In this document: in pieces, positions 1-64,000 of the stretch
Layout of the letters: each line of letters begins with the position of its first letter
Numbering within the stretch: the first letter of the stretch is position 1
Source of the DNA: Escherichia coli phage KS_S14
Length of the DNA stretch: 64,000 bases
Sequence record: LC788706.1
Direction: 5' to 3' (one strand)
The notes under the pieces: generated by a model
The model's input: only the letters and a program-made list of their open reading frames with translations
The model's database searches: none
What the model was told of the DNA's origin: nothing
Made by a program: the position numbers and the translations under genes

Positions 1-2
1 TA

Positions 3-1010
3 GTGCGCCGCATGTATTCAACCGGAACGGCGACGTTAAAAAACTATATCCAGCAAAAAGCAGGGCAAAAAGCCGAGGCGCTGCATAACTTCGGCGCGCT
101 GATTGTTGAGTTCGACGAGGACGGGGAATTTTTTGTTCGCCAGCTTGAAACAATGGATGAAAGCGGGGTGTTTTATGATCTGAACGTTTGCGCTACTCCT
201 GCCGGATGTTATGAAACATCGGGACATGTTTTAGGCTTGCAATATGGCGACATCCACGCAGAAAAATTAGATGAGGAGTGCGCCGCCGCATCTTGGGGGC
301 ATGGTGACACCTACGGGCTTGTGGATATTCTTAAACCAAAATATCAATTCGTCCATGACGTGCATGATTTTACATCACGCAACCATCACAACCGCGCATC
401 CGGTGTATTCCTAGCAAAACAATACGCCGCCGGACGTGATAAGGTATTAGATGATCTTATCGATACGGGGCGCGTATTGGAATCAATGGAGCGCGATTTT
501 TCTCAAACGATCATCGTAGAATCAAACCATGATTTAGCTTTATCCCGTTGGCTGGATGATCGTAACGCCAACATTAAAGACGACCCTGCAAACGCGGAAC
601 TATATCACCGCCTGAATGCCGCTATTTACGCCGCAATCGGTGAGCATGATGAAACGTTTAACGTGCTTGATTATGCGCTGCGCAAAGTTGCAGGTTGTGA
701 GTTTAACGCCATTTTCCTAACGACTGACCAGTCTTTCAAGATTGCAGGCATTGAATGCGGCGTACACGGTCACAATGGCATTAACGGCAGCCGTGGCAAT
801 CCTAAACAATTTAAGAAATTGGGCAAGTTAAACACGGGGCATACGCATACCGCCAGCATTTACGGCGGTGTATATACCGCTGGCGTGACTGGTAGTCTGG
901 ACATGGGTTACAACGTTGGCGCGTCTAGCTGGACTCAAACGCATATTATTACCTATGCAAACGGTCAACGCACTTTGATTGACTTTAAGAATGGTAAATT
1001 CTTTGCGTAA
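3..1010 (+). CDS. Metallophosphoesterase-domain protein, 5'-truncated by window edge; candidate homolog of T5 pre-early A1
   Basis: Frame open from window start; translation has calcineurin-like phosphoesterase motifs (GDIHAE, ESNHD, GVHGHNG, GHTHT). A1 assignment is from memory of T5 gene content and position, not a search. Confidence 0.5.
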   Translation: MRRMYSTGTATLKNYIQQKAGQKAEALHNFGALIVEFDEDGEFFVRQLETMDESGVFYDLNVCATPAGCYETSGHVLGLQYGDIHAEKLDEECAAASWGHGDTYGLVDILKPKYQFVHDVHDFTSRNHHNRASGVFLAKQYAAGRDKVLDDLIDTGRVLESMERDFSQTIIVESNHDLALSRWLDDRNANIKDDPANAELYHRLNAAIYAAIGEHDETFNVLDYALRKVAGCEFNAIFLTTDQSFKIAGIECGVHGHNGINGSRGNPKQFKKLGKLNTGHTHTASIYGGVYTAGVTGSLDMGYNVGASSWTQTHIITYANGQRTLIDFKNGKFFA

Positions 1011-1064
1011 TTAAATTATTCCCCTAGCGGCTTGAAATATAGCCGCTATTACAGGAGTCAAAAA

Positions 1065-1322
1065 ATGAAAGTTATTCTACCCAAAACACTAGACGAAAAA
1101 GCATTTATTTCCCCCGATGAAATGGAATCAAATAAAGTTTACAGCTTCGGGCCTATCCTAGCCGTCAAAACTGATACGGATGGCATTATTTCCATTGATT
1201 ATCGTGATAATGATGTTGTTCCTTTTGATGACGATAGCGCTTTTTATGAGTGGTTAAGCGATAATAATTTACCCGTAAATGGTGAATTAACGCCGTATCA
1301 AATGCAGATTATTATCAAATAA
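1065..1322 (+). CDS. Hypothetical small protein (pre-early block)
   Basis: ORF track 1032..1322; start moved to ATG at 1065, which has AGGAG about 9 nt upstream (track start is TTG). Confidence 0.4.
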   Translation: MKVILPKTLDEKAFISPDEMESNKVYSFGPILAVKTDTDGIISIDYRDNDVVPFDDDSAFYEWLSDNNLPVNGELTPYQMQIIIK

Positions 1323-1360
1323 TTTAAATCCTTTATTAAACTAACTGGAGTTTTATAAAT

Positions 1361-1753
1361 ATGAAAAAGCAAAATATTCCATTCGATCGCGCTCAGTCTT
1401 CTATTGTTCTGGTTTATTCTAATGGTGAACGTTACCACGTCGAGGCGGGGCACGTTATTGATGATCTATTAGATTTCAATGACGCTTTACAGGTTACTAC
1501 CTTTGCCTATACGCAAGGCCGCGCAAGTAGTTACATTAAGGCCGCAGGCGTTTATGTTGATACGGTGAAACAAGAAACGATTATCATCGACGCCGTAAAA
1601 TCCGGTCTAGCCTTTGCGGTTGTCGCGCCTTGCCCCGCTTGCCTTGATGATCAATTGATTTCTGCAAAAGTATATACTTGTGCTGGGATTCGTTCCCATG
1701 TATCAGGTGAGGATGTTAGTTTTATTGCCGATGCGTTGGCTTATGGTCTTTAA
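1361..1753 (+). CDS. Hypothetical protein, 130 aa
   Basis: ATG preceded by CTGGAG; compact spacing with neighbours. Contains H-V-E ... PCPAC, but the spacing is atypical for a deaminase. Confidence 0.45.
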   Translation: MKKQNIPFDRAQSSIVLVYSNGERYHVEAGHVIDDLLDFNDALQVTTFAYTQGRASSYIKAAGVYVDTVKQETIIIDAVKSGLAFAVVAPCPACLDDQLISAKVYTCAGIRSHVSGEDVSFIADALAYGL

Positions 1754-1832
1754 TAGTTGATTTATTATTGCCCGCTGATAAATAGCGGGCAATGCTGGAT
1801 AAACTAAATCCCTTTAATGGAGAACGTAACAA

Positions 1833-2567
1833 ATGAATAAAGCTATTATGAATATTTCCCGCAGCTTCCCGCATATTTCCCGCGTCATGATTTGGGATTT
1901 AGACGGCACTATCATTAATTCTTTCCACCGCGTAGCGCCTTGCTTTGATAGCGAGGGCAATTTAGATTTAAATAAGTATAAAAATGAAGCGTGTAAACAT
2001 CATTTAATAATGCAGGATACATTATTACCATTAGTTGAATACATGCGCCAGTGCATGAACGACGCAAATACTTTAAACATTATTTGTACCGCTCGACTAA
2101 TGAGCAAGTCGGACTATTATTATTTGCGTAAACAAGGGTTGCGCGGTCGTGGGGATAGTAATATCCGCGTTTTTTCCCGTGATACACTACACAAATATTT
2201 TGAGGCTGATAAAGTTAGCGAGATATACCACAGTAAGGACGCAGTTTATAAATCTTATTATTTTGAATTATTTAAACAGTTATATCCGAACGCTGATTTT
2301 ACAATGATTGATGATCATAAAGGTGTATTATCAGCGGCGGCATCATACGGATTTAAAACGCTGGACGCGCAAGCCGTTAACGATATTCTATCAATCGGCG
2401 TGGCATTAATAGGTGAAACCTTTATTGATGAATCCCTCGATGATGATAATGATTATCAATTCCTAGCCGACCGTTTAAAATTATGTTGGGAAGGTATGAC
2501 CGAGGAAGAACGCGCAGAATATAGTTGCAGCCCGCAACAATATATTGAGAAATTAAAAGTTGCGTAA
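1833..2567 (+). CDS. HAD-superfamily phosphatase, probable 5'-deoxyribonucleotidase (T5 Dmp-like)
   Basis: N-terminal HAD motif I (IWDLDGTI); 244 aa; sits in the pre-early gene block. Dmp identity is from memory. Confidence 0.6.
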   Translation: MNKAIMNISRSFPHISRVMIWDLDGTIINSFHRVAPCFDSEGNLDLNKYKNEACKHHLIMQDTLLPLVEYMRQCMNDANTLNIICTARLMSKSDYYYLRKQGLRGRGDSNIRVFSRDTLHKYFEADKVSEIYHSKDAVYKSYYFELFKQLYPNADFTMIDDHKGVLSAAASYGFKTLDAQAVNDILSIGVALIGETFIDESLDDDNDYQFLADRLKLCWEGMTEEERAEYSCSPQQYIEKLKVA

Positions 2568-2583
2568 TAATTAAAGTTGAAAC

Positions 2584-2622
2584 TGTTTCATCCTGTAATT
2601 AAAATGGTTGCAGGATGAAACA
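2584..2622. repeat. Inverted repeat (12-bp arms, tgtttcatcctg / caggatgaaaca) between convergent genes; possible terminator or protein-binding site
   Basis: Arms read directly from sequence; no clear T-run on either side. Confidence 0.4.
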
Positions 2623-2731
2623 ATTACCCTGCTAATAGTAACGGGAGTGGCGGTTAGCAGACTAAGTATTCTCCCCCAACCCACTGGGCACACCTCCATG
2701 TGTAATCTTATGAAATTTGGCAAAAGTCAAA

Positions 2732-2977
2732 TTAGCGCATAGAAGGGTCATCAAACCTGTATTCTGGTCTGAACTCACGGAATCTCTTCCGCGACGCCCG
2801 AGATCCATCCGACCACTCCCGCTCAAACTCCGCACGTTTCTCGTCAAACTTCCGCTCCCTTTCCGCAATCTCCCTCGTCACTCCCGCAATATATTTACGA
2901 TGCTTATTGATTGCCGCAGTCGTCCCGAAAACTCCCGCGAGTATCCCGATAATAAAAGCAATTATAATACTAAACAT
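2732..2977 (-). CDS. Small single-pass membrane protein, 81 aa
   Basis: N-terminal hydrophobic helix (FSIIIAFIIGILAGVFG) followed by a charged Arg/Glu-rich tail; start overlaps stop of the upstream ORF. Confidence 0.5.
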   Translation of the reverse strand: MFSIIIAFIIGILAGVFGTTAAINKHRKYIAGVTREIAERERKFDEKRAEFEREWSDGSRASRKRFREFRPEYRFDDPSMR

Positions 2978-3164
2978 CTAATTCCCTCTCAATTTGCAGA
3001 ATACGAGTGCTATCACAACGTTGCAGTAGTACTAGCTTTTCTAGAATAACTTGTTGTTGTTTCACTTGGGCTTCTAGAGTTTTTAGGCGGAGATACACGA
3101 CACGAGAGACAATAAGGATTACCCAGACTAATATTACTATTAGTGTAACTGCCACTTCCATCAT
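2970..3164 (-). CDS. Small single-pass membrane protein, 64 aa
   Basis: N-terminal hydrophobic helix (VAVTLIVILVWVILIV) then a coiled-coil-like segment; ATGA overlap with the upstream mini-ORF. Confidence 0.5.
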   Translation of the reverse strand: MMEVAVTLIVILVWVILIVSRVVYLRLKTLEAQVKQQQVILEKLVLLQRCDSTRILQIERELDV

Positions 3165-3268
3165 TTACGTTTCTCCGACAGTAGGGTTTCAATTCTAGCT
3201 AAGTGATTATCTAAAATACATTGACCAATAATCACAACCCCCAGTAGTGCAATAATTACCCATTCCAT
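3161..3268 (-). CDS. Mini-ORF, 35 aa, predicted membrane peptide
   Basis: Hand-translated (MEWVIIALLGVVIIGQCILDNHLARIETLLSEKRK); below the ORF-track size cut-off; TAATG overlap with upstream ORF. Confidence 0.3.
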   Translation of the reverse strand: MEWVIIALLGVVIIGQCILDNHLARIETLLSEKRK

Positions 3269-3396
3269 TATATCCACCCCGCCATAGCTGCTAACCAAAA
3301 ACCTACGAAAATAAAGAATAGGATAGTTCCGAACCCAAAACTATTTATCCAACTCTCATACACCTCTCCGCGTCTATTCTTTCTTTTGTTTGACAT
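3268..3396 (-). CDS. Mini-ORF, 42 aa, predicted membrane peptide
   Basis: Hand-translated (MSNKRKNRRGEVYESWINSFGFGTILFFIFVGFWLAAMAGWI); AGGAG about 10 nt upstream of this ATG. Confidence 0.3.
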   Translation of the reverse strand: MSNKRKNRRGEVYESWINSFGFGTILFFIFVGFWLAAMAGWI

Positions 3397-3572
3397 ATCT
3401 TTCATGCTCCTATAAGTGTGGTATTTGAAATATTCTATAACTTGTGCACAACCAACCGTGCCTATGAACTCCTAGAAGGACTTCTACTTTTCTTATATAG
3501 TGTTTTCTGCCAGTATACCGTCCAAGAAATAAAAAATTTAGTTTACTTGGATGTCTTTTTGTTTTATACTAA

Positions 3573-3839
3573 TTACAGGTAATTAGATTGCTCTAGTTTA
3601 AATTTACAATCACCGTATTTAAGGTCAAACTGACTGAGATCCCACCACCCAAACTTAGTACGGAGCTGTACTACTGGAAAGCGATCTCCCTTAATACGAA
3701 CTTTTTGAACCTTGAGGCCGTAATGTTCCTCTCCCGCACCACCAAAAGATTTTACAAATCCCATACAAAATGGTTTGGGGGCAGGTGCACAACCAGATAA
3801 CATAACTGTGGCAACTAGTGCAATCACAAACTTTTTCAT
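3573..3839 (-). CDS. llp: Lipoprotein precursor, Llp-like (receptor-blocking superinfection-exclusion lipoprotein of T5-like phages)
   Basis: Signal peptide with lipobox (VMLSGC); 88 aa; divergent from the adjacent receptor-binding protein gene as in T5; own early-type promoter. Confidence 0.6.
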   Translation of the reverse strand: MKKFVIALVATVMLSGCAPAPKPFCMGFVKSFGGAGEEHYGLKVQKVRIKGDRFPVVQLRTKFGWWDLSQFDLKYGDCKFKLEQSNYL

Positions 3840-3871
3840 ATTTATCTCTCCATTTCTAATTTATGAATCTA

Positions 3872-3900
3872 TTATAGCAAAATAGAGAGATGAAAGCAAA
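3872..3900 (-). promoter_or_regulatory. Sigma70-type early promoter (PN25 family) for llp
   Basis: On minus strand: TTGCTT, 17-nt spacer, TATAAT, then AGATTCATAAATT and GGAGAG RBS before the llp ATG. Confidence 0.5.
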
Positions 3901-3924
3901 TACATTTTTATAATAGGAGATTAT

Positions 3925-5682
3925 ATGGGTTTTTTCGCTGGAAAGTATAGCGATGGTAAGACCGTACTATCTTTAAATACTGAATCTGGTGGTGACATTA
4001 ATCGTCACTATAGTCCAAGTAATAATAGTATTTTTCATAGTGATATGCCATTTGTTCTAGTTGATGGTACTTATGAGGCAGGATTAGGTGATGCCGGGAA
4101 TGGGTTTTTCGTATGTCAGATGCCTCCTGATATAGTAAATATTAAATCTAATGATCCTGGTAGAGTTATACTAACTGCTATTGAGATTAATGGTACTCAC
4201 AGAGCTTTTCTTAATGGTACTCAGAGTAAAGTTGGTCAAACTATAGTTGCCACTCAAGCAGACCCCTTTAGATCTTTTGCTAGTGTTTCTCAAACCAGTG
4301 GATTTGCATTTGGTAATAGTCTAGCATCTGGAACTTATAATTATAACCCATCGATAGGGCACGAAGAATCTATTTCTAGGAGTGGTACAGGTGGTACTAC
4401 GTTACATAGTACCTACCATGGGATAGTTAGGCCTGGTGCGGGAGCTCCTGTAGGTGTTACTGTTGCAGAAGCCTTTGCACAGTTAGGTTTTCCTACTAAT
4501 AGTAGCACAGTACCTGTAGATGGGAATAACCCGTATTATTGGGATCCTGGATGGATGTCGCCTCTAGGAGCAGCACATAGAGGGCATGATTGGTTTTATG
4601 TTTGCAACTCTAATATACGTGGATACGGTGGGGTTAGACAAGGGCTCCCAGGTAATGTAAATACTATGTACCACGACGGTGGGAACAGATTTGTTTGTAG
4701 GGGATCTACTACTAATTTAGCTAACCAGTCGGGTGACTCTACAATACTACAGGATTGGTATAATATAACCCCTACTAAGGTTATTTGGTATGTTCTTAAT
4801 TTAAGGTACTCTAATGGTGGAATGAGTATTTCAGGCAACCCCTTTACTGGTTCTGATATTCTTATATCTCCTTCTAATTTCATAATTAAAGGGGTAAGTC
4901 TCCCTAATACCGGGTATAAATTTATAAATCAGAATGCTTTTGGTAACCTAGGTTACCGTCCTGATATGGAGTATATAGGAAATAACGCAGCGTATACCGG
5001 GGTTTTTGGGGATACCACGGCAAGGTGTGAACTTGTAGGGTCTAGTAATGGAGGATTATGGTCTCCTGTAGACTATGGTGGAGCTAAATCCCAAATTAGC
5101 ATTTACAAATTCGGAGCTGGTAAGCAATGGTATGTAAACTCTAGGGATAATACTATCGGTAATGAACACGGGGTTGTTTGGGGACCATCAGCAGTTCCAT
5201 TACGACTTTTTGGTGGAAATGTAGGTAGCTCTTACATGGGGGATGATATTACTCCCAGCTACCCGGGAACAGGGGATAGATACGTTGGTTTATCAACTAT
5301 TGGGCTAGGTATACCGGGTGGCAATGCTACAGTAATTCTTACCACTGAAGTTATATCAGGTAACCTTAACTGTGCAGGTGTTCCTGCTAATACATGGAAT
5401 AACGGTGTGTTTCAAGTGCAAGGAAGAAGAGCATATAGCTATAGTAATGGAGATGCAATATTCCACCAGATTTTAACATTACCAGTAGGGTATTTAGTAC
5501 CTTTTCATACTACATCTGCTTTTAGATACACACCTAACAATGCCCTAAGTAGAAATAGTTTTATATACACTGCTAAAAATCTGGGGAATGGAAATGTAGA
5601 GTTAGGGGTAGTTATGCACGTAAGTTTAGGTAGTGCAGTTTTCCTACCGAGATTAAGAGTAACAGTTCAACGCCTTACCTAA
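3925..5682 (+). CDS. Receptor-binding tail protein (pb5/Oad-like)
   Basis: 585 aa, rich in Gly/Asn/Ser/Thr/Tyr; divergently adjacent to llp, the T5 oad-llp arrangement. Confidence 0.55.
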
Positions 5683-5692
5683 AGGAGGAAAT

Positions 5693-6175
5693 ATGGCAAA
5701 TGATGTATTAGTACCAGATCTTATGTCCCCTGAAGGGATGGATGTAATTGAAGCATATTTACAGTGTGGCAGCGATGTGCCTTCTGCCGCACGTAGTCTT
5801 GGGATGTCCGAAATTGCTTTTCGAGATATTATGAATCGTAGTGAAGTTAAGAACTACTTAAATGATATTTTTATGGAGAGTGGTTTCCGTAACAGAGATC
5901 GTTTATTTGGTGTTCTGGATGAAGTTATCAAGCGTAAACTAGAGGAACTAGAAGAAACTGGCATGGGTTCTGACCAAGATATTATGGATATTCTCTGGAA
6001 AGCACATAAAATGAAAATGGAAGAAATGAAAATGATGGTAGAACTGGAGAAAGTGAAGGCAGCAGCCCGTACTCCAGCTAACCAGACCAACATCCAGAAT
6101 AATATTATTGCTGGAGCTGGGGATCAAAACTACATGGACTTAATTACTTCCCTAGCTACTGGAGGTAAGAAGTAA
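5693..6175 (+). CDS. Putative terminase small subunit
   Basis: 160 aa with an HTH-like segment ([17 protein letters not shown]); stop overlaps the start of the large terminase. Confidence 0.5.
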
Positions 6176-7491
6176 TGGAAGTATCAAGACCTTACGTTAA
6201 TACAGTAGATGTTATTGATTTCGGAATAGATAAACGTTTCTTTCGTCTACCTGTTTCGGGAATACTAGCACAAGAAGGTATTACACCTAATGGTCCTCAA
6301 ATAGCGATTATTAATGCTCTAGAGGATCCTAGACATCGTTTTGTAACGGCGTGTGTATCACGCCGTGTAGGTAAATCCTTCATCGCATATACTCTTGGGT
6401 TCCTAAAATTGCTGGAACCTAATGTGAAGGTGTTAGTAGTTGCTCCTAACTATTCACTGGCCAACATCGGATGGTCTCAGATTCGTGGTCTTATTAAAAA
6501 ATATGGCCTACAAACTGAACGTGAGAACGCTAAAGATAAGGAAATTGAGTTAGCTAATGGTTCTCTGTTTAAACTAGCTTCCGCTGCTCAGGCTGACTCC
6601 GCAGTTGGACGTTCATATGATTTTATCATCTTTGACGAGGCGGCAATTTCCGATGTGGGTGGTGATGCCTTCAGGGTTCAGCTGCGTCCTACTCTAGATA
6701 AACCTAATTCTAAGGCTCTATTTATTTCCACACCTCGTGGAGGTAACTGGTTTAAAGAGTTTTACGCCTACGGATTTGATGATACGTTGCCTAACTGGGT
6801 ATCTATTCATGGTACATATCGTGATAACCCTCGTGCTGACCTGAATGATATAGAAGAAGCACGTCGTACGGTTAGTAAAAACTACTTCCGCCAGGAATAT
6901 GAAGCTGACTTCTCTGTATTTGAAGGTCAGATTTTTGATACTTTCAATGCTATTGACCATGTTAAAGACCTTAAGGGTATGCGTCATTTCTTTAAAGATG
7001 ATGAAGCATTCGAAACGTTGCTTGGTATCGACGTTGGTTATCGTGATCCTACAGCAGTTCTTACTATTAAGTATCATTACGATACGGATACTTACTATGT
7101 ATTAGAAGAGTATCAGCAGGCGGAGAAAACTACAGCTCAGCATGCTGCTTACATTCAGCACTGTATAGATCGTTATAAAGTTGATCGTATTTTTGTTGAC
7201 TCCGCGGCAGCTCAGTTCCGTCAAGACTTAGCTTATGAGCATGAAATTGCATCAGCTCCAGCTAAAAAATCTGTCCTAGATGGCCTAGCATGCCTGCAAG
7301 CACTGTTCCAACAGGGTAAGATTATTGTAGATGCCTCATGCTCCTCCTTAATTCATGCACTGCAGAACTATAAGTGGGACTTCCAAGAAGGTGAAGAGAA
7401 ATTATCACGTGAAAAACCACGTCATGATGCTAATTCTCACCTTTGTGATGCGCTGCGCTATGGAATTTACTCTATTTCCCGTGGTAAATAA
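6175..7491 (+). CDS. Terminase large subunit
   Basis: 438 aa; Walker A-like (VSRRVGKSF) and Walker B-like (FIIFDEAA) motifs in the N-terminal ATPase, nuclease-type acidic residues C-terminally; located immediately before the portal. Confidence 0.85.
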   Translation: MEVSRPYVNTVDVIDFGIDKRFFRLPVSGILAQEGITPNGPQIAIINALEDPRHRFVTACVSRRVGKSFIAYTLGFLKLLEPNVKVLVVAPNYSLANIGWSQIRGLIKKYGLQTERENAKDKEIELANGSLFKLASAAQADSAVGRSYDFIIFDEAAISDVGGDAFRVQLRPTLDKPNSKALFISTPRGGNWFKEFYAYGFDDTLPNWVSIHGTYRDNPRADLNDIEEARRTVSKNYFRQEYEADFSVFEGQIFDTFNAIDHVKDLKGMRHFFKDDEAFETLLGIDVGYRDPTAVLTIKYHYDTDTYYVLEEYQQAEKTTAQHAAYIQHCIDRYKVDRIFVDSAAAQFRQDLAYEHEIASAPAKKSVLDGLACLQALFQQGKIIVDASCSSLIHALQNYKWDFQEGEEKLSREKPRHDANSHLCDALRYGIYSISRGK

Positions 7492-7662
7492 ATAAATATA
7501 GGATGGGATACTACTCAGTTGGTATCCCATTCCTGTATTTTAAAATCCCCTTTACAAATTCGATACGATTATGTATACTATATTCATTGATCGGGAGAAC
7601 TTCTCCCATAATAGAACGTAAACAAGAAAAATTAATGCTCTACATGGGGTGTAGGAGATTCT

Positions 7663-8337
7663 ATGGGTCGACAAAAGCTAACAATAAAAGATATAAATAT
7701 TAGATTAGCTGATCGTGGAATCCAAATTGTCGGTGAGTATGTAAACCAACGTACAAAAACAGTATTTAAATGCCAGAGAGCACATGTTTGGGAAGCAACA
7801 CCACATTCTATACTCCATATGGGGAGAGGTTGTCCACACTGCTCCAATAATACAATATCGTTAGATGAAGTTAATAACAGAATATCTAATATAGGGTATA
7901 CTCTGTTAAGCAGCTATACTAATGCTAAAACAAAACTACATCTACGCTGCAATAATGGTCATGACTGTTTAATTACCTTAGATGGATTGACTCAAGGTAA
8001 GAGATGTCCTTATTGTTCTCTTAAGTGGGAGAATGGCGGATTCCTCTATATCATGTCCTCCTCTAGTGGTACTAAAGTAGGCATAAGCTTATACCCTGAG
8101 AAACGGCTGAATGAAGTTAAAAGAGAATCTGGATTTTCTGACCTATACTTGTTCACCATGTATCATCTGCCAGATAGAGAGACTGCTTTAGATTTAGAAA
8201 AGGAAGTTCACAGAGAATATTATAATAAAAACTGTGGGTTTTCTAATTTTACAGGAAGCACGGAATTTTTTAATGTTGCTCCTGAGGATATAGTAATCTT
8301 TCTAAGTAGCTTTGGATTGGAGGATTATGGCCACTAA
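7663..8337 (+). CDS. Putative homing-type endonuclease: duplicated zinc-finger module plus T5orf172/GIY-YIG-like domain
   Basis: Two repeats each ending in C-P-x-C (GCPHCS, RCPYCS); C-terminal GFLYIMSSSSGTKVGIS motif resembles the T5orf172 family; AGGAG 7 nt upstream of ATG. Confidence 0.5.
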   Translation: MGRQKLTIKDINIRLADRGIQIVGEYVNQRTKTVFKCQRAHVWEATPHSILHMGRGCPHCSNNTISLDEVNNRISNIGYTLLSSYTNAKTKLHLRCNNGHDCLITLDGLTQGKRCPYCSLKWENGGFLYIMSSSSGTKVGISLYPEKRLNEVKRESGFSDLYLFTMYHLPDRETALDLEKEVHREYYNKNCGFSNFTGSTEFFNVAPEDIVIFLSSFGLEDYGH

Positions 8338-8764
8338 TACTAAGTACAAACGTGATGCCATTTCCATAATGAGGGATGGTATAAAATCTAGGTATAGTAA
8401 GGATGGTTGCTGTGCTATATGTGGTAGTAGTGAAGACCTAGAACTTCACCATTATCATACTATATCTCAGCTAATAAAAAAATTTGCTAAAGAACTCCAG
8501 CTGGATTTCACTGATGAGAATATCGTCCTTTCAAATAGGGAAGCATTCTACAAGAAATATGAGCATGAGTTAGTTAGGGACGTGGTAACATTGTGCCAGC
8601 ACCATCACCAATTATTACATAAGGTTTACACAAAAGAACCTCCTTTATTTTCTGCTAATAAGCAAAAAGCGTGGGTTCAAAAGCAGAAAGACAAATTACA
8701 GAATCCTCAAGAAAAGACACAAGTCAAGACTGAAACAAAATCAGGATTCGCAAGGTTCTTATAA
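8327..8764 (+). CDS. HNH endonuclease
   Basis: CAICGS...LELHHYH...CQHHHQLLH motif set; start taken as the internal ATG at 8327 (track start 8312 is TTG). Confidence 0.7.
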   Translation: MATNTKYKRDAISIMRDGIKSRYSKDGCCAICGSSEDLELHHYHTISQLIKKFAKELQLDFTDENIVLSNREAFYKKYEHELVRDVVTLCQHHHQLLHKVYTKEPPLFSANKQKAWVQKQKDKLQNPQEKTQVKTETKSGFARFL

Positions 8765-9981
8765 TGGGTTTTAAAAGCTGGATTACTGAAAAGCTAAATC
8801 CGGGTCAACGTATTATAAGAGACATGGAACCAGTTAGTCATCGCACTAACCGTAAGCCTTTTACCACTGGACAAGCCTATAGCAAGATTGAGATTCTCAA
8901 TCGAACTGCCAATATGGTTATAGATAGTGCGGCGGAGTGTTCTTATACTGTCGGAGATAAATATAATATTGTTACGTACGCTAATGGCGTCAAAACAAAG
9001 ACTCTAGACACTCTCTTAAATGTACGACCTAATCCATTCATGGATATAAGTACATTCCGTAGACTTGTAGTCACTGACCTACTTTTTGAAGGTTGTGCAT
9101 ACATCTATTGGGATGGCACATCGCTTTACCATGTCCCGGCTGCTCTTATGCAGGTCGAGGCAGATGCCAATAAGTTTATCAAAAAATTTACATTTAATAA
9201 TCAGATAGACTATCGCGTAGATGAGATTATCTTTATAAAGGATAACAGTTACGTGTGTGGCACAAATTCTCAAATTTCTGGACAATCTCGTGTTGCTACT
9301 GTTATTGATTCTCTTGAAAAGCGTTCTAAGATGCTTAACTTTAAAGAGAAATTCTTAGATAACGGAACCGTGATTGGTCTTATTCTTGAGACGGATGAAA
9401 TCCTGAACAAGAAATTGCGTGAGCGTAAACAAGAAGAATTACAACTCGATTATAATCCTAGTACGGGTCAGTCTTCTGTCCTGATTCTAGATGGTGGTAT
9501 GAAAGCTAAACCGTACTCCCAAATATCCTCTTTTAAAGATCTAGACTTTAAGGAAGACATCGAAGGATTTAATAAATCTATTTGTCTAGCCTTTGGAGTT
9601 CCGCAAGTACTGCTTGATGGTGGTAATAATGCGAATATTCGACCAAACATCGAATTGTTCTATTATATGACTATCATTCCTATGCTGAACAAACTGACTA
9701 GTTCTCTTACTTTCTTTTTTGGTTATAAGATTACCCCTAATACTAAGGAGGTAGCTGCATTAACACCAGATAAAGAAGCTGAGGCTAAACATTTAACCTC
9801 ATTGGTTAATAATGGTATTATGACTGGTAACGAAGCTCGTTTAGAGCTGAACCTTGAACCTTTAGATGATGAGCAGATGGATAGGATTCGTATTCCTGCT
9901 AACGTTGCTGGTTCTGCAACAGGTGTATCTGGTCAAGAAGGTGGTAGACCTCAAGGTTCCACCGAGGGAGATAAAGAATGA
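8764..9981 (+). CDS. Portal protein
   Basis: 405 aa; position between terminase and protease/capsid; length matches my memory of T5 pb7. Confidence 0.8.
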   Translation: MGFKSWITEKLNPGQRIIRDMEPVSHRTNRKPFTTGQAYSKIEILNRTANMVIDSAAECSYTVGDKYNIVTYANGVKTKTLDTLLNVRPNPFMDISTFRRLVVTDLLFEGCAYIYWDGTSLYHVPAALMQVEADANKFIKKFTFNNQIDYRVDEIIFIKDNSYVCGTNSQISGQSRVATVIDSLEKRSKMLNFKEKFLDNGTVIGLILETDEILNKKLRERKQEELQLDYNPSTGQSSVLILDGGMKAKPYSQISSFKDLDFKEDIEGFNKSICLAFGVPQVLLDGGNNANIRPNIELFYYMTIIPMLNKLTSSLTFFFGYKITPNTKEVAALTPDKEAEAKHLTSLVNNGIMTGNEARLELNLEPLDDEQMDRIRIPANVAGSATGVSGQEGGRPQGSTEGDKE

Positions 9982-10472
9982 TTGATTATAATGGTCTAAA
10001 GACCATTTTTGGTGAAAAACTGCCAGAATCTCATATCTTCTTTGCTACGGTTGCTGCGCATAAATATGTTCCTAGCTATGCTTTTCTGCGTAGAGAACTA
10101 GGGCTTTCATCTGCGCATACTAACCGTAAAGTATGGAAGAAATTTGTAGAGGCTTATGGTAAAGCAGTTCCTCCTGCTCCACCGGCCCCACCGTTAACTC
10201 TTTCTAAAGATTTAACTGCTAGCATGTCAGTTGAAGAGGGAGCAGCATTAACACTTTCTGTTACTGCAACTGGTGGTACTGGTCCATATACTTATGCATG
10301 GACTAAAGATGGTTCTCCTATTCCGGATGCTTCAGGAGCTACCTATACTAAGCCTACAGCAGCAGCTGAGGATGCCGGCTCTTATAAAGTAACTGTAACA
10401 GATAGTAAGCAAGTAAGTAAGGACTCTACTACATGTGCTGTGACAGTTAATCCTACTGTTCCTGGAGGCTAA
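9978..10472 (+). CDS. Head decoration protein with C-terminal Ig-like domain (pb10-like)
   Basis: 164 aa; Pro-rich linker (PPAPPAPP) followed by an Ig-like beta-rich segment (GPYTYAW...SYKVTVTD). Confidence 0.55.
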   Translation: MIDYNGLKTIFGEKLPESHIFFATVAAHKYVPSYAFLRRELGLSSAHTNRKVWKKFVEAYGKAVPPAPPAPPLTLSKDLTASMSVEEGAALTLSVTATGGTGPYTYAWTKDGSPIPDASGATYTKPTAAAEDAGSYKVTVTDSKQVSKDSTTCAVTVNPTVPGG

Positions 10473-10475
10473 TAA

Positions 10476-11108
10476 ATGACACAAGCTGCTATTGACTATA
10501 ACAAGTTAAAATCAGCACCCGTTCATTTAGATGCTTATATTAAATCTATTGATAGCGAATCCAAAGAAGGTGTTGTAAAAATCCGTGGATTCGCTAATAC
10601 AATTAGTAAAGATCGCGCTGGTGATGTAATTCCTGCTTCTGCGTGGAAAACGTCTAATGCACTTACTAACTACATGAAAAACCCGATTATTCTTTTCGGA
10701 CACGATCATCGTCGTCCAATCGGTAAGTGTATTGATCTTAATCCTACTGAAATGGGTCTCGAAATCGAATGCGAGATCTATGAAAGTTCTGACCCGGCTA
10801 TCTTTTCACTAATTAAAAACGGTGTACTGAAAACTTTTAGTATCGGATTCCGCTGCCTAGATGCAGAGTGGGATGAAGCTACTGATATATTTATTATTAA
10901 AGATTTAGAACTATACGAAGTCTCGGTAGTTTCTGTACCTTGTAATCAGGACTCAACATTCAATCTCGCTAAGAGCATGAATGGTCATGATTATACTGAA
11001 TGGCGTAAATCTTTTACTGCAATAAGTTCTAAAGCTGTCCCAGCTCAAGAACGTAATCTTTCTGAACTAGAAAAACTTGCGATAGCTTTAGGCTACGTTA
11101 AAGAATAA
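10476..11108 (+). CDS. Prohead protease (pb11-like)
   Basis: 210 aa; located between decoration and major capsid genes. Confidence 0.6.
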   Translation: MTQAAIDYNKLKSAPVHLDAYIKSIDSESKEGVVKIRGFANTISKDRAGDVIPASAWKTSNALTNYMKNPIILFGHDHRRPIGKCIDLNPTEMGLEIECEIYESSDPAIFSLIKNGVLKTFSIGFRCLDAEWDEATDIFIIKDLELYEVSVVSVPCNQDSTFNLAKSMNGHDYTEWRKSFTAISSKAVPAQERNLSELEKLAIALGYVKE

Positions 11109-11125
11109 CGGAGAATTATTTAAAA

Positions 11126-12502
11126 ATGACTATTGATATTAATAAGCTGAAAGAAGAACTTGGTCTGGGTGATCTGGCTAAATCTCTGGAAGGTCTGACC
11201 GCTGCTCAGAAAGCTGCCGAAGCTGAACGTATGCGCAAAGAGCAGGAAGAAAAAGAACTGGCTCGTATGAATGATCTGGTTTCTAAAGCAGTTGGTGAAG
11301 ATCGTCAGAAGCTAGAAGAAGCTCTGGAACTGGTTAAATCCCTGGATGAAAAATCTAAAAAGAGCGCAGAACTGTTTGCACAGACTGTAGAAAAACAGCA
11401 GGAAACTATTATTGGTCTTCAGGACGAAATCAAATCTCTACTGGCAGCTCGTGAAGGACGTTCCTTCGTCGGTGATAGCGTAGCTAAAGCACTGTATGGT
11501 ACTCAGGAAGCTTTCGAAGATGAAGTTGAAAAACTAGTTCTGCTATCTTATGTAATGGAAAAAGGCGTATTCGAAACTGAACATGGTCAGAATCACCTTA
11601 AAGCTGTAAACACCTCTTCTTCAGTTCAGGTTTCTAATGAAAACTATGAAACTATTTTCTCCCAGCGTATCATTCGTGATCTGCAGAAAGAGCTGGTAGT
11701 TGGTGCACTGTTCGAAGAATTGCCGATGTCTAGTAAGATTCTTACTATGCTAGTTGAACCAGATGCTGGTAAAGCTACTTGGGTTGCTGCTTCTACTTAT
11801 GGTACTGATGCAACTACTGGTGAAGAAGTTAAAGGTGCTCTGACTGAAATTCATTTCAGTACTTACAAATTAGCTGCTAAGTCCTTCATTACTGATGAAA
11901 CTGAAGAAGATGCAATCTTCTCTCTGCTGCCTCTGCTGCGTAAACGCCTGATTGAAGCACACGCTGTTTCTATCGAAGAAGCTTTCATGACTGGTGATGG
12001 TTCTGGTAAGCCGAAAGGTCTGCTGACCCTTGCTAGCGAAGATAGTGCTAAGGTTGTTACCGAGGCTAAAGCTGATGGTTCTGTATTAGTAACTGCTAAA
12101 ACTATTTCTAAACTGCGTCGTAAACTGGGCCGTCATGGTCTGAAACTTAGCAAACTAGTACTGATCGTATCTATGGATGCTTATTACGATCTGCTGGAAG
12201 ATGAAGAATGGCAGGATGTTGCACAGGTTGGTAACGATGCTGTTAAACTGCAAGGTCAGGTTGGTCGTATTTATGGTCTGCCAGTTGTAGTTTCTGAATA
12301 CTTCCCTGCTAAAGCTGCTTCCGCAGAATTCGCAGTTATCGTTTATAAAGATAACTTTGTAATGCCGCGTCAGCGTGCTGTTACTGTTGAACGTGAGCGC
12401 CAAGCTGGTAAACAGCGTGACGCGTACTACGTTACCCAGCGTGTTAACCTGCAACGTTACTTTAATAACGGCGTTGTATCCGGTACTTACGCTGCATCTT
12501 AA
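11126..12502 (+). CDS. Major capsid protein precursor
   Basis: 458 aa; N-terminal coiled-coil scaffold-like segment followed by a capsid-like domain; strong codon bias; followed by a strong terminator. Confidence 0.85.
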   Translation: MTIDINKLKEELGLGDLAKSLEGLTAAQKAAEAERMRKEQEEKELARMNDLVSKAVGEDRQKLEEALELVKSLDEKSKKSAELFAQTVEKQQETIIGLQDEIKSLLAAREGRSFVGDSVAKALYGTQEAFEDEVEKLVLLSYVMEKGVFETEHGQNHLKAVNTSSSVQVSNENYETIFSQRIIRDLQKELVVGALFEELPMSSKILTMLVEPDAGKATWVAASTYGTDATTGEEVKGALTEIHFSTYKLAAKSFITDETEEDAIFSLLPLLRKRLIEAHAVSIEEAFMTGDGSGKPKGLLTLASEDSAKVVTEAKADGSVLVTAKTISKLRRKLGRHGLKLSKLVLIVSMDAYYDLLEDEEWQDVAQVGNDAVKLQGQVGRIYGLPVVVSEYFPAKAASAEFAVIVYKDNFVMPRQRAVTVERERQAGKQRDAYYVTQRVNLQRYFNNGVVSGTYAAS

Positions 12503-12523
12503 TACAGGCTTTTCAGCCGATAA

Positions 12524-12550
12524 GGAGAGCTTCGGCTCTCCTTTTTTATT
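12524..12550 (+). terminator. Rho-independent terminator after the capsid gene
   Basis: GGAGAGC-TTCG-GCTCTCC hairpin followed by TTTTTTATT. Confidence 0.7.
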
Positions 12551-12561
12551 GGGAAAAATAA

Positions 12562-13074
12562 ATGCAAATCATCACAGCCGAAGATTATAGATTATATGGT
12601 GGTTTAAAACGACCTGAATTAGAATCTGGTGTAGAAATGATGATTACTGCTGCCAATGCGCTGATTACGAGCCTTCTAGGCATGGATGATGCTGATGCGG
12701 TAGACCAGTTAATCAATACAAAACCTACACGTAGGAAATATTTTCTGAGCTCACCATCTGCTACCTCCGTAACTAAAGTGACGATTAACGATAAGGAGAT
12801 TGACCCAGAGCAGTATAAGCTATACTCTGATGGTATTATCCTTCTCAAATTTAATCCTCCAGAAGGTTATATGGATGTAGCATATACACAAGGTGGATTC
12901 AATCCAATACCTGAAGATCTCAAACTTGCAGCATGTATGTTAGTAGATCATTGGCACAAACAAGATTACCGCCAAGCTAAAACAATTGGTGGAGAAACAG
13001 TTACTTTTAATAATACTAAGTCTGGTATTCCAGAGCATATTCGTACTATTATTGAAGTTTACAGGAGAGTATAA
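12562..13074 (+). CDS. Putative head completion / adaptor protein
   Basis: 170 aa; position directly after the capsid gene; stop overlaps the next start. Confidence 0.4.
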   Translation: MQIITAEDYRLYGGLKRPELESGVEMMITAANALITSLLGMDDADAVDQLINTKPTRRKYFLSSPSATSVTKVTINDKEIDPEQYKLYSDGIILLKFNPPEGYMDVAYTQGGFNPIPEDLKLAACMLVDHWHKQDYRQAKTIGGETVTFNNTKSGIPEHIRTIIEVYRRV

Positions 13075-13841
13075 TGTCTCTTTCTGATTTAGCTACACAA
13101 ATTATCAAGGAGCAATTAGATACTGCGGGACGTTCCGAGAATAATAAGAATACCGTTGTATATTCTGTTGAAACAGGACTGAAAGATCCTACTAGAGATG
13201 GTACTGTTGCTCAGGTATCTTTTAAATTCTCAAAACCTGTATCCCAAGACCTCCTTAATGTTAGGACCGCTTCTATTCTAAAAGCAGTTTCTTCTAGCTT
13301 AGATCTAACAGGAGACTTAGGTGCTTTAGAAAGTCTTATTCAAGCAACCTCTGGTAAAAAATCCTCTGTAGGTAAAAAACGTTCTACTGGTAGAGTTCAA
13401 GTAAACTTTGGAGACCCTAGAGACGTAGAAGATGGATATTCTGGTGCAGTAACAGGTGCTTCAGGACGTTTTGTATCTAATAGCAATATGAAGGTTATTC
13501 TGGAGTTGGTTGCTAAAGAATACTTAATAAAGGATATGAAAAAAGCAGGAGCTCCACTTAAATTTAGAACAGGTCGTTTTGCAAATTCTCTAAAAGTTAA
13601 AGATGTTATGCTTAGAGATACTGGAACTAGCAAAGGTGCTCCTGAATTAAATGTTACATATAATTATATGGTACGTCCATATTCAGTATTTAACCCCGCA
13701 GTGTCTACATATCGAAGATTATCATTACGACCATATCCAGGTGCTAGAAACCCCCAAAAATTAATTGGAGAGGCGATAGCTAAAGCTGCAAGAGACCTAA
13801 TTCACTCCAGATACAAAATTAAGGTTAATCAAGGAACCTAA
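13074..13841 (+). CDS. Structural-module protein, function unknown
   Basis: 255 aa; tightly packed between adaptor-like and tail-completion-like genes. Confidence 0.35.
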   Translation: MSLSDLATQIIKEQLDTAGRSENNKNTVVYSVETGLKDPTRDGTVAQVSFKFSKPVSQDLLNVRTASILKAVSSSLDLTGDLGALESLIQATSGKKSSVGKKRSTGRVQVNFGDPRDVEDGYSGAVTGASGRFVSNSNMKVILELVAKEYLIKDMKKAGAPLKFRTGRFANSLKVKDVMLRDTGTSKGAPELNVTYNYMVRPYSVFNPAVSTYRRLSLRPYPGARNPQKLIGEAIAKAARDLIHSRYKIKVNQGT

Positions 13842-13844
13842 TAA

Positions 13845-14330
13845 ATGGATCACAGAACAAGTATAGCACAAGCTCTGGTTGATCGAATAGCCAAACAAAT
13901 GGATGGCTCTCAACCAGATGAATATTTTAATAACTTGTATGGAAACGTCTCACGTCAAACTTATAAGTTTGAGGAGATACGAGAGTTTCCTTATGTTGCA
14001 GTTCATATCGGAACTGAAACTGGGCAATATCTTCCCTCAGGTCAACAGTGGATGTTTTTAGAACTTCCTATCCTGGTGTATGATAAAGAGAAAACAGACA
14101 TTCAAGAGCAACTTGAAAAACTCGTAGCGGATATAAAAACCGTTATTGACACAGGTGGAAATTTAGAATATACTGTTAGTAAACCTAATGGATCGACCTT
14201 CCCATGTGAGGCGACTGATATGAGCATTACATCAGTTAGTACAGATGAGGGTCTACTGGCCCCATATGGTTTAGCAGAAATAAATGTAACAGTGAGGTAT
14301 CAGCCTCCACGTAGGTCACTTCGCAGATAA
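13845..14330 (+). CDS. Putative tail completion protein (p142-like)
   Basis: 161 aa; immediately upstream of the tail tube gene. Confidence 0.4.
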   Translation: MDHRTSIAQALVDRIAKQMDGSQPDEYFNNLYGNVSRQTYKFEEIREFPYVAVHIGTETGQYLPSGQQWMFLELPILVYDKEKTDIQEQLEKLVADIKTVIDTGGNLEYTVSKPNGSTFPCEATDMSITSVSTDEGLLAPYGLAEINVTVRYQPPRRSLRR

Positions 14331-14356
14331 GTTACAGATTAGGAGAAAATAATTAA

Positions 14357-15754
14357 ATGTCTTTACAACTATTACGTAATACTCGAATCTTCGTGTCTAC
14401 GGTTAAGACTGGTCACAACAAGACCAACACGCAAGAGATTCTAGTTCAGGATGATATTTCTTGGGGTCAGGACAGTAACTCAACAGATATTACTGTTAAC
14501 GAAGCTGGTCCGCGTCCTACTCGTGGTTCTAAACGATTTAACGATTCCTTAAACGCAGCTGAGTGGAGTTTTTCTACTTATATCCTGCCATATATCAATA
14601 AAGATGATCAGAAGCAAATCGTTCCTGACTATATGTTATGGCATGCACTTTCTAGTGGTAAAGCTATTAACTTAGGAGGTAATACAGGAGCACACAATAA
14701 CGAAGCTAACTTCATGGTTAACTTCAAAGATAACTCCTATCATGAGTTAGCAATGTTACATATTTATATTCTGACTGATAAAGCATGGAGTTATATCGAT
14801 TCCTGTCAGATTAACCAGGCAGAAGTTAACGTTGATATTGAGGATATTGGTCGTGTAACTTGGTCCGGTAATGGTAATCAGCTTATTCCTCTGGATGAGC
14901 AACCATTTGACCCAGATGAGTTAGGTATTGATGATGAAACTTATATGACTATCCAGGGTTCTTATATTAAGAACAAACTAACGATCTTGAAGATCAAGGA
15001 TATGGATACCAATAAGTCTTATGACATACCTATTACTGGTGGTACTTTCACTATTAATAACAACATCACGTACCTAACCCCGAATATTATGTCTCGTGTT
15101 AATATTCCGATCGGTTCATTTACTGGCGCATTTGAACTAACTGGTTCATTAACTGCTTATCTGAATGATAAATCTCTTGGTTCTATGGAGCTATACAAAG
15201 ATCTTATCAAGACTCTGAAGGTAGTTAACCGCTTCGAAATTGCTCTAGTACTTGGTGGTGAATACGATGAAGAACGTCCTGCGGCTATTCTGGTAGCTAA
15301 ACAAGCACACGTTAATATTCCTACTATTGAAACTGATGATGTACTTGGTACTTCAGTAGAGTTTAAAGCTATTCCATCTGATCTGGATGCTGGTGATGAA
15401 GGTTACTTAGGCTTCTCTAGTAAATATACCAAAACAACTATTAATAACTTGATTGTTAATGGTGATGGTGCTACTAATGCTGTAACCGCAATTACTGTTA
15501 AATCTGCTGGTGATGCTACTACAGTAAATAACTCGGCTACTCTTCAAATGAGTGTTGAAGTTACTCCTTCTTCCGCAAAGAATAAGGAAGTTACTTGGGC
15601 TATCACTGCCGGTGATGCAGCTACAATTGATCCAGAATCTGGCCTATTAACTGCGGACACCACTAAAACTGGTGAAGTAACTGTAGAAGCTACTGCTAAA
15701 GATGGTTCTGGAGTTAAAGGTACTAAACAGATTACTGTAACAGCAGGTGGCTAA
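14357..15754 (+). CDS. Tail tube protein (pb6-like) with C-terminal Ig-like (Big_2-type) domain
   Basis: 465 aa; C-terminal segment (ATLQMSVEVTP...EVTVEATAKDGSGV) is Ig-like; length and position match T5 pb6 as I recall it. Confidence 0.8.
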   Translation: MSLQLLRNTRIFVSTVKTGHNKTNTQEILVQDDISWGQDSNSTDITVNEAGPRPTRGSKRFNDSLNAAEWSFSTYILPYINKDDQKQIVPDYMLWHALSSGKAINLGGNTGAHNNEANFMVNFKDNSYHELAMLHIYILTDKAWSYIDSCQINQAEVNVDIEDIGRVTWSGNGNQLIPLDEQPFDPDELGIDDETYMTIQGSYIKNKLTILKIKDMDTNKSYDIPITGGTFTINNNITYLTPNIMSRVNIPIGSFTGAFELTGSLTAYLNDKSLGSMELYKDLIKTLKVVNRFEIALVLGGEYDEERPAAILVAKQAHVNIPTIETDDVLGTSVEFKAIPSDLDAGDEGYLGFSSKYTKTTINNLIVNGDGATNAVTAITVKSAGDATTVNNSATLQMSVEVTPSSAKNKEVTWAITAGDAATIDPESGLLTADTTKTGEVTVEATAKDGSGVKGTKQITVTAGG

Positions 15755-15758
15755 TTAA

Positions 15759-16658
15759 ATGTACTACTCTCTAATGAGAGAGTCAAAAGTTATAGTTGAG
15801 TATGATGGTAGGGCATTTCATTTTGATGCCCTATCAAACTATGATATACAGACTTCCTACGAGGAATTCAAGACTCTTCGTAGGACTGTTCATCGTAGAA
15901 CTAACTATGCAGACTCTATTATAAATGCTCAAACCCCTTCTTCTATCTCTCTAGCAGTAAATTTTAGTAATACTCTTACTGAAGCTAACTTCTTTGAATG
16001 GTTAGGTTTTGATAGAAAAGGTAATACTTTCTTACTCCCATTATATAGTAATAATATTGAACCTATTATGTTCAATATCTATATAGTAAACAAAGATAAT
16101 AACTGTGTATATTTTGAAAACTGTTATGTATCTACAGTAGATTTTTCTTTAGATAAGAATATACCAATTCTTAATATTGGTATTGAGTCTGGGAAATTCT
16201 CAGAAGTATCTACCTATAGAGAAGCAGCTTCTATTATACAGGGTGAAGTAATGTCTTACAGCCCAGTAATAGCTTCTACTAATGGCAGCATCTTACCCGG
16301 TCTTATCTCTGCTTCCTTATCTTTCCAACAGCAGTGCTCCTGGAGAGAGGATAAGAGTGTTTTTGATATAAATAAAATTTATAATAATAAAAGAGCCTAT
16401 GTAACTGAAATGAATGCTTCGGCAACCATTTCTCTATACTACTTAAAACGTTTTGCAGGAGATATGGTTTACAATATCGAACCGGAGACAGATGTACCTT
16501 TAAATATAAGAAATAATAATATTTCTATAGATTTTCCTTCAGCACGTATTACAAAACGCCTAGAGTTCTCAGATGTGTATAGAGTTGAGTGGGATGTTAT
16601 ACCTACTGCTTCTTCAGACCCAGTGAGAATAGATTTCTTTGGAGAAATTAAAAAATGA
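15759..16658 (+). CDS. Tail-associated protein (p140-like)
   Basis: 299 aa; between the tail tube and the chaperone-like ORFs. Confidence 0.4.
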   Translation: MYYSLMRESKVIVEYDGRAFHFDALSNYDIQTSYEEFKTLRRTVHRRTNYADSIINAQTPSSISLAVNFSNTLTEANFFEWLGFDRKGNTFLLPLYSNNIEPIMFNIYIVNKDNNCVYFENCYVSTVDFSLDKNIPILNIGIESGKFSEVSTYREAASIIQGEVMSYSPVIASTNGSILPGLISASLSFQQQCSWREDKSVFDINKIYNNKRAYVTEMNASATISLYYLKRFAGDMVYNIEPETDVPLNIRNNNISIDFPSARITKRLEFSDVYRVEWDVIPTASSDPVRIDFFGEIKK

Positions 16659-17059
16659 TTAATTTAAAAGATATTACTCTTGATACTCGTACTATTACTC
16701 TTTCCTACCCAGGTATGCCGAATTTTAAACTAGAACTTAACTATATGTCTCGTGCTACCTCTAAACGTGTTATTTCTTCTGCTAAACGTGATGAATGGGT
16801 TAATGGTACGCTGATACAAGTACAGGATGATGATAAGTTTATTGAAGCCTTTGTTGATGCAGCTATTAAAGGCTGGACTGGCTTAACTGTTGGTGACGTT
16901 GAAAAACTGATGCTGATTGAAACTGATGCTGATCCTGAAACTGAAGTTCCTTTTAGCCGCGACAATGCTGTAATGCTTATGCAGAACTCTGCTGCGTTTG
17001 ATTCTTGGATCAACCAGACAGTGTTCCACTTAGACACTTTTCGTAGCCCAAAAGCGTAA
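16655..17059 (+). CDS. Putative tail assembly chaperone
   Basis: 134 aa, acidic; upstream of the tape measure gene. Confidence 0.35.
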   Translation: MINLKDITLDTRTITLSYPGMPNFKLELNYMSRATSKRVISSAKRDEWVNGTLIQVQDDDKFIEAFVDAAIKGWTGLTVGDVEKLMLIETDADPETEVPFSRDNAVMLMQNSAAFDSWINQTVFHLDTFRSPKA

Positions 17060-17120
17060 AGAACTCCTAGATGCTGTTGCTGATTTTGCAGATAAGTGTA
17101 TTAAAAGCTCAGCATCTAAA

Positions 17121-17489
17121 ATGACTAAACAACAATATTTAATACTTTGTGAATCAATGGGTATAGAGCCTGATCCTAAGGCCATACCTGTTGAACTTGA
17201 AGACTTTCCACCTATTGTAGCTACTAGTATGAATATTTATAATAGTCTAATTGACTGTTTCATACCTGGTGACTTCCCTATCTTTATAGGTAAAGACAAA
17301 GCTGCTCTAGGTGTTTTATTTGATATTTATGGGATTACTGATCCTATAGAAAAAGAATTTGTTCTACACATTATCAATATATTTGATGCTAAAGCTGTAG
17401 ATGCTGCACGTAAACGTGCTGAGAAGCATAAACCGCAAAACGGAAGGATTCCTAACGTTAAGCCACATGCTAGATCTCGTGCACGGTAA
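17121..17489 (+). CDS. Putative tail assembly protein; its frame is open upstream to 17034
   Basis: 122 aa from the first ATG; the same frame is stop-free from 17034 and overlaps the end of the previous ORF. Confidence 0.35.
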   Translation: MTKQQYLILCESMGIEPDPKAIPVELEDFPPIVATSMNIYNSLIDCFIPGDFPIFIGKDKAALGVLFDIYGITDPIEKEFVLHIINIFDAKAVDAARKRAEKHKPQNGRIPNVKPHARSRAR

Positions 17490-17523
17490 AAGTTTCCTCC
17501 AATGGGCGTTCCACGATGAGGCT

Positions 17524-17557
17524 TGGCTCTGGGTGATTTGCCCAGAGCCTTTTTTTA
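17524..17557 (+). terminator. Rho-independent terminator
   Basis: GGCTCTGGG-loop-CCCAGAGCC hairpin followed by TTTTTTTATT. Confidence 0.7.
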
Positions 17558-17573
17558 TTGGGAAAAATAAAAC

Positions 17574-20500
17574 ATGACTGATAAGCTAATACGAGAATTA
17601 CTAATAGACGTTAAACAGAAGGGGGCAACTCGTACTGCAAAGTCTATTGAAAACGTATCTGATGCGTTGGAAAATGCTGCTGCTGCTTCCGAACTGACAA
17701 ATGAGCAGTTAGGTAAAATGCCCAAAACTCTTTATTCCATTGAGAGGGCAGCAGACAGAGCAGCAAAAAGTCTTACTAAAATGCAAGCTAGTAGGGGTAT
17801 GGCTGGTATCACCAAATCTATTAATGATATTGGTGATAAACTAGATTACCTAGCTATCCAACTTATTGAAGTAACAGATAAACTAGAAATTGGATTCGAT
17901 GGAGTTTCTAGATCTGTTAAAACAATGGGCAATGATGTTGCAGCTGCAACAGAGAAAGTTCAAGATAGGTTATACGATACTAATAGAGTTTTAGGCGGTA
18001 CAACCAGAGGTTTTAATGATACTGCTGGTGCCGCTGGTAGAGCGTCTAGAGCCATTGGTAATACTTCTGGTTCAGCACGTGGTGCAACTCGTGATTTTGC
18101 AGCAATGGCTAAGATAGGTGGTAGTTTACCTATTATGTACGCAGCTCTTGCTTCCAACATCTTCGTTTTGCAATCAGCATTTGAACAACTTAAACTAGGT
18201 GATCAGCTAAATCGTTTAGAAAAATTTGGTGTTATAGTAGGTACTCAGACAGGTACTCCTGTTCAGACCCTTGCTAGATCACTACAAGAAGCTGCTGGAT
18301 ATGCTATTTCTTTTGAGGAAGCAATGAGACAGGCATCTTCAGCATCAGCTTATGGGTTTGATGCCGAACAACTTAATAAATTTGGTTTAGTAGCTCGTCG
18401 TGCGGCTGCTGTTCTTGGCGTTGATATGACTGATGCACTTAACCGTGTAATTAAGGGCGTATCTAAACAAGAAATCGAACTTCTGGATGAACTTGGTGTC
18501 ACCATTCGTCTTAATGACGCATACGCTGATTATGTTAAACAGTTAAATGCTGCAAACACAGGTATAACATATAATGTTAATAGTCTTACCACTTTCCAGA
18601 AGCAACAAGCATACGCTAATGCGGTAATTGCTGAATCTACTAAGCGTTTTGGCTACCTAGATGAAGTACTACGTGCAACTCCATGGGAGCAATTTGCTGC
18701 TAATGCAGATGCTGCACTAAGAAAAATACAACAAGCTGCTGCTAAGTATTTAGGGCCAGTAATTGATGCTATCAACACAGTATTTTATACATCTCAGGCT
18801 TCTATATCTGCTGAGGCAGCTAGGGCCCAAGAAAAAACTAATAGACAGATAGACCCTACCAACGTTGGTGCTGTTGCTTTAAGTTTAGCTGCATCTGAAG
18901 AAGGCTATAATAAAGCTCTAGATATGTATAAGGAATCTCTTGATAAGCGTAATAAGCTAAAATCTGAGTTCGATAAACGAATGGAACAAGCAGATTTCTA
19001 TACAAAACTAGCTATACGTCAAGTTGGTGAAGGTATTCCTATTGGTCTTGCAGCAGCAGGTGCCTCGGAGGCCAATAAGCAATTTGTAGCAGAAACTGCA
19101 GCTATGGGTCTACAAGTAACTAGACTTGGTAAGGAAGTAGAGGATTCTACAGAGAACCTCAATGCTTGGAAATCAGCGTATCAAGCTGCCGGGGCTGCTG
19201 CTGCAAAGGCTAGTCCAGAGTTTCAGAAGCAAATTAATCTACAGAGAGATACTACTGATCCTGGTGCTGTATATGATTTTAACTCTACTGTATTAAAAGG
19301 ACTAACTGAGCAGCAGAAAGCATACAATCAGACTAAGAAAACTGCTAGTGACTTAGCTAATGATATACAGAACGTTGCTCAGAATACAGATACTGCTGCT
19401 AAAACTAGTGCTACTTTAGCAGATGCTATAAAAAACATAGAATCTCTATCTCTAGGTACTGGTAAGAGTGCTGATGAATACGTTAAAAATCTTAACCTAG
19501 GCTATAATACTCTGTCTGAAATGAAAACTGCGTCTCAGGCCTTATCTGAGTACGTTAAACTAACTGGTAATGAGACTAAGAACCAGTTAGCAGTTCAACA
19601 GAAGATAGCTGACGTATACAACCAAACTAAAGATAAAGAAAAAGCACAGGAAGCTGGTAGGCGTTTAGAACTCCAACAGTTAGAAGAGCAAGAAGCTGCT
19701 TTACGCCGTGTACTTCAAACTAATCAGGGAAATAAAGCTGTTGAGAAAGAAATTGAAAAAATTCAGCTGGAGAAACTTAAACTTACTAATCAGGGTATGG
19801 AGGCTCAGAAGAAGGTTAAGGATTATACAGATAAAATCCTGGGTGTAGATCGTGAGATAGCTCTCTTAAATAACCGTACTATGACAGATACTCAGTATCG
19901 TCTAGCACAGTTAAATCTTGAATTGACCATTGAAAAGGAAAAGTACGAATGGTATACAAAACAAGCTGATAAACAGAAAGAGGCTGAACAGTCTAGACGT
20001 GCTCAAGCCCAAATTGAACGTGAAATCTGGAAATTCCGCCAAGATCAGATTGCTTCAATGGCTGCTGGTAGAGAGGAAGAACAGCAAAGACAATTTACTG
20101 CTAAACCACTAATGGGAAATGCGGAGCGCTTACAGGAACAGCTAAAATTATATGAAGACTTAAAGCAGAAAACATTAGGTAATGCTGCGGCACAAGCGGA
20201 GTATAATAAAAAGATAGCTGAAACTAGGGCACAACTAGCAGGTTTAAGGGCACAGAGAAATGCGGAGATGCAAGCTTCTGTTGGATCTTCTTTAGGTGCT
20301 GTGTATACTCCTACAACTGGACTATCTGGAGAAGATAAAGATTTTGCTGATATGGGAAATAGAATGGCTTCTTATGATCAGGCAATTTCTAAACTATCTG
20401 AGTTAAATTCCGAAGCAACTGCTGTAGCTCAAAGCATGGGTAATTTAACCAATGCTATGATTCAGTTCTCTATGGGGTCTTTAGACACTACTTCCACGAT

Positions 20501-21254
20501 CGCAGCAGGTATGCAGACTGTAGCCTCTATGATTCAATATAGTACTAGTCAACAGGTTAGTGCGATTGATCAGGCTATTGCAGCAGAGCAGAAACGAGAT
20601 GGTAAATCAGAAGCATCTAAAGCTAAGTTGAAGAAGTTGGAAGCTGAAAAGCTGAAGATTCAACAAGACGCAGCTAAGAAGCAGATTATCATCCAAACTG
20701 CAGTAGCTGTAATGCAGGCAGCCACCGCTGTTCCATATCCGTTCTCTATTCCACTAATGGTTGCGGCAGGTTTGGCGGGTGCCTTAGCTCTTGCTCAAGC
20801 ATCTTCTGCTTCTAGTATGTCAAGTATTGCTGATTCGGGAGCTGATACAACTAGTTACTTAACCTTAGGAGAGCGTCAGAAGAATATAGATGTGTCTATG
20901 TCTGCTAATGCAGGTGAACTATCTTATATTCGTGGAGATAAAGGCATAGGCGGTGCTAACTCTTTCGTTCCTCGCGCTGAGGGTGGTAATATGTACCCTG
21001 GGGTTAGCTATCAAATGGGTGAGCATGGTACAGAAGTAGTTACCCCTATGGTTCCTATGAAAGCTACACCTAATGATGAGCTAAAAACCTCATCTAACTC
21101 AACTTCAGGAAGACCTATCATCTTGAATATTAGTGCTATGGATGCTGCAAGTTTCAGAGAGTTTGCTTCTAGTAATAGTAGTGCTCTAAGAGACGCAGTA
21201 GAATTAGCTCTGAATGAGAACGGTGCTAGTTTGAAAACATTAGGAAATTCTTAA
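17574..21254 (+). CDS. Tail tape measure protein (pb2-like)
   Basis: 1226 aa, largely alpha-helical/coiled-coil with Ala/Gln-rich repeats and a hydrophobic segment near the C-terminus (VMQAATAVPYPFSIPLMVAAGLAGALALA). Confidence 0.85.
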   Translation: MTDKLIRELLIDVKQKGATRTAKSIENVSDALENAAAASELTNEQLGKMPKTLYSIERAADRAAKSLTKMQASRGMAGITKSINDIGDKLDYLAIQLIEVTDKLEIGFDGVSRSVKTMGNDVAAATEKVQDRLYDTNRVLGGTTRGFNDTAGAAGRASRAIGNTSGSARGATRDFAAMAKIGGSLPIMYAALASNIFVLQSAFEQLKLGDQLNRLEKFGVIVGTQTGTPVQTLARSLQEAAGYAISFEEAMRQASSASAYGFDAEQLNKFGLVARRAAAVLGVDMTDALNRVIKGVSKQEIELLDELGVTIRLNDAYADYVKQLNAANTGITYNVNSLTTFQKQQAYANAVIAESTKRFGYLDEVLRATPWEQFAANADAALRKIQQAAAKYLGPVIDAINTVFYTSQASISAEAARAQEKTNRQIDPTNVGAVALSLAASEEGYNKALDMYKESLDKRNKLKSEFDKRMEQADFYTKLAIRQVGEGIPIGLAAAGASEANKQFVAETAAMGLQVTRLGKEVEDSTENLNAWKSAYQAAGAAAAKASPEFQKQINLQRDTTDPGAVYDFNSTVLKGLTEQQKAYNQTKKTASDLANDIQNVAQNTDTAAKTSATLADAIKNIESLSLGTGKSADEYVKNLNLGYNTLSEMKTASQALSEYVKLTGNETKNQLAVQQKIADVYNQTKDKEKAQEAGRRLELQQLEEQEAALRRVLQTNQGNKAVEKEIEKIQLEKLKLTNQGMEAQKKVKDYTDKILGVDREIALLNNRTMTDTQYRLAQLNLELTIEKEKYEWYTKQADKQKEAEQSRRAQAQIEREIWKFRQDQIASMAAGREEEQQRQFTAKPLMGNAERLQEQLKLYEDLKQKTLGNAAAQAEYNKKIAETRAQLAGLRAQRNAEMQASVGSSLGAVYTPTTGLSGEDKDFADMGNRMASYDQAISKLSELNSEATAVAQSMGNLTNAMIQFSMGSLDTTSTIAAGMQTVASMIQYSTSQQVSAIDQAIAAEQKRDGKSEASKAKLKKLEAEKLKIQQDAAKKQIIIQTAVAVMQAATAVPYPFSIPLMVAAGLAGALALAQASSASSMSSIADSGADTTSYLTLGERQKNIDVSMSANAGELSYIRGDKGIGGANSFVPRAEGGNMYPGVSYQMGEHGTEVVTPMVPMKATPNDELKTSSNSTSGRPIILNISAMDAASFREFASSNSSALRDAVELALNENGASLKTLGNS

Positions 21255-21258
21255 AACT

Positions 21259-21290
21259 GGAGGAGGACTTTGAGTCCTCCTTTTCTTTAT
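21259..21290 (+). terminator. Rho-independent terminator
   Basis: GGAGGACT-TTGA-GTCCTCC hairpin followed by TTTTCTTTAT. Confidence 0.7.
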
Positions 21291-21363
21291 GGAAAAATAA
21301 AAATTTCTTGATAAAATTTTCTAATACTATTATAATATTGTTATTAAAGAGGAGAAATTAACT

Positions 21364-21978
21364 ATGAGATTACCAGACCCATACACGAATCCAGAACTTT
21401 CAGGCTTAGGATTCGAAAGTGTTAACCTGATTGATAATGACCCAGTAATTCGTGATGAGTTACCAAATGGTAAAGTTAACGAAGTTAAGGTATCTGCTCA
21501 ATACTGGGGTATAAATATTTCTTATCCAGAATTATTTCCAGATGAATATAGTGTTCTAGATGCATTTATTCTAGAATACAAAAGGACTGGTGGTTATATA
21601 GATGTTATATTACCACAATACGAAGCTTTTAGAGTTAGAGGTAATACTAGCCTAGTAAATATACCTGCTGGACAGAAGGGTTCTAATATAACTATGGATA
21701 CAAAAGGACTTCTCACAGGTATTCCAAAACCAGGGGATCTATTTAAGCTATCTAACCATCCAAAAGTATATAAAATAACATCATTCAATAAATCAGGCAA
21801 TACGTGGTCTATAAACTTATACCCTGATTTATTTATAACTACTACTGGGGCTGAGAAACCAGTGTTTAACGGAATACTATTTAGAACAAAACTCATGAAT
21901 GGTGATGCTTTCGGATCTACATTAAATAATAACGGAACATATTCCGGCATCTCATTAAATTTACGGGAAAGTTTATGA
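21364..21978 (+). CDS. Distal tail protein (Dit, pb9-like)
   Basis: 204 aa; first gene after the tape measure; RBS context ATTAAAGAGGAGAAATTAACTATG. Confidence 0.6.
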   Translation: MRLPDPYTNPELSGLGFESVNLIDNDPVIRDELPNGKVNEVKVSAQYWGINISYPELFPDEYSVLDAFILEYKRTGGYIDVILPQYEAFRVRGNTSLVNIPAGQKGSNITMDTKGLLTGIPKPGDLFKLSNHPKVYKITSFNKSGNTWSINLYPDLFITTTGAEKPVFNGILFRTKLMNGDAFGSTLNNNGTYSGISLNLRESL

Positions 21979-24824
21979 AGAAAATACTAGATAGTGCTAG
22001 AAACTACTTAAAAAATAATAGCAGAATAAAAACTGCTAGTCTAATTTCCCTAGAATTACCTGGCTCTACTGGTACTAGTACTGCTTTTATTTATTTAACT
22101 GATTATTTTAGAGATGTACTATATAATGGTATTTTGTACCAGGCCGGTAAGGTTAAGTCCATTAGCACACATAAACAAAATAGAGATTTATCTATTGGCA
22201 GTCTATCTTTTACTATTACGGGTACAGCGCAGGATGAAGTACTGAAATTAGTGCAGAATGGTGTGTCCTTTTTAGATAGAATAGTAACAATCCACCAAGC
22301 AATTATTACAGAGGATGGTTCTATTTTACCTGTAGACCCAGACACAAATGGCCCTTTATTATACTTTAGAGGGAGAATTACCGGTGGGGGTATTAAGGAC
22401 AACATTAGTACTTCTGGGGTTGGAACCTCCACAATTACTTGGAATTGTTCTAACCAATTCTATGACTTTGATAGGGTTAACGGTAGATTTACTGATGATG
22501 CTTCTCATAGAGGGCTTGAGGTTGTAGCAGGGCAATTAGTTCCATCTAACGGGGCTAAAAGACTTGAGTACCAAGAAGATTATGGGTTCTTTCATGCTAA
22601 TAAAAGTATCTCTATTTTAGCAAAATATCAGGTACAGGAAGAGAGATACAAGCTAAAGTCTAAGAAAAAGCTATTTGGCCTATCTAGAAGCTATAGTCTT
22701 AAAAAGTATTATGAGACTGTTACTAAAGAAGTAGATATAGATTTTAACCTTGCTGCTAAGTATATACCAGTAGTTTATGGTGTACAGAAAATACCAGGAA
22801 TACCTATTTTTGCGGATACGGAACTACACAATCCTAATATAGTTTATGTAGTATACGCCTTTGCTGAAGGGGAGATAGACGGTTTTCTTGACTTTTCCTT
22901 CGGGGATAACCCTATGATTTGTATGGACTCTAATGATAGCTCTGCTAGAACCTGTTTCGGTGTTAAAAAAGTAGCAGGAGACACCATGCAAAGAATAGCA
23001 TCAGGAATATCTTCTAGTAGTCCTTCTGTGCATGGTCAGGAATATAAGTATAATGATGGTAATGGTGATATAAGGATTTGGACTTATCATGGAAAAGCTG
23101 ATCAAACGGCTTCTGAAGTATTAGTAGACATAGCGAAAGAACGTGGGTTCTACCTTCAGAATATGAATGGCAATGGACCGGAGTACTGGGATGCTAGGTA
23201 TAAACTACTAGATACTGCATACGCAGTGGTGCGCTTCACTATTAATGAAAATAGGACTGAGATTCCTGAAGTTAGTGCTGAAATTCAAGGTAAAAAAGTA
23301 AAAGTCTATCATTCTGATGGTAGAGTAACTGCTAATAGTACTAGTTTAAATGGTATTTGGCAAACACTTGACTACTTAACCTCCGATAGATACGGTGCTA
23401 ATATTACCATTGATCAGTTCCCTCTTCAGCAATTAATACAGGAAGCAGCTATTTTAGATATTATAGATGAATCCTATCAGGTATCTTGGCAGCCATATTG
23501 GAGATACGTTGGGTGGACTGATCCACTAGCAGAAAATAGACAAATAGTACAAATGAATACTATTCTGGATACATCTGAATCAGTATTTAAAAATGTGCAA
23601 GGTTTATTAGAGTCCTACGGTGGGGCTATTAACAACTTATCTGGCCAGTACAGGATTACTGTAGAAAAATACTCTAATACTCCATTAGAGATTAATTTTC
23701 TAGATACTTACGGTGATTTGGAGCTATCAGATACTACTGGTAGAAATAAATTCAACTCAGTTCAAGCATCTATCGTAGATCCAGCCCTTAGCTGGAAAAC
23801 TAATTCCATTACATTCTATAACTCCAAGTATAAGGAACAGGACAAGAACCTAGACAAAAAATTACAATTATCTTTTGCAAATATAACTAACTACTATACT
23901 GCTAGAAGTTTTGCAGACAGAGAACTTAAGAAATCTAGGTATTCTAGAACCCTCTCATTTTCTTTACCATATCAATTCATTGGTATTGAGCCTAATGATG
24001 CTATTGCATTTACATACGACCGTTACGGATGGGATAAGAAGTACTTTTTAGTAGATGAAGTCGAAAACTCTAGGGAAGGAAAGATAAATGTTACTCTACA
24101 GGAGTATGGAAAAGATGTATTCATCAACTCTGATCAAGTAGATAATAGTGGTAATGATATACCAGATATTAGTAACAACGTTCTTCCTCCTAGAGATTTT
24201 AAGTATACTCCTACACCCGGTGGCTTAGTTGGTTCTATAGGTAAAAATGGTGAGTTATCCTGGCTTCCGAGTCTAACCAATAATGTAGTTTATTACTCTA
24301 TTGTGCACTCAGGCCATGCCGAACCTTACATAGTACAACAGTTAGAGACCAATCCTAACGAACGTATGATCCAAGAAATAATTGGGGAACCAGCAGGTCT
24401 GGCTATATTTGAGATAAGAGCAGTAGATATTAATGGTAGAAGAAGTTCCCCGGTGACTCTGTCTATAGAACTTAACTCTGCTAAAAACCTTAGTGTAGTA
24501 TCTAATTTTAGGGTAACTAATACTGCTTCTGGAGATGTAACTGAGTTTGTTGGCCCAGATGTAAAACTAGCTTGGGATAGAATACCTGAAGAAGATATAA
24601 TAGAGAGTATATTTTATACACTTGAAATACACGATTCGCAAAATAGGATGTTAAGAAGTGTACGTATTGAAAATCAGTATACTTATGACTATTTATTAAC
24701 ATATAATAAGGCAGACTTTGCTCTCCAGAACAGCGGTGCTCTAGGTATAAATAGAAAATTGTATTTTCGTATTAGGGCTGAAGGGGATGATGGAGAACAG
24801 TCTGTGGAGTGGGCATCCATTTAA
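21975..24824 (+). CDS. Baseplate hub / tail tip protein (pb3-like)
   Basis: 949 aa; follows Dit; length matches my recollection of T5 pb3. Confidence 0.7.
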   Translation: MKKILDSARNYLKNNSRIKTASLISLELPGSTGTSTAFIYLTDYFRDVLYNGILYQAGKVKSISTHKQNRDLSIGSLSFTITGTAQDEVLKLVQNGVSFLDRIVTIHQAIITEDGSILPVDPDTNGPLLYFRGRITGGGIKDNISTSGVGTSTITWNCSNQFYDFDRVNGRFTDDASHRGLEVVAGQLVPSNGAKRLEYQEDYGFFHANKSISILAKYQVQEERYKLKSKKKLFGLSRSYSLKKYYETVTKEVDIDFNLAAKYIPVVYGVQKIPGIPIFADTELHNPNIVYVVYAFAEGEIDGFLDFSFGDNPMICMDSNDSSARTCFGVKKVAGDTMQRIASGISSSSPSVHGQEYKYNDGNGDIRIWTYHGKADQTASEVLVDIAKERGFYLQNMNGNGPEYWDARYKLLDTAYAVVRFTINENRTEIPEVSAEIQGKKVKVYHSDGRVTANSTSLNGIWQTLDYLTSDRYGANITIDQFPLQQLIQEAAILDIIDESYQVSWQPYWRYVGWTDPLAENRQIVQMNTILDTSESVFKNVQGLLESYGGAINNLSGQYRITVEKYSNTPLEINFLDTYGDLELSDTTGRNKFNSVQASIVDPALSWKTNSITFYNSKYKEQDKNLDKKLQLSFANITNYYTARSFADRELKKSRYSRTLSFSLPYQFIGIEPNDAIAFTYDRYGWDKKYFLVDEVENSREGKINVTLQEYGKDVFINSDQVDNSGNDIPDISNNVLPPRDFKYTPTPGGLVGSIGKNGELSWLPSLTNNVVYYSIVHSGHAEPYIVQQLETNPNERMIQEIIGEPAGLAIFEIRAVDINGRRSSPVTLSIELNSAKNLSVVSNFRVTNTASGDVTEFVGPDVKLAWDRIPEEDIIESIFYTLEIHDSQNRMLRSVRIENQYTYDYLLTYNKADFALQNSGALGINRKLYFRIRAEGDDGEQSVEWASI

Positions 24825-26881
24825 TGATTTCAAATAATGCACCAGCCAAAATGGTCTTAAATAGTATAATGACTGGATATACTTTGGCTTATGTCCAGCA
24901 CTCCATTTATACTGATTATGATGTTATTGGTAGATCTTTTTGGTTAAAAATAGGAGAAAGTATAGATAGACGTGATTACACCGGTATAGATACTTTCTTC
25001 GTAATGATTAATAATTTAACCCCCTCTACCTCCTATGAGATTCAGGGGGCTTTCTATGACTCAATTATTGACTCAGAGTTACTAGAAGCTAAGATTGGTA
25101 TCAACCTCTCTAATGAAACTAACTTTAGAACAAAGGAAAAGCCAATAATTACTGCAGCAAGATCTGAATCAGAACCCGTTGACGTTGGTGTTGGTGCTCC
25201 AATAGTTGTTGTAGAGACTGCTGGTGAGGCTAGTTACTGCACTATTGAATTAAAAAGTACTGCATCAGAAGATAGTGAATGGGTTAAATATTACATAGGA
25301 GCACTGGGACCTACTATCAAATTTGGTGGTGTTCCTGTTGGCAACTATAAGATCAGAATATCTGGTCAAGTTACTATGCCAGATGGTGTTACAGTTGACT
25401 CATCTGGCTATTATGAATATCCTAGCGTTTTCACTGTAGCTTATAATTTCGTACCACCTACTGCACCTACTAACATTGACTTTAAAGCTGCACGAATCGC
25501 AGACGGTAAGGAACGATATGATGTTAGAATAGAGTGGGACTGGGAACGTGGTGCTGGTGCTAATGTCCGTGAATTTCTGGTTACTTATATAAACTCTGAA
25601 GAATATTCTAAGACTGGCTGGGCTAAAGCTCAAAAGATAAACGTTGGTGCTGCCAGAGCCGCAACGATTATATCATTCCCATGGAAAGTTGAGCATACTT
25701 TTAAGGTATCATCAATTGCCTGGGGACCAAATAAGCAAGATATAGCAGAATCAGCTCCTGTAACGTTTATACTTAATGAAGATACTCCTCTAGACAACAG
25801 CTTTGTCAATGAGACTGGTATTGATGTTAACTATGCCTTTATTAAGGGCAGCATGAAAGATGGAGAAATCTGGAGACAGACATTCTTAATCGACGCAGCT
25901 ACTGGTGCTATTAACATTGGTCTGCTAGATGAAGAAGGAAAAGCACCTATTTCTTTTGACCCTATAAACCGTGTTGTTAACGTTGATGGTAAAGTAATTA
26001 CTAGAGATATTAATGCTGCGAACTTTATCATGACTAACTTATCTGGTAAGGATAATCCAGCAATTTACACTCAAGGTAAATCTTGGGGTGATAATAACTC
26101 CGGTATTTGGATGGGTATGGATAATACTTCTGCCAAAGCTAAACTAGACATTGGTAACGCCACACAATGGATACGTTATGATGGTGATGTGCTACGTATT
26201 TCTAGTGGAGTAGTTATTGGAACTCCTAATGGCGATGTAGATCTGGGTACTGGTATGCAAGGTAAGCAAACAGTATTTGTTTATAAGTTAGCAACATCTC
26301 TACCTGCTAAACCACTAGAACAAGATTATCCGCCTCCTGGTTGGTCAAAAACTCCACCTAACCGTACAGATATGACACAAAATATCTATACCACTACAGG
26401 TACGCTTGATCCAGTTACTAATAGGTTATTAGAGGGTACTAGCTGGTCGGATGTAGTTCAGTGGAGTGGTACTGAAGGTACTATAGGGCATGATGGACAA
26501 CGTGGTCCTGGGATGTATTCTGTAGGTATAGCAGGTTTAGGTGGTTGGGATGATGGACAAGCTAATTCCTTCTTTCAAAGTAACTTCGGTTCTCCACCAG
26601 TTAAATACGATGTATTAACTGAATTTAATAGTAATGCCCCCCAATCAGCATTTACAAGGCAATGGAATGGGTCTGGTTGGGTTAACCCTGCAATGGTTCT
26701 CCATGGAAACATGATTGTTAATGGGACGGTGACGGCAGATAAAATTGTAGCAGGAAATGCTTTCTTATCTCAGATCGGTGTTAACATCATTTATGATAGG
26801 AATGCTGCATTATCGGGAAACCCTGAGGCATACTACAAGATGAAGATAGACCTAAATAGTGGGTATATCCATATAAGGTAA
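24824..26881 (+). CDS. Central straight fibre / tail tip protein (pb4-like)
   Basis: About 685 aa from the ATG at 24824 (TAATG overlap with pb3; track start 24809 is GTG); beta-rich with repeated domain-like segments. Confidence 0.55.
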   Translation: MISNNAPAKMVLNSIMTGYTLAYVQHSIYTDYDVIGRSFWLKIGESIDRRDYTGIDTFFVMINNLTPSTSYEIQGAFYDSIIDSELLEAKIGINLSNETNFRTKEKPIITAARSESEPVDVGVGAPIVVVETAGEASYCTIELKSTASEDSEWVKYYIGALGPTIKFGGVPVGNYKIRISGQVTMPDGVTVDSSGYYEYPSVFTVAYNFVPPTAPTNIDFKAARIADGKERYDVRIEWDWERGAGANVREFLVTYINSEEYSKTGWAKAQKINVGAARAATIISFPWKVEHTFKVSSIAWGPNKQDIAESAPVTFILNEDTPLDNSFVNETGIDVNYAFIKGSMKDGEIWRQTFLIDAATGAINIGLLDEEGKAPISFDPINRVVNVDGKVITRDINAANFIMTNLSGKDNPAIYTQGKSWGDNNSGIWMGMDNTSAKAKLDIGNATQWIRYDGDVLRISSGVVIGTPNGDVDLGTGMQGKQTVFVYKLATSLPAKPLEQDYPPPGWSKTPPNRTDMTQNIYTTTGTLDPVTNRLLEGTSWSDVVQWSGTEGTIGHDGQRGPGMYSVGIAGLGGWDDGQANSFFQSNFGSPPVKYDVLTEFNSNAPQSAFTRQWNGSGWVNPAMVLHGNMIVNGTVTADKIVAGNAFLSQIGVNIIYDRNAALSGNPEAYYKMKIDLNSGYIHIR

Positions 26882-26887
26882 TAAATA

Positions 26888-27310
26888 ATGAGTACTGAAA
26901 ATAGAGTTATAGACTTAGTAATAGATGAAAAAGTACCTTATGGTCTAATGATGCAATTCTTAGATGTTGATGATAGTACTTATCCACCTACAAATACCCC
27001 TGTTAACTTAACAGGGTATTCCCTAAGGGGTACTATAAAGGCGGGGCTTGATGAGAACGCGGAAACTTTGGCATCTTTTACTACTAAAATTATTGATGCT
27101 GCTCAAGGTGCTATAGCTATAAGTTTACCTGTAGAGGCGGTAGATAATATTGGTGAAAAAGCTACCAAAGAGAGAGATAAGTATAACCCTCGCCAACGTT
27201 TTGCAGGATACTATGATATAATTATGACACGAGATGTCATAGGATCAGCTATTAGCTCTTTTCGTATAATGGAGGGTAAAGTATTTATCAGTGATGGGGT
27301 AACTAGATAA
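26888..27310 (+). CDS. Small tail protein (p132-like collar protein)
   Basis: 140 aa; position between pb4 and the fibre genes. Confidence 0.45.
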
Positions 27311-28983
27311 TGGCAATAACTACTAAGATTATTGTACAACAAATATTAAATATTGATGATACTAAAGCTACTGCTAGTAAATTTCCTAGATACACAGTAA
27401 CTCTTGGAAATTCTATTAGCTCTATTACTGCTAATGAGTTAGTATCTTCTATAGAGGCTGCTGCTAAATCTGCTGCGGCTGCAAAAGATTCTGAAATAGC
27501 TGCTAAAACCTCAGAACTTAATGCTAAGAACTCTGAACAGAAAGCTGCTATTTCTGCTACTGAAGCAGGAAAACAAGCTACTAATGCTGCTAATAGTGCT
27601 AATACTGCTAAAACTGAAGCCGATCGTTCAAAAACTGAGGCTGATAGATCAGAAGCTGCTGCTAATTCTACCCCCGACATTCAACCTCTTCCAGATGTAT
27701 GGATACCGTTTAACGATTCTCTAGATATGATCACCGGCTTTGCGCCAGGCTATAAAAAAATAACAGTCGGTGATGAGGAAATAACACTGCCCAGTGACAA
27801 GATTGTTAGCTTTACACGTGCATCAACTGCGACATATATTAATAAATCAGGTGTATTAACTGTTGCGGGGATTGATGAACCTAGATTTGAAAAGGATGGT
27901 TTGCTCATTGAGGGGCAAAGAACTAACTATCATCTTAACTCACTTACGCCATCTAAGTGGGGAGCTACAACAAGTGTAACTATAACAGAAAGTGGTGTTG
28001 ATGAGTTTGGATTTACTTATGGGCGGTTTCAAATAAAGGACGAAAAAATTGGGACAAATACGGCAATGAATATCGCTGCGATTTCAGGAGGAAGAGGTGT
28101 CGATGTTACCGGAACTGAAAAGTATGTTACAACATCATGTCGTGTAAAAAGCGATAGTGCTAATATACAATGTCGTATAAGATTTGAAAGATATGACGGA
28201 TCCGCATATTTTTATCTAGCAGATGCATATCTTAATATAACAGATATGTCCATTAGAAAAACGGGAGTAGGGGCTGCAAGAATAACCGCCCGAGCGGAGA
28301 AAGAATCTAATGGATGGATTTATTTCGAGGTTACATATCAATCTGAAGCTATTGATAATATGGTTGGCTCTCAGATCCAAATTGCTCCACCTGTTTCACC
28401 TGGCACTTATTCTGGTGGAGAGTACTTACAGGTAGCTACCCCTCAAGTTGAAGGCGGGGCGTGCGCTTCATCGTTTATTATTACAGAAGCGACTCCAGTA
28501 ACACGGGCAAGCGATATGGTCACATTACCAATAAAAAACAACCTTTACAATTTGCCGTTTACAGTACTTGTGGAAGCTCATAAAAACTGGAGTATAACGC
28601 CAAATGCAGCGCCACGTGTTTTTGATACCAGCGGTCATCAAACCGGAGCGGCTATTATTCTTGCTTTCGGATCTGCCGAAGGCGATAATGATGGTTTCCC
28701 TTATTGCGATATAGGTAAATCAAACAGAAGGGTTTACGAGAATGCAAAACTAAAAAAGATGATCATGGGAATGAGAGTAAAGAGTGATTACAATACTTGC
28801 TGTGTAAGTAATGCCAGAATATCAAGCGAAACAAAAACGGAATGGAGATACATACAATCAACGGCTACTATAAGGATTGGAGGACAAACAACTACGGGCG
28901 GACGTCATCTTTTCGGGCACGTTAGAAACTTTAGAATCTGGCATAAGGAACTAACTGATAGACAAATGAAGGAGTATGTATGA
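27310..28983 (+). CDS. Tail fibre protein: N-terminal Ala/Lys/Ser-rich fibre-shaft repeats, C-terminal lectin-like (LamG-type?) domain
   Basis: N-terminal AAKSAAAAKDSEIAAKTSELNAKNSEQKAA... repeats resemble side-tail-fibre shafts; C-terminus ends ...HVRNFRIWHKELTDRQM, reminiscent of concanavalin-like lectin domains. Confidence 0.5.
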   Translation: MAITTKIIVQQILNIDDTKATASKFPRYTVTLGNSISSITANELVSSIEAAAKSAAAAKDSEIAAKTSELNAKNSEQKAAISATEAGKQATNAANSANTAKTEADRSKTEADRSEAAANSTPDIQPLPDVWIPFNDSLDMITGFAPGYKKITVGDEEITLPSDKIVSFTRASTATYINKSGVLTVAGIDEPRFEKDGLLIEGQRTNYHLNSLTPSKWGATTSVTITESGVDEFGFTYGRFQIKDEKIGTNTAMNIAAISGGRGVDVTGTEKYVTTSCRVKSDSANIQCRIRFERYDGSAYFYLADAYLNITDMSIRKTGVGAARITARAEKESNGWIYFEVTYQSEAIDNMVGSQIQIAPPVSPGTYSGGEYLQVATPQVEGGACASSFIITEATPVTRASDMVTLPIKNNLYNLPFTVLVEAHKNWSITPNAAPRVFDTSGHQTGAAIILAFGSAEGDNDGFPYCDIGKSNRRVYENAKLKKMIMGMRVKSDYNTCCVSNARISSETKTEWRYIQSTATIRIGGQTTTGGRHLFGHVRNFRIWHKELTDRQMKEYV

Positions 28984-29258
28984 GAGATATAATCCTAAAA
29001 TTCACGGATAAATCAGCATATAAAGATTTTCTCTTAAAAATAGAGTGGGATACTAATGAAAATTTGCAAAACCAAATAATGCTTGACGAAATTGGATATA
29101 CTTATACTGAAATCTCTCCGCTAGGTGATGAGGAACCTAGATGCATCCGTAATGAAGGGTATTATATTAATGTAAGGATTCTTGATGAATCCTTTACTTA
29201 CGAATCCTTCGAGCCTTTTATAGTTCAGCTAGAACAGCCTCTTAGAGTATGGGCATAA
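28980..29258 (+). CDS. Hypothetical protein between the two fibre genes
   Basis: 92 aa; stop/start overlap with upstream fibre gene. Confidence 0.4.
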   Translation: MRDIILKFTDKSAYKDFLLKIEWDTNENLQNQIMLDEIGYTYTEISPLGDEEPRCIRNEGYYINVRILDESFTYESFEPFIVQLEQPLRVWA

Positions 29259-29267
29259 GGTTTTATA

Positions 29268-31036
29268 ATGGTAACTAAAACAGTAATTCCTACGGATATT
29301 ACAAAACTTAAAAATGAGTCACTTAATAAAAATAATAACCTGAGTGACTTAGCAGACCGTGCAGCAGCATGGCTAAATGTGCGTCCTATTGGATCTACCC
29401 CTCTTGCTGGAGATCCTGTTAGTGACTATGATGCCGCAACTAAGCGTTGGGTGGAGAACAAACTTAATACTGGCACAGTAGGACCCACAATGAATGGTGT
29501 TATGAACTACGGGGTGGGGGATTTTCATCTTCGAGATAGCCGTGCGTATATTCAACCTTATGAGGTAGTTTCTGATGGGCAGCTTCTTAACAGGGCTGAC
29601 TGGCCTGAACTTTGGGCGTATGCACAAATGGTTGGAGCTATAGATGATTCAGTTTGGTTAGCAGATGTAGGACAACGTGGGAAATATTCTACGGGAGATG
29701 GTACCACTACTTTCCGCGTCCCAGATCGTAATGGTGTGCAACTAAATTCAATCAAAGGGTTATTCGCTCGTGGTGACGGTGGGGGGATGCTGGTCAAGCT
29801 GGTTCAATATCAGAAGCTGCAGCACCCAATATTACTGGTAGTTTTCCTGGCGCTATTGCTGGTGCATATGAAGAAGCGCTTAATAGATATTCATCTAGAT
29901 TTGGTCTTATTGGGGCGATTGGTGGTGAAAACGGCTTAGGTGCCGCTCCTGGAGGTGCATCTAAATCATTCGCCGTAGTTAATCCTGATAACCAATACGG
30001 ATTTAGTTTTGATGCAAACTTAGCGGACCCTGTTTATGGGCGTTATGGAATAAAAGGTACTATTATTCCAAACAGCTTTATAGGTGTCTGGGTAATCCGT
30101 GCTTCTGGTGGGTTCGTGGCTGCAAAGACTTCGTGGAGTGTTATTAGTGGTGATGCTGTCAAACCTAATACTGGTACTACTGTTTATGGCGGGAGTGTAC
30201 TATCTGAGTATAAAGTAGGTACTAGTAGTGAGGCTGTAAGTACACTACGAGCTAAAGCTACTATTGGTGGCACCTACTCTACTGAACTACTAATAGACAA
30301 TAAATCTACCGGTAAATCGAATTCCGCCCAGCTTGTAGATAATGGGGATTTTGTAACGGATCGTTTTAAAGCTAGATTAGTTACTGGCATGGCGTGGTCT
30401 CAGACTGGCTGGGTACAAGGTACTCTTTCTCAGAACGAGGTCAATATAGGTAGTACATTTAACTTTAATAGTATATTGAGCGGTTCCCAGTCTTCTTCCG
30501 CAGGGTATAAGACATCTGCACATTTTGGATTAATTCATAATGACTTAGGCTCATTTGCAGATTCTTGTTGGCAGGTAGCGGGAGATGATGATAATAAATT
30601 TGGTGTGCGTTTAAAAATTCAGCCGAATAATAATAGTATTTATTTTTATTCTTGGTGGCCAGGTGCTTCAGCAACCTATACTTTGCAATTAAATGCTGTA
30701 TCTGATTCTCGCTTAAAGCATGATATTAAGGCTATAGACGCAACTAAGTCCATCGAGGTATTAAAAGGATTAGAATTCCAATCCTTTGTATATAATAACG
30801 ATGAAAAATCTCGTGTCCGACGTGGGGTTATTGCTCAGCAAGTAGAGACTATAGAACCACTTTATGTAAAAACTAGAAAATTTTATAATGATGACGGAAT
30901 AGAGCAGGAGCAAAAGGAATTAGATACAACTCCAATGCTTCTTGACACTATGCATGTTGTGCAAGATCTTATTAAACGGATTGAAGATCTAGAGAAAGAG
31001 CTTGAGCAATTAAAGGTACAATTAGTATCACAATAA
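29268..31036 (+). CDS. Tail fibre protein with phage-tail-collar domain and C-terminal intramolecular-chaperone (S74-like) domain; reading frame interrupted at a G6 run
   Basis: N-terminal part (29268..29939) carries a collar-type motif (RADWPELWAYAQ...TTFRVPDRNG); C-terminal part (30116..31036, other frame) ends in a chaperone-like segment (SDSRLKHDIKAID...). The second frame is open from 29777, and a 1-nt shift at GGGGGG (29781-29786) joins both parts into about 589 aa. Confidence 0.6.
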
Positions 31037-31037
31037 A

Positions 31038-31078
31038 AGAAAACCCCAGTGGACAAAATCCACTGGGGTTTATTATTT
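31038..31078. terminator. Bidirectional rho-independent terminator between the convergent fibre and dut genes
   Basis: CCCCAGTGG-loop-CCACTGGGG hairpin flanked by an A-run upstream and a T-run downstream. Confidence 0.6.
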
Positions 31079-31092
31079 ATTTTATATGTAGA

Positions 31093-31539
31093 TTACTTAC
31101 TTCCTGAACTTCCAAATCCTCCTTCTCCACGTACAGTCTCTTCTAACTCATCAACGATTTCAAAATTATGAGTTGAGTAATGTGGCAATACCACTAGCTG
31201 ACAAAGTCTCTCGAAATTCTCCAGAGTTTGCATTTCAGAACCGTAATTATAGAGGTTCATCTTAATAGTACCACGATAGTCTGAGTCGATCACCCCTGCG
31301 GTGTTTGCAATCATCAAATAGCGCTTACCTAAAGAGCTACGAGGAACCACCAAACCGAACCAACCTCGCGGAATTTCTACCGCGACACCGGTGTCAATCA
31401 TTAGGGATTTGCCTGGCGCAATAGCACGTAAATCTGCGGCAGGGTTTGTACCAAAGAATGCTCGCAGATCCATACCTGCGGCATCTTCGGAACCAATCTT
31501 AGGCATACAATCTGGATTAGTTAATTTAATTTTAATCAT
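31093..31539 (-). CDS. dut: dUTP pyrophosphatase
   Basis: Conserved dUTPase motifs (AAGMDLRA, PRSSLGK, GVIDSDYRG, RGEGGFGSSG); 148 aa. Confidence 0.9.
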   Translation of the reverse strand: MIKIKLTNPDCMPKIGSEDAAGMDLRAFFGTNPAADLRAIAPGKSLMIDTGVAVEIPRGWFGLVVPRSSLGKRYLMIANTAGVIDSDYRGTIKMNLYNYGSEMQTLENFERLCQLVVLPHYSTHNFEIVDELEETVRGEGGFGSSGSK

Positions 31540-32411
31540 TGTTCTGCAATCTCCAAAATATCTTTTGTAAACTTATCTAATACATCTTGACCTACAGCAG
31601 CAATAGCGTCCACACAGTAGGTAGGTAAATCAACTAAAATTAGGTTTCGATAAAGCAATTCTTCCGAAGCATTTAAATTCTGTATATATTTCTGTTTTCC
31701 AGGTAGTGGAAGCTGATCAATAATATCCAGAACGTTACCAAATTCACGAATAATATTATACCCGCGTTTTGCCCCAATACCTTCAACACCACGGATATTA
31801 TCCCCTAAATCACCCATAATTGCTTTCAGAGAGATAAACTGCTCTACATCGTCAACATTATGGTGCTCATACATATCACGAAGATGATATTCACGACGTG
31901 TTGTAAAAGAGAAGCGAGAAACTTTATCAGTTAATAAAGTATCCCAGTCACCATCGGTAGAAATTAGCCAAACATGATCATATAGATGCCCAATCAGCTT
32001 AACAATATAAGCTGCCATATCATCTGCTTCTACACCACGAATAGTGAAGGTTGGGAATGTAGTTTCACATAGTTCGAAAGCATCTTTCAAATACTCGAAA
32101 AACTGCTCATCTAACGCTTTTTCCTCTTCCGTACGCTGAGAGTATTTCTCATCTCGATTCCCTTTATACTCTGGAAGATGCTCTAGGCGGAATGCAGACT
32201 TTCCTTTATCCCCTAAAACTATTGTAGTTCTAGCAGAATAAGATTTTGCTAGAGACTGAATAGTGGAAACATAACTTGAGGCAAATGGTTTTTTACTATT
32301 GTTATGTTTGAAGCGGAAGCCTAAGTTAGTTCCATCAACAATCATTAGGTTACGACGGGAAGCCATTTCAGCTTCCTCTTCTTCAATAAATTTTCCCCAG
32401 GATTTACTCAT
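31536..32411 (-). CDS. Flap endonuclease / 5'-3' exonuclease (T5 D15-like)
   Basis: 291 aa; N-terminal LMIVDGTNLGFRF and acidic metal-binding clusters typical of 5' nucleases; helix-hairpin-helix-like GIGAKRG segment. Confidence 0.9.
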   Translation of the reverse strand: MSKSWGKFIEEEEAEMASRRNLMIVDGTNLGFRFKHNNSKKPFASSYVSTIQSLAKSYSARTTIVLGDKGKSAFRLEHLPEYKGNRDEKYSQRTEEEKALDEQFFEYLKDAFELCETTFPTFTIRGVEADDMAAYIVKLIGHLYDHVWLISTDGDWDTLLTDKVSRFSFTTRREYHLRDMYEHHNVDDVEQFISLKAIMGDLGDNIRGVEGIGAKRGYNIIREFGNVLDIIDQLPLPGKQKYIQNLNASEELLYRNLILVDLPTYCVDAIAAVGQDVLDKFTKDILEIAEQ

Positions 32412-32893
32412 TATTTAATTAAGTCCTCAACAGATGCATGATGTAGCCACGGTTCAAATAAACCAATTACGATTTCCATGTCTTTCTTATTTAACACCAT
32501 ATGGGTACGACTCATTAAGTTGTCAACCATCGGGTCTGCGCTATCCAAAGCTATTAACCACTGTCCTCTGTCTTTTTTGAATATTAATGCAGACTTGGAG
32601 TTCATCTGCTCACCTTCACGTGAGCATTGCTGCCACCACTTCTCTAGAGTGGATTCACCGACATTAAATAAATTACTTGATATATTATCATCTTTATACC
32701 ACTTAACTTCGAAGCAGTATTTACTAATGTGTCCGCTTTGTGGTGGAAGGTAGATGTCACCTTTCAGTCCGTGGCTCTGGCCAAAAGCACCAGAGCCAGG
32801 AACACGTTCCCACTCAAGACCTGTACGCTCGCGTAGAATATCTCTTACCTGATATTCACCACGTTTACCTTTCTCTCTACTATCTACAGCCAT
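32411..32893 (-). CDS. Putative PD-(D/E)xK-type nuclease (D14-like)
   Basis: 160 aa; GKRGEYQV ... GDIY ... FEVKWYK arrangement is compatible with a resolvase-like nuclease fold; weak. Confidence 0.4.
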   Translation of the reverse strand: MAVDSREKGKRGEYQVRDILRERTGLEWERVPGSGAFGQSHGLKGDIYLPPQSGHISKYCFEVKWYKDDNISSNLFNVGESTLEKWWQQCSREGEQMNSKSALIFKKDRGQWLIALDSADPMVDNLMSRTHMVLNKKDMEIVIGLFEPWLHHASVEDLIK

Positions 32894-32896
32894 GTT

Positions 32897-34735
32897 TTAT
32901 TCTAAGTAGGAAAATCCTTCTGCATCTTTTTTGACAGTAATCTTATGGGCCAATGGATGCGTATGCCCATGAGAAACAATGATAGAGTTTAGACTTTCTT
33001 CCTCATTTAATAATTCAACAAGGGTGTCAAGTCCTTTCGTATCAATAAAGCTAATTACTTCATCAAGGAATAGAAGATTAATATTAACTTTACTAATAGA
33101 TGTTAGTAGCATTCGAATAGCTAACAGAGTTGCTAGGTTGATTCGACTTTGCTGACCAGTAGAGCAGTTCTCCATACTGGTACGGTTTCCATCATTGAAG
33201 ATTACTACTTGTAATTTTGTTTCATCAAGTTCAAATCCAAGTGCGAACTTACCACCAGTCATAATGGAAAGGTATTTATTAATTAGTTCTTCAAATACTT
33301 TCACACTATGCTCTAGCTTATACCCTACCAGATTTTTCAATGCGGCGATCAGAATATCGAGATCAGCAACAGCTTCTGATACTTCATCCAGTTTGGAAGT
33401 AATCTCAGACATTTCTGCCTCAGCTTTCTCAATCTGTTCTAGTTTCGCTTTATATTTTGCATTGGCTAATTCAACATTTGCATTATGCTCTTTGGCAATT
33501 GCAACCTTAGAACGTCCATCAGCAATTTCCTGTTCTAATTGTCGTATTTGCACCTGTAGGTTTTGCACATTGAGTTCTTCAAAAGAAGCATCACTCATTG
33601 AATTTTTGAACTCGTCTCTAGCTGCTACTGCTTTATCCAAAGCATCCTTTGCTCTAATATACGTAGTGTACTCAAGTTGTTCTTTCTTCAGCTGTTCTAG
33701 CTTGGTTTCAAGAGATTGCTTCTCTTTGAACAGAGGATCATATTCTGTTCTAGCCATATCCATTGCTTTTTGAGCAGCAGTTGTATCCAGGTGAGTACCA
33801 CAAGTAGGACATTCAGTATTTGAAGCCTCTTGCTTGAACTTCTGATAACGTTTCTTGACTTCGCCCGCACGTGAGGTCACAATCGTTAGGTCACGCGTAA
33901 CACTCGAGATCTCTTCATTTTGGTCGGTGGGCGCAGGCAAATTTTTGAAAGGCTCGAAAGATTGTTCGGCAACTTGTACAGCTTTGTCCAAATTACGCAA
34001 TTTAGTAATATTAGCCTCTTGAGACTTGGCTAATGCCGCCTTAATTTTCGATTCTGTAAGTTCTTGTGCTAATGGTTCTTCATCAAATTCTGGTACTTCG
34101 ACTGGTTCTTGTAAGGTTCCCAAGTTATTCTTTCCATTAAGGATTTTTGTAATTACAGCCATTTGGCCCTGCAAATTATTTAAGGTATTTGCTATTTCTT
34201 TACGGTCAGCCTTAATAGTTTCTGACATTTCTTTATACTGTTCTTGATTGAACAAGTTAACAAGAAAAGCCTTACGTGTTGCATCTGTTGCTTTGAGGAA
34301 GTCTAGATTGGAACCAACAGATTGATAGATTAGTTTAGTGAATGTTTGGAAGTCACCACCCATAATCTCTTCAATCATCTTGTACGTTTGAGTTGCTGTG
34401 TGTCCACTGATATCTTCTCCATTCTTAATCAGTGTAACCTTAGCAGTTGATTTAACTACTTTATGCAATTCATACTCATCTTCATCTTTCGAGAAGTAAG
34501 CATGCATATCATACTCTTTCTTCGGAGAACCCCAAGAGAATAGGGCGTCCTTCTTGATACCACGTGAGTTCTTGTTATAAAACAATTCCTCAATAACAGT
34601 AGCAATAGTGGACTTCCCTAGACCGTTTCCTCCGATTAACTGAGTAACTGGATTCTTATCGAAATGAATTACGATGTCCCTACCGTAAGACATAACGTTA
34701 CTAAATTTTAGTGTCTTAATTGTAATCTTTGACAT
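32897..34735 (-). CDS. SbcC/Rad50-like recombination ATPase (D13-like)
   Basis: Walker A (GGNGLGKST), long coiled-coil middle, CxxC zinc hook (CPTCG), C-terminal Walker B (LLFLDEV). Start moved to internal ATG at 34735, overlapping the SbcD-like gene end. Confidence 0.8.
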   Translation of the reverse strand: MSKITIKTLKFSNVMSYGRDIVIHFDKNPVTQLIGGNGLGKSTIATVIEELFYNKNSRGIKKDALFSWGSPKKEYDMHAYFSKDEDEYELHKVVKSTAKVTLIKNGEDISGHTATQTYKMIEEIMGGDFQTFTKLIYQSVGSNLDFLKATDATRKAFLVNLFNQEQYKEMSETIKADRKEIANTLNNLQGQMAVITKILNGKNNLGTLQEPVEVPEFDEEPLAQELTESKIKAALAKSQEANITKLRNLDKAVQVAEQSFEPFKNLPAPTDQNEEISSVTRDLTIVTSRAGEVKKRYQKFKQEASNTECPTCGTHLDTTAAQKAMDMARTEYDPLFKEKQSLETKLEQLKKEQLEYTTYIRAKDALDKAVAARDEFKNSMSDASFEELNVQNLQVQIRQLEQEIADGRSKVAIAKEHNANVELANAKYKAKLEQIEKAEAEMSEITSKLDEVSEAVADLDILIAALKNLVGYKLEHSVKVFEELINKYLSIMTGGKFALGFELDETKLQVVIFNDGNRTSMENCSTGQQSRINLATLLAIRMLLTSISKVNINLLFLDEVISFIDTKGLDTLVELLNEEESLNSIIVSHGHTHPLAHKITVKKDAEGFSYLE

Positions 34736-35693
34736 ATTTCGCAGCTCTAGCCAAGATTCTATCAATGTCGCCTTGAGACAGCTTCTCGACTTCACGGAAG
34801 TAAAGTTCAAGTTCCCCTAACATATCAAGATCAACAAGATTTAACTTAGCGTCTTTAGTAACTCGATGGTTAATCTTCTTATCTAACAAATCAGAGTCTT
34901 TAATAGACTTTAATTGAACAACGTCACCAGTAACTTCATAGACTACACGATCATAATCACTAGGTTCCATCTCTTCACCTGCTCCGATTGTTTTACGAAT
35001 CAGTTGTGGTAAATCACCTAGTTCAATCCATTCTACTTTTAATGTGTCGGTATCAATGATAAAGCAACCATTTGTACCTTTTGTGCGTTCTCTATGGAAC
35101 GATGTAGTTAATGGAGATCCTGGGTAGAGAAGTCTAGTAGATCCGATAGTCTGGCTATTAGTATAAGAATGTAAATCGCCAGCAATTACAGTATCATAAC
35201 AGTTGTACTTAGTTAGATCAATTTCTGGTTTTACATGTGGAGGGATTTCACCACGAACATGCGTGAAACATAGTTTTGATACAGGAGGTTTCCACTTAGA
35301 TTTATGGATTTCGTCATATGGAACAATATCAAATTCAGGGGAACGATATGGTTTGGTAATTACTTCCCACTTACCACTCGTTACTTTATTAATAACTCCT
35401 GCATAATGATATAGGCATGAAATAGTCTTAGTTATTAATTCATGATTACCTGTAAATACCATTCCTATATGATCTAGCCTAGACATAAATTTTTCTAGAA
35501 GTTCTACTTCTTCCGACGACGGGTCGGAATGATCAAATAAATCACCACCAATAATATGCAAATCACAGTTATGATTATGGAATATATCATTTAACCGTTC
35601 TCCTAGCATCAGGAAGCGACGCTTCTGCCATTCTTTGGGTATCTTATCTTGGCCCAGCTTAATATGATGATCAGCACTAAATAATATTCTCAT
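34716..35693 (-). CDS. SbcD/Mre11-like nuclease (D12-like)
   Basis: Metallophosphoesterase motifs (SADHH, GGDLFDH, TGNHE, GDLHS); upstream partner of the SbcC-like gene. Confidence 0.8.
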   Translation of the reverse strand: MRILFSADHHIKLGQDKIPKEWQKRRFLMLGERLNDIFHNHNCDLHIIGGDLFDHSDPSSEEVELLEKFMSRLDHIGMVFTGNHELITKTISCLYHYAGVINKVTSGKWEVITKPYRSPEFDIVPYDEIHKSKWKPPVSKLCFTHVRGEIPPHVKPEIDLTKYNCYDTVIAGDLHSYTNSQTIGSTRLLYPGSPLTTSFHRERTKGTNGCFIIDTDTLKVEWIELGDLPQLIRKTIGAGEEMEPSDYDRVVYEVTGDVVQLKSIKDSDLLDKKINHRVTKDAKLNLVDLDMLGELELYFREVEKLSQGDIDRILARAAKYVKDYN

Positions 35694-35697
35694 AAGT

Positions 35698-35728
35698 TAA
35701 AAAGAAAGGGGCCGAAGCCCCTCTATTT
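35698..35728 (-). terminator. Rho-independent terminator (minus strand)
   Basis: AGGGGC-TTCG-GCCCCT hairpin followed on the minus strand by TTTCTTT. Confidence 0.5.
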
Positions 35729-35729
35729 A

Positions 35730-36503
35730 TTAGTCGTCCAGATCGCTTGCAGCTTCTGTGTCAATACCTTTCTGGGAGCCTGCATTGCTATTACCAGATT
35801 TGGCATCATCATCTTTATTCTCACGACCCTCCATGAAGGCTTGAATTGCTTCTTTCTGCTCTTCATAGGTAGGAACCGGATAGGTTTGTTCCAGAGAAGG
35901 AACTTTTTCGAACTTAATGATGTCGCCATCTTCATCACACATAGCTTCACCGATCAGATCTACATCTGCAGCATATTGCTTAGATTCTGCACTGTTAGGA
36001 TCTTGCAGCTTAATCTGGAACTGCATAGCAGCAATCTGCTGTACATCATACTCAGTATCGAAACCTTTACCTTTTTTCTCGATAGAAATATCAATATCAA
36101 ACGGAGTTGCCAGATTCAACTGCTTCATGATAGACTGGATGCCTTTCAGAATAGTAGCCTTGACTTCCATTACTTTCAGTTTGTTATCAGAACGGTCGAT
36201 AACAAAAGCGATATAGTTTTTCTTCGGTTTCAGCGGAACACGATTACCGTCTTTATCCAGCTCTTTCTCGAAGAAGCCCATCTCATGAACCGGATCAGCT
36301 TTACCACGAACAAAGCTCTCTTTGTCACGGTTAAAACGGAGACATTCAAAAGGAGCTACGTTACCCTCTTTATTAGTCAGCCAATAGACATAACGTGGAA
36401 GAACACCAGAAACGATACGGACACGAGTGATACCGTTGTTGAACTTCAGGAATTCGATTTTATCGTTAGAACCGCCAGTAGTTTCGCCCCAAGACTTAGC
36501 CAT
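35730..36503 (-). CDS. Hypothetical early protein with acidic C-terminal tail (D11-position)
   Basis: 257 aa; C-terminus ...DTEAASDLDD is acidic like SSB-type tails; function not established. Confidence 0.4.
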   Translation of the reverse strand: MAKSWGETTGGSNDKIEFLKFNNGITRVRIVSGVLPRYVYWLTNKEGNVAPFECLRFNRDKESFVRGKADPVHEMGFFEKELDKDGNRVPLKPKKNYIAFVIDRSDNKLKVMEVKATILKGIQSIMKQLNLATPFDIDISIEKKGKGFDTEYDVQQIAAMQFQIKLQDPNSAESKQYAADVDLIGEAMCDEDGDIIKFEKVPSLEQTYPVPTYEEQKEAIQAFMEGRENKDDDAKSGNSNAGSQKGIDTEAASDLDD

Positions 36504-36780
36504 ATTTTATTTCCTCTTTAAAGATTAATTTCGATTTGTTAATTGCGATTAGTGGGTTAGTGTCGATTACTAAACGTGGTATCCATACTGGAACATATTG
36601 TATGTTCAAACTAGGATCGTTTGTAAACTTGTATTCGGCATAATTTCGTAGACTTAAAATTCCTAGATATTCTGCCAGTTGTCTATTAGACAATTTATTT
36701 GGATTATCAACTATTGTTGACTCATTCAAAATGAATGAGTAACCGACCAATAATTGGTGAACATCAGGCTCTATGAGCAT
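36496..36780 (-). CDS. Hypothetical protein
   Basis: 94 aa; preceded by an early-type promoter copy. Confidence 0.4.
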   Translation of the reverse strand: MLIEPDVHQLLVGYSFILNESTIVDNPNKLSNRQLAEYLGILSLRNYAEYKFTNDPSLNIQYVPVWIPRLVIDTNPLIAINKSKLIFKEEIKYG

Positions 36781-36862
36781 TCTTTTGAATAACTTAATAA
36801 TTAGGTCGGAATTTCCTCTAGCTAGTAAGTATAGCTTTTCATAATCGAAGAATTTAATTTTT

Positions 36863-36997
36863 GTTTTCTCCTCGAATTTATGTATATATTATACTAGATT
36901 TCGAGAGAATTTAGCAACTAAAATTTTTATTTTTCTGCTTCGGACTTTCTTATCAATCCGAAACTTTCTCTCTCAAATTTATGTATATATTATACAT
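36863..36997 (-). promoter_or_regulatory. Two copies of a roughly 21-bp early promoter core (..AATTTATGTATATATTATAC..) about 110 bp apart
   Basis: Copies at 36865-36884 and 36976-36995; on the minus strand each reads GTATAATATATACATAAATT, containing TATAAT. Confidence 0.45.
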
Positions 36998-37000
36998 CAT

Positions 37001-38353
37001 TTATGAGCTGTTGCCAAATGCAATTTTAGCTAATTGAACTGCTTTCTCAGGAGTCATGGTAATAGTTTTCCACCCATTGTTACGATATACTGCCATACGT
37101 CCAGAAGCCTGCCTTAGTCCAGTGCCACCTTTCATAATTAGATCTACAACAATAGGGTCGAGTTTACCATCGACAATACGTTGAACACGTCCTGCAAGCT
37201 GTTCAATGAGAGATTCATTATTAATGAGGCTTCCCATTATTAAACAAGACAGCTCATTAAGGGAAATACCTTCAGAGAAGATACTTTGAGCTGCTGCAAG
37301 TACACAAGGCCCACCTTTTGCTATATCTTCCTGAATTTTTAATCGGTCATCCAAGTGAGTTGCCCCTATAATTTCATATGTTGTAACACCACGTTGTGCA
37401 AGAGCTTCTAGTACTGTTTGGATTAACTCTGTTCTATCACTTACAATGAGTACTTTATGTCCCATATTCACATATAAATGTGCTAGGTTTATAATAGTTT
37501 CTCGATATTCAGGATGATTATACACATCATTAGCACGTAATGCCCACGGTACGTTTTGGTTTCCAGACAACTCAACTGGTACGGAGTACCTGTGGATTGT
37601 AGGTGCAACAGTATTATTAACCGGTGGGCTAAAGATCTTATATCCAAAGAAATCTTTGAACATAACTTGTAGACCATCTTTACGTTTTAATGTTCCAGAT
37701 AGCCCAATCTTATAGCGAGCACATGATATTTCTAGGAAGTTAGTGAAAGTTGTAGCCACACAATGGTGAACTTCATCAACTATAACAGTACCGAATACTT
37801 TAGAAAGATTATTCGCATGTTTATTCACTGTTTGAATATTACTGACTACAATTGGTGGATCAATATTGTATTTCCCAGAACCTATAATACCTGGCTCAAA
37901 TCCAAACCATTTACGAACTTCTGCTGCCCACATCTCACGAATAGATGTGTTAGTACAAATTACCAGAGTTTTCTGGCCAAATTTATACGCAAGTGCAAGG
38001 GCTAGGATAGTTTTGCCAAATCCAGGCTTACCATTAATAATACAGGTATCATCACACTCTTCATATATTGGGAGCTGGTCTTCTTCACGCAGCTTGAACT
38101 TAGGTTTTGGTATATCTACCGGAGCTAATGTGCGTTTATCGACTAATTCGTATTTTACTCCTTTAGCATCTAGTAAGTCCAGACGCGTAATAGGAATCCA
38201 CTTAATCTCTTTGGCAACAACACCACTATTCTTATACATAATAGGGTATTTACTAGTCATTGTCTCAATGTGATAAGTGGTTTGCTTACTACAATAATCC
38301 CAAAGTTCATCATCGGGCTTGAAATAGGCTTTATTAGATATAACAACCTTCAT
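37001..38353 (-). CDS. DNA helicase, SF2 (D10-like)
   Basis: Walker A (GKPGFGKT), DEVH box (VIVDEVHH), C-terminal helicase motifs; 450 aa. Confidence 0.8.
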   Translation of the reverse strand: MKVVISNKAYFKPDDELWDYCSKQTTYHIETMTSKYPIMYKNSGVVAKEIKWIPITRLDLLDAKGVKYELVDKRTLAPVDIPKPKFKLREEDQLPIYEECDDTCIINGKPGFGKTILALALAYKFGQKTLVICTNTSIREMWAAEVRKWFGFEPGIIGSGKYNIDPPIVVSNIQTVNKHANNLSKVFGTVIVDEVHHCVATTFTNFLEISCARYKIGLSGTLKRKDGLQVMFKDFFGYKIFSPPVNNTVAPTIHRYSVPVELSGNQNVPWALRANDVYNHPEYRETIINLAHLYVNMGHKVLIVSDRTELIQTVLEALAQRGVTTYEIIGATHLDDRLKIQEDIAKGGPCVLAAAQSIFSEGISLNELSCLIMGSLINNESLIEQLAGRVQRIVDGKLDPIVVDLIMKGGTGLRQASGRMAVYRNNGWKTITMTPEKAVQLAKIAFGNSS

Positions 38354-38847
38354 AATTTTATTCTAAGTCTAGGAATTTCAGGCTCCTCTTGATGGACTTG
38401 ATAAATAACAGGGCTATTATTTACCAGAATATAGCTTATATAAGCTGGAACATAGGATAATACAAATGGATAAGGAACTTTAGCCACATAGCATTGGTAT
38501 TTTCCATTATAAATTCTAGCTGAATGCAAAACTTTAGAGGTGACAACATCATAGAACGTAGTTTTCTTCCAGTTAATAAGATTTCCATCAGAATCTATAA
38601 ATTGGCTACGCTTTGACCCAACTAATTGAGACAACATTGATATTCTACCTCTAATAGGGTAGAGCTTGTATGGTAATTCTTTCCGTTTCTCAAATAGAAT
38701 AAGTCTACGTTGAGAAAACGTGCCAGGCAACTTCCTGTTATCTAGCACATATTTATTATATCTTGTTGTAATTACGGAATAATCACCTTCTTGCTCAATT
38801 GATACAAACGCCCGTAAAGCATATACGGGCAATTTGAAATTAAGCAC
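38350..38847 (-). CDS. Hypothetical protein
   Basis: 165 aa; overlaps polymerase stop and helicase start. Confidence 0.4.
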   Translation of the reverse strand: MLNFKLPVYALRAFVSIEQEGDYSVITTRYNKYVLDNRKLPGTFSQRRLILFEKRKELPYKLYPIRGRISMLSQLVGSKRSQFIDSDGNLINWKKTTFYDVVTSKVLHSARIYNGKYQCYVAKVPYPFVLSYVPAYISYILVNNSPVIYQVHQEEPEIPRLRIKL

Positions 38848-41407
38848 CGAGAATCCTTCTCACGTTATCCAAATCTTTACATATAGCAATAAACTTATCA
38901 TCCTTGTACTTGCTATGATCTGGATGCTCTTTATCCATTGCAGCTAGTTTCTTATACTCGAACTCTGCATCAAGTAATACACCCTTGACATAACGAGTAT
39001 ATTCATCATCATCAATACAAGCGATTGATGGGTGCTGTTTCTTCATCTTACCACAAGAATAGTCACGAGAACCTCCTGCTTCAGAATCTGAATCAATACC
39101 AATCGGACAGCCAGGAATACTAATACCACGGTCTTTCTGAATATTACGAATCAGGATTTCATTGTATTGGTCGATCAAGTCTTCACGAACAATAGCAACT
39201 ACGGAGTCATGAACTAGCATAACAATCTTCATCTCTTGTTCTAGGCCAAGAGAAATGATCTCATTATCTGCATCTACAGCACCTAAAAGGAGACTGTCGG
39301 AAGAAGCAGACTGAATGATTGCGTTAAATCCAGAACGGATTTCTTCACCCTGAACACCACGGTCTTCGGAATGGATATTATGCAGACGACGTTTACGACC
39401 AAAGTGACTATAGATAAATCCATGATTCTTGATCTGGTCGTGACACTTATCAATCCAACGCTTAAGCTGCGGGAACTGACCGAAGTAAGTTTCGATATAG
39501 TCCTTCGCATCCGCAACAGTACACTCTACAAACGGTTCACCTGTCTTAGCAGCCTGTTCCAGAAGAGCTTCGTTAACAGAATGAGCTACTTTAGCCGGGC
39601 CAGAACCATACAGAATACCAAAGGTGATTGCTTTAGCAGCCTGACGCAGAGCTGGGAATAACTTTTTAACATCACGAGGCTCGCATTGGAGTTTAAATAC
39701 CATGTGTGCGATGTTAGAGTGGAAGTCAGGGTATTTATCAGGTTCATTTCTCATGTTGATAAATACTTGTTGCATATTTCTATCCCCAGATAGAACAGCA
39801 GCATAATAAACTTCCGCAGTTGTTAAGTCCCATGCAATTACACGATACCCGGGAGGAGCTACTACACAACCCTTGATAATAGATTCATCACGAGGTAACT
39901 GTTGCAGGTTCAGTTTACCAGAAGAACTCAGACGACCAGAAGTAGTCATATGTTCATGGAAACCAGTACGAATGCAACCATCTGCATCAATACTCAGAAG
40001 AATCTTCTCAACATAAGTAGAGATCAGCTTAGTCAGCTTACGAATCTCTAGTAGAGTCTTAGCAATTGGATGCTGCGTAGCCAGTTCATTCAGAGCTTCT
40101 GCATCTGTAGAGTCTGCCCCAGTATCCGTCAATTTACCTGTTGGAGTTAAGCCAACATAATCAAACAGAAGAACACGCAGTTGCTTAACAGAGTTTGGGT
40201 TAAACGCCTCGTTCTGGTCTTTTTCTAGCTGAACGACTTCTGGATAAGTATACAGTTTCTCACGAGCCTTATTCAGATTATGGGTTAACTGGTACTGAGC
40301 TTCTTTTAAACGATCAATAGAAATAGGTACACCACGATCCTCAACACGCTGGAGAAATACACAACCAGGCATTAGGACATCATAATACAGACTGCAAAGT
40401 TTTTCATTCTTCTCAATTTTTGGTAAGAAGAAGTTGTGCAAACGTATGGTGGCATCGGTATCTTTTGCAGCGTAAGGCCACATAATATCAAACGGAATTA
40501 AATCATAGGTGAAATCTTCTTTCTTGATTTTATGTGCTTTGCAGTAATCCTCCTTGAACTTATCTAGTTCAAAGTCATAGTCGCCCATATCGGTATACTT
40601 CATTGCTAGAGATTTCAAGCCATGAGTACCACGACGCTCATCTAGAACATAATGCTGCAACATGGTATCATGGAGCCTGCGTTCTTTATGTGCTTTATCA
40701 AAAGTAAGTCCCAGATGGTACTTATAAAAGTGCATATCAAACTTCAAGTTGTGAAAAACAATAGTGTGGTTTTCACTATCCAGAATTTTCTGGAGATAAT
40801 ATACTGCAACCTCTGTGAGACAATCAGAATCGATATATACACCCTGATACTCTTGGTGAGACATAGAAACACCAAGCAGATAACCATCTCGACAGTATAG
40901 TGCTGAGGTTTCGGAGTCGAATGCGACAGGTCCGATAACCATATTATACACCATCTTGATATATTCTTCCGCCTCGTCAGGGTCAGTAATAGGACGGTAA
41001 TCACCAGCTTTTGCAATCTTCTCACGACCATTGATAATATCGTGGATATTCTCTACTGTTGCATCGAAAACTGGTTTCATTTCAGGCTTAAAGTGTAACT
41101 GGGCGGGGCTGATACTCGCAATCCAGTTAGCATATCCATTATACTCTACACGTTTACCAGTATAGTCACCAATGCCTTTCTTACCTGCAAAGTACAGGAA
41201 AGGCTCGGCACCTACCAGTATAACAAAATCATAATCATTCGGGTCAAATGGGTTTTCCGGAGTCCCGATAGTAATATGCTTTTTGAGCAAACGACCGGAT
41301 AACTTCTCGTTACACATATGGAATACATCAACTTCCTCGCCGTATAGCTGGAAATGTTTATCATAACGAGTGTTATTTAGAGCTTTATCAACTACTGCGA
41401 TTTTCAA
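38840..41407 (-). CDS. DNA polymerase, family A, with 3'-5' exonuclease domain
   Basis: Exo motif (VAFDSETSALY), Pol A motif A (IAWDLTTAEVYYA), motif B (RQAAKAITFGILYGSG), motif C (VMLVHDSVV); 855 aa. Confidence 0.95.
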   Translation of the reverse strand: MKIAVVDKALNNTRYDKHFQLYGEEVDVFHMCNEKLSGRLLKKHITIGTPENPFDPNDYDFVILVGAEPFLYFAGKKGIGDYTGKRVEYNGYANWIASISPAQLHFKPEMKPVFDATVENIHDIINGREKIAKAGDYRPITDPDEAEEYIKMVYNMVIGPVAFDSETSALYCRDGYLLGVSMSHQEYQGVYIDSDCLTEVAVYYLQKILDSENHTIVFHNLKFDMHFYKYHLGLTFDKAHKERRLHDTMLQHYVLDERRGTHGLKSLAMKYTDMGDYDFELDKFKEDYCKAHKIKKEDFTYDLIPFDIMWPYAAKDTDATIRLHNFFLPKIEKNEKLCSLYYDVLMPGCVFLQRVEDRGVPISIDRLKEAQYQLTHNLNKAREKLYTYPEVVQLEKDQNEAFNPNSVKQLRVLLFDYVGLTPTGKLTDTGADSTDAEALNELATQHPIAKTLLEIRKLTKLISTYVEKILLSIDADGCIRTGFHEHMTTSGRLSSSGKLNLQQLPRDESIIKGCVVAPPGYRVIAWDLTTAEVYYAAVLSGDRNMQQVFINMRNEPDKYPDFHSNIAHMVFKLQCEPRDVKKLFPALRQAAKAITFGILYGSGPAKVAHSVNEALLEQAAKTGEPFVECTVADAKDYIETYFGQFPQLKRWIDKCHDQIKNHGFIYSHFGRKRRLHNIHSEDRGVQGEEIRSGFNAIIQSASSDSLLLGAVDADNEIISLGLEQEMKIVMLVHDSVVAIVREDLIDQYNEILIRNIQKDRGISIPGCPIGIDSDSEAGGSRDYSCGKMKKQHPSIACIDDDEYTRYVKGVLLDAEFEYKKLAAMDKEHPDHSKYKDDKFIAICKDLDNVRRILGA

Positions 41408-41500
41408 ATTTAATCTCCTCTTGGTAAGTAAGTATAACTTCAGTGTTTCTTCTCTAACTTACCAATATATTATATCAAAATATTGGGATAATAGCAAATA

Positions 41501-41830
41501 CTATTTATAGGTGTGAAGTAATTTACGCATTTCATTGCGCTGCTTTTCTAGTACCCGAAATTCTTCATCTATACGCAGAAAAGCATCTAGCGCTTTCATA
41601 GATTGCTCAGTATTTTCTACAACAGCCCAATCATATGTTAGGTATACCTCTTGACCTGTATCTTTTACTTTAAAGTAAATATAAGATGCAGGTAATTTAG
41701 GATCACCAAATAAATGGAAATTCTTTCGTTTATTAAGGGACTCCAGTGTTGTAAACCGCTCTAGTTTAACCTCTTTGTGTGTTACACTATCATACACTGG
41801 AACATCCGCATAAATATATACATATTCCAT
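41501..41830 (-). CDS. Hypothetical protein
   Basis: 109 aa between primase and polymerase. Confidence 0.4.
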   Translation of the reverse strand: MEYVYIYADVPVYDSVTHKEVKLERFTTLESLNKRKNFHLFGDPKLPASYIYFKVKDTGQEVYLTYDWAVVENTEQSMKALDAFLRIDEEFRVLEKQRNEMRKLLHTYK

Positions 41831-41856
41831 AGTAGCTCCTCAGTTATTTAGGACTA

Positions 41857-42747
41857 TTATACCAAATCTTTAAGCGATTCAGCAACTAAAATTTCAATAC
41901 GTTTTGCTAACATATCAATTTCATCTTTGTTTAAATCACCTGGATCTTTGCCTTCAGGTAGGAGAAAGTTAGCAACTACAGGTGTTAAACGCGTTTTTGT
42001 ACGAATTAGCTTAGCCAATGCTTGTGCAGCTTTATTACCAGAAGCATCATTATCTAGTAAGATAACAACAACTTTTACACCAGCAATAATATAAGGACTG
42101 AACTTATCTGCAATGTTATCCGAAGTAAACTGATGTGTACCAAAGCAGCAAGAAGCATAGTCTATACCATTATCCTCTAGGTTCAGCATATCAAAGATAC
42201 CTTCAACTAGAATAAGAACTGGAGTATTATATCGTACAGGGAAAATCGGTGGTGAAACTTGTTTTGGTTTTACTAAGTATTTAGGAGGGGCAGAACTGTT
42301 TATAGAACGACCCAAAAATAGGATATTGCGTCCAACAGCATCTGTGATTGGGAATACAATTCTGCCTTCCCAGTCTGCTTGGTGTTGGAAAGCAAAATAT
42401 TTCTTCAAGGTCTTAGAACTTATACCTCGGAAATCACCTTCGAAAAGGTAAGCAGATTCAGGAATTGCAAGATTCGTAGATCCATTCCTAATCTCTGAAA
42501 TCTTTTTACGTACCTGCGATAGTCTTGGAGACTGTCGGTACTGAGTCTCATTAAAATAATGGTAAATGCTCGGTATACCTTTACCGAAGCCACAACTCAA
42601 GCAGTGCATAATACCTGTTTCAGGGTCAATACGCAAACTTGGGTGTTTATCGTCATGATCTGGATTGAGACAACAGATGAGGATGTCCCCACCTGTGTCT
42701 TTATATTCAATGCCTTTCAGATCAAGTAGTTCTGTTATTCTACTCAT
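41857..42747 (-). CDS. DNA primase (DnaG-like zinc finger + TOPRIM)
   Basis: Zinc-binding CCLNPDHDDKHPS...CLSCG and TOPRIM-like LVEGIFDMLN ... LLDNDASG. Confidence 0.8.
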   Translation of the reverse strand: MSRITELLDLKGIEYKDTGGDILICCLNPDHDDKHPSLRIDPETGIMHCLSCGFGKGIPSIYHYFNETQYRQSPRLSQVRKKISEIRNGSTNLAIPESAYLFEGDFRGISSKTLKKYFAFQHQADWEGRIVFPITDAVGRNILFLGRSINSSAPPKYLVKPKQVSPPIFPVRYNTPVLILVEGIFDMLNLEDNGIDYASCCFGTHQFTSDNIADKFSPYIIAGVKVVVILLDNDASGNKAAQALAKLIRTKTRLTPVVANFLLPEGKDPGDLNKDEIDMLAKRIEILVAESLKDLV

Positions 42748-44216
42748 ATATCGCTGGCCTGTTCACCTGTTGAATTTTCAGCTTTGTCTTTCTTAGCACG
42801 TTTAGATTGAGCCGGCTTATCCTTCTCAATAGGGATAACGAACTCAGCTTCCATTTGAGATATATCTTCCATTGCTAGGTTGGTAGTGTTATCCATCCGC
42901 AGGGTTTCCCAGTTCATTTTAGGCATAAACTTCACGCTATCAGAAGAACGAGTCTTAACGAAGTCAAACATAATAGCACCTTGACCATTATCAGCTTTTG
43001 CAGCATTAAGATTAGCAGCCATGTCTGCAGAATCAAGAATCCCCTTTGACATACGTGTTCTACCATCTTGATCGATCTGGTAAGGAGCTACACCAGCCAC
43101 GTTATGTTTCTGGCAGATGGATTTGAAAGACGAGCTAACAACCATCTGTTCTTTCCAGTCATACATATCAATGGTTTTAGAGTCTGGAAGTCTGGTTTGG
43201 TTAATATAGTCCAGTAAAGCTACTGTAACTTTATCCCCATATCTAGCAACTAATTTATTTAATTCTACATCAACTGTTGTAATAGACAGCTCAGGGTCAT
43301 AAACAATAATCATAGGAGTATGTAGCTCATACCCTTCTATTAGCTTACTCTCCATATCGTAGAAATCACTCATCTTAGCCATTGTGTACTGTTTAACGAA
43401 GTTGTCGAAAAGCTCTTCACCACCATTAAACATTCTAGCTCTAGTTCTGGCTAATCTCAACAGAGCTGCACCTTCTAGAGTATTATTACGCATTGCTAGT
43501 GCTGATACACCAGCTAACATGGCTAGATTACGTCTAAATACTTCATGTTCTTTCATTTCAATTGAGAAGTATGGAGCAATATCTCCATTCAAATATTGCT
43601 GAACCTGTATGTTTGAACAGATAATGGATTTACCAGTACCACGCCAACCACCAAGCAGTAACGTTTCTGTGCGAGCTAAACCAATTTGAGCGTCGAACTC
43701 ATTACAAATACCAAGAGCGATTAAGTTCAGTTTGGTATCTTCTTCTCTCTGGAAAATACGCATGTTATCTGCGTTGAATACTTTTCCAGTATTCGTTACT
43801 TTCTCTTCTAATTTTAAGTGAAGGGAGGCAACTCGGTTGAGAATTTCTCCCTGATCCAGCATTGTTAAATCTTGAAGCACGTCTGTTTCTAGAAGCTTCA
43901 GGAATAAATCCTGTGTATATTCAGCCTCTAGGACTTCAAGTGCCTGTTCCATGCTAACTTCTGGAATTTGAGTGTTAGCTAAAACGACTAGAGCTTGAGA
44001 AAGGCGGGCGTTCCTATTAGCCTCAAGCATCAGTGCGTCAATGGACGGCATTGTGTTATATTTTTTATAATAATTCTGGACGGCTTGGTAAATTGAGGAG
44101 AAAGCGTCATTAAAATGATCTTTATGCAGTTTTGAGAATGTTTCCAATGCTATTTGCTTCTGTTCGGAAGCTAGAAGCATCTTCAACACTACAGCTTGCA
44201 CGTTAAACAAGGTCAT
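42744..44216 (-). CDS. Putative replicative helicase (RecA-fold, DnaB-like)
   Basis: Walker A-like LLGGWRGTGKS in the C-terminal half; translationally coupled to the primase. Start uncertain (ATG at 44216 or in-frame TTG 6 nt downstream; AGGAG upstream). Confidence 0.5.
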   Translation of the reverse strand: MTLFNVQAVVLKMLLASEQKQIALETFSKLHKDHFNDAFSSIYQAVQNYYKKYNTMPSIDALMLEANRNARLSQALVVLANTQIPEVSMEQALEVLEAEYTQDLFLKLLETDVLQDLTMLDQGEILNRVASLHLKLEEKVTNTGKVFNADNMRIFQREEDTKLNLIALGICNEFDAQIGLARTETLLLGGWRGTGKSIICSNIQVQQYLNGDIAPYFSIEMKEHEVFRRNLAMLAGVSALAMRNNTLEGAALLRLARTRARMFNGGEELFDNFVKQYTMAKMSDFYDMESKLIEGYELHTPMIIVYDPELSITTVDVELNKLVARYGDKVTVALLDYINQTRLPDSKTIDMYDWKEQMVVSSSFKSICQKHNVAGVAPYQIDQDGRTRMSKGILDSADMAANLNAAKADNGQGAIMFDFVKTRSSDSVKFMPKMNWETLRMDNTTNLAMEDISQMEAEFVIPIEKDKPAQSKRAKKDKAENSTGEQASDI

Positions 44217-44298
44217 TCTCCTTTGCACGCTTTCGTGCCTTCTAAATGCAAAAAGGGGAAGGAGCATAGCCCCCTCCCCTTAGGTTTAATTTACCAGA

Positions 44299-45066
44299 TT
44301 ATTCAGCAGCCGCAGCTTTTGCATCCAGTTTAGCACGCTTAGCGGCACCATCATAGTCCTTAGCAACCAGACCACGACGAGACAACATAGATTTAACACC
44401 ACGCTCAGACTTACCAGTTTTCTCAGCGATCTCAGCAACGGTCATGTTAACCAGATCCAGACCTTCTAGCAGATCTTCACGAGTTTTAGCACTTGAAGTT
44501 TCCTGTACCGGCATAGCAGCGATACGACCTTCACGAAGCAGGCTCAGAGCTTTACCACGGATCTGCTTGATATTACGACCGAAGTGAGCAGCGATAGCTT
44601 CAATAGTAGCTCCAGCAACAACCTGATTAACAAAATCGGTTTCTTCATCAGGAGTGAAGGAACGAACAGCAGCAGCTTTTTCAGTTGGTTTAACAGAGGC
44701 GGTCATTTCCAGACTCAGGATCTTACCCTGTACCTGCTTAGCACCAAATTGACCACCAACTACAGCAGCAGCGATTTCAGCATAAGTATACTGACCAGCA
44801 TGAGCGTTCAGGAAATCAACCAGTTCAGCTTCCTGCTCAGGAGTCCATGGGGATTTCTGTACTTCGTTAGCTTTCTGTACTTCAAAACCTTCTTTACGCA
44901 GTTTAGAGCCAACAGAGCGAGCAGTAACATCTTTGCCAGTTTCAGCAGCCAGTTCAGCAGCAATAGCAGCTACTTGTTCTTGAGAGATTACAGAAACACC
45001 CAGAGCGGTGGCTTTTGCTTTCAGAGACTCGGTTACACCTTCTACGTTCCAGTTCAGTTTAGACAT
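44299..45066 (-). CDS. DNA-binding protein with three tandem HTH-like repeats (D5-like)
   Basis: 255 aa; three related segments (AEIAAAVVG...KILSL / IEAIAAHFG...KALSL / VAEIAEKTG...KSMLS); Ala-rich. Confidence 0.45.
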   Translation of the reverse strand: MSKLNWNVEGVTESLKAKATALGVSVISQEQVAAIAAELAAETGKDVTARSVGSKLRKEGFEVQKANEVQKSPWTPEQEAELVDFLNAHAGQYTYAEIAAAVVGGQFGAKQVQGKILSLEMTASVKPTEKAAAVRSFTPDEETDFVNQVVAGATIEAIAAHFGRNIKQIRGKALSLLREGRIAAMPVQETSSAKTREDLLEGLDLVNMTVAEIAEKTGKSERGVKSMLSRRGLVAKDYDGAAKRAKLDAKAAAAE

Positions 45067-45832
45067 TATTATTTTTCTCCAATAGTTCTTTAATCGACAG
45101 GATTTCTATCCCATTCGTTTCGGCTTTCTTATAAGATGAGGAAGAACGCTTCGATTCATCCTCACAGATTAGGTATTTGACGTCTTTGGTAACGGATTTC
45201 TTAACCGTGTATCCTAGACCTTCTAAATAGTTTGTTGCATCCGTTCGGTTTGCAAAGTCTTGCAAAGATCCGGTAATACATACCGCGATTCCATTTGGCT
45301 GGGCAACTAAATCATCAGTAACGACGGTTTTAGCTTTAGCACCAGTTGAGAATTTCCACGGTAATTCGATAACATCCTTGCCTTGTGGGGAATTTAGCCA
45401 GGCTTTATAGTTTTCTCCAGCCTTGCCGTCAGCCTTCACATCGTGAAAGCCAGTGCAATTTTGGGATAATTTCTTTGCTGCAACCTCTCCAATTAGAGGG
45501 ATTCCTAAAGAACCGAGAACTGAACCAAAGTCAATGTCTCCGCGAACTTTAGTATTTAATTCGCTAATTAACTTAGCGGCAACCTTGCTACCCACGGCTC
45601 TAACCAAATCTTCTTCGGTTAGGTAAAATAGTTCTGAAATCTTCGTCAGCTCCAGCTTCTCAATAGTTTTCGGGCCAAAGCCCTTTAACTTCATTTTTGT
45701 ACAGAAGTTCTCAATTAACTTACTTGATTGCGCTGGACAGTTGGACTTATTCCGACAGAATAATTGTCCGTTGACAAGATCTAGCTTAGAACCACAAGAG
45801 GGACATTGTGTTGGAATTTCGATTTTCATCAA
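45059..45832 (-). CDS. NAD-dependent DNA ligase, C-terminal portion (Zn finger, HhH, BRCT)
   Basis: C4 zinc finger (CPSCGSKLD...CRNKSNC), HhH-like GIPLIGEVAAKKL, BRCT-like tail; separate ORF from the adenylation domain. Confidence 0.85.
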   Translation of the reverse strand: MMKIEIPTQCPSCGSKLDLVNGQLFCRNKSNCPAQSSKLIENFCTKMKLKGFGPKTIEKLELTKISELFYLTEEDLVRAVGSKVAAKLISELNTKVRGDIDFGSVLGSLGIPLIGEVAAKKLSQNCTGFHDVKADGKAGENYKAWLNSPQGKDVIELPWKFSTGAKAKTVVTDDLVAQPNGIAVCITGSLQDFANRTDATNYLEGLGYTVKKSVTKDVKYLICEDESKRSSSSYKKAETNGIEILSIKELLEKNNNV

Positions 45833-46031
45833 ATTTCTTCCTTATCAATTTATATAAATATTATAGCAAGTATTTAAGCATTTAGCAACTACAATTTTAA
45901 CTAACTTTGCTTACCCTCGCCATAACTTTCTATCCCTCAACTGAATGATAATAGTATATACCTAAGCGGCGAAAATGTCAATAACCACTTTATAATTCCG
46001 ATATGGTAGATGGGTAGCAAAGGGTTATGTA

Positions 46032-47003
46032 TTAATCATATACTCGCTCTACTATGCACGGGATTACACCACCAGCACGAATCACTCGAATCTGGCAACC
46101 GATCTCTAGATCAAGAGAGTTAATATAATCAACGTTATTAAGAGTCGCTTTAACAATTGTAGCATCATCAATAATTACCGGTTCGAAATAACCAACTGGA
46201 GTTACTTTACCAGAGGCCCCTACCTGCCACTCAACTTTAGTAAGAGTAGTAATCTCACCTTCTTCATCCTCTTTAATAGCGAATGCTCCACGAGGGAATT
46301 TATTAGTCCAGCCTTCTCGGAAGAATTTGTTGTTGTCATTAATACGAACAACTTTACCATCCGTTGGAATCCACTTAAAGAAGGAACGCACATTAACAAC
46401 TGTTAAGAAATCTTCATTCTCTAGCCAAAGCATATCTTTTAAATACGTTTCTGTAATACCTACAGATTCAGCAGAACACTGGATACCATATGCAACGAAG
46501 ATTAAACCACCTTCCCCTATACGTTGTACGAAATCATCGCTATCTTTGAGGTTAATAGCACCAGAGGCAAAGTTACGTTTATTTTCTACTTCTTTTGTAA
46601 TTAGAACTTCACCAGTGATTTGAGTAGGTACTTTTTGGGAAATCTTTTGAGGGATGTTCAGCAATCTTACGTTGCTTGTGACATCATTCCCTAGAATACC
46701 ATTACCACGAGTTAGTGCTTGAACAAATTCGCCATTAATATATAACAGAGAAATCGCACAACCATCTAACTTATCAGTTTCTACCTGACCTAATGGGTTA
46801 AACGGAGGTTTATCTCCACGATTATAATAAACTTTCTGTAAAGAATACATACGATACAGATGTGGAATATCGCCCTTAGGCCCGATCTCTTCTTCTAACG
46901 GAAATCTTTTAATCAGACGATCATATTCTTCGTCAGAGATTAAAGACATTCCCTGGTAATATGCTTCTTGGCAACGTTTAATAAAGTCTTTTACATTAGT
47001 CAT
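46032..47003 (-). CDS. NAD-dependent DNA ligase, N-terminal portion (adenylation + OB domain)
   Basis: LigA-type N-terminus (EAYYQG...SDEEYD) and KxDG adenylation motif (KLDGCAISL); ends before the Zn-finger segment. Confidence 0.85.
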   Translation of the reverse strand: MTNVKDFIKRCQEAYYQGMSLISDEEYDRLIKRFPLEEEIGPKGDIPHLYRMYSLQKVYYNRGDKPPFNPLGQVETDKLDGCAISLLYINGEFVQALTRGNGILGNDVTSNVRLLNIPQKISQKVPTQITGEVLITKEVENKRNFASGAINLKDSDDFVQRIGEGGLIFVAYGIQCSAESVGITETYLKDMLWLENEDFLTVVNVRSFFKWIPTDGKVVRINDNNKFFREGWTNKFPRGAFAIKEDEEGEITTLTKVEWQVGASGKVTPVGYFEPVIIDDATIVKATLNNVDYINSLDLEIGCQIRVIRAGGVIPCIVERVYD

Positions 47004-47090
47004 TTATTTGTATCTCTCATTAATTTATATAAATATTATATAACAAAACTGAGTTGAAAGCAAATACATTTATAAAGAAAAAGCCAAGAA

Positions 47091-47399
47091 CTAGGCATTC
47101 TTGGCTTTGAGTTCTTCAGCTCGTTTCTGTACTTCATGTAAAACCTCAGATTCGCTAAGAATCTGTGTAAACGCATAGAAAAGCTGCGATGTTGTTTCTA
47201 GGGTGTAAGGAAAAGAGAAGCCAGATTTCGTTGGAAACCATTCATCATTAATATCAAGAAGCCAGTAACGAATACCCATGTATAGATTCCCACGAAATTC
47301 AGATACTGTTAATCTTACTTGTTCTCCCTCCTTCTCCCAGAGTATGATGGACTGGTCATCAACGTGTCCTTCATAGTTTTGATTTACCTGTTCGCTCAT
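47091..47399 (-). CDS. Hypothetical protein, possibly PC4-like ssDNA-binding fold
   Basis: 102 aa; RLTVSEFRG...IRYW...W pattern resembles PC4/YdbC-type proteins; weak. Confidence 0.3.
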   Translation of the reverse strand: MSEQVNQNYEGHVDDQSIILWEKEGEQVRLTVSEFRGNLYMGIRYWLLDINDEWFPTKSGFSFPYTLETTSQLFYAFTQILSESEVLHEVQKRAEELKAKNA

Positions 47400-47449
47400 T
47401 TACATATCCCAAATACACAAAAAGCCCCATATAGGGGCTAATTGGTTTC

Positions 47450-47746
47450 TTATCGGCCTACTGGAGAAGCACGATCTAACTCTGATTGGAGGCTAGTCAC
47501 ACGACGGACTTTCTCGACAGGAATAAAACGGAAGCTATCATTAGTACGAGAGAAGACAAGGATCTCATCATCTTTCGCTTTACGAATACGTTCACGTTTA
47601 ATACGCTCAGCCAGATATTTATCTTGGGCTGGATCAAATTCCATCGTACCCTGAAGGTACGTGGTTCCTTTCTGACGAAGTTTCTCGTAATGAAGATAAA
47701 ACTCACCAAATTTTTCACATTGTGCGATAATTTCAGCTTTGGTCAT
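47450..47746 (-). CDS. Hypothetical protein
   Basis: 98 aa; flanked by a hairpin terminator at about 47404-47428. Confidence 0.4.
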   Translation of the reverse strand: MTKAEIIAQCEKFGEFYLHYEKLRQKGTTYLQGTMEFDPAQDKYLAERIKRERIRKAKDDEILVFSRTNDSFRFIPVEKVRRVTSLQSELDRASPVGR

Positions 47747-47782
47747 AACTGTGTTCCTTTTGTTGGTGGATTTATCTAAAAA

Positions 47783-48193
47783 TTACTTAGTGATAGCTCG
47801 GATTGCTTCTGCCAGATGAGCAGCCGCTTTACCAGTCAGTTTGTCGATAATTGCATCATCCAGAAAATCTGGTGCTAAGCCAGCATCAGAGAATGCTGAA
47901 CGAAGATCGGCATGAGCTTGGGCTTTGGAAGTACGAGAACCACCAGAAGCTTTTTCTCCAGTAGATGCGCTAGATTTAGAAGCAGAGCCAGCAGCTTTCT
48001 TGATATACACACCTGCTTTAGTTAGCTTCATACGAAAACCGTTCGGAGTTACACCATTTTCCTGGGCAATTTCGCTAACAATTTCCATGCTAACACCCGG
48101 ACGTTCATCCTCTGGGAATTGCTCCATACGAGCAACGTATTCGGAAGACATTTTTTCGAACAGTTCATCAGTCCACTGAGTTGGAGTAGTCAT
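47783..48193 (-). CDS. Hypothetical protein with Ser/Ala/Lys-rich low-complexity middle
   Basis: 136 aa; AGGAAAT-type RBS. Confidence 0.4.
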   Translation of the reverse strand: MTTPTQWTDELFEKMSSEYVARMEQFPEDERPGVSMEIVSEIAQENGVTPNGFRMKLTKAGVYIKKAAGSASKSSASTGEKASGGSRTSKAQAHADLRSAFSDAGLAPDFLDDAIIDKLTGKAAAHLAEAIRAITK

Positions 48194-48299
48194 ATTTTAT
48201 ATTTCCTTAATTAATAATTAAACAGAATAGTTCTTTCAAACTATGAGAATATTATATCAAGAATTATAGGATTAAGCAACTGAAATTTTTCTGTAATTG

Positions 48300-48587
48300 C
48301 TACACATCTAGCTCAACGATCTCCCAATCATCCGCCAGAGCTTCTTCTAGGGTTAGGGAGGAGGTTTTCCATGTTGCGTCTTTTATATCGAACTTGGTAT
48401 ACCCATCTTCATTGGGCCACCAGGTAAACTCGACAATATCATTATTATCAACATCTACTTTTATAATGGTAGAGTAATAAGTACGAGCGTCCCAATTACC
48501 CCAGCTATCCCGCTGGAGATATTTTACATCTCCATCTTTAAGCAAATCTGTTAGCTTACTCACGGCGTTTTCCTTTTTCTTTATCAA
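48300..48587 (-). CDS. Hypothetical protein
   Basis: 95 aa. Confidence 0.4.
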   Translation of the reverse strand: MIKKKENAVSKLTDLLKDGDVKYLQRDSWGNWDARTYYSTIIKVDVDNNDIVEFTWWPNEDGYTKFDIKDATWKTSSLTLEEALADDWEIVELDV

Positions 48588-49260
48588 GCTTCAGGGCGGC
48601 CTTAACAGCTTCGTTAATCAACGTAATAATTTCTTCACGAGTCCACTTGTACCCTAGAGATTTTACGTCAACCCCTAACTTTTCTAGATGCTTAACAGAG
48701 GCCAACTCGTAATTCATATAATGGACGTTCTGTTGTTTGCCTTCCGATAGAAGCCATACACGGTAACAACCAACAGGATTATCCATTGCTTTTTTGATTT
48801 CACCGATACACTGGTATCCAGGAACCCAAACAAGCTCACCAACTGCAAATTCTTCTGCTACAGCATCATCAGGAATAATTGGAGGATTCAATGGATCTAC
48901 AATATCGTTCAAACGAAGTAGAGCACCATATCGTTCCAGAACAGATTTAACCATTGCTACAGAGCGGTAATTACGATCGGCAATTTCTTCAAAAGAATCA
49001 CCAGATAAATACTGCTCAATAACGTTAGCTAACTCAATGCCTTCAATGAGTGTGCCACGTTTCTTTTTCTTCATTTCGGCAACTTGAATCTGGCGGTCTT
49101 GCCATTCTTCAATCATTCTTTCCATAGTTGGATTAGATGATACGCCGAGCATTTCACATGCTGCTTTCTTAGTACCACCGTTCTCCAGATGCTCTATAAC
49201 CTTTTTAAAGACTTCATCCGGGATTTCATGGATATGTTTCTTTCTACGAGAACCAGCCAT
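48556..49260 (-). CDS. Putative HTH DNA-binding protein (early)
   Basis: 234 aa; N-terminal HTH-like segment (TKKAACEMLGVSSNPTMERMI); first gene behind a PN25-like promoter. Confidence 0.45.
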   Translation of the reverse strand: MAGSRRKKHIHEIPDEVFKKVIEHLENGGTKKAACEMLGVSSNPTMERMIEEWQDRQIQVAEMKKKKRGTLIEGIELANVIEQYLSGDSFEEIADRNYRSVAMVKSVLERYGALLRLNDIVDPLNPPIIPDDAVAEEFAVGELVWVPGYQCIGEIKKAMDNPVGCYRVWLLSEGKQQNVHYMNYELASVKHLEKLGVDVKSLGYKWTREEIITLINEAVKAALKLDKEKGKRRE

Positions 49261-49291
49261 ATTTAAACTCCTCTCTCAAATTTATGAATCT

Positions 49292-49321
49292 ATTATACAG
49301 AAATTTTTTGCACTATGCAAA
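49292..49321 (-). promoter_or_regulatory. Strong sigma70-type early promoter, near-identical to the T5 PN25 promoter
   Basis: Minus strand reads TTTATTTGCAT...CTGTATAATAGATTCATAAATTTGAGAGAGGAGTTTAAATATG; the part from CTGTATAAT onward matches PN25 as I remember it. Confidence 0.65.
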
Positions 49322-49328
49322 TAAATTT

Positions 49329-49571
49329 TTACGATTCCTTGAGCAAAGAAGCAAGTTCAGCATAGACTTTATCTAATTCAAAGCCGATGCGAAGAGACAC
49401 GTTTGTTTTCCGTTGTTTAAGTAACCACTCGGATATGTTAGGGATGCCAGCTAATCTATGCGGTACCACCCTACATAGCTTTTCCGAAGTGTCGTAAACA
49501 GGAACTTTACGTTCTTTTACTGGAAACTTCCTTGTTTCCCATTTTTTATTCTTCACTGTCATTTCTAGCAC
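49329..49571 (-). CDS. Hypothetical protein
   Basis: 80 aa; overlaps the end of the large helicase-like gene. Confidence 0.35.
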   Translation of the reverse strand: MLEMTVKNKKWETRKFPVKERKVPVYDTSEKLCRVVPHRLAGIPNISEWLLKQRKTNVSLRIGFELDKVYAELASLLKES

Positions 49572-52335
49572 CTAGCTCTGCCATTGCTTCATCATGCATA
49601 TGTTTCTCCTCATCAGTCATAAACTTATACGGGATTGGCATACACTCGATTTTACAATAGGTTCTGTACCAGTCTACAATATTCTCCGTGTTCATATCCT
49701 TACCAATACCCATCATACCAAGATACATTCTAGCATATTTTGGGTTAGCACTCTGACCTGTTTTAAGGAAGAAATCTTTCTTCTTACCTTTCAGAGCTTC
49801 TATAAATGGTTTGATAGTGACATTTGAACACTTCTTAATATCTTCCCAGAACATCTCGTGCATTTTATGGAAAAATGCCGCTCGATCATTCGGTTTATCC
49901 TTAATATATTGTTCAACATGCTCAACTGTTACATCTTTAATAGACTCAAGATGATAATAGCGAACAAGAAGTAGTTTAGCTTCATACGCATCAGCATGGC
50001 GTGGAGCACAATAATCAGGGGTTGAATATAAAATAGCTTTGATTCGCTCTTCCGTATATTCCTTCCCAGCACCTTCGATAGTTCCCCAGCTTTCACTGAA
50101 AATATCAATAGTTGCACCCTGATCAAGCAAGTAATAACGTAAAGTACTAGTATAGTTCCTAGATTCCAGCTCTCTACGACGTGCGTATAATTGCTGTGCT
50201 AACTCCAGCCAACCTTCATCAATGTTATATTGCTCAGAACCTGCGGAGAATCCACTCGTAGATTTATCAATAAAATAATAAATGTTCTGAGCGCCACGGT
50301 CGCGCCTGATTGCTTGAAAACGCATGTTTGGCGCTTGGTTGCTGGTTCTAGTAATAACGAATACGTTATCAAAATAGTTGAAGTCAACACCACTAGTTAC
50401 GGAGGGACTACATAATAAGCAATCAATTTGTTGATCAATTAGCTCATTAGTTGTGTAATCCAGAATACGTCGAATATCTACATCAGACGTAGAGTTTGAG
50501 TGGATTTCCTTAACTAACGCACCCGTATTACGACGCAGCGCCATACCCTTCTCATTCAGTTCATCCGGGCCACAATCAGATACCAGAATAGATTTCTCCC
50601 CCATTTCTAGAGAAGTCTGAAGTGCAACCCAAATACTGGATTCATCAGGGAACTCATAAGCATGAGCTTTTGACAGCATTTTACGGTGATGATTATAAAA
50701 TGCAACCGGTTTATCAAACTCAATTAAAGAACCATATGCTTCAATTGTTTCTGCACTAATATCCCCATCAGATAATATAATAATTTTTGCAGTTGCAAGA
50801 ATGTCACGTAGAACTTGAATACATTCGCGACGTTGTTTAACAACCGGGGCGAATAATAGGTCATTCATTACAGCATCACATTCATCGATAAAGATTGCAT
50901 CAATTTGACCAATAAAACTCTTGAACTTATGCAAAGAGTGAATAGTTGTGGACATACGGTCAATAGCACCACGCTTAAAATTAAGCATATCTACAGACTT
51001 ATCATATTGTCCTGCACTAAATTTCTTAGCATTTGAAGATACCAGTGCTCGAGTATTGGTAATTGCTAAGAAATTACCTTTAATAACTCCTGAATCTAAC
51101 CAACGCACAACCGCCGTAGTTTTACCTGTACCTAGACTTGCTTTTACAAAAGTCATATAACCTTCTGGTGGTACAGTATTTAATTTCAAGAAGTTATCAG
51201 TTTCTAGAGAATTAGTTTCTAGCTTTTTAAGTGGAATACCTTTTAAAACATCAGGTATATCGCGTTTAGAATTATTAACAAACGCTTTCAGAGCCTGTTT
51301 ACGGCCGTTATTAAAGTAATCTTGAATATTACGACTATTATCTTTAGTTGCAATATATTCTGATAAGGCTGGACGGATTTCTTTTTCTAGCCATGCAAAA
51401 TCAACACCATCCTCCAAAGCTCTATGATAGAGTTTAGGTATAATACGTAGATACACCCCATCCTCAGCTTCTTCTAGTTCGCTGATAGTTTCCTCTACTT
51501 TATCAGAGGCAGCTTTTTTACCTTTAATTTGATCGAGTAAAGAGTAAAACTCCTCCTTAAACTCACCTCTAGTTGTTTCATAGTCAACCAGATTATTGGG
51601 TAAATTTACTTTAGAACCCTTAACAAATACCAGACGTGAAGCACCCTCCGCTTTAAACGGATCTACTATACCATCGGTAAATAACGGATCTGCAAAATAA
51701 TGGAGCTGTACGGAAGAGTAATACGCTAAGTCGGCAATATCAAAGCCATACTTTTGTCTACTACTTTCGTTGATAGATGTAAATAAGAATTTGATTTGAC
51801 CCTGAGTTACTTTAACATTAGATTCTAGTATTAAGTGCATTCGGATACCTGGTTTTAGCCCAGACGAAGACGATGCATGAGCGATAAACCCTGCATCAAG
51901 AGGAAACATATCCTCACTAATACTATTTAACATTCTAATAATATGTCGAGCCATGCCAACAAGATCAAACTTGTTACAACCACCTGTATCTACAATACCA
52001 TCCACGTCCATTGCAATTATATGACTTGGGTTAGATACATTAAAGTTGCCCTTCTTACGTCGCACATTATTTTTAGGTGCAAGACATCGACCTCGTACCG
52101 CAACGATATGAGGGTCAGACGTTAAACGTCTCATAAGAGGGAGCATTTCTACTAGGGTTTGAGGATCAACTTCATCAATTACATCAAACTTGAAGGGCAT
52201 TGAAGCTGGTTTACCTTCAGGATGCTTTGAGGAAAATCTTTTAGCAAAAAGATAGTCTTCTGCTTTAACTTCTCGCCAATTGCCTGTGGCTAAATCGCGA
52301 TGAAATCCTGCATGACCTTGTAGGATTGAGAACAC
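49546..52335 (-). CDS. Large SF2-type helicase/ATPase (D2-like putative origin-binding protein)
   Basis: Walker A (ASLGTGKTTAV) and DExD-like (IFIDECDAV) in the second half; start set at GTG 52335 with AGGAG 7 nt upstream (track starts 78 nt earlier at an ATG lacking an RBS). Confidence 0.6.
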   Translation of the reverse strand: MFSILQGHAGFHRDLATGNWREVKAEDYLFAKRFSSKHPEGKPASMPFKFDVIDEVDPQTLVEMLPLMRRLTSDPHIVAVRGRCLAPKNNVRRKKGNFNVSNPSHIIAMDVDGIVDTGGCNKFDLVGMARHIIRMLNSISEDMFPLDAGFIAHASSSSGLKPGIRMHLILESNVKVTQGQIKFLFTSINESSRQKYGFDIADLAYYSSVQLHYFADPLFTDGIVDPFKAEGASRLVFVKGSKVNLPNNLVDYETTRGEFKEEFYSLLDQIKGKKAASDKVEETISELEEAEDGVYLRIIPKLYHRALEDGVDFAWLEKEIRPALSEYIATKDNSRNIQDYFNNGRKQALKAFVNNSKRDIPDVLKGIPLKKLETNSLETDNFLKLNTVPPEGYMTFVKASLGTGKTTAVVRWLDSGVIKGNFLAITNTRALVSSNAKKFSAGQYDKSVDMLNFKRGAIDRMSTTIHSLHKFKSFIGQIDAIFIDECDAVMNDLLFAPVVKQRRECIQVLRDILATAKIIILSDGDISAETIEAYGSLIEFDKPVAFYNHHRKMLSKAHAYEFPDESSIWVALQTSLEMGEKSILVSDCGPDELNEKGMALRRNTGALVKEIHSNSTSDVDIRRILDYTTNELIDQQIDCLLCSPSVTSGVDFNYFDNVFVITRTSNQAPNMRFQAIRRDRGAQNIYYFIDKSTSGFSAGSEQYNIDEGWLELAQQLYARRRELESRNYTSTLRYYLLDQGATIDIFSESWGTIEGAGKEYTEERIKAILYSTPDYCAPRHADAYEAKLLLVRYYHLESIKDVTVEHVEQYIKDKPNDRAAFFHKMHEMFWEDIKKCSNVTIKPFIEALKGKKKDFFLKTGQSANPKYARMYLGMMGIGKDMNTENIVDWYRTYCKIECMPIPYKFMTDEEKHMHDEAMAELGARNDSEE

Positions 52336-52834
52336 AACGATACTCCTGTGTTGGAAATGAAATAAGTTTTCTTTAGGACTATTCAGAAAGAATAGAACAA
52401 CTGTTACTGTCAATTTCTCAACAAATTAATTGCAAATACTGAAGTGGGGTGGCAACTTCCACTTTCACGCTACACTGCCGCTTCACTATACCGCACAAAT
52501 CCTTGAGGATGGCCGCTAAGCCAGATTTGCTCACCTAATGCTTCATGTACTAGCTCATACTAGATGTAGTATACCTTACGTCATCACTTCTCAGAGTTTT
52601 TCACTCTTCCCGTCTCACTTCACAACCACCTCACACTAGGTTGCTTCGAGGCCTTACCAGGGTTCCTACGGGATGTAGATCGCTAAGTATTCTATTAATT
52701 ATTTGTTTAAAAACTAACACGTAACAGTTAAAACAACCCTTAATGGGGCAGCCTAACTGTTCCGTATCGCGGATTGTAAACAAGAAAAATTAGCAAAATC
52801 AATTTTTACTAATGTCTCTCAATTCAATATAAAT
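52336..52834 (-). other. ORF-free, GC-enriched region of about 500 nt: long 5' leader or non-coding RNA candidate
   Basis: No ORF of 60 codons or more in any frame, and no ATG ORF longer than 3 codons found on the minus strand; lies between a consensus promoter and the helicase start; short CACTTC/GTGAAG-type repeats and local inverted repeats. Confidence 0.3.
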
Positions 52835-52863
52835 ATTATATCAAGATTTTGGGCATCCTGCAA
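52835..52863 (-). promoter_or_regulatory. Sigma70-type promoter (minus strand)
   Basis: TTGCAG, 17-nt spacer, TATAAT. Confidence 0.5.
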
Positions 52864-52902
52864 GTAAAATTTTCCGGATGGTGCTATCATTGGTCTTGAG
52901 TA

Positions 52903-52930
52903 CGGATAAAACCGAGCCAAAATGACTCGG
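52903..52930 (-). terminator. Rho-independent terminator (minus strand)
   Basis: CCGAG-loop-CTCGG hairpin followed on the minus strand by TTTTATCC. Confidence 0.45.
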
Positions 52931-52939
52931 TTATGTGGA

Positions 52940-53137
52940 TTAGACACTTAAAATACTTCTAATCTCTTCTATATACTTATCTACTTTTTTAGCATCTACT
53001 TTACTTAGTTTTCCTATGTCAAAATCAGGATCAGTAAACATTCTAGCTATCTCTATCTCTAGAGACTTACTAATTTTCCCTGTAGTATTCCACTTAGAAA
53101 TCTTCCCTTTTATTTTCCAAAATTCCTTATTCATCAT
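52940..53137 (-). CDS. Hypothetical protein
   Basis: 65 aa, Lys-rich. Confidence 0.35.
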   Translation of the reverse strand: MMNKEFWKIKGKISKWNTTGKISKSLEIEIARMFTDPDFDIGKLSKVDAKKVDKYIEEIRSILSV

Positions 53138-53519
53138 TTAATCCCGGAACATATACCCCAACACGATTTAATTGTTCTTTAGCTTCTTTGAGAATATCTG
53201 GAGTGTACTCCCAAATATCATCTTCCACCTGTAAAAGATGGGGCGAACAACTATCATCAGGCACACGACATATGGCCAAACCACGTGGATGGAACAAAGA
53301 GAAGTTTAGGGCAACAATCAAGCCCATAGCAGACAACTCATTCCAATCCAGTTCCCATTCCCCGGCGTATCCAGACAGGAAAACGCCAATGCATGGATCA
53401 TCTATTTGCTGCTCAGGAAAAGTGAAGGAGGCTTGTCTTACCCCCAACCAACGTTGTAGCAGCTTCTCCGCACGTTTCACCAAACTAGGGTCAATCTGAC
53501 GCCAATATACTTGTTCCAT
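53127..53519 (-). CDS. Hypothetical protein, paralog A of a tandem pair
   Basis: 130 aa; shares PCIG..., W.EL..MGL..ALN..LF.P and ...VPGL motifs in the same order with the adjacent 142-aa ORF. Confidence 0.5.
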   Translation of the reverse strand: MEQVYWRQIDPSLVKRAEKLLQRWLGVRQASFTFPEQQIDDPCIGVFLSGYAGEWELDWNELSAMGLIVALNFSLFHPRGLAICRVPDDSCSPHLLQVEDDIWEYTPDILKEAKEQLNRVGVYVPGLNDE

Positions 53520-53528
53520 TGTGCCCCC

Positions 53529-53957
53529 TTAGGCGGTTAAACCCGGAATTTGATAACCAAAACGACGAAGTTTTTGGATACCATCATTTACTTCTTCTGG
53601 TGAGTAAGACCAACCATACCGTTCATTAACTTGAAAACCAGGAGATTCGTTGGTTTTATAGTTAACAACAATACGGTGTTTATTAGGCATAAACAGCCTA
53701 TAGTTTAACGCAAAAACCAAGCCCATTTCATCCAACTCTTTCCAGCCAACAATCTCTTCAAGACCCTCCTCTACCTGCACAATTAAACCAATACAGGGAG
53801 CTTCTTCAATCTCGCCTTTAAAAGCAAAGGAGATTTCATTATTCTCACACCATATTTTCAGAGCATTAATAGCCTCATTGTACAGGTTGGCTGGAAGAGT
53901 ACGCCAAAAATTAACCAATATCGGGTTAGCCTCTTTAGAGAATACATTATTGAACAT
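53529..53957 (-). CDS. Hypothetical protein, paralog B of a tandem pair
   Basis: 142 aa; see paralog A. Confidence 0.5.
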   Translation of the reverse strand: MFNNVFSKEANPILVNFWRTLPANLYNEAINALKIWCENNEISFAFKGEIEEAPCIGLIVQVEEGLEEIVGWKELDEMGLVFALNYRLFMPNKHRIVVNYKTNESPGFQVNERYGWSYSPEEVNDGIQKLRRFGYQIPGLTA

Positions 53958-53959
53958 AT

Positions 53960-54466
53960 TTACACCTTAAATTGTTGTAGGGCTTTACACATTTCAAGAT
54001 CTGGGCTAAATTCTAACATATAGCTAACAGCTCTTAAATCTTGAAGATTTATTCCAGTTCTACCATTGACTATAACCGTTGGATACTGATACATCATAGC
54101 ACCAGCATCATCCAGCACACACCAATGTTTGAGCCTATGCTTTTCAACGAAGCGAAGAACAGAATTACCCCTAGATAATCCACCACCAGTAAAATCCGTT
54201 GTACCAAGAAAACGATCAATAAGATCTAATCCGGTCATAATCTGAACGTTCTCCATCTCATTCCTGACAGAGAACCATGAAGATACTCCAACAATCATTA
54301 TTGGGGAAGGACGAATAAAGTCCTGAAAAGCCTTGAGAAGCGGTTTAAAAACCCAGTCACTTCCAAAGAAAATCTTTTCATCATCAGGTGCATGGTGATG
54401 GGAGATGCTCGAGTTGAGCACCCCATCAATATCTAGAAAAATAATTGGAGTATTACTTATTTCCAT
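53960..54466 (-). CDS. HAD-superfamily phosphatase
   Basis: Motif I FLDIDGVLNS near the N-terminus, DD motif (CVLDDAG) later; 168 aa. Confidence 0.55.
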   Translation of the reverse strand: MEISNTPIIFLDIDGVLNSSISHHHAPDDEKIFFGSDWVFKPLLKAFQDFIRPSPIMIVGVSSWFSVRNEMENVQIMTGLDLIDRFLGTTDFTGGGLSRGNSVLRFVEKHRLKHWCVLDDAGAMMYQYPTVIVNGRTGINLQDLRAVSYMLEFSPDLEMCKALQQFKV

Positions 54467-54635
54467 TTTTGTCCCTTTCTAAGAACGTATCATACTCAAC
54501 CGTATCAACATATATGACACCATAGTCATCGGATTTATAGTCCATTTCCCATAGCTCACACCGATAGCACCAACTACCATCCGCCCATACAAATATATCA
54601 TCTGGATGTGTATACACAGATTTAACTATGGACAT
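54453..54635 (-). CDS. Hypothetical protein
   Basis: 60 aa; overlaps both neighbours. Confidence 0.3.
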   Translation of the reverse strand: MSIVKSVYTHPDDIFVWADGSWCYRCELWEMDYKSDDYGVIYVDTVEYDTFLERDKNGNK

Positions 54636-55450
54636 ATTTGTTTTCCCGGCATATAAGGTCTACCCTCTAAATGGGCTTCCACACGAGCAATAAAACCAGG
54701 GTCACTGAAAGCATCTACCGCACCTTTACTCCAGTAAGAAATACCCCGATCTTCCAGTTGGTACATATCACTACGAGTCATGCCTTGATAGCCTGGTTCT
54801 GCCGCTAGGGCACTATCGTAGTAGTTAACCACCATAAGTTTCGCAGCAGTCAAATTAAGAATAGGAAATAATTCCCAGTAGAAGTTAATTACTTGGTTAG
54901 AGCAACCAACTACAACGATCATATCTTGACTGGTAATACCATCAAAAATATTGTACATTTCTGCGTACGCTGGAGCATGCTCACCAAAGAAGATTACATT
55001 AGGTTTAACCCATTTATAATCATCTGGGTCAATAGAGCTATACCCAACATCAATAACTCGTTTATTGCTACTATTGTAGCTGTCAGCTACAACAACCTCT
55101 TTTAAATACCCATGAATATGCAAAATGTCACTATGCGGAACACCAGCACGCTCAATAAGGTCATCAACGTTAGTAGTCAAATTTACTACTTGACCCGGAT
55201 ATTTCTTATACCATTCACCAATACGCAAGTGTGCAAGATTGGGTTCAACAGTTTTTAGCTCTTCACGTCGCTTGTTGTAAAACATATGGGTTTTATGATA
55301 AAAATTACCACGAAAGGCATGAATATTACATACCTCTTCTAAGTCATACTCATCCCACAATGCTTTACCACTGGCAGTATCAGTACGGAAGGCTCGTACA
55401 CCACTTTCGACACTCAAACCCGCACCGCTAATAATAATTAATCTACGCAT
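54626..55450 (-). CDS. Sir2-family (sirtuin-like) NAD-binding domain protein lacking the zinc ribbon
   Basis: N-terminal ISGAGLSVESGVRAFR (sirtuin GAG...FR NAD-binding motif), later HIHG and FFGE; no CxxC...CxxC zinc module visible. Confidence 0.6.
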   Translation of the reverse strand: MRRLIIISGAGLSVESGVRAFRTDTASGKALWDEYDLEEVCNIHAFRGNFYHKTHMFYNKRREELKTVEPNLAHLRIGEWYKKYPGQVVNLTTNVDDLIERAGVPHSDILHIHGYLKEVVVADSYNSSNKRVIDVGYSSIDPDDYKWVKPNVIFFGEHAPAYAEMYNIFDGITSQDMIVVVGCSNQVINFYWELFPILNLTAAKLMVVNYYDSALAAEPGYQGMTRSDMYQLEDRGISYWSKGAVDAFSDPGFIARVEAHLEGRPYMPGKQICP

Positions 55451-55664
55451 TTTTCACCTGTTCTCTGAAGTTTTGCCCAATACTGTCTAATAGCTCAGCT
55501 AATTCTTTATTGCCTTCCTCCATTAAGGTATTAGCAATAACTTCTAGCATAGTAGCGCAGGATTCAACACCATCCTTATAGCCAGTTTCCCAGTGCTGCA
55601 TTAATGCGTTTTCCAAAGCGGCGTTTAAACCCTTATCTGGTAGCATCGGCTTCGAGAATGCCAT
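55443..55664 (-). CDS. Hypothetical protein
   Basis: 73 aa. Confidence 0.35.
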   Translation of the reverse strand: MAFSKPMLPDKGLNAALENALMQHWETGYKDGVESCATMLEVIANTLMEEGNKELAELLDSIGQNFREQVKNA

Positions 55665-55836
55665 AAAGTTTCTCCTCTAGTTCCATAACACGATTTTCAT
55701 AAGAGGCACGCAACTTTTCAATTGCCAGCGCACGCACTGTAACCTCATTAGAATTAATAGCTAACTGGGCCAGATCTTCTGTTTCCATACGTCCGTTGTA
55801 AATTAAGCGATATTTAAGATGTTTTACGTTTTTCAT
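55633..55836 (-). CDS. Hypothetical protein
   Basis: 67 aa. Confidence 0.35.
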   Translation of the reverse strand: MKNVKHLKYRLIYNGRMETEDLAQLAINSNEVTVRALAIEKLRASYENRVMELEEKLYGILEADATR

Positions 55837-55845
55837 TCTTGTTCC

Positions 55846-56127
55846 TTAGTTCTGTACTGTAAATTCATTCTTATCACAGTGAGCATAATAATACCCATAC
55901 ATACGATAAATTTTCACAGCCTTAGTAGACCCCTTCGATTCTTCATAATCAATCCAGAGCCACTTGTCTTTACCTACATAATGTACCCGAAACTTCTTAA
56001 CTTTCTTATCATTCCATGTTGCAACAACACGACGATAATCAAATCCGCCCAACCAATCTAGAGCCTTACGTTCTTCACTAGGCCCCCCAAGATGGGAGAC
56101 ATCTACTTTAGGAAGCAATTCGCTCAT
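55846..56127 (-). CDS. Hypothetical protein
   Basis: 93 aa; directly behind a PN25-family promoter (TTTGCTTTCAGCC...TATATAATAGATTTATAAATTTGAGAGGAG). Confidence 0.4.
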   Translation of the reverse strand: MSELLPKVDVSHLGGPSEERKALDWLGGFDYRRVVATWNDKKVKKFRVHYVGKDKWLWIDYEESKGSTKAVKIYRMYGYYYAHCDKNEFTVQN

Positions 56128-56226
56128 AGCTTTCTCCTCTCAAATTTATAAATCTATTATATATAAATTTTTGGCTGAAAGCAAATAAAATAAAAGCCAG
56201 GTCGACTAGCAACCCGGCTGATTAGC

Positions 56227-58101
56227 TTATTTAGCTCGAATATCCTGATGTTTCACCCTGCCCATAACCTCGTGCTGTTTGCCGGGGTTAAATGGACGAG
56301 CACCTGGATTTCCAAGATACCCACAAACTCGACGAGTTACTTCAAGAGTTTCGGGGTCATGATTACCACAGATAGGGCACTTAAATCCATCTTCGGATGC
56401 TACTGTTTCACCTAAGAATCCACATTTACCGCAAGAATCCACTGGAGTATTAATACCGAAGTAATGAACCTTACTAGCAGCATAATTAATAACCCATTCC
56501 AGTGCATCTGGGAATCGTTTCATATCTGGTAGTTCTACATAAGAGATACACCCACCAGAAGCAATCGGAGTAAAGTTAGATTCATAATCAAACTTCACGT
56601 TAGGAGCAACTTTTCGTTCCACATCAAGGTGGTGAGAGTTAGTGTAGTATCCTTTGGACAGAATATCTTCATGCTCCGGGAAATATTCACGGTCTAGACG
56701 ACAAAAACGGTCACATAGGGATTCTGATGGTGTAGCATACAGGCTATAACCTAACTTAGTTTCTTCCTTCTTCTGATCGACTCTATCCCGCATGTACTGC
56801 AATACACGCTGAACAAACTTGATGCAGGTCTCGGACATTGTGTCTACATCTTTGCCAAACATGAACTGTAGCATTTCATGGCAACCAATATACCCCAGAG
56901 ATACAGAAGCACGGTTATAAAAATGATCAAATACATATTCATCAGGCTCCAAGCGTAACCCAAAGGCTCCTGACATATAGAGGATGGGTGCAGCTTTAGC
57001 TTGGATGTATTTTAAGCGATCAACTCTCCACTCCAATGCTTTTAACGCTGTATCCACACGTAGCTCAAGCAAATCAAAGAATAGATCAATATTTCCTTCA
57101 GCTTCGATAGCAATTCTAGGCAAGTTTACAGAAACAACACCTAAGTTATTACGGCCAGCAGTTTCACCATCTTCTGCAGCAGCTAGGAATGAACGGCAGC
57201 CCATAGAAACTTTGTAGTCTCCAGTAACTTCTACAACTTTGTCATAGCTGATATAATCTGGATACATACGTTCAGCAGTACATTTCATAGCTAACTTCTT
57301 GATGTCATAATTAACATCTCCTGGTTTCATATTTACGCCATCACGAAGTACAAATACCAGTTTCGGGAAGATAGCTGTACGTTTATTGATACCTAAACCA
57401 TCCATGCGTACTTTCAGTATTGCCCTCTGTACTAGACGTGCTTCCCAAGAAGTTCCTAGACCAAAACCAAAGGTAATAAATGGACTCTGACCATTAGAGT
57501 TGAACATGGTATTGATTTCATATTCTAAACCCTGACAAGCGTCATAGACTTCTTTTTCAGTCATCTCCGTAGCCATTACGGATGCTTTGGCTTCATCCTT
57601 AGTCCAACGTTTTGCAAACGCATGATTTTTATCATAGGACTTACGAACATAAGGGGCTAATACTTCATCTAATCGGTCTACAGAAGTACCACCATACTGA
57701 TGGGAGCTAACCTGTGTGATAATCTGAGCTGTAATAGCAGCAGCAGTAGTGATAGAGTTTGGAGTGCTAATTTCAGCATTACCAACCTTCATACCATTCT
57801 TCAACATATCTTCCAGAGCTACCAGACAACAGTTAGTCATGCCTAATGCGGCATAATCAGCATCATGGAAATGAATATCTCCAATCATATGAGCATTTCG
57901 AATCTGAATTGGCATTTCTTCTAGAATCAGATACTTACTCAATTCACCTGCAAGCATATCCCTTTGTGTAGGGAAACGTTCTGAGGGTTTATTGGCATTA
58001 TTAAACAGCAGCTCTTCATCTGCTGATCCTTCGATAATCTCTTTGCAGTTTCTAATTAACGCCTGCATTTCTTTATACTTTAGTTCTTCATTACGATTCA
58101 T
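56227..58101 (-). CDS. nrdD: Anaerobic ribonucleoside-triphosphate reductase
   Basis: C-terminal glycyl-radical motif (RRVCGYLGNP) and zinc ribbon (CGKCGF...CPICG); 624 aa. Confidence 0.9.
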   Translation of the reverse strand: MNRNEELKYKEMQALIRNCKEIIEGSADEELLFNNANKPSERFPTQRDMLAGELSKYLILEEMPIQIRNAHMIGDIHFHDADYAALGMTNCCLVALEDMLKNGMKVGNAEISTPNSITTAAAITAQIITQVSSHQYGGTSVDRLDEVLAPYVRKSYDKNHAFAKRWTKDEAKASVMATEMTEKEVYDACQGLEYEINTMFNSNGQSPFITFGFGLGTSWEARLVQRAILKVRMDGLGINKRTAIFPKLVFVLRDGVNMKPGDVNYDIKKLAMKCTAERMYPDYISYDKVVEVTGDYKVSMGCRSFLAAAEDGETAGRNNLGVVSVNLPRIAIEAEGNIDLFFDLLELRVDTALKALEWRVDRLKYIQAKAAPILYMSGAFGLRLEPDEYVFDHFYNRASVSLGYIGCHEMLQFMFGKDVDTMSETCIKFVQRVLQYMRDRVDQKKEETKLGYSLYATPSESLCDRFCRLDREYFPEHEDILSKGYYTNSHHLDVERKVAPNVKFDYESNFTPIASGGCISYVELPDMKRFPDALEWVINYAASKVHYFGINTPVDSCGKCGFLGETVASEDGFKCPICGNHDPETLEVTRRVCGYLGNPGARPFNPGKQHEVMGRVKHQDIRAK

Positions 58102-58130
58102 TATACTCTCCTTCTCTAACTAAGACTACT

Positions 58131-58159
58131 ATTATAACTCATTCGAGGGCGGATGTCAA
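58131..58159 (-). promoter_or_regulatory. Consensus sigma70 promoter for nrdD (minus strand)
   Basis: TTGACA, 17-nt spacer, TATAAT, then GAAGGAGAG RBS before the nrdD ATG. Confidence 0.6.
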
Positions 58160-58210
58160 CAATATTTTACTATAAAGTTCTGTAACATGATCTGAGTCAA
58201 AAAATTTTAT

Positions 58211-58239
58211 TTGCCAATCTCTATTAAAAATTATATAAT
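58211..58239 (+). promoter_or_regulatory. Sigma70-type promoter (plus strand), distal
   Basis: TTGCCA, 17-nt spacer, TATAAT, with an A/T-rich upstream element. Confidence 0.5.
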
Positions 58240-58351
58240 CACGCACTCGTGCACGCGATATAAAATGATTATCTAGTATCACACATCTCACGTTAAAAGC
58301 AAGCAAATTTTTTATTTAAATGCAATATCATAGGCTTATTTAAAATTGTAG

Positions 58352-58380
58352 TTGCTTTTTACTGTATATATTGGTATAAT
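58352..58380 (+). promoter_or_regulatory. Sigma70-type promoter (plus strand), proximal to phoH
   Basis: TTGCTT, 17-nt spacer, TATAAT. Confidence 0.55.
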
Positions 58381-58453
58381 ATATTTGTAAGTTGATAAAC
58401 AAGATCTTTTTGTTGATCCTCTGTTAGCGAAGTACACTATAGGAGTGTTATTT

Positions 58454-59206
58454 ATGGGAAAAGCACGTCAAAAAAGAGAGAACCGCAATGGTTCAAGAAA
58501 GCGTGGCAACAAATATGAGAATAACGTAATTCAGGCTGATTTTTCTAATGATTACGCTAACCCAGTTGCTAAATCCCTAGTAGGTAAAAACCGCGAGCAA
58601 AAATCATATATCAATATGATCAAGAACAACACAGTGACTGTGGGTATTGGTGAGCCAGGTACTGGTAAAACCTTTATCCCGTCTGTTCTTGCAGCTCAGG
58701 AACTCGTAGACATTCACTCAGATATTGAGCAAGTGATTCTCGTACGTCCTAATGAACCTCTAGGTAAGTCTCTTGGTATGCTTCCTGGTGATCTAGCAGA
58801 AAAGCTAGAGCCTTGGTTAGAGCCAATAGCTGATGGTATGAAATGGGCCATCGGTGATCATGCGTATAAAGGATATGTCGAACGTCAGAAAATTAAATTT
58901 TTGGCTATAGAACATGCTCGTGGCAGAACTTTCAACAACTCCTATGTAATTGTCGATGAAGCTCAGAATATTTCCGTTGAGGCAATGGTTTGTCTCCTAA
59001 CTCGTGTAGGACAAGACTGCCGTTTAATTATCTGCGGAGATATAGCTCAGAAGGACATTAAAGGTGACTCAGGTCTAGCACTTCTTATGGAAGTTTATGA
59101 GAAATATGAAAATGCTCCATTCTCAATGATCGAATTGATTGATAACGTTCGTTCTGCTGAGTCTAAAGCATTCTACGATATTTTTAAAGACATGGGAAAG
59201 GTGTAA
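58454..59206 (+). CDS. phoH: PhoH-like ATPase
   Basis: Walker A (GEPGTGKTF) and PhoH-type core (VIVDEAQN); start moved to ATG 58454 with AGGAG 8 nt upstream. Confidence 0.85.
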   Translation: MGKARQKRENRNGSRKRGNKYENNVIQADFSNDYANPVAKSLVGKNREQKSYINMIKNNTVTVGIGEPGTGKTFIPSVLAAQELVDIHSDIEQVILVRPNEPLGKSLGMLPGDLAEKLEPWLEPIADGMKWAIGDHAYKGYVERQKIKFLAIEHARGRTFNNSYVIVDEAQNISVEAMVCLLTRVGQDCRLIICGDIAQKDIKGDSGLALLMEVYEKYENAPFSMIELIDNVRSAESKAFYDIFKDMGKV

Positions 59207-59207
59207 T

Positions 59208-59429
59208 ATGGGAAACGTCGTTCATCTGAGCCGTAAAACTAAAATACATCGTACTTCACTGAGTGCTGCTAATATGATTACACGTAAGGAAGGGGAAGAA
59301 AGTCCTAAGACAACCCTAGCGTGGAAAATTGTAACCTCAAATCCAAATAAACCATTCAATTATAACGAGCTGAGCACCTCCATAGATATTCTATTAAAAG
59401 AAGTAGCTAGAGCTAAAGTAATTGAATAA
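59208..59429 (+). CDS. Hypothetical protein
   Basis: 73 aa from the internal ATG; the track ORF is extended upstream into phoH. Confidence 0.35.
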   Translation: MGNVVHLSRKTKIHRTSLSAANMITRKEGEESPKTTLAWKIVTSNPNKPFNYNELSTSIDILLKEVARAKVIE

Positions 59430-59571
59430 GCTAAAAAGCTAGACTGGTAATACATAAGGCCTGGGTATGAAAATACTCGGGCCTTTTCTATCAGAAAATT
59501 TTATTTGCCTAATGACCAATAATAAAGTAGAATATTCCTTAAATCCTGATAACTATAAAAAGGAAAGCCAA

Positions 59572-61902
59572 ATGAGCCATCGCATTGAAAAAGTAATTAA
59601 ACGTGACGGTACTGTAGAAGACTTTGCTCCTGAAAAACTCAATGGTTGGGCGGAGTATGGTTGCAAAACAGTTGATGTAAGTTGGTCAGCCATTACTATG
59701 GCTGCTCAAAAAACTCTGCCTAAAGGGGTTGTAGATTCCGATACTCTGATGGATGCGTTAATTAAAGCTGCTGAAAGTCTTATCAAAGATAATCCAGCAT
59801 ACGACGTACCAGCAAAGGAACTACGTCTTGCGCAGATGCGTAAACGTCTTTATGATTCCTTCGAACCACCTTCTCTACGCTTCTTCCACGACCATATGGT
59901 TAGTGTAGGTGCATGGGAAGACATGAGTGCATGGATTACCGATGAGCAGTTTGAGGCTTTGAATCAGGTTATTGACCATGATCGCGACCGTCTTTTCACT
60001 AGCGGAGGATTGAAACAATTCTTTGATAAGTATTCCCGTCGTAATATCGCAACTGGCGAAATTTACGAAACCCCGCAATTTGCCTATATGGGCATGGCAA
60101 TGGCGATGTTATCTCAACCTAATTGGACAATTCTAGATGCAATCGACCTCTACAACGCAATGTCGCTACACAAAATCAACATTCCTACGCCGCCATTGGT
60201 TGGCTTGCGCTCTAGTGACCGTGGATTTGCTAGTTGTTGCCTCGTTGATTCCACTGACACATTGGATTCAATCGACACAGCCGAACACATCGTCTTCAAA
60301 ATGGTCGCAGCCAGAGCGGGAATCGGGTATCATCTTGAAAGCCGATCAATTGCTGATCCGGTGCGAAATGGGGCATTCCCGCATTCCGGAAAACTGCCAT
60401 ATTATCGACACATTGACCGTTCAGTAAAGGCTAATACTCAGCAAACTCGTGGTGGTTCTGCTACTGTATCCTATCCTTACTTTGACCCTGAAATCATTCA
60501 ATTGATGCAGGTTAAGCAACAACGTGCTACAGATGAGAATAAAATCGATAAGATGGATTATTCTCTGAGCTTCAACAATCTTTTGTTAAAACGTTATCTG
60601 AAAAATGAAGATATTACGCTAATGTCATACTTCTATGCTCCAGAAGTTCATGAAGCGTTTTATAGTGATGACGAGGCTAAATTTGAAGAAATCTATGTGG
60701 CAGCGGAGAAACGTGTGGCATCTCTTACAAAGATCGACCACGAAGGAAAAACAGTTCCAGCAGCTCCTAAAGTCTCTGCAAAAGAAAGCCTAGATACTTG
60801 GCTACGTATCCGAATGGAAACAGGACGTATGTATGCTCACCACATCGGGGAATCTAATCGTCACGGTAACTTCCTTGATCCGATCCGTATGACAAACCTT
60901 TGTGTTGAAATTACTCAGCCTACACGTCCGTTCCATCATATCACGGAACTGTATAAAACAAAAGAACAACTTGATCAAATGAAGCCGGAGGATATTGGTG
61001 AAGTATCTCTGTGTAACTTAGGTGGTGTTGTACTAGGACGCATGGAATCTCTGGCTGAGTGGGAAAAGACTTGCTATATTCTTCTGAAATTCGTTGATAC
61101 CATCATTGAAATTCAGGACTATCCGTTCCCAACTATGGAATATACAGCTAAGAAACGTCGTAACGTTGGTATTGGCCTTATGAACGCAGCAGGTGCAATG
61201 GCAGCAGAAGGTCTGGCTTATGAAGGCGTTGAAGCACGTAACTGGATCCATCGTGAAGCTGAAAAACTGTCTTACTTCCTGCATAAAGCCTCTGTACGTC
61301 TAGCCAAAGAGCAAGGTGCATGTGAATGGTTCGATCGTACTAAACCATCTAAAGGAATACTAGTAATCGACACGTACAAGAAAACTGTTGATGAACTGGT
61401 ATCAGTAGGTCTAGAAATGGACTGGGAATCTCTGCGTGCAGATATTTTGAAATACGGTATGCGTAACTCTGTTCTGACTGCGCAGATGCCGGGAGAGAGT
61501 TCTTCCGTTCTGTTAGGGGTTACAAACTCAATTGAGCCACCTCGTAAGATTGTATCTATCAAGGGTAGTGCAGTGAATAAAGTAATTGCAATTGCTCCAG
61601 GTGCAACTGACTGGGATACTCTCATGAGCTATAAACTGGCTTATGATGTGGATCGTATTGAATGGATCAAATGGGTAGCAACTATGCAGAAATTCTTCAG
61701 CCAGTCTATCAGTACTAATATGTACTACGACTACACCAAGTTTGAGAATGAAATCATTCCTGGCCCGGTAGTAGTTCGTGATTTCATGACTGCTGTTAAA
61801 TATGGTTGGAAGACTTGGTACTACGCAAACTTCAACACTGCAAATGGTGGTGGGGCTGGAGAAGAAGCAGCTGGTTGTGCTTCTGGTGGTTGCCAGTTAT
61901 AA
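59572..61902 (+). CDS. nrdA: Ribonucleoside-diphosphate reductase, alpha subunit
   Basis: N-terminal ATP-cone (VIKRDGTVEDF), class I large-subunit core, C-terminal Cys pair (CASGGCQL); start moved to ATG 59572 (AGGAAAG upstream). Confidence 0.9.
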   Translation: MSHRIEKVIKRDGTVEDFAPEKLNGWAEYGCKTVDVSWSAITMAAQKTLPKGVVDSDTLMDALIKAAESLIKDNPAYDVPAKELRLAQMRKRLYDSFEPPSLRFFHDHMVSVGAWEDMSAWITDEQFEALNQVIDHDRDRLFTSGGLKQFFDKYSRRNIATGEIYETPQFAYMGMAMAMLSQPNWTILDAIDLYNAMSLHKINIPTPPLVGLRSSDRGFASCCLVDSTDTLDSIDTAEHIVFKMVAARAGIGYHLESRSIADPVRNGAFPHSGKLPYYRHIDRSVKANTQQTRGGSATVSYPYFDPEIIQLMQVKQQRATDENKIDKMDYSLSFNNLLLKRYLKNEDITLMSYFYAPEVHEAFYSDDEAKFEEIYVAAEKRVASLTKIDHEGKTVPAAPKVSAKESLDTWLRIRMETGRMYAHHIGESNRHGNFLDPIRMTNLCVEITQPTRPFHHITELYKTKEQLDQMKPEDIGEVSLCNLGGVVLGRMESLAEWEKTCYILLKFVDTIIEIQDYPFPTMEYTAKKRRNVGIGLMNAAGAMAAEGLAYEGVEARNWIHREAEKLSYFLHKASVRLAKEQGACEWFDRTKPSKGILVIDTYKKTVDELVSVGLEMDWESLRADILKYGMRNSVLTAQMPGESSSVLLGVTNSIEPPRKIVSIKGSAVNKVIAIAPGATDWDTLMSYKLAYDVDRIEWIKWVATMQKFFSQSISTNMYYDYTKFENEIIPGPVVVRDFMTAVKYGWKTWYYANFNTANGGGAGEEAAGCASGGCQL

Positions 61903-61911
61903 TAAAAACAA

Positions 61912-61938
61912 GGAGATCTTCGGGTCTCCTTTTTCTTT
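61912..61938 (+). terminator. Rho-independent terminator after nrdA
   Basis: GGAGATC-TTCG-GGTCTCC hairpin followed by TTTTTCTTT. Confidence 0.65.
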
Positions 61939-61948
61939 GAAATTTTAC

Positions 61949-61977
61949 TTGCTAATCGCTACCTGATTTGCTATAAT
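61949..61977 (+). promoter_or_regulatory. Sigma70-type promoter upstream of nrdB
   Basis: TTGCTA, 17-nt spacer, TATAAT. Confidence 0.5.
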
Positions 61978-62008
61978 ATTCCTGAAATAGTGAGAAAGAG
62001 GAAAATCA

Positions 62009-63154
62009 ATGACTACTTTATTAAACCTGAATTGGGATCATACTAACGCTGATCTTTTCCTGGGCGATTCTCTAGGTATCGCAGATTATGTACGCGTAGC
62101 ACATCCAGAATTAGAGCGTCTGGCACTTCTGCAACGCTCTCAATTTTGGACTGAAACTGAAATCAGCCTGGAAGCAGATAAGAAACAATGGCCTAACCTC
62201 CCACGTGAAATTCAGGAAATTACACTTCTGAATTTAGCATGGCAGACTCAAACTGATTCCTTTATCAGTCGAGCACCTGAAGCAGCTATTATGCCACTTG
62301 TAAGTCGTCCAGAATTGGAAGGTATGCTAAAGCAGTGGAGCTACTTCGAAGACCTGCATAGTCGTGCCTATAGCAATATTATTCGTAATGTGCTGACTGA
62401 TCCAGCAGAATTTATTGATTCTGTAACTAAAAACCAAGAAGCATTTGCACGTATCGCAGATTCTGTTGAACTGTTCGATGAACTGTACCAGTTAGGTCAG
62501 TATTTCATCGCAGTACGTGATCATCGTGGTGACAATACATATCCAGAAACTGAGTTCCCTGAAGTTAAGCGTGAAACTCAGGCTAAACTGTTAGATGCTT
62601 ATTTTGCAATCTACGGTCTGGAAGCAATGCAGTTCTACGCATCCTTTGCATGTACTTTTGCTCTAGCAGAGAACGATATTCTGCAAGGTATTGCTAAAAA
62701 TCTGCAATTAATCGCTAAAGATGAGGCTCTGCACACCCAGATGTCTAAAGCAATCATCCAGATTATGTTCCAGCAGTTTGATAAAGATCTGGTAGATGAA
62801 GCAGTGGCTAAAGCACCAGCACAGCTCCTGAAAACTCTGAAAACTGAAATTGAATGGGGTCATTTCATTTTCAAAGGTCGTAGTCTGATTGGTTTGAATG
62901 CAGAACTTCTAGAAGAATACTTGTACTTTGTGGGACGTAATGCATTTATGCACATTGGTGTAGAATGGCCTAGTCACTTACCAGTAATCACCAAAAACCC
63001 TATTCCGTGGATCATGAACTGGTTGGATACTACTTCTCTACAGCCTGCTCCACAAGAAATCCAGATTGGTGCAGCCTACCGTGTAGGTCAGGTAACTGAG
63101 ACCTCTACTGATACTCTGAAAGATCTGGGCAATGAATTTGGAGATTTCCTATGA
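62009..63154 (+). CDS. nrdB: Ribonucleoside-diphosphate reductase, beta subunit
   Basis: 381 aa; ferritin-like di-iron fold with spaced Glu/His ligand residues; immediately follows nrdA. Confidence 0.85.
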   Translation: MTTLLNLNWDHTNADLFLGDSLGIADYVRVAHPELERLALLQRSQFWTETEISLEADKKQWPNLPREIQEITLLNLAWQTQTDSFISRAPEAAIMPLVSRPELEGMLKQWSYFEDLHSRAYSNIIRNVLTDPAEFIDSVTKNQEAFARIADSVELFDELYQLGQYFIAVRDHRGDNTYPETEFPEVKRETQAKLLDAYFAIYGLEAMQFYASFACTFALAENDILQGIAKNLQLIAKDEALHTQMSKAIIQIMFQQFDKDLVDEAVAKAPAQLLKTLKTEIEWGHFIFKGRSLIGLNAELLEEYLYFVGRNAFMHIGVEWPSHLPVITKNPIPWIMNWLDTTSLQPAPQEIQIGAAYRVGQVTETSTDTLKDLGNEFGDFL

Positions 63155-63684
63155 TTACAGCAATGTACGCAGTTGGGCCGAATGGAGAGTTCGGCCTCCG
63201 AGGTAAGCTTCCCTGGGGTTCTTTTAAAGAAGAACTAGATGCTTTTTATTCACAATTAGATGTACTAAATCCTGATAATATTATTATTGGGGCAGGTACT
63301 TATTTAGCTCTTCCATACGCCGTTAGGGAACGTATGATTGGAGCTTCTGACCTATTTATTCGTGCTGATCGTCCACTGCCAGATGATATTACACACGATA
63401 TTTACACTCCCATATCAATGATAGGTGATACATTACCTACTTTTCTAAAAGATCAGCAAACAGTAGTTCTAGGTGGAGCTAATCTTCTTCTAGAAATGTA
63501 CCAACATGGACATATTGAAAGTGCTTTTGTATCTACAATTTTTAGCGAGCAGAAGCTAGAGGCAGATACACACCTAGATAGTATGATACTGGATTATAAC
63601 TATGAATCCACTCGATTAGTCTATGCAGTTGGCGCAAACAGTGATAACAGCCTGCGATTTGTACAGGAATTGGTTACTTATTAA
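63151..63684 (+). CDS. Dihydrofolate reductase
   Basis: 177 aa; N-terminal ITAMYAVGPNGEFG and LPW motifs typical of DHFR; translationally coupled to nrdB and thyA. Confidence 0.75.
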   Translation: MITAMYAVGPNGEFGLRGKLPWGSFKEELDAFYSQLDVLNPDNIIIGAGTYLALPYAVRERMIGASDLFIRADRPLPDDITHDIYTPISMIGDTLPTFLKDQQTVVLGGANLLLEMYQHGHIESAFVSTIFSEQKLEADTHLDSMILDYNYESTRLVYAVGANSDNSLRFVQELVTY

Positions 63685-64000
63685 TGCAACAATACTTAAA
63701 AATTTTGACAGATGTAATTTTACTAGGTGAACCCCGTAATGACCGTACAGGAACAGGCACAGTTTCAATTTTTGATTCCTATGCTAAGTTTGACCTACGT
63801 GAAGGGTTCCCGGCTGTAACTACTAAACGCCTGGCCTGGAAATCAGTAGTAGGAGAACTTTTATGGTTCTTGTCTGGTTCCACAAATCTTCATGATCTAC
63901 GTGTATTCACATTTGGGCGTGACGAAGGACAGTGGACCATCTGGACTCCAAATTATGAAGACCAAGCCATAAGTATGGGGTATGATAAGGGTAATCTAGG
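63684..64000 (+). CDS. thyA: Thymidylate synthase, 3'-truncated by window edge
   Basis: Hand-translated N-terminus MQQYLKILTDVILLGEPRNDRTGTGTVSIF...KRLAWKSVVGELLWFLSGSTN closely parallels the ThyA N-terminus (NDRTGTGT, ELLWFL). Confidence 0.85.
   Translation, partial: MQQYLKILTDVILLGEPRNDRTGTGTVSIFDSYAKFDLREGFPAVTTKRLAWKSVVGELLWFLSGSTNLHDLRVFTFGRDEGQWTIWTPNYEDQAISMGYDKGNL

Follow-up and report, generated by a model that had tools for sequence, protein, structure and literature searches.

The lateral tail-fibre locus and the reading frames of ltfB

The window analysed here is a stretch of 64,000 nucleotides from Escherichia coli phage KS_S14 (LC788706.1). It contains the genes ltfC, ltfA and ltfB next to dut and the gene of the D15 flap endonuclease. 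In full, the order is an LtfC-like gene, an LtfA-like gene, an ORF of 92 aa and ltfB, followed by the convergent dUTPase gene, the D15 flap endonuclease gene and D14. Because of these surrounding genes, and because the closest relatives of the window are Tequintavirus genomes 94-98% identical to it, KS_S14 can be regarded as a T5-like phage. The features referred to below are as follows.

26888-27310, plus strand: gene of an LtfC-like collar protein for attachment of the lateral tail fibres (LTFs); Pfam PF23926 LtfC, E 8.4e-15
27310-28983, plus strand: ltfA-like fibre gene (557 aa), whose product anchors LtfB
28980-29258, plus strand: conserved ORF of 92 aa between ltfA and ltfB (phrog_1361), found at the same place in all relatives
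29268-31036, plus strand: ltfB, the gene of the second (branch) lateral tail-fibre protein; a single gene of 589 aa in relatives, with a -1 frame change here
29268-29939, plus strand: upstream ORF, 223 aa, identical to BEU75852.1 of phage KS_S14
29777-31036, plus strand: downstream frame, LtfB residues 175-589 including the Peptidase_S74 chaperone domain, with its stop codon at 31034-31036
29781-29786, plus strand: G6 homopolymer, a putatively slippage-prone tract one base below the in-frame G7
31041-31071, no strand assigned: hairpin of a bidirectional intrinsic terminator between the convergent ltfB and dut

The hairpin of the terminator comprises 13-14 bp without mismatch, and T-runs adjoin it on both strands. 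The ltfA-like gene of the window carries a 717-nt in-frame deletion relative to that of mar004NP2, located in an Ala-rich repeat region just past the conserved N-terminus. The LtfA-like protein is 557 aa long in the window, 796 aa in mar004NP2, PMBT29 and SPLA5b, and 685 aa in OR896837. A contig from the public run SRR31518524 encodes a shortened LtfA like that of the window, with a 21-nt difference, and a contig from the run ERR11474195 a full-length one.

The initial annotation had located a GGGGGG run at 29781-29786 and described it as the point at which two halves of one fibre gene can be joined only by a one-base shift. Both statements proved correct. Translation from the ATG at 29268 reads …FARGDGGG and then runs through 49 codons out of frame to the stop at 29937-29939, yielding a product that consists of LtfB residues 1-174 and 49 out-of-frame residues. 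The downstream frame, directly preceded by a TGA (29774-29776), is open from 29777 to 31036, and the measured overlap of the two frames, 163 nt, agrees with the approximately 160 nt estimated before. The earliest start codon in the downstream frame is the GTG at 30116, which opens an ORF of 306 aa (BEU75853.1); the KS_S14 record annotates the two halves of ltfB as two hypothetical proteins.

Insertion of one G after position 29786 created a 589-aa ORF whose product is 100% identical (0 differences) to VCU43556.1 (orf135) of mar004NP2, which is annotated as 'tail fiber protein'. At the DNA level the absent G is the single difference from vB_Eco_mar004NP2 across the 1769-nt ltfB gene. The in-frame version reads GGT GGG GGG GAT (G-G-G-D); G7 is in frame, whereas both G6 and G8 are out of frame, and a seventh G thus restores the gene as the initial annotation had held. 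The junction peptide of a continuous LtfB across the tract would be …FARGDGGGDAGQAGS… or FARGDGGGDAGQAGSISEAAAPNITG.

Judged by its homologues, the region is a single gene, ltfB, which is predicted to encode the branch subunit of the Tequintavirus lateral tail fibre with a self-cleaving C-terminal chaperone domain. The match to phrog_6921 is continuous over aa 3-583 of the repaired protein (E 7e-181), the LtfA protein of phage DT57C (PDB 8hqz_d) aligns with aa 14-582 across the junction (E 6e-135), and relatives with clean sequence have one ORF, all of which upholds the earlier view that the two halves belong to one gene. The Peptidase_S74 domain (PF13884) was found at aa 479-531 (E 3.4e-12, 46.9 bits against a cut-off of 22). 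The ltfB orthologue of mar004NP2 has been named as MAR004NP2_00162 (orf135) (PMC6563131). Of the two fibre proteins of mar004NP2, the LtfA-like one bears the remark 'confirmed structural protein by MS' in the sequence record and the intact LtfB (orf135) does not; only eight proteins were detected in all, so that the missing remark is weak evidence.

The label 'tail-collar domain' given to the broken region is only weakly supported: the Pfam match lies below the threshold (17.4 bits against a cut-off of 24). The further statement that the break falls in the middle of such a domain was an overstatement, as the Collar match (PF07484) covers only aa 138-155, corresponding to profile positions 38-54 of 57, and ends 17 residues short of the tract, which encodes aa 172-174. 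In an alignment of 40 family sequences the conserved N-terminal module ends at the tract, which closely follows the motif F-A/G-R-G-D-G-G, and a segment variable in length and sequence starts there. The AlphaFold2 model of the LtfB monomer was poor, with a mean pLDDT of 53.6 and values below 50 for aa 154-191.

These data also bear on the suggestion that the locus is an old, fixed pseudogene or consists of two separate functional genes. The annotation of two separate hypothetical proteins in the record speaks for it. However, past the break the sequence matches the intact gene of mar004NP2 with zero substitutions and therefore shows no decay; 30116 is the first position at which the downstream frame offers a start codon; no terminator and no notable promoter was found between the two halves; and homologous profiles run continuously across the break. 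We consider this explanation scarcely credible.

Length of the G tract among relatives

The comparison with orthologous fibre genes that the initial annotation had called for was carried out, and close relatives were found to hold one ltfB gene with either G7 or the synonymous sequence GGGGGAG. In the INPHARED phage collection, 11 distinct genomes carry the ltfB tract in the following forms.

G7: mar004NP2, PMBT29, phA11, phC11, phC17
GGGGGAG, a synonymous interrupted tract: JLBYU40, Lindwurm, WP85, PH204
G10, one extra Gly: SPLA5b
G13: OR896837

In all four genomes with the interrupted tract it is 7 nt long and in frame. Five more metagenome-derived contigs (IMG/VR, ENA, Logan) all have G7, bringing the number of genomes or contigs with this allele to 10. 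Scans for tract alleles yielded one contig each from IMG/VR and from the JGI/ENA metagenomes, both with G7, and a scan of the GTDB genomes found no further alleles. JLBYU40 differs from the G7 contigs of IMG/VR and of a human-gut metagenome by 2-6 substitutions in 0.9-1.4 kb, and this near-identity indicates that the synonymous G-to-A change interrupting the run is recent.

G6 was found in the window and in the Logan contigs from the runs SRR31518524 and ERR11474195, both of which encode exactly the 223-aa product of the window. The ERR11474195 contig is identical to the G7 phage mar004NP2 at all 2835 other positions, the tract base being the lone difference. Further alleles were deduced from protein records. 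In P0136, an N-terminal allele clearly unlike that of the window runs into an identical out-of-frame tail (…GDGGGMLVKL…), which corresponds to G6, and P0131 (421 aa, starting with MTVGGDAGQ) is explicable by G8 alone; G8 and the G6 of this other lineage are read from these two protein sequences only. The record P0133 is a 306-aa ORF in another ltfB allele.

The genome OR896837, named mar004NP2 and obtained from a UK freshwater sample, has its ltfB annotated as three 'tail fiber proteins'. Besides G13, the gene contains a 3-nt deletion, a G5-to-G4 change and an extra A. With three indels besides the tract in a single gene, this consensus sequence is probably poor, and its G13 is not to be trusted.

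To relate the variation of the tract to its background, 2117 nt comprising the small ORF, ltfB and the terminator were aligned for 10 near-identical strains of the mar004NP2 clade. The alignment contains eight segregating substitution sites, seven of them singletons, and tract lengths of 6 (three strains), 7 (five strains), 10 and 13. All indels outside the tract are private to OR896837. From an expected background of ~0.026 events per 7 nt, the Poisson probability of at least three events is ~3e-6, and that of at least two events, with OR896837 left out, ~3e-4. The run as such is not enriched over chance, since three G/C runs of at least six occur in the 64 kb at 39% GC; it is the length polymorphism among relatives, not the run itself, that exceeds chance. 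As far as alignments can tell, the tract is best described as a putative mutation hot spot, with lengths of 6, 7, 8, 10 and 13 in almost identical phages. Miscalling of G runs by a sequencing platform would look like such hypermutability, a caveat that applies to the G10 of SPLA5b and to the Logan runs. If real, the in-frame G10 and G13 alleles would fit a loop of variable length across the family.

In the 10-strain alignment no SNP separates the three G6 strains from the G7 strains and none proves an independent origin of G6. With no shared derived SNP, one lineage and several independent events are both possible. The occurrence of G6 on two LtfA architectures and in the lineage of P0136 favours recurrence.

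Origin of the G6 allele

Three explanations of the split gene had been put forward at the outset: a sequencing or assembly error, programmed slippage, and a slippage-prone tract switching the fibre on and off. The last is the best supported of the three, in view of tract lengths of 6, 7, 8, 10 and 13 in near-identical genomes. We think it reasonably probable that the G6 of KS_S14 is a genuine slipped-strand -1 variant of a hypermutable G7 tract, probably reversible, which switches LtfB off. The codons GGT-GGG-GGG-G would present an uninterrupted G7 prone to slipped-strand mispairing during DNA replication, and KS_S14 would have the run minus one G. Translation from 29268 would then depart from the LtfB frame after Gly174 and end at 29939, and residues 175-589, with the receptor-binding and chaperone parts, would not be made within a fibre, leaving LtfB in the OFF state. 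G6 would accordingly be the true sequence of the KS_S14 isolate and the state of the tract would be reversible. Since the tract seems to gain and lose bases easily, reversion can be expected at high frequency, and the tract would behave like a contingency locus of the phase-variation type.

The strongest competing explanation is a consensus error, that is, that the phage has G7 and an intact ltfB and one G was dropped from the deposited sequence. The tract base is the sole difference from mar004NP2 in the 1769-nt gene, homopolymer indels are the most frequent consensus errors of several platforms, and records of the ltfB family do contain such errors (OR896837 with its three extra indels, VSe12 with three homopolymer indels). 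NG_A1, deposited by the same submitters, has a one-base homopolymer deficit in ltfB as well. On the other hand, G6 was independently assembled in two public runs from other archives (SRR31518524 and ERR11474195), and across the 64-kb window, which contains 47 homopolymers of at least six bases including a single G run of this length, no further frame-breaking homopolymer indel was detected relative to mar004NP2. At position 7801, where mar004NP2 differs, it is the window that has the intact version. Moreover, the dispensable ltfB is the sole gene hit in both phages of the submitters, a pattern that resembles selection and not random error. Weighing these observations, we regard a consensus error as somewhat unlikely.

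The other homopolymer differences between the window and mar004NP2 are A6 against A5 at 16650, at a gene end, and T7 against T6 at 17550, in an intergenic spacer. The stretch 7663-8337 of the window is one ORF of 224 aa, and the corresponding stretch of mar004NP2 (LR027384) is occupied by two overlapping ORFs (68322-68522 and 68477-68995). This split is caused by a one-base difference at window position 7801 (ACACCACA against ACACACA), and the frameshift seems to belong to the reference mar004NP2, not to the window.

In NG_A1 (LC788705.1; Shinjuku sewage, same DDBJ series) ltfB is split into ORFs of 204 aa and 302 aa. The break is at GGTTTTTCACC (locus coordinates 2060-2075), where NG_A1 has a T5 run and EC100 and VSe12 have T6; it represents a second ltfB-specific homopolymer -1 change. 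The ltfB of VSe12 (MN022787.1), annotated in pieces, differs from those of NG_A1 and EC100 by C5 instead of C4, C4 instead of C5 and T5 instead of T6, and these indels look like platform homopolymer errors. A frameshift common to NG_A1 and VSe12 was considered and rejected, VSe12 having three different homopolymer indels of its own. Several other truncated N-terminal ORFs of LtfB with lengths of 165-322 aa are present in ~100-kb T5-like contigs from Logan and ENA (P0142-P0146), with breaks at differing positions, and public assemblies commonly contain such ORFs. Throughout the family, disruption or mis-assembly of ltfB seems unusually frequent. No publication on KS_S14 or NG_A1 was found.

Programmed recoding would make the G6 sequence functional: full-length LtfB would be produced through -1 ribosomal slippage on GGG-GGG, or through slippage of RNA polymerase, in a set ratio to the truncated form. 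After moving back by one base, the P-site tRNA-Gly could pair again without mismatch (GGG to GGG), the next codon would be GAT and the product exactly the G7 protein; G6 was, in addition, found repeatedly, in several assemblies. The distribution of the alleles is against such a mechanism. With five G7, four GGGGGAG and the in-frame G10 and G13 among the 11 INPHARED genomes and G7 in five of five metagenome-derived contigs, the two-frame layout is not conserved: the tract is in frame in the DNA of 16/16 relatives, and 15/16 have a single ORF, the exception being the G13 record OR896837, which is broken by other indels. The zero frame is GGT-GGG-GGG-ATG, so that T-GGG-GGG or G-GGG-GGA would be out of register, and T-GGG-GGG-A does not conform to X-XXY-YYZ. 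The 100 nt downstream (29787-29886) fold with -21.6 kcal/mol as compared to a shuffle mean of -26.1 (z = +1.36), which is worse than shuffled sequence; in 186 of 200 shuffles the fold was equal or better. The out-of-frame tail of 49 aa is not a conserved product, the 64-kb window contains no tRNA genes, and for transcriptional slippage to be efficient, six consecutive G are few. Trace read-through on G6 by slip-back of tRNA-Gly is possible in principle. Nothing indicates an evolved recoding signal at the tract, and such a signal is rejected. With a shift that is not conserved, no stimulatory structure and a heptamer that is not canonical, the proposal of programmed slippage fails, and we consider recoding highly improbable.

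For the preferred reading, a slipped-strand variant, the biology of the lateral fibres offers a plausible setting. The LtfB of DT57C-type phages is carried by LtfA and has a second O-antigen as its target. LTFs are essential on hosts that produce O-antigen, but rough strains, C600 among them, can be infected without them (PMC10713586). About 30% of the clones of DT571/2 grown on C600 had spontaneously lost LTF function, and the authors concluded that LTF-less mutants are very frequent or favoured on this strain (PMC4728585). Where a host lacks the matching O-antigen, T5-type lateral fibres can be dispensed with, and loss of ltfB would therefore be tolerated there and perhaps favoured. Homopolymers of at least 6 nt were described as reversible contingency loci in T2/T4, and such repeats are under-represented in tail-fibre genes (PMC12633550). 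Variation of the tract may have adaptive value; given the lack of enrichment over chance and the under-representation in fibre genes, there is no evidence of selection for its mutability.

It is conceivable, but in our judgement unlikely, that the uninterrupted G7 is a maintained contingency locus in one clade of T5-like phages, each lysate containing LtfB-ON and LtfB-OFF virions as well as virions with in-frame Gly insertions. If this were true, the phage would be hedging between hosts with the cognate O-antigen and hosts on which the branch fibre is useless or slows its spread, the synonymous GGGGGAG would be a 'locked-ON' allele, and the T5 family would have its first described phase switch in a receptor fibre.

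The branched lateral fibre has two arms that recognise O-antigens. LtfB is one of them, so that part of the host range depends on whether it is produced. Unless G7 is confirmed, the host range of KS_S14 should be ascribed to LtfA and the central receptor-binding protein only. Differences in G-run length between otherwise identical T5-like genomes cause annotation pipelines to split or merge ltfB repeatedly, and fibre-ON and fibre-OFF particles may occur side by side in phage stocks meant for therapy or biocontrol. As a candidate contingency locus in a model phage family, located within a receptor-binding gene, the tract can be tested cheaply.

Comparison with known systems

The closest parallel is provided by the LtfB proteins of DT57C and DT571/2 (Golomidova et al. 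2016, PMC4728585; Ayala et al. 2023, PMC10713586). The loci have the same order (ltfC-like, ltfA-like, ltfB, convergent dut), the proteins share the C-terminal Peptidase_S74 chaperone domain, residues 526-1072 of DT57C LtfA align with the conserved module of KS_S14 LtfB (E 6e-135), and LTFs are dispensable on rough hosts and often lost in culture. They differ in that KS_S14 has the 92-aa ORF between ltfA and ltfB, and in that the spontaneous losses reported for the DT57C group were deletions and recombination between ltfA and ltfB or were unmapped; no homopolymer on/off tract has been described there.

Like the ltfB tract, the contingency loci of T2/T4 described in a 2025 preprint (Gomez, Barrick and Waters, PMC12633550) are homopolymers of at least 6 nt within coliphage ORFs. 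Reversible +/-1 frameshifts occur at them, at 1,000-10,000 times the rate of point-mutation reversion (PMC12633550). Unlike ltfB, the loci demonstrated are A-runs in agt and rIIA, not in fibre genes or in T5-like phages.

The programmed -1 frameshift of the lambda G/GT genes is similar in that two overlapping frames of the tail module are joined by a -1 shift. It is, however, conserved across phages, uses a slippery heptamer and yields two products that are both needed, and none of this holds for ltfB.

Hypermutable polyG tracts were reportedly described by Sorensen et al. in 2021 in receptor-binding/structural genes of Campylobacter Fletchervirus phages. There, as proposed for ltfB, length changes by slippage in receptor-binding/structural genes result in mixed ON/OFF progeny and altered host range. 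The Fletchervirus tracts comprise ~9-13 G and several occur per genome, in contrast to the single tract (G7 form) of KS_S14, and their variation within single lysates was reportedly shown by experiment, whereas the ltfB tract was compared between genomes only.

In lambda PaPa a one-base frameshift in stf is said, after work by Hendrix and Duda in 1992, to split the side-tail-fibre gene into two ORFs. Here too a fibre gene is split, in this case that of a laboratory phage, the fibres being dispensable on K-12 and their loss leading to larger plaques. The stf change, unlike that in ltfB, became fixed in the laboratory, and the site is not documented to vary in length among wild relatives. Requiring no new mechanism, the ltfB tract belongs with the contingency loci of phages and with the stf frameshift of lambda PaPa.

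Follow-up and report, generated by a model that had tools for sequence, protein, structure and literature searches.

The minus-strand locus at 45059..47003 in the Escherichia coli phage KS_S14 window (sequence record LC788706.1; the window is the whole stretch of 64,000 nucleotides that was analysed) very probably encodes a heterodimeric NAD+-dependent DNA ligase of the T5 type, with two separately made subunits and a promoter module for ligB and D5. The window belongs to Tequintavirus and is 100% identical to phage Baret across 44900..47200. The two-gene (LigA/LigB) ligase at this locus is real and conserved, and it is also ordinary and already known. The split T5 ligase has been present in GenBank and in the literature since 2005, and our finding changes nothing in the current understanding of it. 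The products of ligA and ligB are given as subunits in PMC3632103.

Gene Layout of the Locus

The features of the locus are listed below in the order of transcription.

47080..47108, minus strand: terminator-like hairpin with a T-run where the upstream PC4-like gene ends (12-bp stem, 5-nt loop, T-rich tail)
47035..47063, minus strand: ligA promoter, TTGCTT (47063..47058)-17-TATAAT (47040..47035), from the sequence and the T5 annotation
46032..47003, minus strand: ligA, catalytic subunit, 323 aa (Pfam, 9hu3_A, 2owo alignment)
45830..46031, minus strand: non-coding spacer, 202 bp (sequence; identical to the T5 spacer)
45953..45981, minus strand: distal tandem promoter, T5 P-K 28b, TTGACA-17-TATACT (11/12 matches; T5 feature)
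45860..45888, minus strand: proximal tandem promoter, T5 P-K 28a, TTGCTA-17-TGcTATAAT (10/12 matches plus extended -10; T5 feature)
45059..45829, minus strand: ligB, DNA-binding subunit, 256 aa when counted from its ATG (Pfam, 9hu3_B, AF2/Foldseek)
44299..45066, minus strand: D5 gene, DNA-binding protein (T5 D5/T5.118; HTH and sigma-70 region 4-like Pfam matches)
44253..44281, minus strand: strong terminator-like hairpin where the ligB-D5 unit ends, before the DnaB-like helicase gene (13-bp stem with 8 GC pairs, then a T-run)

The initial annotation had described two separate ORFs of 323 and 257 aa, about 200 bp apart, and had pointed to the annotation of the T5 ligase as two subunits. We found both ORFs in place on the minus strand, and their Pfam domains agree with this description. 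The length of 323 aa was correct for LigA. The count of 257 aa comes from the ORF at 45059..45832, which begins with a TTG directly before the ATG at 45829. This ATG lies 8 nt after a Shine-Dalgarno sequence (AAGGAAG). Phage Baret is annotated with the same start, which also corresponds to residue 1 of PDB chain 9hu3_B. Because ATG 45829 was taken as the start, LigB has 256 aa rather than 257, and the spacer measures 202 bp, close to the distance first estimated. The reference to T5 was also right: in the T5 record, ligA (T5.116) is subunit A and ligB (T5.117) is subunit B.

The gene upstream of ligA has a Pfam PC4 match and is a homologue of T5.115. The predicted hairpin at 47080..47108 separates this gene from the ligA transcription unit.

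The LigA Subunit

LigA contains domain Ia, the nucleotidyltransferase (NTase, adenylation) domain, and the OB fold, and it is 98.5% identical to T5 LigA. The protein matches Pfam DNA_ligase_aden (E = 1.3e-23), and its residues 252-321 match DNA_ligase_OB (E = 3.6e-22) and align to residues 284-390 of E. coli LigA (2owo). Motif I (K78-L-D-G) aligns to K115 of E. coli LigA, and the same alignment pairs R99 with R136, E132 with E173, D215/G216 with D285/G286, and K244 with K314. The NMN-binding residues of domain Ia, on which the specificity for NAD+ depends, are Y15, Y16, D24, Y27, and D28. In this domain, the segment AYY...ISDEEYDRL aligns to YY...ISDAEYDRL in T. filiformis LigA and to PDAEYDRL in E. 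coli LigA; the motif is identical, but the local alignment score of this short segment is weak. LigA would have all the parts needed to react with NAD+ and form ligase-AMP on K78.

The motif IV lysine, K290 in E. coli LigA, is R220 in the phage protein. The replacement is conservative, and it is probably tolerated because the solved enzyme of Providencia phage PR1 carries the same residue (9hu3_A).

The LigB Subunit

The Cys4 zinc finger of LigB (C9, C12, C25, and C31) is invariant across 24-31 homologues in alignments A2 and A3. The BRCT domain was recovered above the Pfam cutoff (E = 9.2e-8), and the HhH matches were weak and below it. The AF2 model of LigB has a pLDDT of 84, with a low-confidence linker at residues 164-177 between the HhH region and the BRCT domain. 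A Foldseek search with this model returned 9hu3_B as the best match (E = 9e-26), followed by 2owo_A, to which the model aligned over 175 columns (E = 3.7e-7). By phmmer, LigB residues 3-248 align to residues 400-653 of 1dgs. LigB would thus supply the modules by which full-length bacterial LigA binds and encircles nicked duplex DNA.

The 256 aa of KS_S14 LigB and the 259 aa of T5 LigB differ by a 3-residue indel in the linker before the BRCT domain. The 120 best LigB homologue clusters, down to 50% identity, ranged from 190 to 263 aa, and none had a fused length; the three clusters below 247 aa stem from partial or truncated calls. The ligB gene is often annotated as 'hypothetical' and even as 'tail completion protein', and the comparison is useful for its annotation.

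Break Point and Probable Assembly of the Two Subunits

By alignment, the ligase is divided exactly within the short linker that joins the OB fold to the zinc finger. The OB fold of LigA stops at residue 320, which corresponds to residue 390 of E. coli LigA, and the protein ends about 3 residues later. LigB residue 3 aligns to E. coli residue 402, and the first zinc-finger Cys lies 8 residues after the start. About 11 linker residues are absent between the two proteins. The two KS_S14 ORFs, 202 bp apart and in different frames, depart from the single-chain layout usual in the LigA family, and this sets the T5-type variant apart.

The initial annotation had also asked how the two polypeptides assemble. 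This question has been addressed experimentally for a homologue, the PR1 ligase, in PDB 9HU3/9I5I, which was released on 2026-01-14 with the title 'PR1 phage heterodimeric DNA ligase in complex with 21-mer nicked DNA containing phage nick sequence'. Chain B of 9hu3 is 100% identical to the protein of Providencia phage PR1/PSTCR5 and is named 'DNA ligase subunit B' in the entry.

LigA matched 9hu3_A (E = 8.8e-104) and LigB matched 9hu3_B (E = 4.5e-81); chain A stops where LigA stops, and chain B begins where LigB begins. In KS_S14, LigA and LigB would be translated separately and would come together as a non-covalent LigA-like clamp around nicked DNA. We infer this assembly by analogy with the PR1 homologue, for which the title of 9HU3 reports it.

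The Spacer and Its Tandem Promoters

An early-type promoter-like element had been noted in the spacer. The element is present, but it is not single: two sigma-70-type sites lie in tandem on the coding strand, at 45981..45953 and 45888..45860. The T5 feature P-K 28b (66366..66440) maps to 46001..45927 in the window, and P-K 28a (66459..66533) maps to 45908..45834. By this correspondence the spacer promoters are the T5 early promoters P-K 28b and P-K 28a, which date from promoter studies of the 1980s.

Promoter-like matches in the wider region (9 found, 10.6 expected from shuffled controls) were not above controls, so the case for the two sites rests on identity with T5, fixed offsets, and invariant hexamers. 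Seven of the eight loci scanned have the distal -35 at -151 to -155 and the proximal promoter at -58 to -60 from the ligB ATG; the values for My1 (-126 and -38) were counted from a differently annotated ligB start. The hexamers of the tandem pair are invariant in alignment A4 and their flanks drift. The TTGnTATAATAT of the proximal promoter is likewise invariant in A4.

The ligA promoter lies inside a T5-annotated promoter feature directly upstream of ligA (L008 2421..2495, window 47083..47009), and the 19 nt from its -10 onward are identical to the P28a counterpart. A mini-ORF after P28b (MARVSKVS) is probably not coding, and its ATG is not conserved. A search of the window for the PN25 sequence gave no match, which is uninformative, as the sequence used or the phage allele may differ.

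Probable Transcription of ligA and ligB-D5

The layout suggests that ligA is transcribed from its own early promoter. Because a hairpin scan found no terminator in the 202-bp spacer after ligA, the ligA transcripts would run on into ligB. P-K 28b and P-K 28a would act as strong tandem early promoters of a ligB-D5 operon, which the terminator at 44281..44253 would close. The pair keeps a fixed distance from ligB even when extra ORFs occur in the gap, which argues that the promoter module heads this operon. D5 begins with an ATG inside the ligB frame, and the two genes share 8 nt (ATGTCTAA overlap). This overlap indicates that D5 is co-transcribed with ligB and is probably also translationally coupled to it. 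Judged purely by promoter layout, ligB and D5 would be transcribed more heavily than ligA. The spacer would be better viewed as the promoter module of ligB-D5 than as the remnant of an interrupted gene.

LigB may have an extra role beyond ligation. Because ligB shares its own conserved strong promoter pair with D5 and is always physically uncoupled from ligA, one could imagine that LigB is made in excess and has a second, LigA-independent job, and that the split, far from being a neutral accident, lets the DNA-binding module be dosed and function independently; we regard this as unlikely. If true, the second job might be to recognise or guard the site-specific single-strand nicks of T5-type genomes, or to recruit partners via the BRCT domain.

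Distribution in Demerecviridae

A comparison with related genomes, which the initial annotation had proposed as a check, gave the same two-gene layout across Demerecviridae genera, and its view of the split as a conserved family trait was well founded. Separate ligA and ligB genes were found in every genus sampled (Tequintavirus, Sugarlandvirus, Myunavirus, Priunavirus, Novosibvirus, Thalassavirus, Vipunavirus, and a further Vibrio phage), and 430 phage records cover the region to 80% or more. Protein identity across the eight genera is 45-72%. Both genes occur together in every genome examined, and neither was seen alone. The shared synteny is ligA, 0-2 ORFs, the tandem promoters, ligB, D5, and the DnaB-like helicase gene. 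The gap between ligA and ligB ranges from 170 to 1135 bp, and the promoter pair is kept at a fixed distance from ligB in all eight genera.

What the comparison adds is that, on this distribution, both the OB/Zn break and the tandem promoter module were in place before the sampled Demerecviridae genera diverged and are ancestral to them. The interval from ligA to the module is a variable slot for small cargo genes. Variable spacer content had also been suspected from two-piece BLAST matches in relatives (H8, H9); the insertions sit upstream of ligA instead. The comparison is also of use for the engineering of split ligases or T5 promoters.

Alternative Explanations for the Two Genes

LigB could instead be mainly an independent DNA-binding protein, with Zn-HhH-BRCT domains and D5 as its partner, while LigA acts alone or with host factors. 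The coupling of ligB to D5 in transcription, and probably in translation, but not to ligA would fit such a protein, as would the ligA-ligB distance of more than 1 kb in Vibrio phages and the promoter module that always accompanies ligB. However, ligA and ligB co-occur in all genomes examined, and the PDB entry has A and B together on nicked DNA, with B named as a ligase subunit. In addition, isolated Ia-NTase-OB fragments of NAD+ ligases, such as that of LigN, self-adenylate but cannot ligate (PMC1684257). That LigB is not primarily a ligase subunit is thus very unlikely.

Some phage genes contain group I introns, bypassing elements (T4 gene 60), or inteins that interrupt them, and the two halves might be joined into one polypeptide by a self-splicing intron, by programmed read-through or bypassing, or by a split intein. 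However, the only Rfam match at E <= 1 across 44500..47500 was an unrelated sRNA-like one at 47419..47450, outside the spacer, and an intron was rejected. The 202-nt spacer is made up of two conserved promoters, and in Vibrio and Proteus phages the gap is occupied by whole protein-coding genes. The spacer has 5-6 stop codons in every frame, and ligB lies in the +1 frame relative to ligA. In LigA 3 residues follow the OB fold, and in LigB 8 residues precede the first zinc-finger Cys, which leaves no room for intein halves. With no extra terminal sequence, stops in all frames, and a different ligB frame, intein and read-through were rejected as well, and the PDB title of the solved PR1 enzyme calls it a heterodimer. 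The chance that the halves are joined is negligible.

It is equally improbable that the split is an artefact or recent pseudogenisation, i.e., a single gene disrupted by a frameshift or by an error in sequencing or assembly: most NAD+ ligases are indeed single polypeptides of about 670 aa (2owo, 671 aa), but 430 independent phage records share the same two-ORF layout, as do eight genera whose proteins are 45-72% identical, the linker residues are missing outright and not frameshifted, the PR1 homologue has two chains in the PDB, and the stops in the spacer and the frame of ligB argue against it in the same way. The initial annotation had judged that the split is probably no error, and the comparative data, stops, and frame exclude intron, intein, frameshift, and assembly artefact.

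Comparison with Known Systems

The T5 ligA and ligB genes (T5.116/T5.117; AAS77162/AAS77163 = AAU05253/AAU05254) are the same genes in the same order and with the same strand logic. T5 has the HNH gene hegJ further downstream, whereas the KS_S14 window is without hegJ. The PR1 ligase (9HU3/9I5I) likewise consists of two chains, of 339 aa (chain A) and 248 aa (chain B), divided at the same point, and PR1/PSTCR5 has the same motif IV R, synteny, and promoter module as KS_S14. However, PR1 is a Priunavirus from another host genus; its LigB is about 55% identical to that of KS_S14.

The single-chain bacterial LigA proteins (E. coli, 2OWO; T. filiformis, 1V9P/1DGS) have the same domain order as the phage pair (Ia-NTase-OB-Zn-HhH-BRCT) and share its catalytic residues, and a like three-step NAD+-dependent mechanism and DNA-encircling clamp would be expected. 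In contrast, E. coli LigA is one polypeptide of 671 aa and the phage enzyme is 323 + 256 aa, with about 24-30% identity between the phage pair and the single-chain proteins. Between motifs I and IV, the NTase domain of the phage enzyme has about 33 residues fewer, the HhH region is also shorter, and the OB-Zn linker of about 11 residues is missing.

Split genes in T4-like phages are often linked to mobile endonuclease genes. In the T5-type ligase, by contrast, no homing endonuclease was found in the ligA-ligB gap of any genus sampled. As the cause of the split it has no support: the gap ORFs of Vibrio and Proteus phages had no significant Pfam match and only a weak 'DprA-like' hint.

T4 topoisomerase II (gp39/gp60/gp52) is another phage enzyme made as separate subunits where the cellular homologues are fused. 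It belongs to an unrelated family, but like the T5-type ligase it is a multidomain DNA enzyme cut at a domain boundary, whose subunits reassemble.

The two ligase genes

The NAD-dependent DNA ligase of the window is encoded by two minus-strand open reading frames (ORFs), ligA for the adenylation/OB subunit and, 202 bp downstream, ligB for the Zn-finger/HhH/BRCT subunit:

46032..47003, minus: LigA ORF, 323 aa (Pfam DNA_ligase_aden, E = 1.3e-23; DNA_ligase_OB, E = 3.6e-22)
45059..45832, minus: LigB ORF (Pfam BRCT, E = 9.2e-8; HhH models weakly matched)

The initial annotation described two separate genes, which is upheld by the division of the Pfam domains between two minus-strand ORFs and by the recurrence of this layout across the family. 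The two-gene ligase is real, conserved, probably functional and already known. The LigB ORF had been given 257 aa; the ORF is present, but that length included a TTG codon immediately upstream of the ATG at 45829. An AAGGAAG Shine-Dalgarno sequence precedes this ATG, which is also the annotated ligB start in phage Baret and coincides with residue 1 of 9hu3_B (PDB, Providencia phage PR1 ligase); thus, LigB has 256 aa. Public annotation of ligB is inconsistent, with the names 'hypothetical protein', 'BRCT domain-containing protein', 'NDP-dependent ligase' and even 'tail completion protein'.

LigA residues were mapped by HMMER alignment to the LigA of E. coli (2owo) and T. filiformis (1v9p). K78 corresponds to E. 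coli K115 (motif I KLDG, the adenylation lysine), R99 to R136, E132 to E173, D215/G216 to D285/G286 and K244 to K314; R220 (K290, motif IV) is a conservative change, and R is also found in the solved PR1 enzyme. The NMN-binding pattern of domain Ia is present as AYY...ISDEEYDRL (Y15, Y16, D24, Y27, D28). LigA extends 3 residues beyond its OB fold, the end of which aligns to E. coli 390, and E. coli 402 is aligned to LigB residue 3. Thus, the break lies in the OB-to-zinc-finger linker, of which about 11 residues are missing. Among 24-31 aligned homologues, the zinc-finger cysteines C9, C12, C25 and C31 of LigB are invariant, and the start is always 8 residues ahead of the first Cys. In an AF2 model of LigB (pLDDT 84) the linker before BRCT, residues 164-177, is disordered; the top Foldseek match of the model was 9hu3_B (E = 9e-26), followed by E. 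coli LigA structures.

Other explanations of the break were rejected. An intein would need spare sequence for its halves, which neither the LigA nor the LigB terminus has. An intron was discarded because Rfam gave no match within the 202-bp spacer. An artefact or frameshift is contradicted by 5-6 stop codons per spacer frame, by the +1 frame of ligB relative to ligA and by the family-wide recurrence of the layout.

Spacer promoters and the proposed ligB-D5 operon

47108..47080, minus: terminator hairpin ahead of the ligA promoter
47063..47035, minus: ligA promoter, TTGCTT-17-TATAAT (T5 has an unnamed promoter directly upstream of ligA)
45981..45953, minus: distal spacer site, TTGACA-17-TATACT, sigma-70-type
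45888..45860, minus: proximal spacer site, TTGCTA-17-TGcTATAAT, sigma-70-type
44281..44253, minus: strong terminator after D5

The promoter scan ranked the two spacer sites highest among sigma-70-type sites on the minus strand. T5 promoters P-K 28b and P-K 28a map onto the distal and proximal site, respectively, which bears out the early-type promoter previously proposed for the spacer. No terminator was found between ligA and ligB in the window, and the end of ligB overlaps the start of D5, a DNA-binding protein gene, by 8 nt (ATGTCTAA). From this layout, three promoters would drive ligB-D5 and a single one ligA, which suggests that the spacer is the control region of a ligB-D5 operon. Downstream of P-K 28b lie an SD-like GAGGGA and a mini-ORF of 8 codons, MARVSKVS* (about 45897..45940, minus). 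Its ATG is not conserved in the Klebsiella or Pectobacterium phages, and the mini-ORF is probably non-coding, a vestigial leader.

The 19-mer TATAATATTTATATAAATT, comprising the -10 hexamer and the first 13 transcribed bases, is identical at the ligA promoter (47022..47040, minus) and P-K 28a (45847..45865, minus). At up to 3 mismatches it has 7 matches in the window against 0.17 expected, the others being at 36875..36893, 36976..36994, 52822..52840, 56143..56161 and 16515..16533. These matches are consistent with a T5 early promoter family having a common downstream region.

Neighbouring genes and relation to Baret

47091..47399, minus: PC4/p15-like ssDNA-binding transcriptional coactivator homologue upstream of ligA (E = 8e-8)
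44299..45066, minus: D5, 255 aa (Pfam HTH and sigma-70 region 4-like matches)
42744..44267, minus: DnaB-like helicase ORF
41857..42747, minus: primase ORF, directly adjoining the helicase ORF

D5 and the PC4/p15-like gene are annotated inconsistently in public records. Positions 44900..47200 match Escherichia phage Baret (Tequintavirus, Demerecviridae) at 100% identity. However, T5 (hegJ/T5.120) and Baret have a 534-nt HNH homing-endonuclease gene between helicase and primase. Because these ORFs abut in the window, the HNH gene is absent from its phage, and the window is therefore distinct from the Baret record. This is a presence/absence polymorphism of a mobile endonuclease.

Comparison across Demerecviridae

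Each subunit was searched separately by tblastn, and the gap was measured from the ligA stop to the ligB ATG. Separate ligA and ligB were found in Tequintavirus/Epseptimavirus, Sugarlandvirus, Myunavirus (My1), Priunavirus (PSTCR5/PR1), Novosibvirus (Proteus phage 2), Thalassavirus (Athena), Vipunavirus (VPG01) and a further Vibrio phage group (D249). The split is accordingly a conserved family trait rather than an error, as the initial annotation had supposed.

Table. Gap between ligA and ligB, and its content.
T5 / window: 202 bp; none
Klebsiella VAC51: 199 bp; none
Pectobacterium My1: 170 bp; none
Providencia PSTCR5: 192 bp; none
Proteus phage 2: 344 bp; one 55-aa ORF
Vibrio D249: 443 bp; two small ORFs
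Vibrio Athena: 1048 bp; two genes
Vibrio VPG01: 1135 bp; two genes

In 7 of the 8 loci scanned, including Vibrio phages with 1-kb gaps, the distal site (TTGAC[AG]-17-TATA[CA]T) starts 151-155 nt and the proximal site (TTGC..-17/18-TGnTATAAT) 58-60 nt ahead of the ligB ATG. My1 has both, at -126 and -38 from a differently annotated ligB start. In the module alignment the promoter hexamers are invariant and their surroundings drift (66% mean identity). These fixed offsets indicate that the extra Vibrio and Proteus genes sit between ligA and the module, which travels with ligB.

In Vibrio and Proteus Demerecviridae the ligA-to-module interval is a slot for variable cargo and holds 1-2 small ORFs (relatives' loci L004, 3969..4861; L006, 3469..4448; L005, 3457..3917; L007, 3492..3659; L010, 833..1345). 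ORFs in the gap had no significant Pfam match, and no homing endonuclease was found among them. A 'DprA-like' gene lies in the slot in Athena but upstream of ligA in My1 (35% identity over 94 aa, E = 3e-14).

In a 5.8-billion-protein set, the 120 top-ranking clusters of LigB homologues were 190-263 aa long, down to 50% identity, with no fused-length homologue among them; the three below 247 aa were all partial or truncated calls. Two weaker matches outside Demerecviridae were inspected, and the match at 30% identity turned out to be a normal full-length bacterial ligA from a contig with the wrong label. The other is a jumbo-phage ligase: Serratia jumbo phage 2050HW (L013, 1606..3590) has an unrelated NAD-dependent ligase annotated as three consecutive CDS (65 + 59 + 535 aa), which could reflect frameshifts from sequencing or another type of interruption close to the N-terminus.

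Comparison with known ligases

In the T5 reference (AY543070), ligA is T5.116 'subunit A' and ligB is T5.117 'subunit B', with the features 'promoter P-K 28b' and 'promoter P-K 28a' between them and a spacer sequence identical to that of the window. The split T5 ligase has been on record, in GenBank and in print, since 2005, and both subunits are listed in PMC3632103 and PMC4319617. The additions made here are incremental. They concern how old the split is across the family, the tandem promoter module, fixed in place and tied to ligB-D5, and the cargo slot with its variable content.

Two protein chains are present in PDB entries 9hu3 and 9i5i, 'DNA ligase (NAD(+))' (339 aa) and 'DNA ligase subunit B' (248 aa), matching LigA (E = 8.8e-104) and LigB (E = 4.5e-81) of the window; chain B has 100% identity to Providencia phage PR1/PSTCR5. 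Entry 9hu3, released 2026-01-14, is titled 'PR1 phage heterodimeric DNA ligase in complex with 21-mer nicked DNA containing phage nick sequence'. Thus, for one member of the family, experiments have addressed how the two polypeptides assemble, a question raised initially; no paper on this ligase was found in the literature searched. In established LigA biochemistry, an Ia-NTase-OB fragment self-adenylates but does not seal nicks without the Zn-HhH-BRCT portion, as summarised and reproduced for LigN (PMC1684257). This behaviour fits an obligate two-subunit enzyme.

Follow-up and report, generated by a model that had tools for sequence, protein, structure and literature searches.

Among the cis-acting leaders of phage early and replication genes, the lambda N leader, the early RNase III sites of T7 and the operators of T4 genes 32 and 43 are well-described examples. 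RNase III cuts long duplexes in the lambda N and T7 early leaders, and the autoregulation of T4 replication proteins through their own leaders is established. Each of these lambda, T7 and T4 elements consists of one hairpin or pseudoknot, 20-80 nt in length. Larger RNAs are found in other settings. ColE1 RNA II, whose fold determines its function, is an untranslated multi-hairpin RNA of ~500 nt, transcribed from a constitutive promoter at a replication locus. The HEARO or omega-RNA of IscB and the bridge RNA of IS110 each lie just upstream of one protein gene with which they are co-inherited, and ROOL and GOLLD are large multi-junction, phage-borne RNAs recognised by covariation.

Here, we analysed the ~493-nt 5' leader of the mRNA for D2, a putative replication initiator of T5-like phages. 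The leader is a folded, conserved RNA, rather than an iteron array or a plain spacer, and it constitutes a new family among the large structured leader and non-coding RNAs. Like the lambda, T7 and T4 elements, it is a cis leader of a phage early or replication gene, and like the RNase III-processed phage leaders it contains a long suitable duplex followed by a hairpin-capped downstream mRNA. However, its core of ~250 nt, with 13 helices and invariant loops, far exceeds the known autoregulatory operators in complexity. With a constitutive promoter and some 500 nt of RNA that is untranslated and rich in hairpins, the leader recalls ColE1 RNA II, likewise encoded at a replication locus, whereas the sequence and fold are unrelated to it (no Rfam match), no promoter for an antisense RNA I was found, the leader runs into a protein gene, and the origin at the D2 locus is putative. 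As with HEARO/omega-RNA and the bridge RNA, a large RNA precedes a single co-inherited protein gene, but the partner is a helicase with primase-like motifs and not a nuclease or recombinase, there is no Rfam match to HEARO, and, unlike in guide RNAs, the core has no complementarity of 13 nt or more within the window. Compared with ROOL and GOLLD, the RNA is smaller (~330 nt with its stalk), occurs in T5-like phages only, has no Rfam match, and is always the leader of one gene instead of lying near tRNAs. In the literature on the non-coding RNAs, leaders and origin of T5, we found no description of an RNA element at the D2 locus. Careful genome annotations leave the leader empty, and automated ones add 'hypothetical proteins' of 38-50 aa.

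Locus organisation and the D2 gene

The window, the whole stretch of 64,000 nt analysed here, belongs to a T5-like phage, and the studied region is 99.5% identical to Salmonella phage SaI_NFG_5581. On the minus strand, a terminator (52930-52912) is followed by a promoter (52863-52835), by ~493 nt without a conserved ORF, and by the SD sequence and GTG start (52335) of D2. The signals and the gene are as follows.

52906..52930, minus strand: intrinsic terminator of the upstream unit, CCGAGUCAUUUUGGCUCGG plus UUUUAU, hairpin 52930-52912 (read from the sequence)
52835..52863, minus strand: T5-type early promoter TTGCAG-17-TATAAT, with annotated homologues in T5 and AKFV33
52863-52858, minus strand: -35 element TTGCAG
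52840-52835, minus strand: -10 element TATAAT
52331..52352, minus strand: translation initiation region with SD AGGAG (52347-52343) and GTG (52335-52333), inside a weak local hairpin
49546..52335, minus strand: D2/T5.108 homologue of 929 aa, with a UL9-like SF2 helicase core at aa ~390-690

The D2 transcription unit is insulated by the upstream terminator. The same element is annotated in T5 and HdH2, and analogous hairpin-plus-U-run elements occur in the Pectobacterium and Klebsiella relatives. An extra 65-aa ORF (phrog_29527; 52940-53137, minus strand) lies between the T5.107 homologue and the terminator, and is missing from T5, DT57C and HdH2 at that position.

The initial annotation had proposed a sigma70 promoter at 52835-52863 on the minus strand, about 490 nt ahead of a GTG start at 52335. 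Reading of the sequence and a script confirmed this promoter, which has annotated homologues in T5 and AKFV33, as well as the distance (a leader of ~493 nt). The GTG, preceded by AGGAG at a distance of 7 nt, indeed opens a 929-codon ORF, and the relatives start at the aligned codon, which is ATG in the Pectobacterium and Klebsiella phages. The -10 element matches the consensus, while the -35 element agrees with TTGACA at only three of six positions, and a generic promoter scan skipped the promoter for this reason. By sequence comparison it resembles other T5-type promoters, and by analogy with these we take transcription to start near 52828. A second promoter-like site, TTGATT-18-TACAAT (52773-52802, minus strand), agrees with the consensus at 9 of 12 positions and overlaps P1 in its 3' half. 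Matches of this quality numbered 5, with 5.4 expected from shuffled sequence, and the site is therefore probably a chance occurrence.

The layout of T5 is identical, with an annotated terminator and promoter and a gap of ~470 nt before T5.108, and the same order of terminator, promoter, gap and D2 is seen in DT57C, HdH2, AKFV33 and GreteKellenberger.

D2 was described as an unusual bipolar SF2 helicase with a proposed role in initiation (Wong et al. 2013, PMC3632103), with a PF02399 match at residues 392-532 and a Walker A motif at 399-406. These positions agree with the helicase core found here, and the 'D2-like' name chosen in the initial annotation is that of the same paper. The T5 RefSeq record labels T5.108 'replication origin binding', a label that derives only from the similarity of the helicase core to UL9. 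The N-terminal domain (51166-52335, minus strand; residues 1-390) carries D110-x-D112, S155/S157/G159...G163-I-R-x-H167 and D202. These motifs (D-x-D; S-x-S-x-G...G-I-R-x-H; D) are invariant in the homologues from Enterobacterial, Vibrio and Aeromonas phages, and they appear to resemble the catalytic motifs I-III of AEP primase-polymerases; some depositors name the protein a primase. The domain had no Pfam or PDB sequence match, a homologue search with it gave two fragments only, and its single-sequence AlphaFold model was unusable (pLDDT 35).

Architecture of the leader RNA

From 5' to 3', the leader consists of hairpin P1, the near-invariant hairpin P2, an AU-rich stalk that carries the multi-junction core of ~250 nt, a small hairpin, and the RBS.

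52782..52820, minus strand: leader hairpin P1, GAGAGAC-AUUAGUAAAA...UUUUGCUAAU-UUUUCUU (predicted fold and alifold)
52742..52768, minus strand: hairpin P2, near-invariant GAUACGGAACAGUUAGGCUGCCCCAU, identical in both core alleles
52697..52730, minus strand: 5' strand of the AU-rich stalk that closes the core (32-bp helix in the MFE fold)
52441..52687, minus strand: multi-junction core, ~72 base pairs in 13 helices (alifold; covariance model R1)
52511..52522, minus strand: invariant motif GGCUUAGCGGCC, inside a hairpin with a covarying stem, in both core alleles
52398..52431, minus strand: 3' strand of the stalk (MFE fold, RNAduplex)
52379..52395, minus strand: small hairpin directly after the stalk, CUAUUC-UUUCU-GAAUAG (predicted fold)

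The core is GC-enriched, as the initial annotation had noted for the region (48.6% at 52441-52687, against 39.1% for the window and 33.2% for the adjacent 52688-52940). P1 and P2 together contain 25 pairs, eight of which are changed on both sides among four lineages (alifold), and compensating changes preserve P2 in Pectobacterium, Klebsiella and Erwinia/Pantoea phages. P1 accommodates inserts, namely 97 nt on its 3' side in DT57C (L001 ~1580-1680) and a 115-aa ORF in Pantoea phage AAS21 (L096 399-746).

With RNAduplex, the flanks of the core in the window sequence form 45 pairs (z -7.8 relative to shuffled sequence). For nine other relatives, the corresponding stalks have 30-43 pairs and different sequences, and the duplex thus reaches 30-45 pairs in 10 of the 10 sequences examined (z -2.6 to -7.9 against shuffles), with a co-change of G to A and C to U visible in the alignment. 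An RNase III-type substrate is a near-continuous duplex of ~20 bp or more, a length that the stalk exceeds with its 30-45 predicted pairs.

Within the core, a three-way junction and a hairpin that precedes GAGAAGUGA are combined with a domain of two hairpins and with the terminal hairpin GUGGAAGUUGCCACCCCACUU. The invariant motif GGCUUAGCGGCC is also present as an exact 12-mer in Pectobacterium phage DU_PP_V, and its 9- to 10-nt centre occurs in My1 and in the Klebsiella and Providencia phages. The small hairpin after the stalk has structural equivalents of other sequence in three relatives (L092, L033 and L032). The local hairpins at the RBS have energies of -2 to -6 kcal/mol and surpass shuffled sequence by only about 1 sd, and an alternative long-range pairing joins the spacer between SD and start to 52764-52770. 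Among 36 loci, this long-range pair occurs in G-C, G·U and A-U states and never as A·C, with one variable position only, and it is not present outside Tequinta- and Epseptimavirus. Direct evidence that a conserved structure occludes the RBS is accordingly weak. No second copy of the leader RNA or of its motifs was found in the window. A candidate second motif copy, GCTTAGCGGC at 44337, lies inside a coding gene in antisense orientation and was rejected.

Conservation of the RNA fold

For the whole region, RNAalifold with five alignable sequences gave 95 pairs, 29 of them kept through two-sided changes, and for the core alone 72 pairs, 24 of them with such changes. A search of the window with covariance model R1 returned a single copy (52441-52687, minus strand; 236.6 bits). 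Beyond the window, the model recovered full-length matches from two Pectobacterium phages, with 75.5 bits (E 6e-21) for DU_PP_V and 44.7 bits (E 1e-11) for My1. Klebsiella phages gave weak matches of about 16 bits (E 0.007). In the 17-sequence R1 alignment, standard pairs fill 89.2% of the paired cells, against 37-49% when the partners are slid by 1-3 columns; this percentage is inflated, since the alignment was fitted to R1, but the margin is large and independent MAFFT-based counts agree. Two-sided change was seen at 49 of the 72 pairs, compared with 11-18 in the slid controls, and none of 500 shuffles reached any of the pairing measures.

With the structure derived on the minus strand, the same alignment contains 133 G·U or U·G cells and 26 A·C or C·A cells. 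This excess is in keeping with RNA of the promoter-proximal, sense strand, and not with a DNA cruciform or the opposite strand, and the direction of the leader promoter agrees with the structured strand. Compensating substitutions above controls, together with tolerance of G·U and not of A·C, are the generic signs of a structured RNA. A structured leader or riboregulator had been one suggestion of the initial annotation, and its structural part is strongly supported by covariation, by the covariance-model search and by conservation across genera; the comparative alignment and the model search both revealed compensating changes across T5-like phages.

Distribution among T5-like phages

Tequintavirus, Erwinia/Pantoea and Pectobacterium phages all have full-length homologues, and Klebsiella phages have weak ones. 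The distant phages were gathered via the D2 gene, and comprised Pectobacterium DU_PP_V and My1, Klebsiella Sugarlandvirus, Erwinia KEY, Pantoea AAS21 and a metagenomic contig. A W-like core, one of the two alleles defined below, is present in each of them, with the short motifs CCGUAGG, GAGAAGUG, GCUUAGCGG and GUUGCCAYCCC embedded in changed sequence. The compensating changes and near-invariant motifs are still kept in genera whose D2 proteins are only 65-78% identical.

The leader RNA always lies directly upstream of D2, behind a terminator and a T5-type promoter, and the neighbours further upstream vary. In AKFV33, an HNH homing endonuclease gene (L003 1016-1468) separates the terminator from the promoter, and in Erwinia and Pantoea phages the upstream neighbour is Sir2. 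Further out, Providencia phages have GCUUAGCGGC within a hairpin ~290 nt upstream of D2, and the distant Vibrio members have 0.6-1.1 kb without credible genes upstream of the D2 homologue. Vibrio phage JSF10 shows an unannotated gap of 1.1 kb (L098 328-1428), and in other Vibrio phages (L097 660-1293, L099 808-1432) the stretch before D2 contains annotated ORFs of 30-56 aa only. R1 gave only noise-level scores on the leaders of Providencia, Proteus and Vibrio phages. Marine contigs (L086-L091) show a P2-like UAUACACAGAACAGAGCCUGGC at -181. In IMG/VR, the P2 motif was found in T5-like contigs only, plus two chance matches in ORFs of unrelated GC-rich contigs.

Two core alleles and their linkage to D2

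In an alignment of seven relatives, near-invariant stretches of ~130 nt directly past the promoter and ~70 nt directly ahead of the start flank a central ~290 nt that exists in two unalignable forms of equal length with the common island GGCUUAGCGGCC.

W-type core: this window, DT57C and SPC35-like phages
T-type core: T5, HdH2, AKFV33 and Epseptimavirus

The T-type core likewise shows compensation between Tequintavirus and Epseptimavirus, respectively, in its outer helix (UGUG/CACA vs UGCG/CGCA), in the helix enclosing GGCUUAGCGGCC (AUAG/CUAU vs UCAG/CUGA) and in the helix round the two-hairpin domain (GUACAG/CUGUAU vs GUCCAG/CUGGAU). The consensus folds of the two alleles agree in the outer helix, the two-hairpin domain with the invariant motif and the terminal hairpin, and the predicted 5' sub-domain differs (abstract shapes [[[][]][][[][]]][] in W vs [[][][][][[][]]][] in T). 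R1 detected only noise on the T-type allele (5.2 bits, E 2.5). The shared position, flanks, stalk, topology and motif suggest that the two cores are homologous.

Exchange of the core was found to involve part of D2. DT57C (L001/L101) and DT571/2 (L038) diverge to 31-93% identity in one block, between about -400 and about +1650 relative to the D2 start, and are 97-100% identical on either side of it. This block spans the core and ~550 codons, and its left edge coincides with the 5' edge of the stalk and core; a second pair of genomes (L019 vs L040) has the same left breakpoint. Between W and T phages, the D2 protein is essentially identical at residues 440-880, and the differences concentrate in aa 1-60 and 360-396, with 60% identity in the latter. 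When the core allele was compared with the D2 linker allele at 34 distinct Tequinta- and Epseptimavirus loci, 17 were W/W, 17 were T/T and none was discordant. The numbers of database records are in agreement with this, 163 having a W-type leader and 157 a D2 at least 95% identical to that of the window. The linkage between the core and the D2 N-terminus could merely reflect their separation of ~0.1-1.7 kb.

Proposed function and alternatives

Our preferred reading, to which we give an even chance of being correct, is that the leader folds into a large conserved RNA that is cis-acting, probably processed, and coupled to D2. The leader RNA would act in cis on, and together with, D2. The stalk duplex would serve as an RNase III-type processing site, and its cleavage would free the folded core and leave a D2 mRNA that starts with the small hairpin 52395-52379. 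A protein would then bind the core, P2 or both. The most likely one is the N-terminal half of D2, the obvious candidate partner because it is co-inherited with the core. Such binding might set the synthesis of D2, as an autoregulatory loop, or form an RNA-protein complex for the initiation of replication. Transcription attenuation does not fit the leader, as the terminator scan of 52336-52834 revealed no intrinsic terminator between the leader RNA and the D2 gene, and no conserved exclusive pairing was found. The long stalk could also permit excision of the core as the independent non-coding RNA that the initial annotation had offered as another reading. That the core is an RNA cofactor of D2, either a structured pre-primer or a guide to the start of T5 replication, seems to us an unlikely reading.

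A rival explanation is that the leader transcript is itself an origin pre-primer, which would form a persistent RNA-DNA hybrid near D2 and provide or position the first primer, in the manner of ColE1 RNA II and of the T4 oriF/oriG and T7 phi1.1 transcripts. D2 would be loaded at the hybrid, and the allele-specific core would set the specificity of the origin. The strong promoter, the ~490 nt of untranslated folded RNA beside the gene of the presumed initiator and the putatively AEP-like DxD / SxG..H / D motifs in the D2 N-terminus are consistent with this proposal, and co-inheritance of the core allele with the N-terminal half of D2 is as expected for origin-initiator pairs. In addition, the T5 origin is unmapped at the sequence level, and the locus falls about 49% of the way along the T5 genome. 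However, neither an AT-rich unwinding element nor repeated binding sites lie beside the core, the GC skew is unchanged at the locus, the promoter scan found no antisense promoter inside the leader, and the Recombitron data have been read as unidirectional replication from one end. We therefore consider such a pre-primer unlikely.

The RNA might instead be released to act in trans, the core and stalk being cut out as a decoy or sponge for a host or defence factor, or as an antisense regulator, so that the core would merely borrow the D2 promoter. A stalk of 30-45 bp in all lineages is a typical substrate of a double-strand RNase, and invariant single-stranded motifs in the core are also features of large ornate RNAs. 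Furthermore, the leader has 17 nt of perfect complementarity to the 5' UTR of a homing-endonuclease gene at 7618-7634. The underlying exact repeat, GTAAACAAGAAAAATTA, occurs at 52776-52792, on the 3' side of P1 in the leader RNA, and at 7618-7634 on the plus strand, ahead of a plus-strand homing-endonuclease-like ORF (7663-8337) downstream of the gene for the terminase large subunit; about 0.004 such 17-mer matches are expected by chance. On the other hand, this match lies in P1 and not in the core, its target gene is missing from all but 86 of 440 relatives, and the window contains no second target-like complementarity of at least 13 nt. Since the strict adjacency to D2 and the linkage of alleles would be unexpected for an unrelated function, a trans-acting role appears unlikely.

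A DNA-level element recognised by D2, such as an origin or a protein-binding array of iterons, a cruciform or single-strand initiation hairpins, is very improbable. The region adjoins the gene for a protein annotated as origin-binding and is co-inherited with the D2 N-terminus, and the inverted repeats described in the initial annotation are real. The latter correspond to the RNA helices, however, and the 'origin binding' label goes back to the UL9 similarity of the helicase core. Origins of the iteron type have at least three direct repeats of a 10-25 bp site and, as a rule, an adjacent AT-rich unwinding element, whereas the repeat search of the region gave only two families, of two copies each and 10-15 nt. 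The repeated words taken as signs of an iteron-like array occur at chance level (GTGAAG twice in the region and 43 times in the window, its background frequency), and this suggestion was thus not borne out. Moreover, duplex or cruciform DNA penalises G·U and A·C equally, and G·U is in five-fold excess here.

An RNA of a known class that annotation had missed, such as a group I intron, a riboswitch, an RNase P-like RNA or ROOL, GOLLD or HEARO, is even harder to reconcile with the data. The size and complexity recall ribozymes and ornate RNAs, and homing endonuclease genes lie nearby in some relatives, but exon context is missing. Searches of Rfam 15 at permissive E-values, with 1.6 kb and then 0.5 kb of both alleles, gave only sub-threshold C/D-box noise. 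The best match, sR17, reached 17.6 bits (E 0.1-0.3), where its gathering score is 36, and nothing else fell below E 1. The C/D-box-like matches go back to one GUGAUGA/CUGA coincidence that is not conserved in the relatives, and the gathering threshold was not approached by any other class, including Intron_gpI, RNaseP, riboswitches, HEARO, ROOL and GOLLD. A riboswitch-like switch between box A (in P2) and box B (in the stalk) was rejected, as this alternative pairing is strong in Tequintavirus and absent in the other lineages. In line with the initial annotation, which had seen no tRNA-type T-arm, the whole window contains neither a tRNA nor a tmRNA.

Lastly, a neutral spacer or a set of unannotated small proteins is scarcely credible, since the ORFs of 38-50 aa annotated in the leader by some GenBank records are not conserved among the relatives, and the compensating changes and near-invariant motifs persist where D2 is only 65-78% identical. 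The lack of ATG-initiated frames of more than three codons reported in the initial annotation was reproduced by a script (three ATGs in the leader, each open for 2-3 codons), and the TTG or GTG ORFs of 25-65 aa vary in position and length among relatives and are absent in one.

Discussion

T5 is a classic model phage whose replication origin and initiation mechanism are still undefined, and D2 is its only candidate initiator. The ~330-nt RNA formed by the core and stalk in front of D2 thus provides a concrete handle on the control or targeting of this protein. It also enlarges the short list of complex phage RNAs, and it is present in hundreds of sequenced phages that are therapeutic candidates. 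What sets this leader apart from ordinary leaders is its size, together with the allelic dimorphism and the link to a replication initiator. If the core does act as a cofactor of D2, a co-inherited pair of RNA and protein, the core allele and the N-terminal half of D2, would determine origin specificity in T5-like phages in place of protein-DNA iterons.
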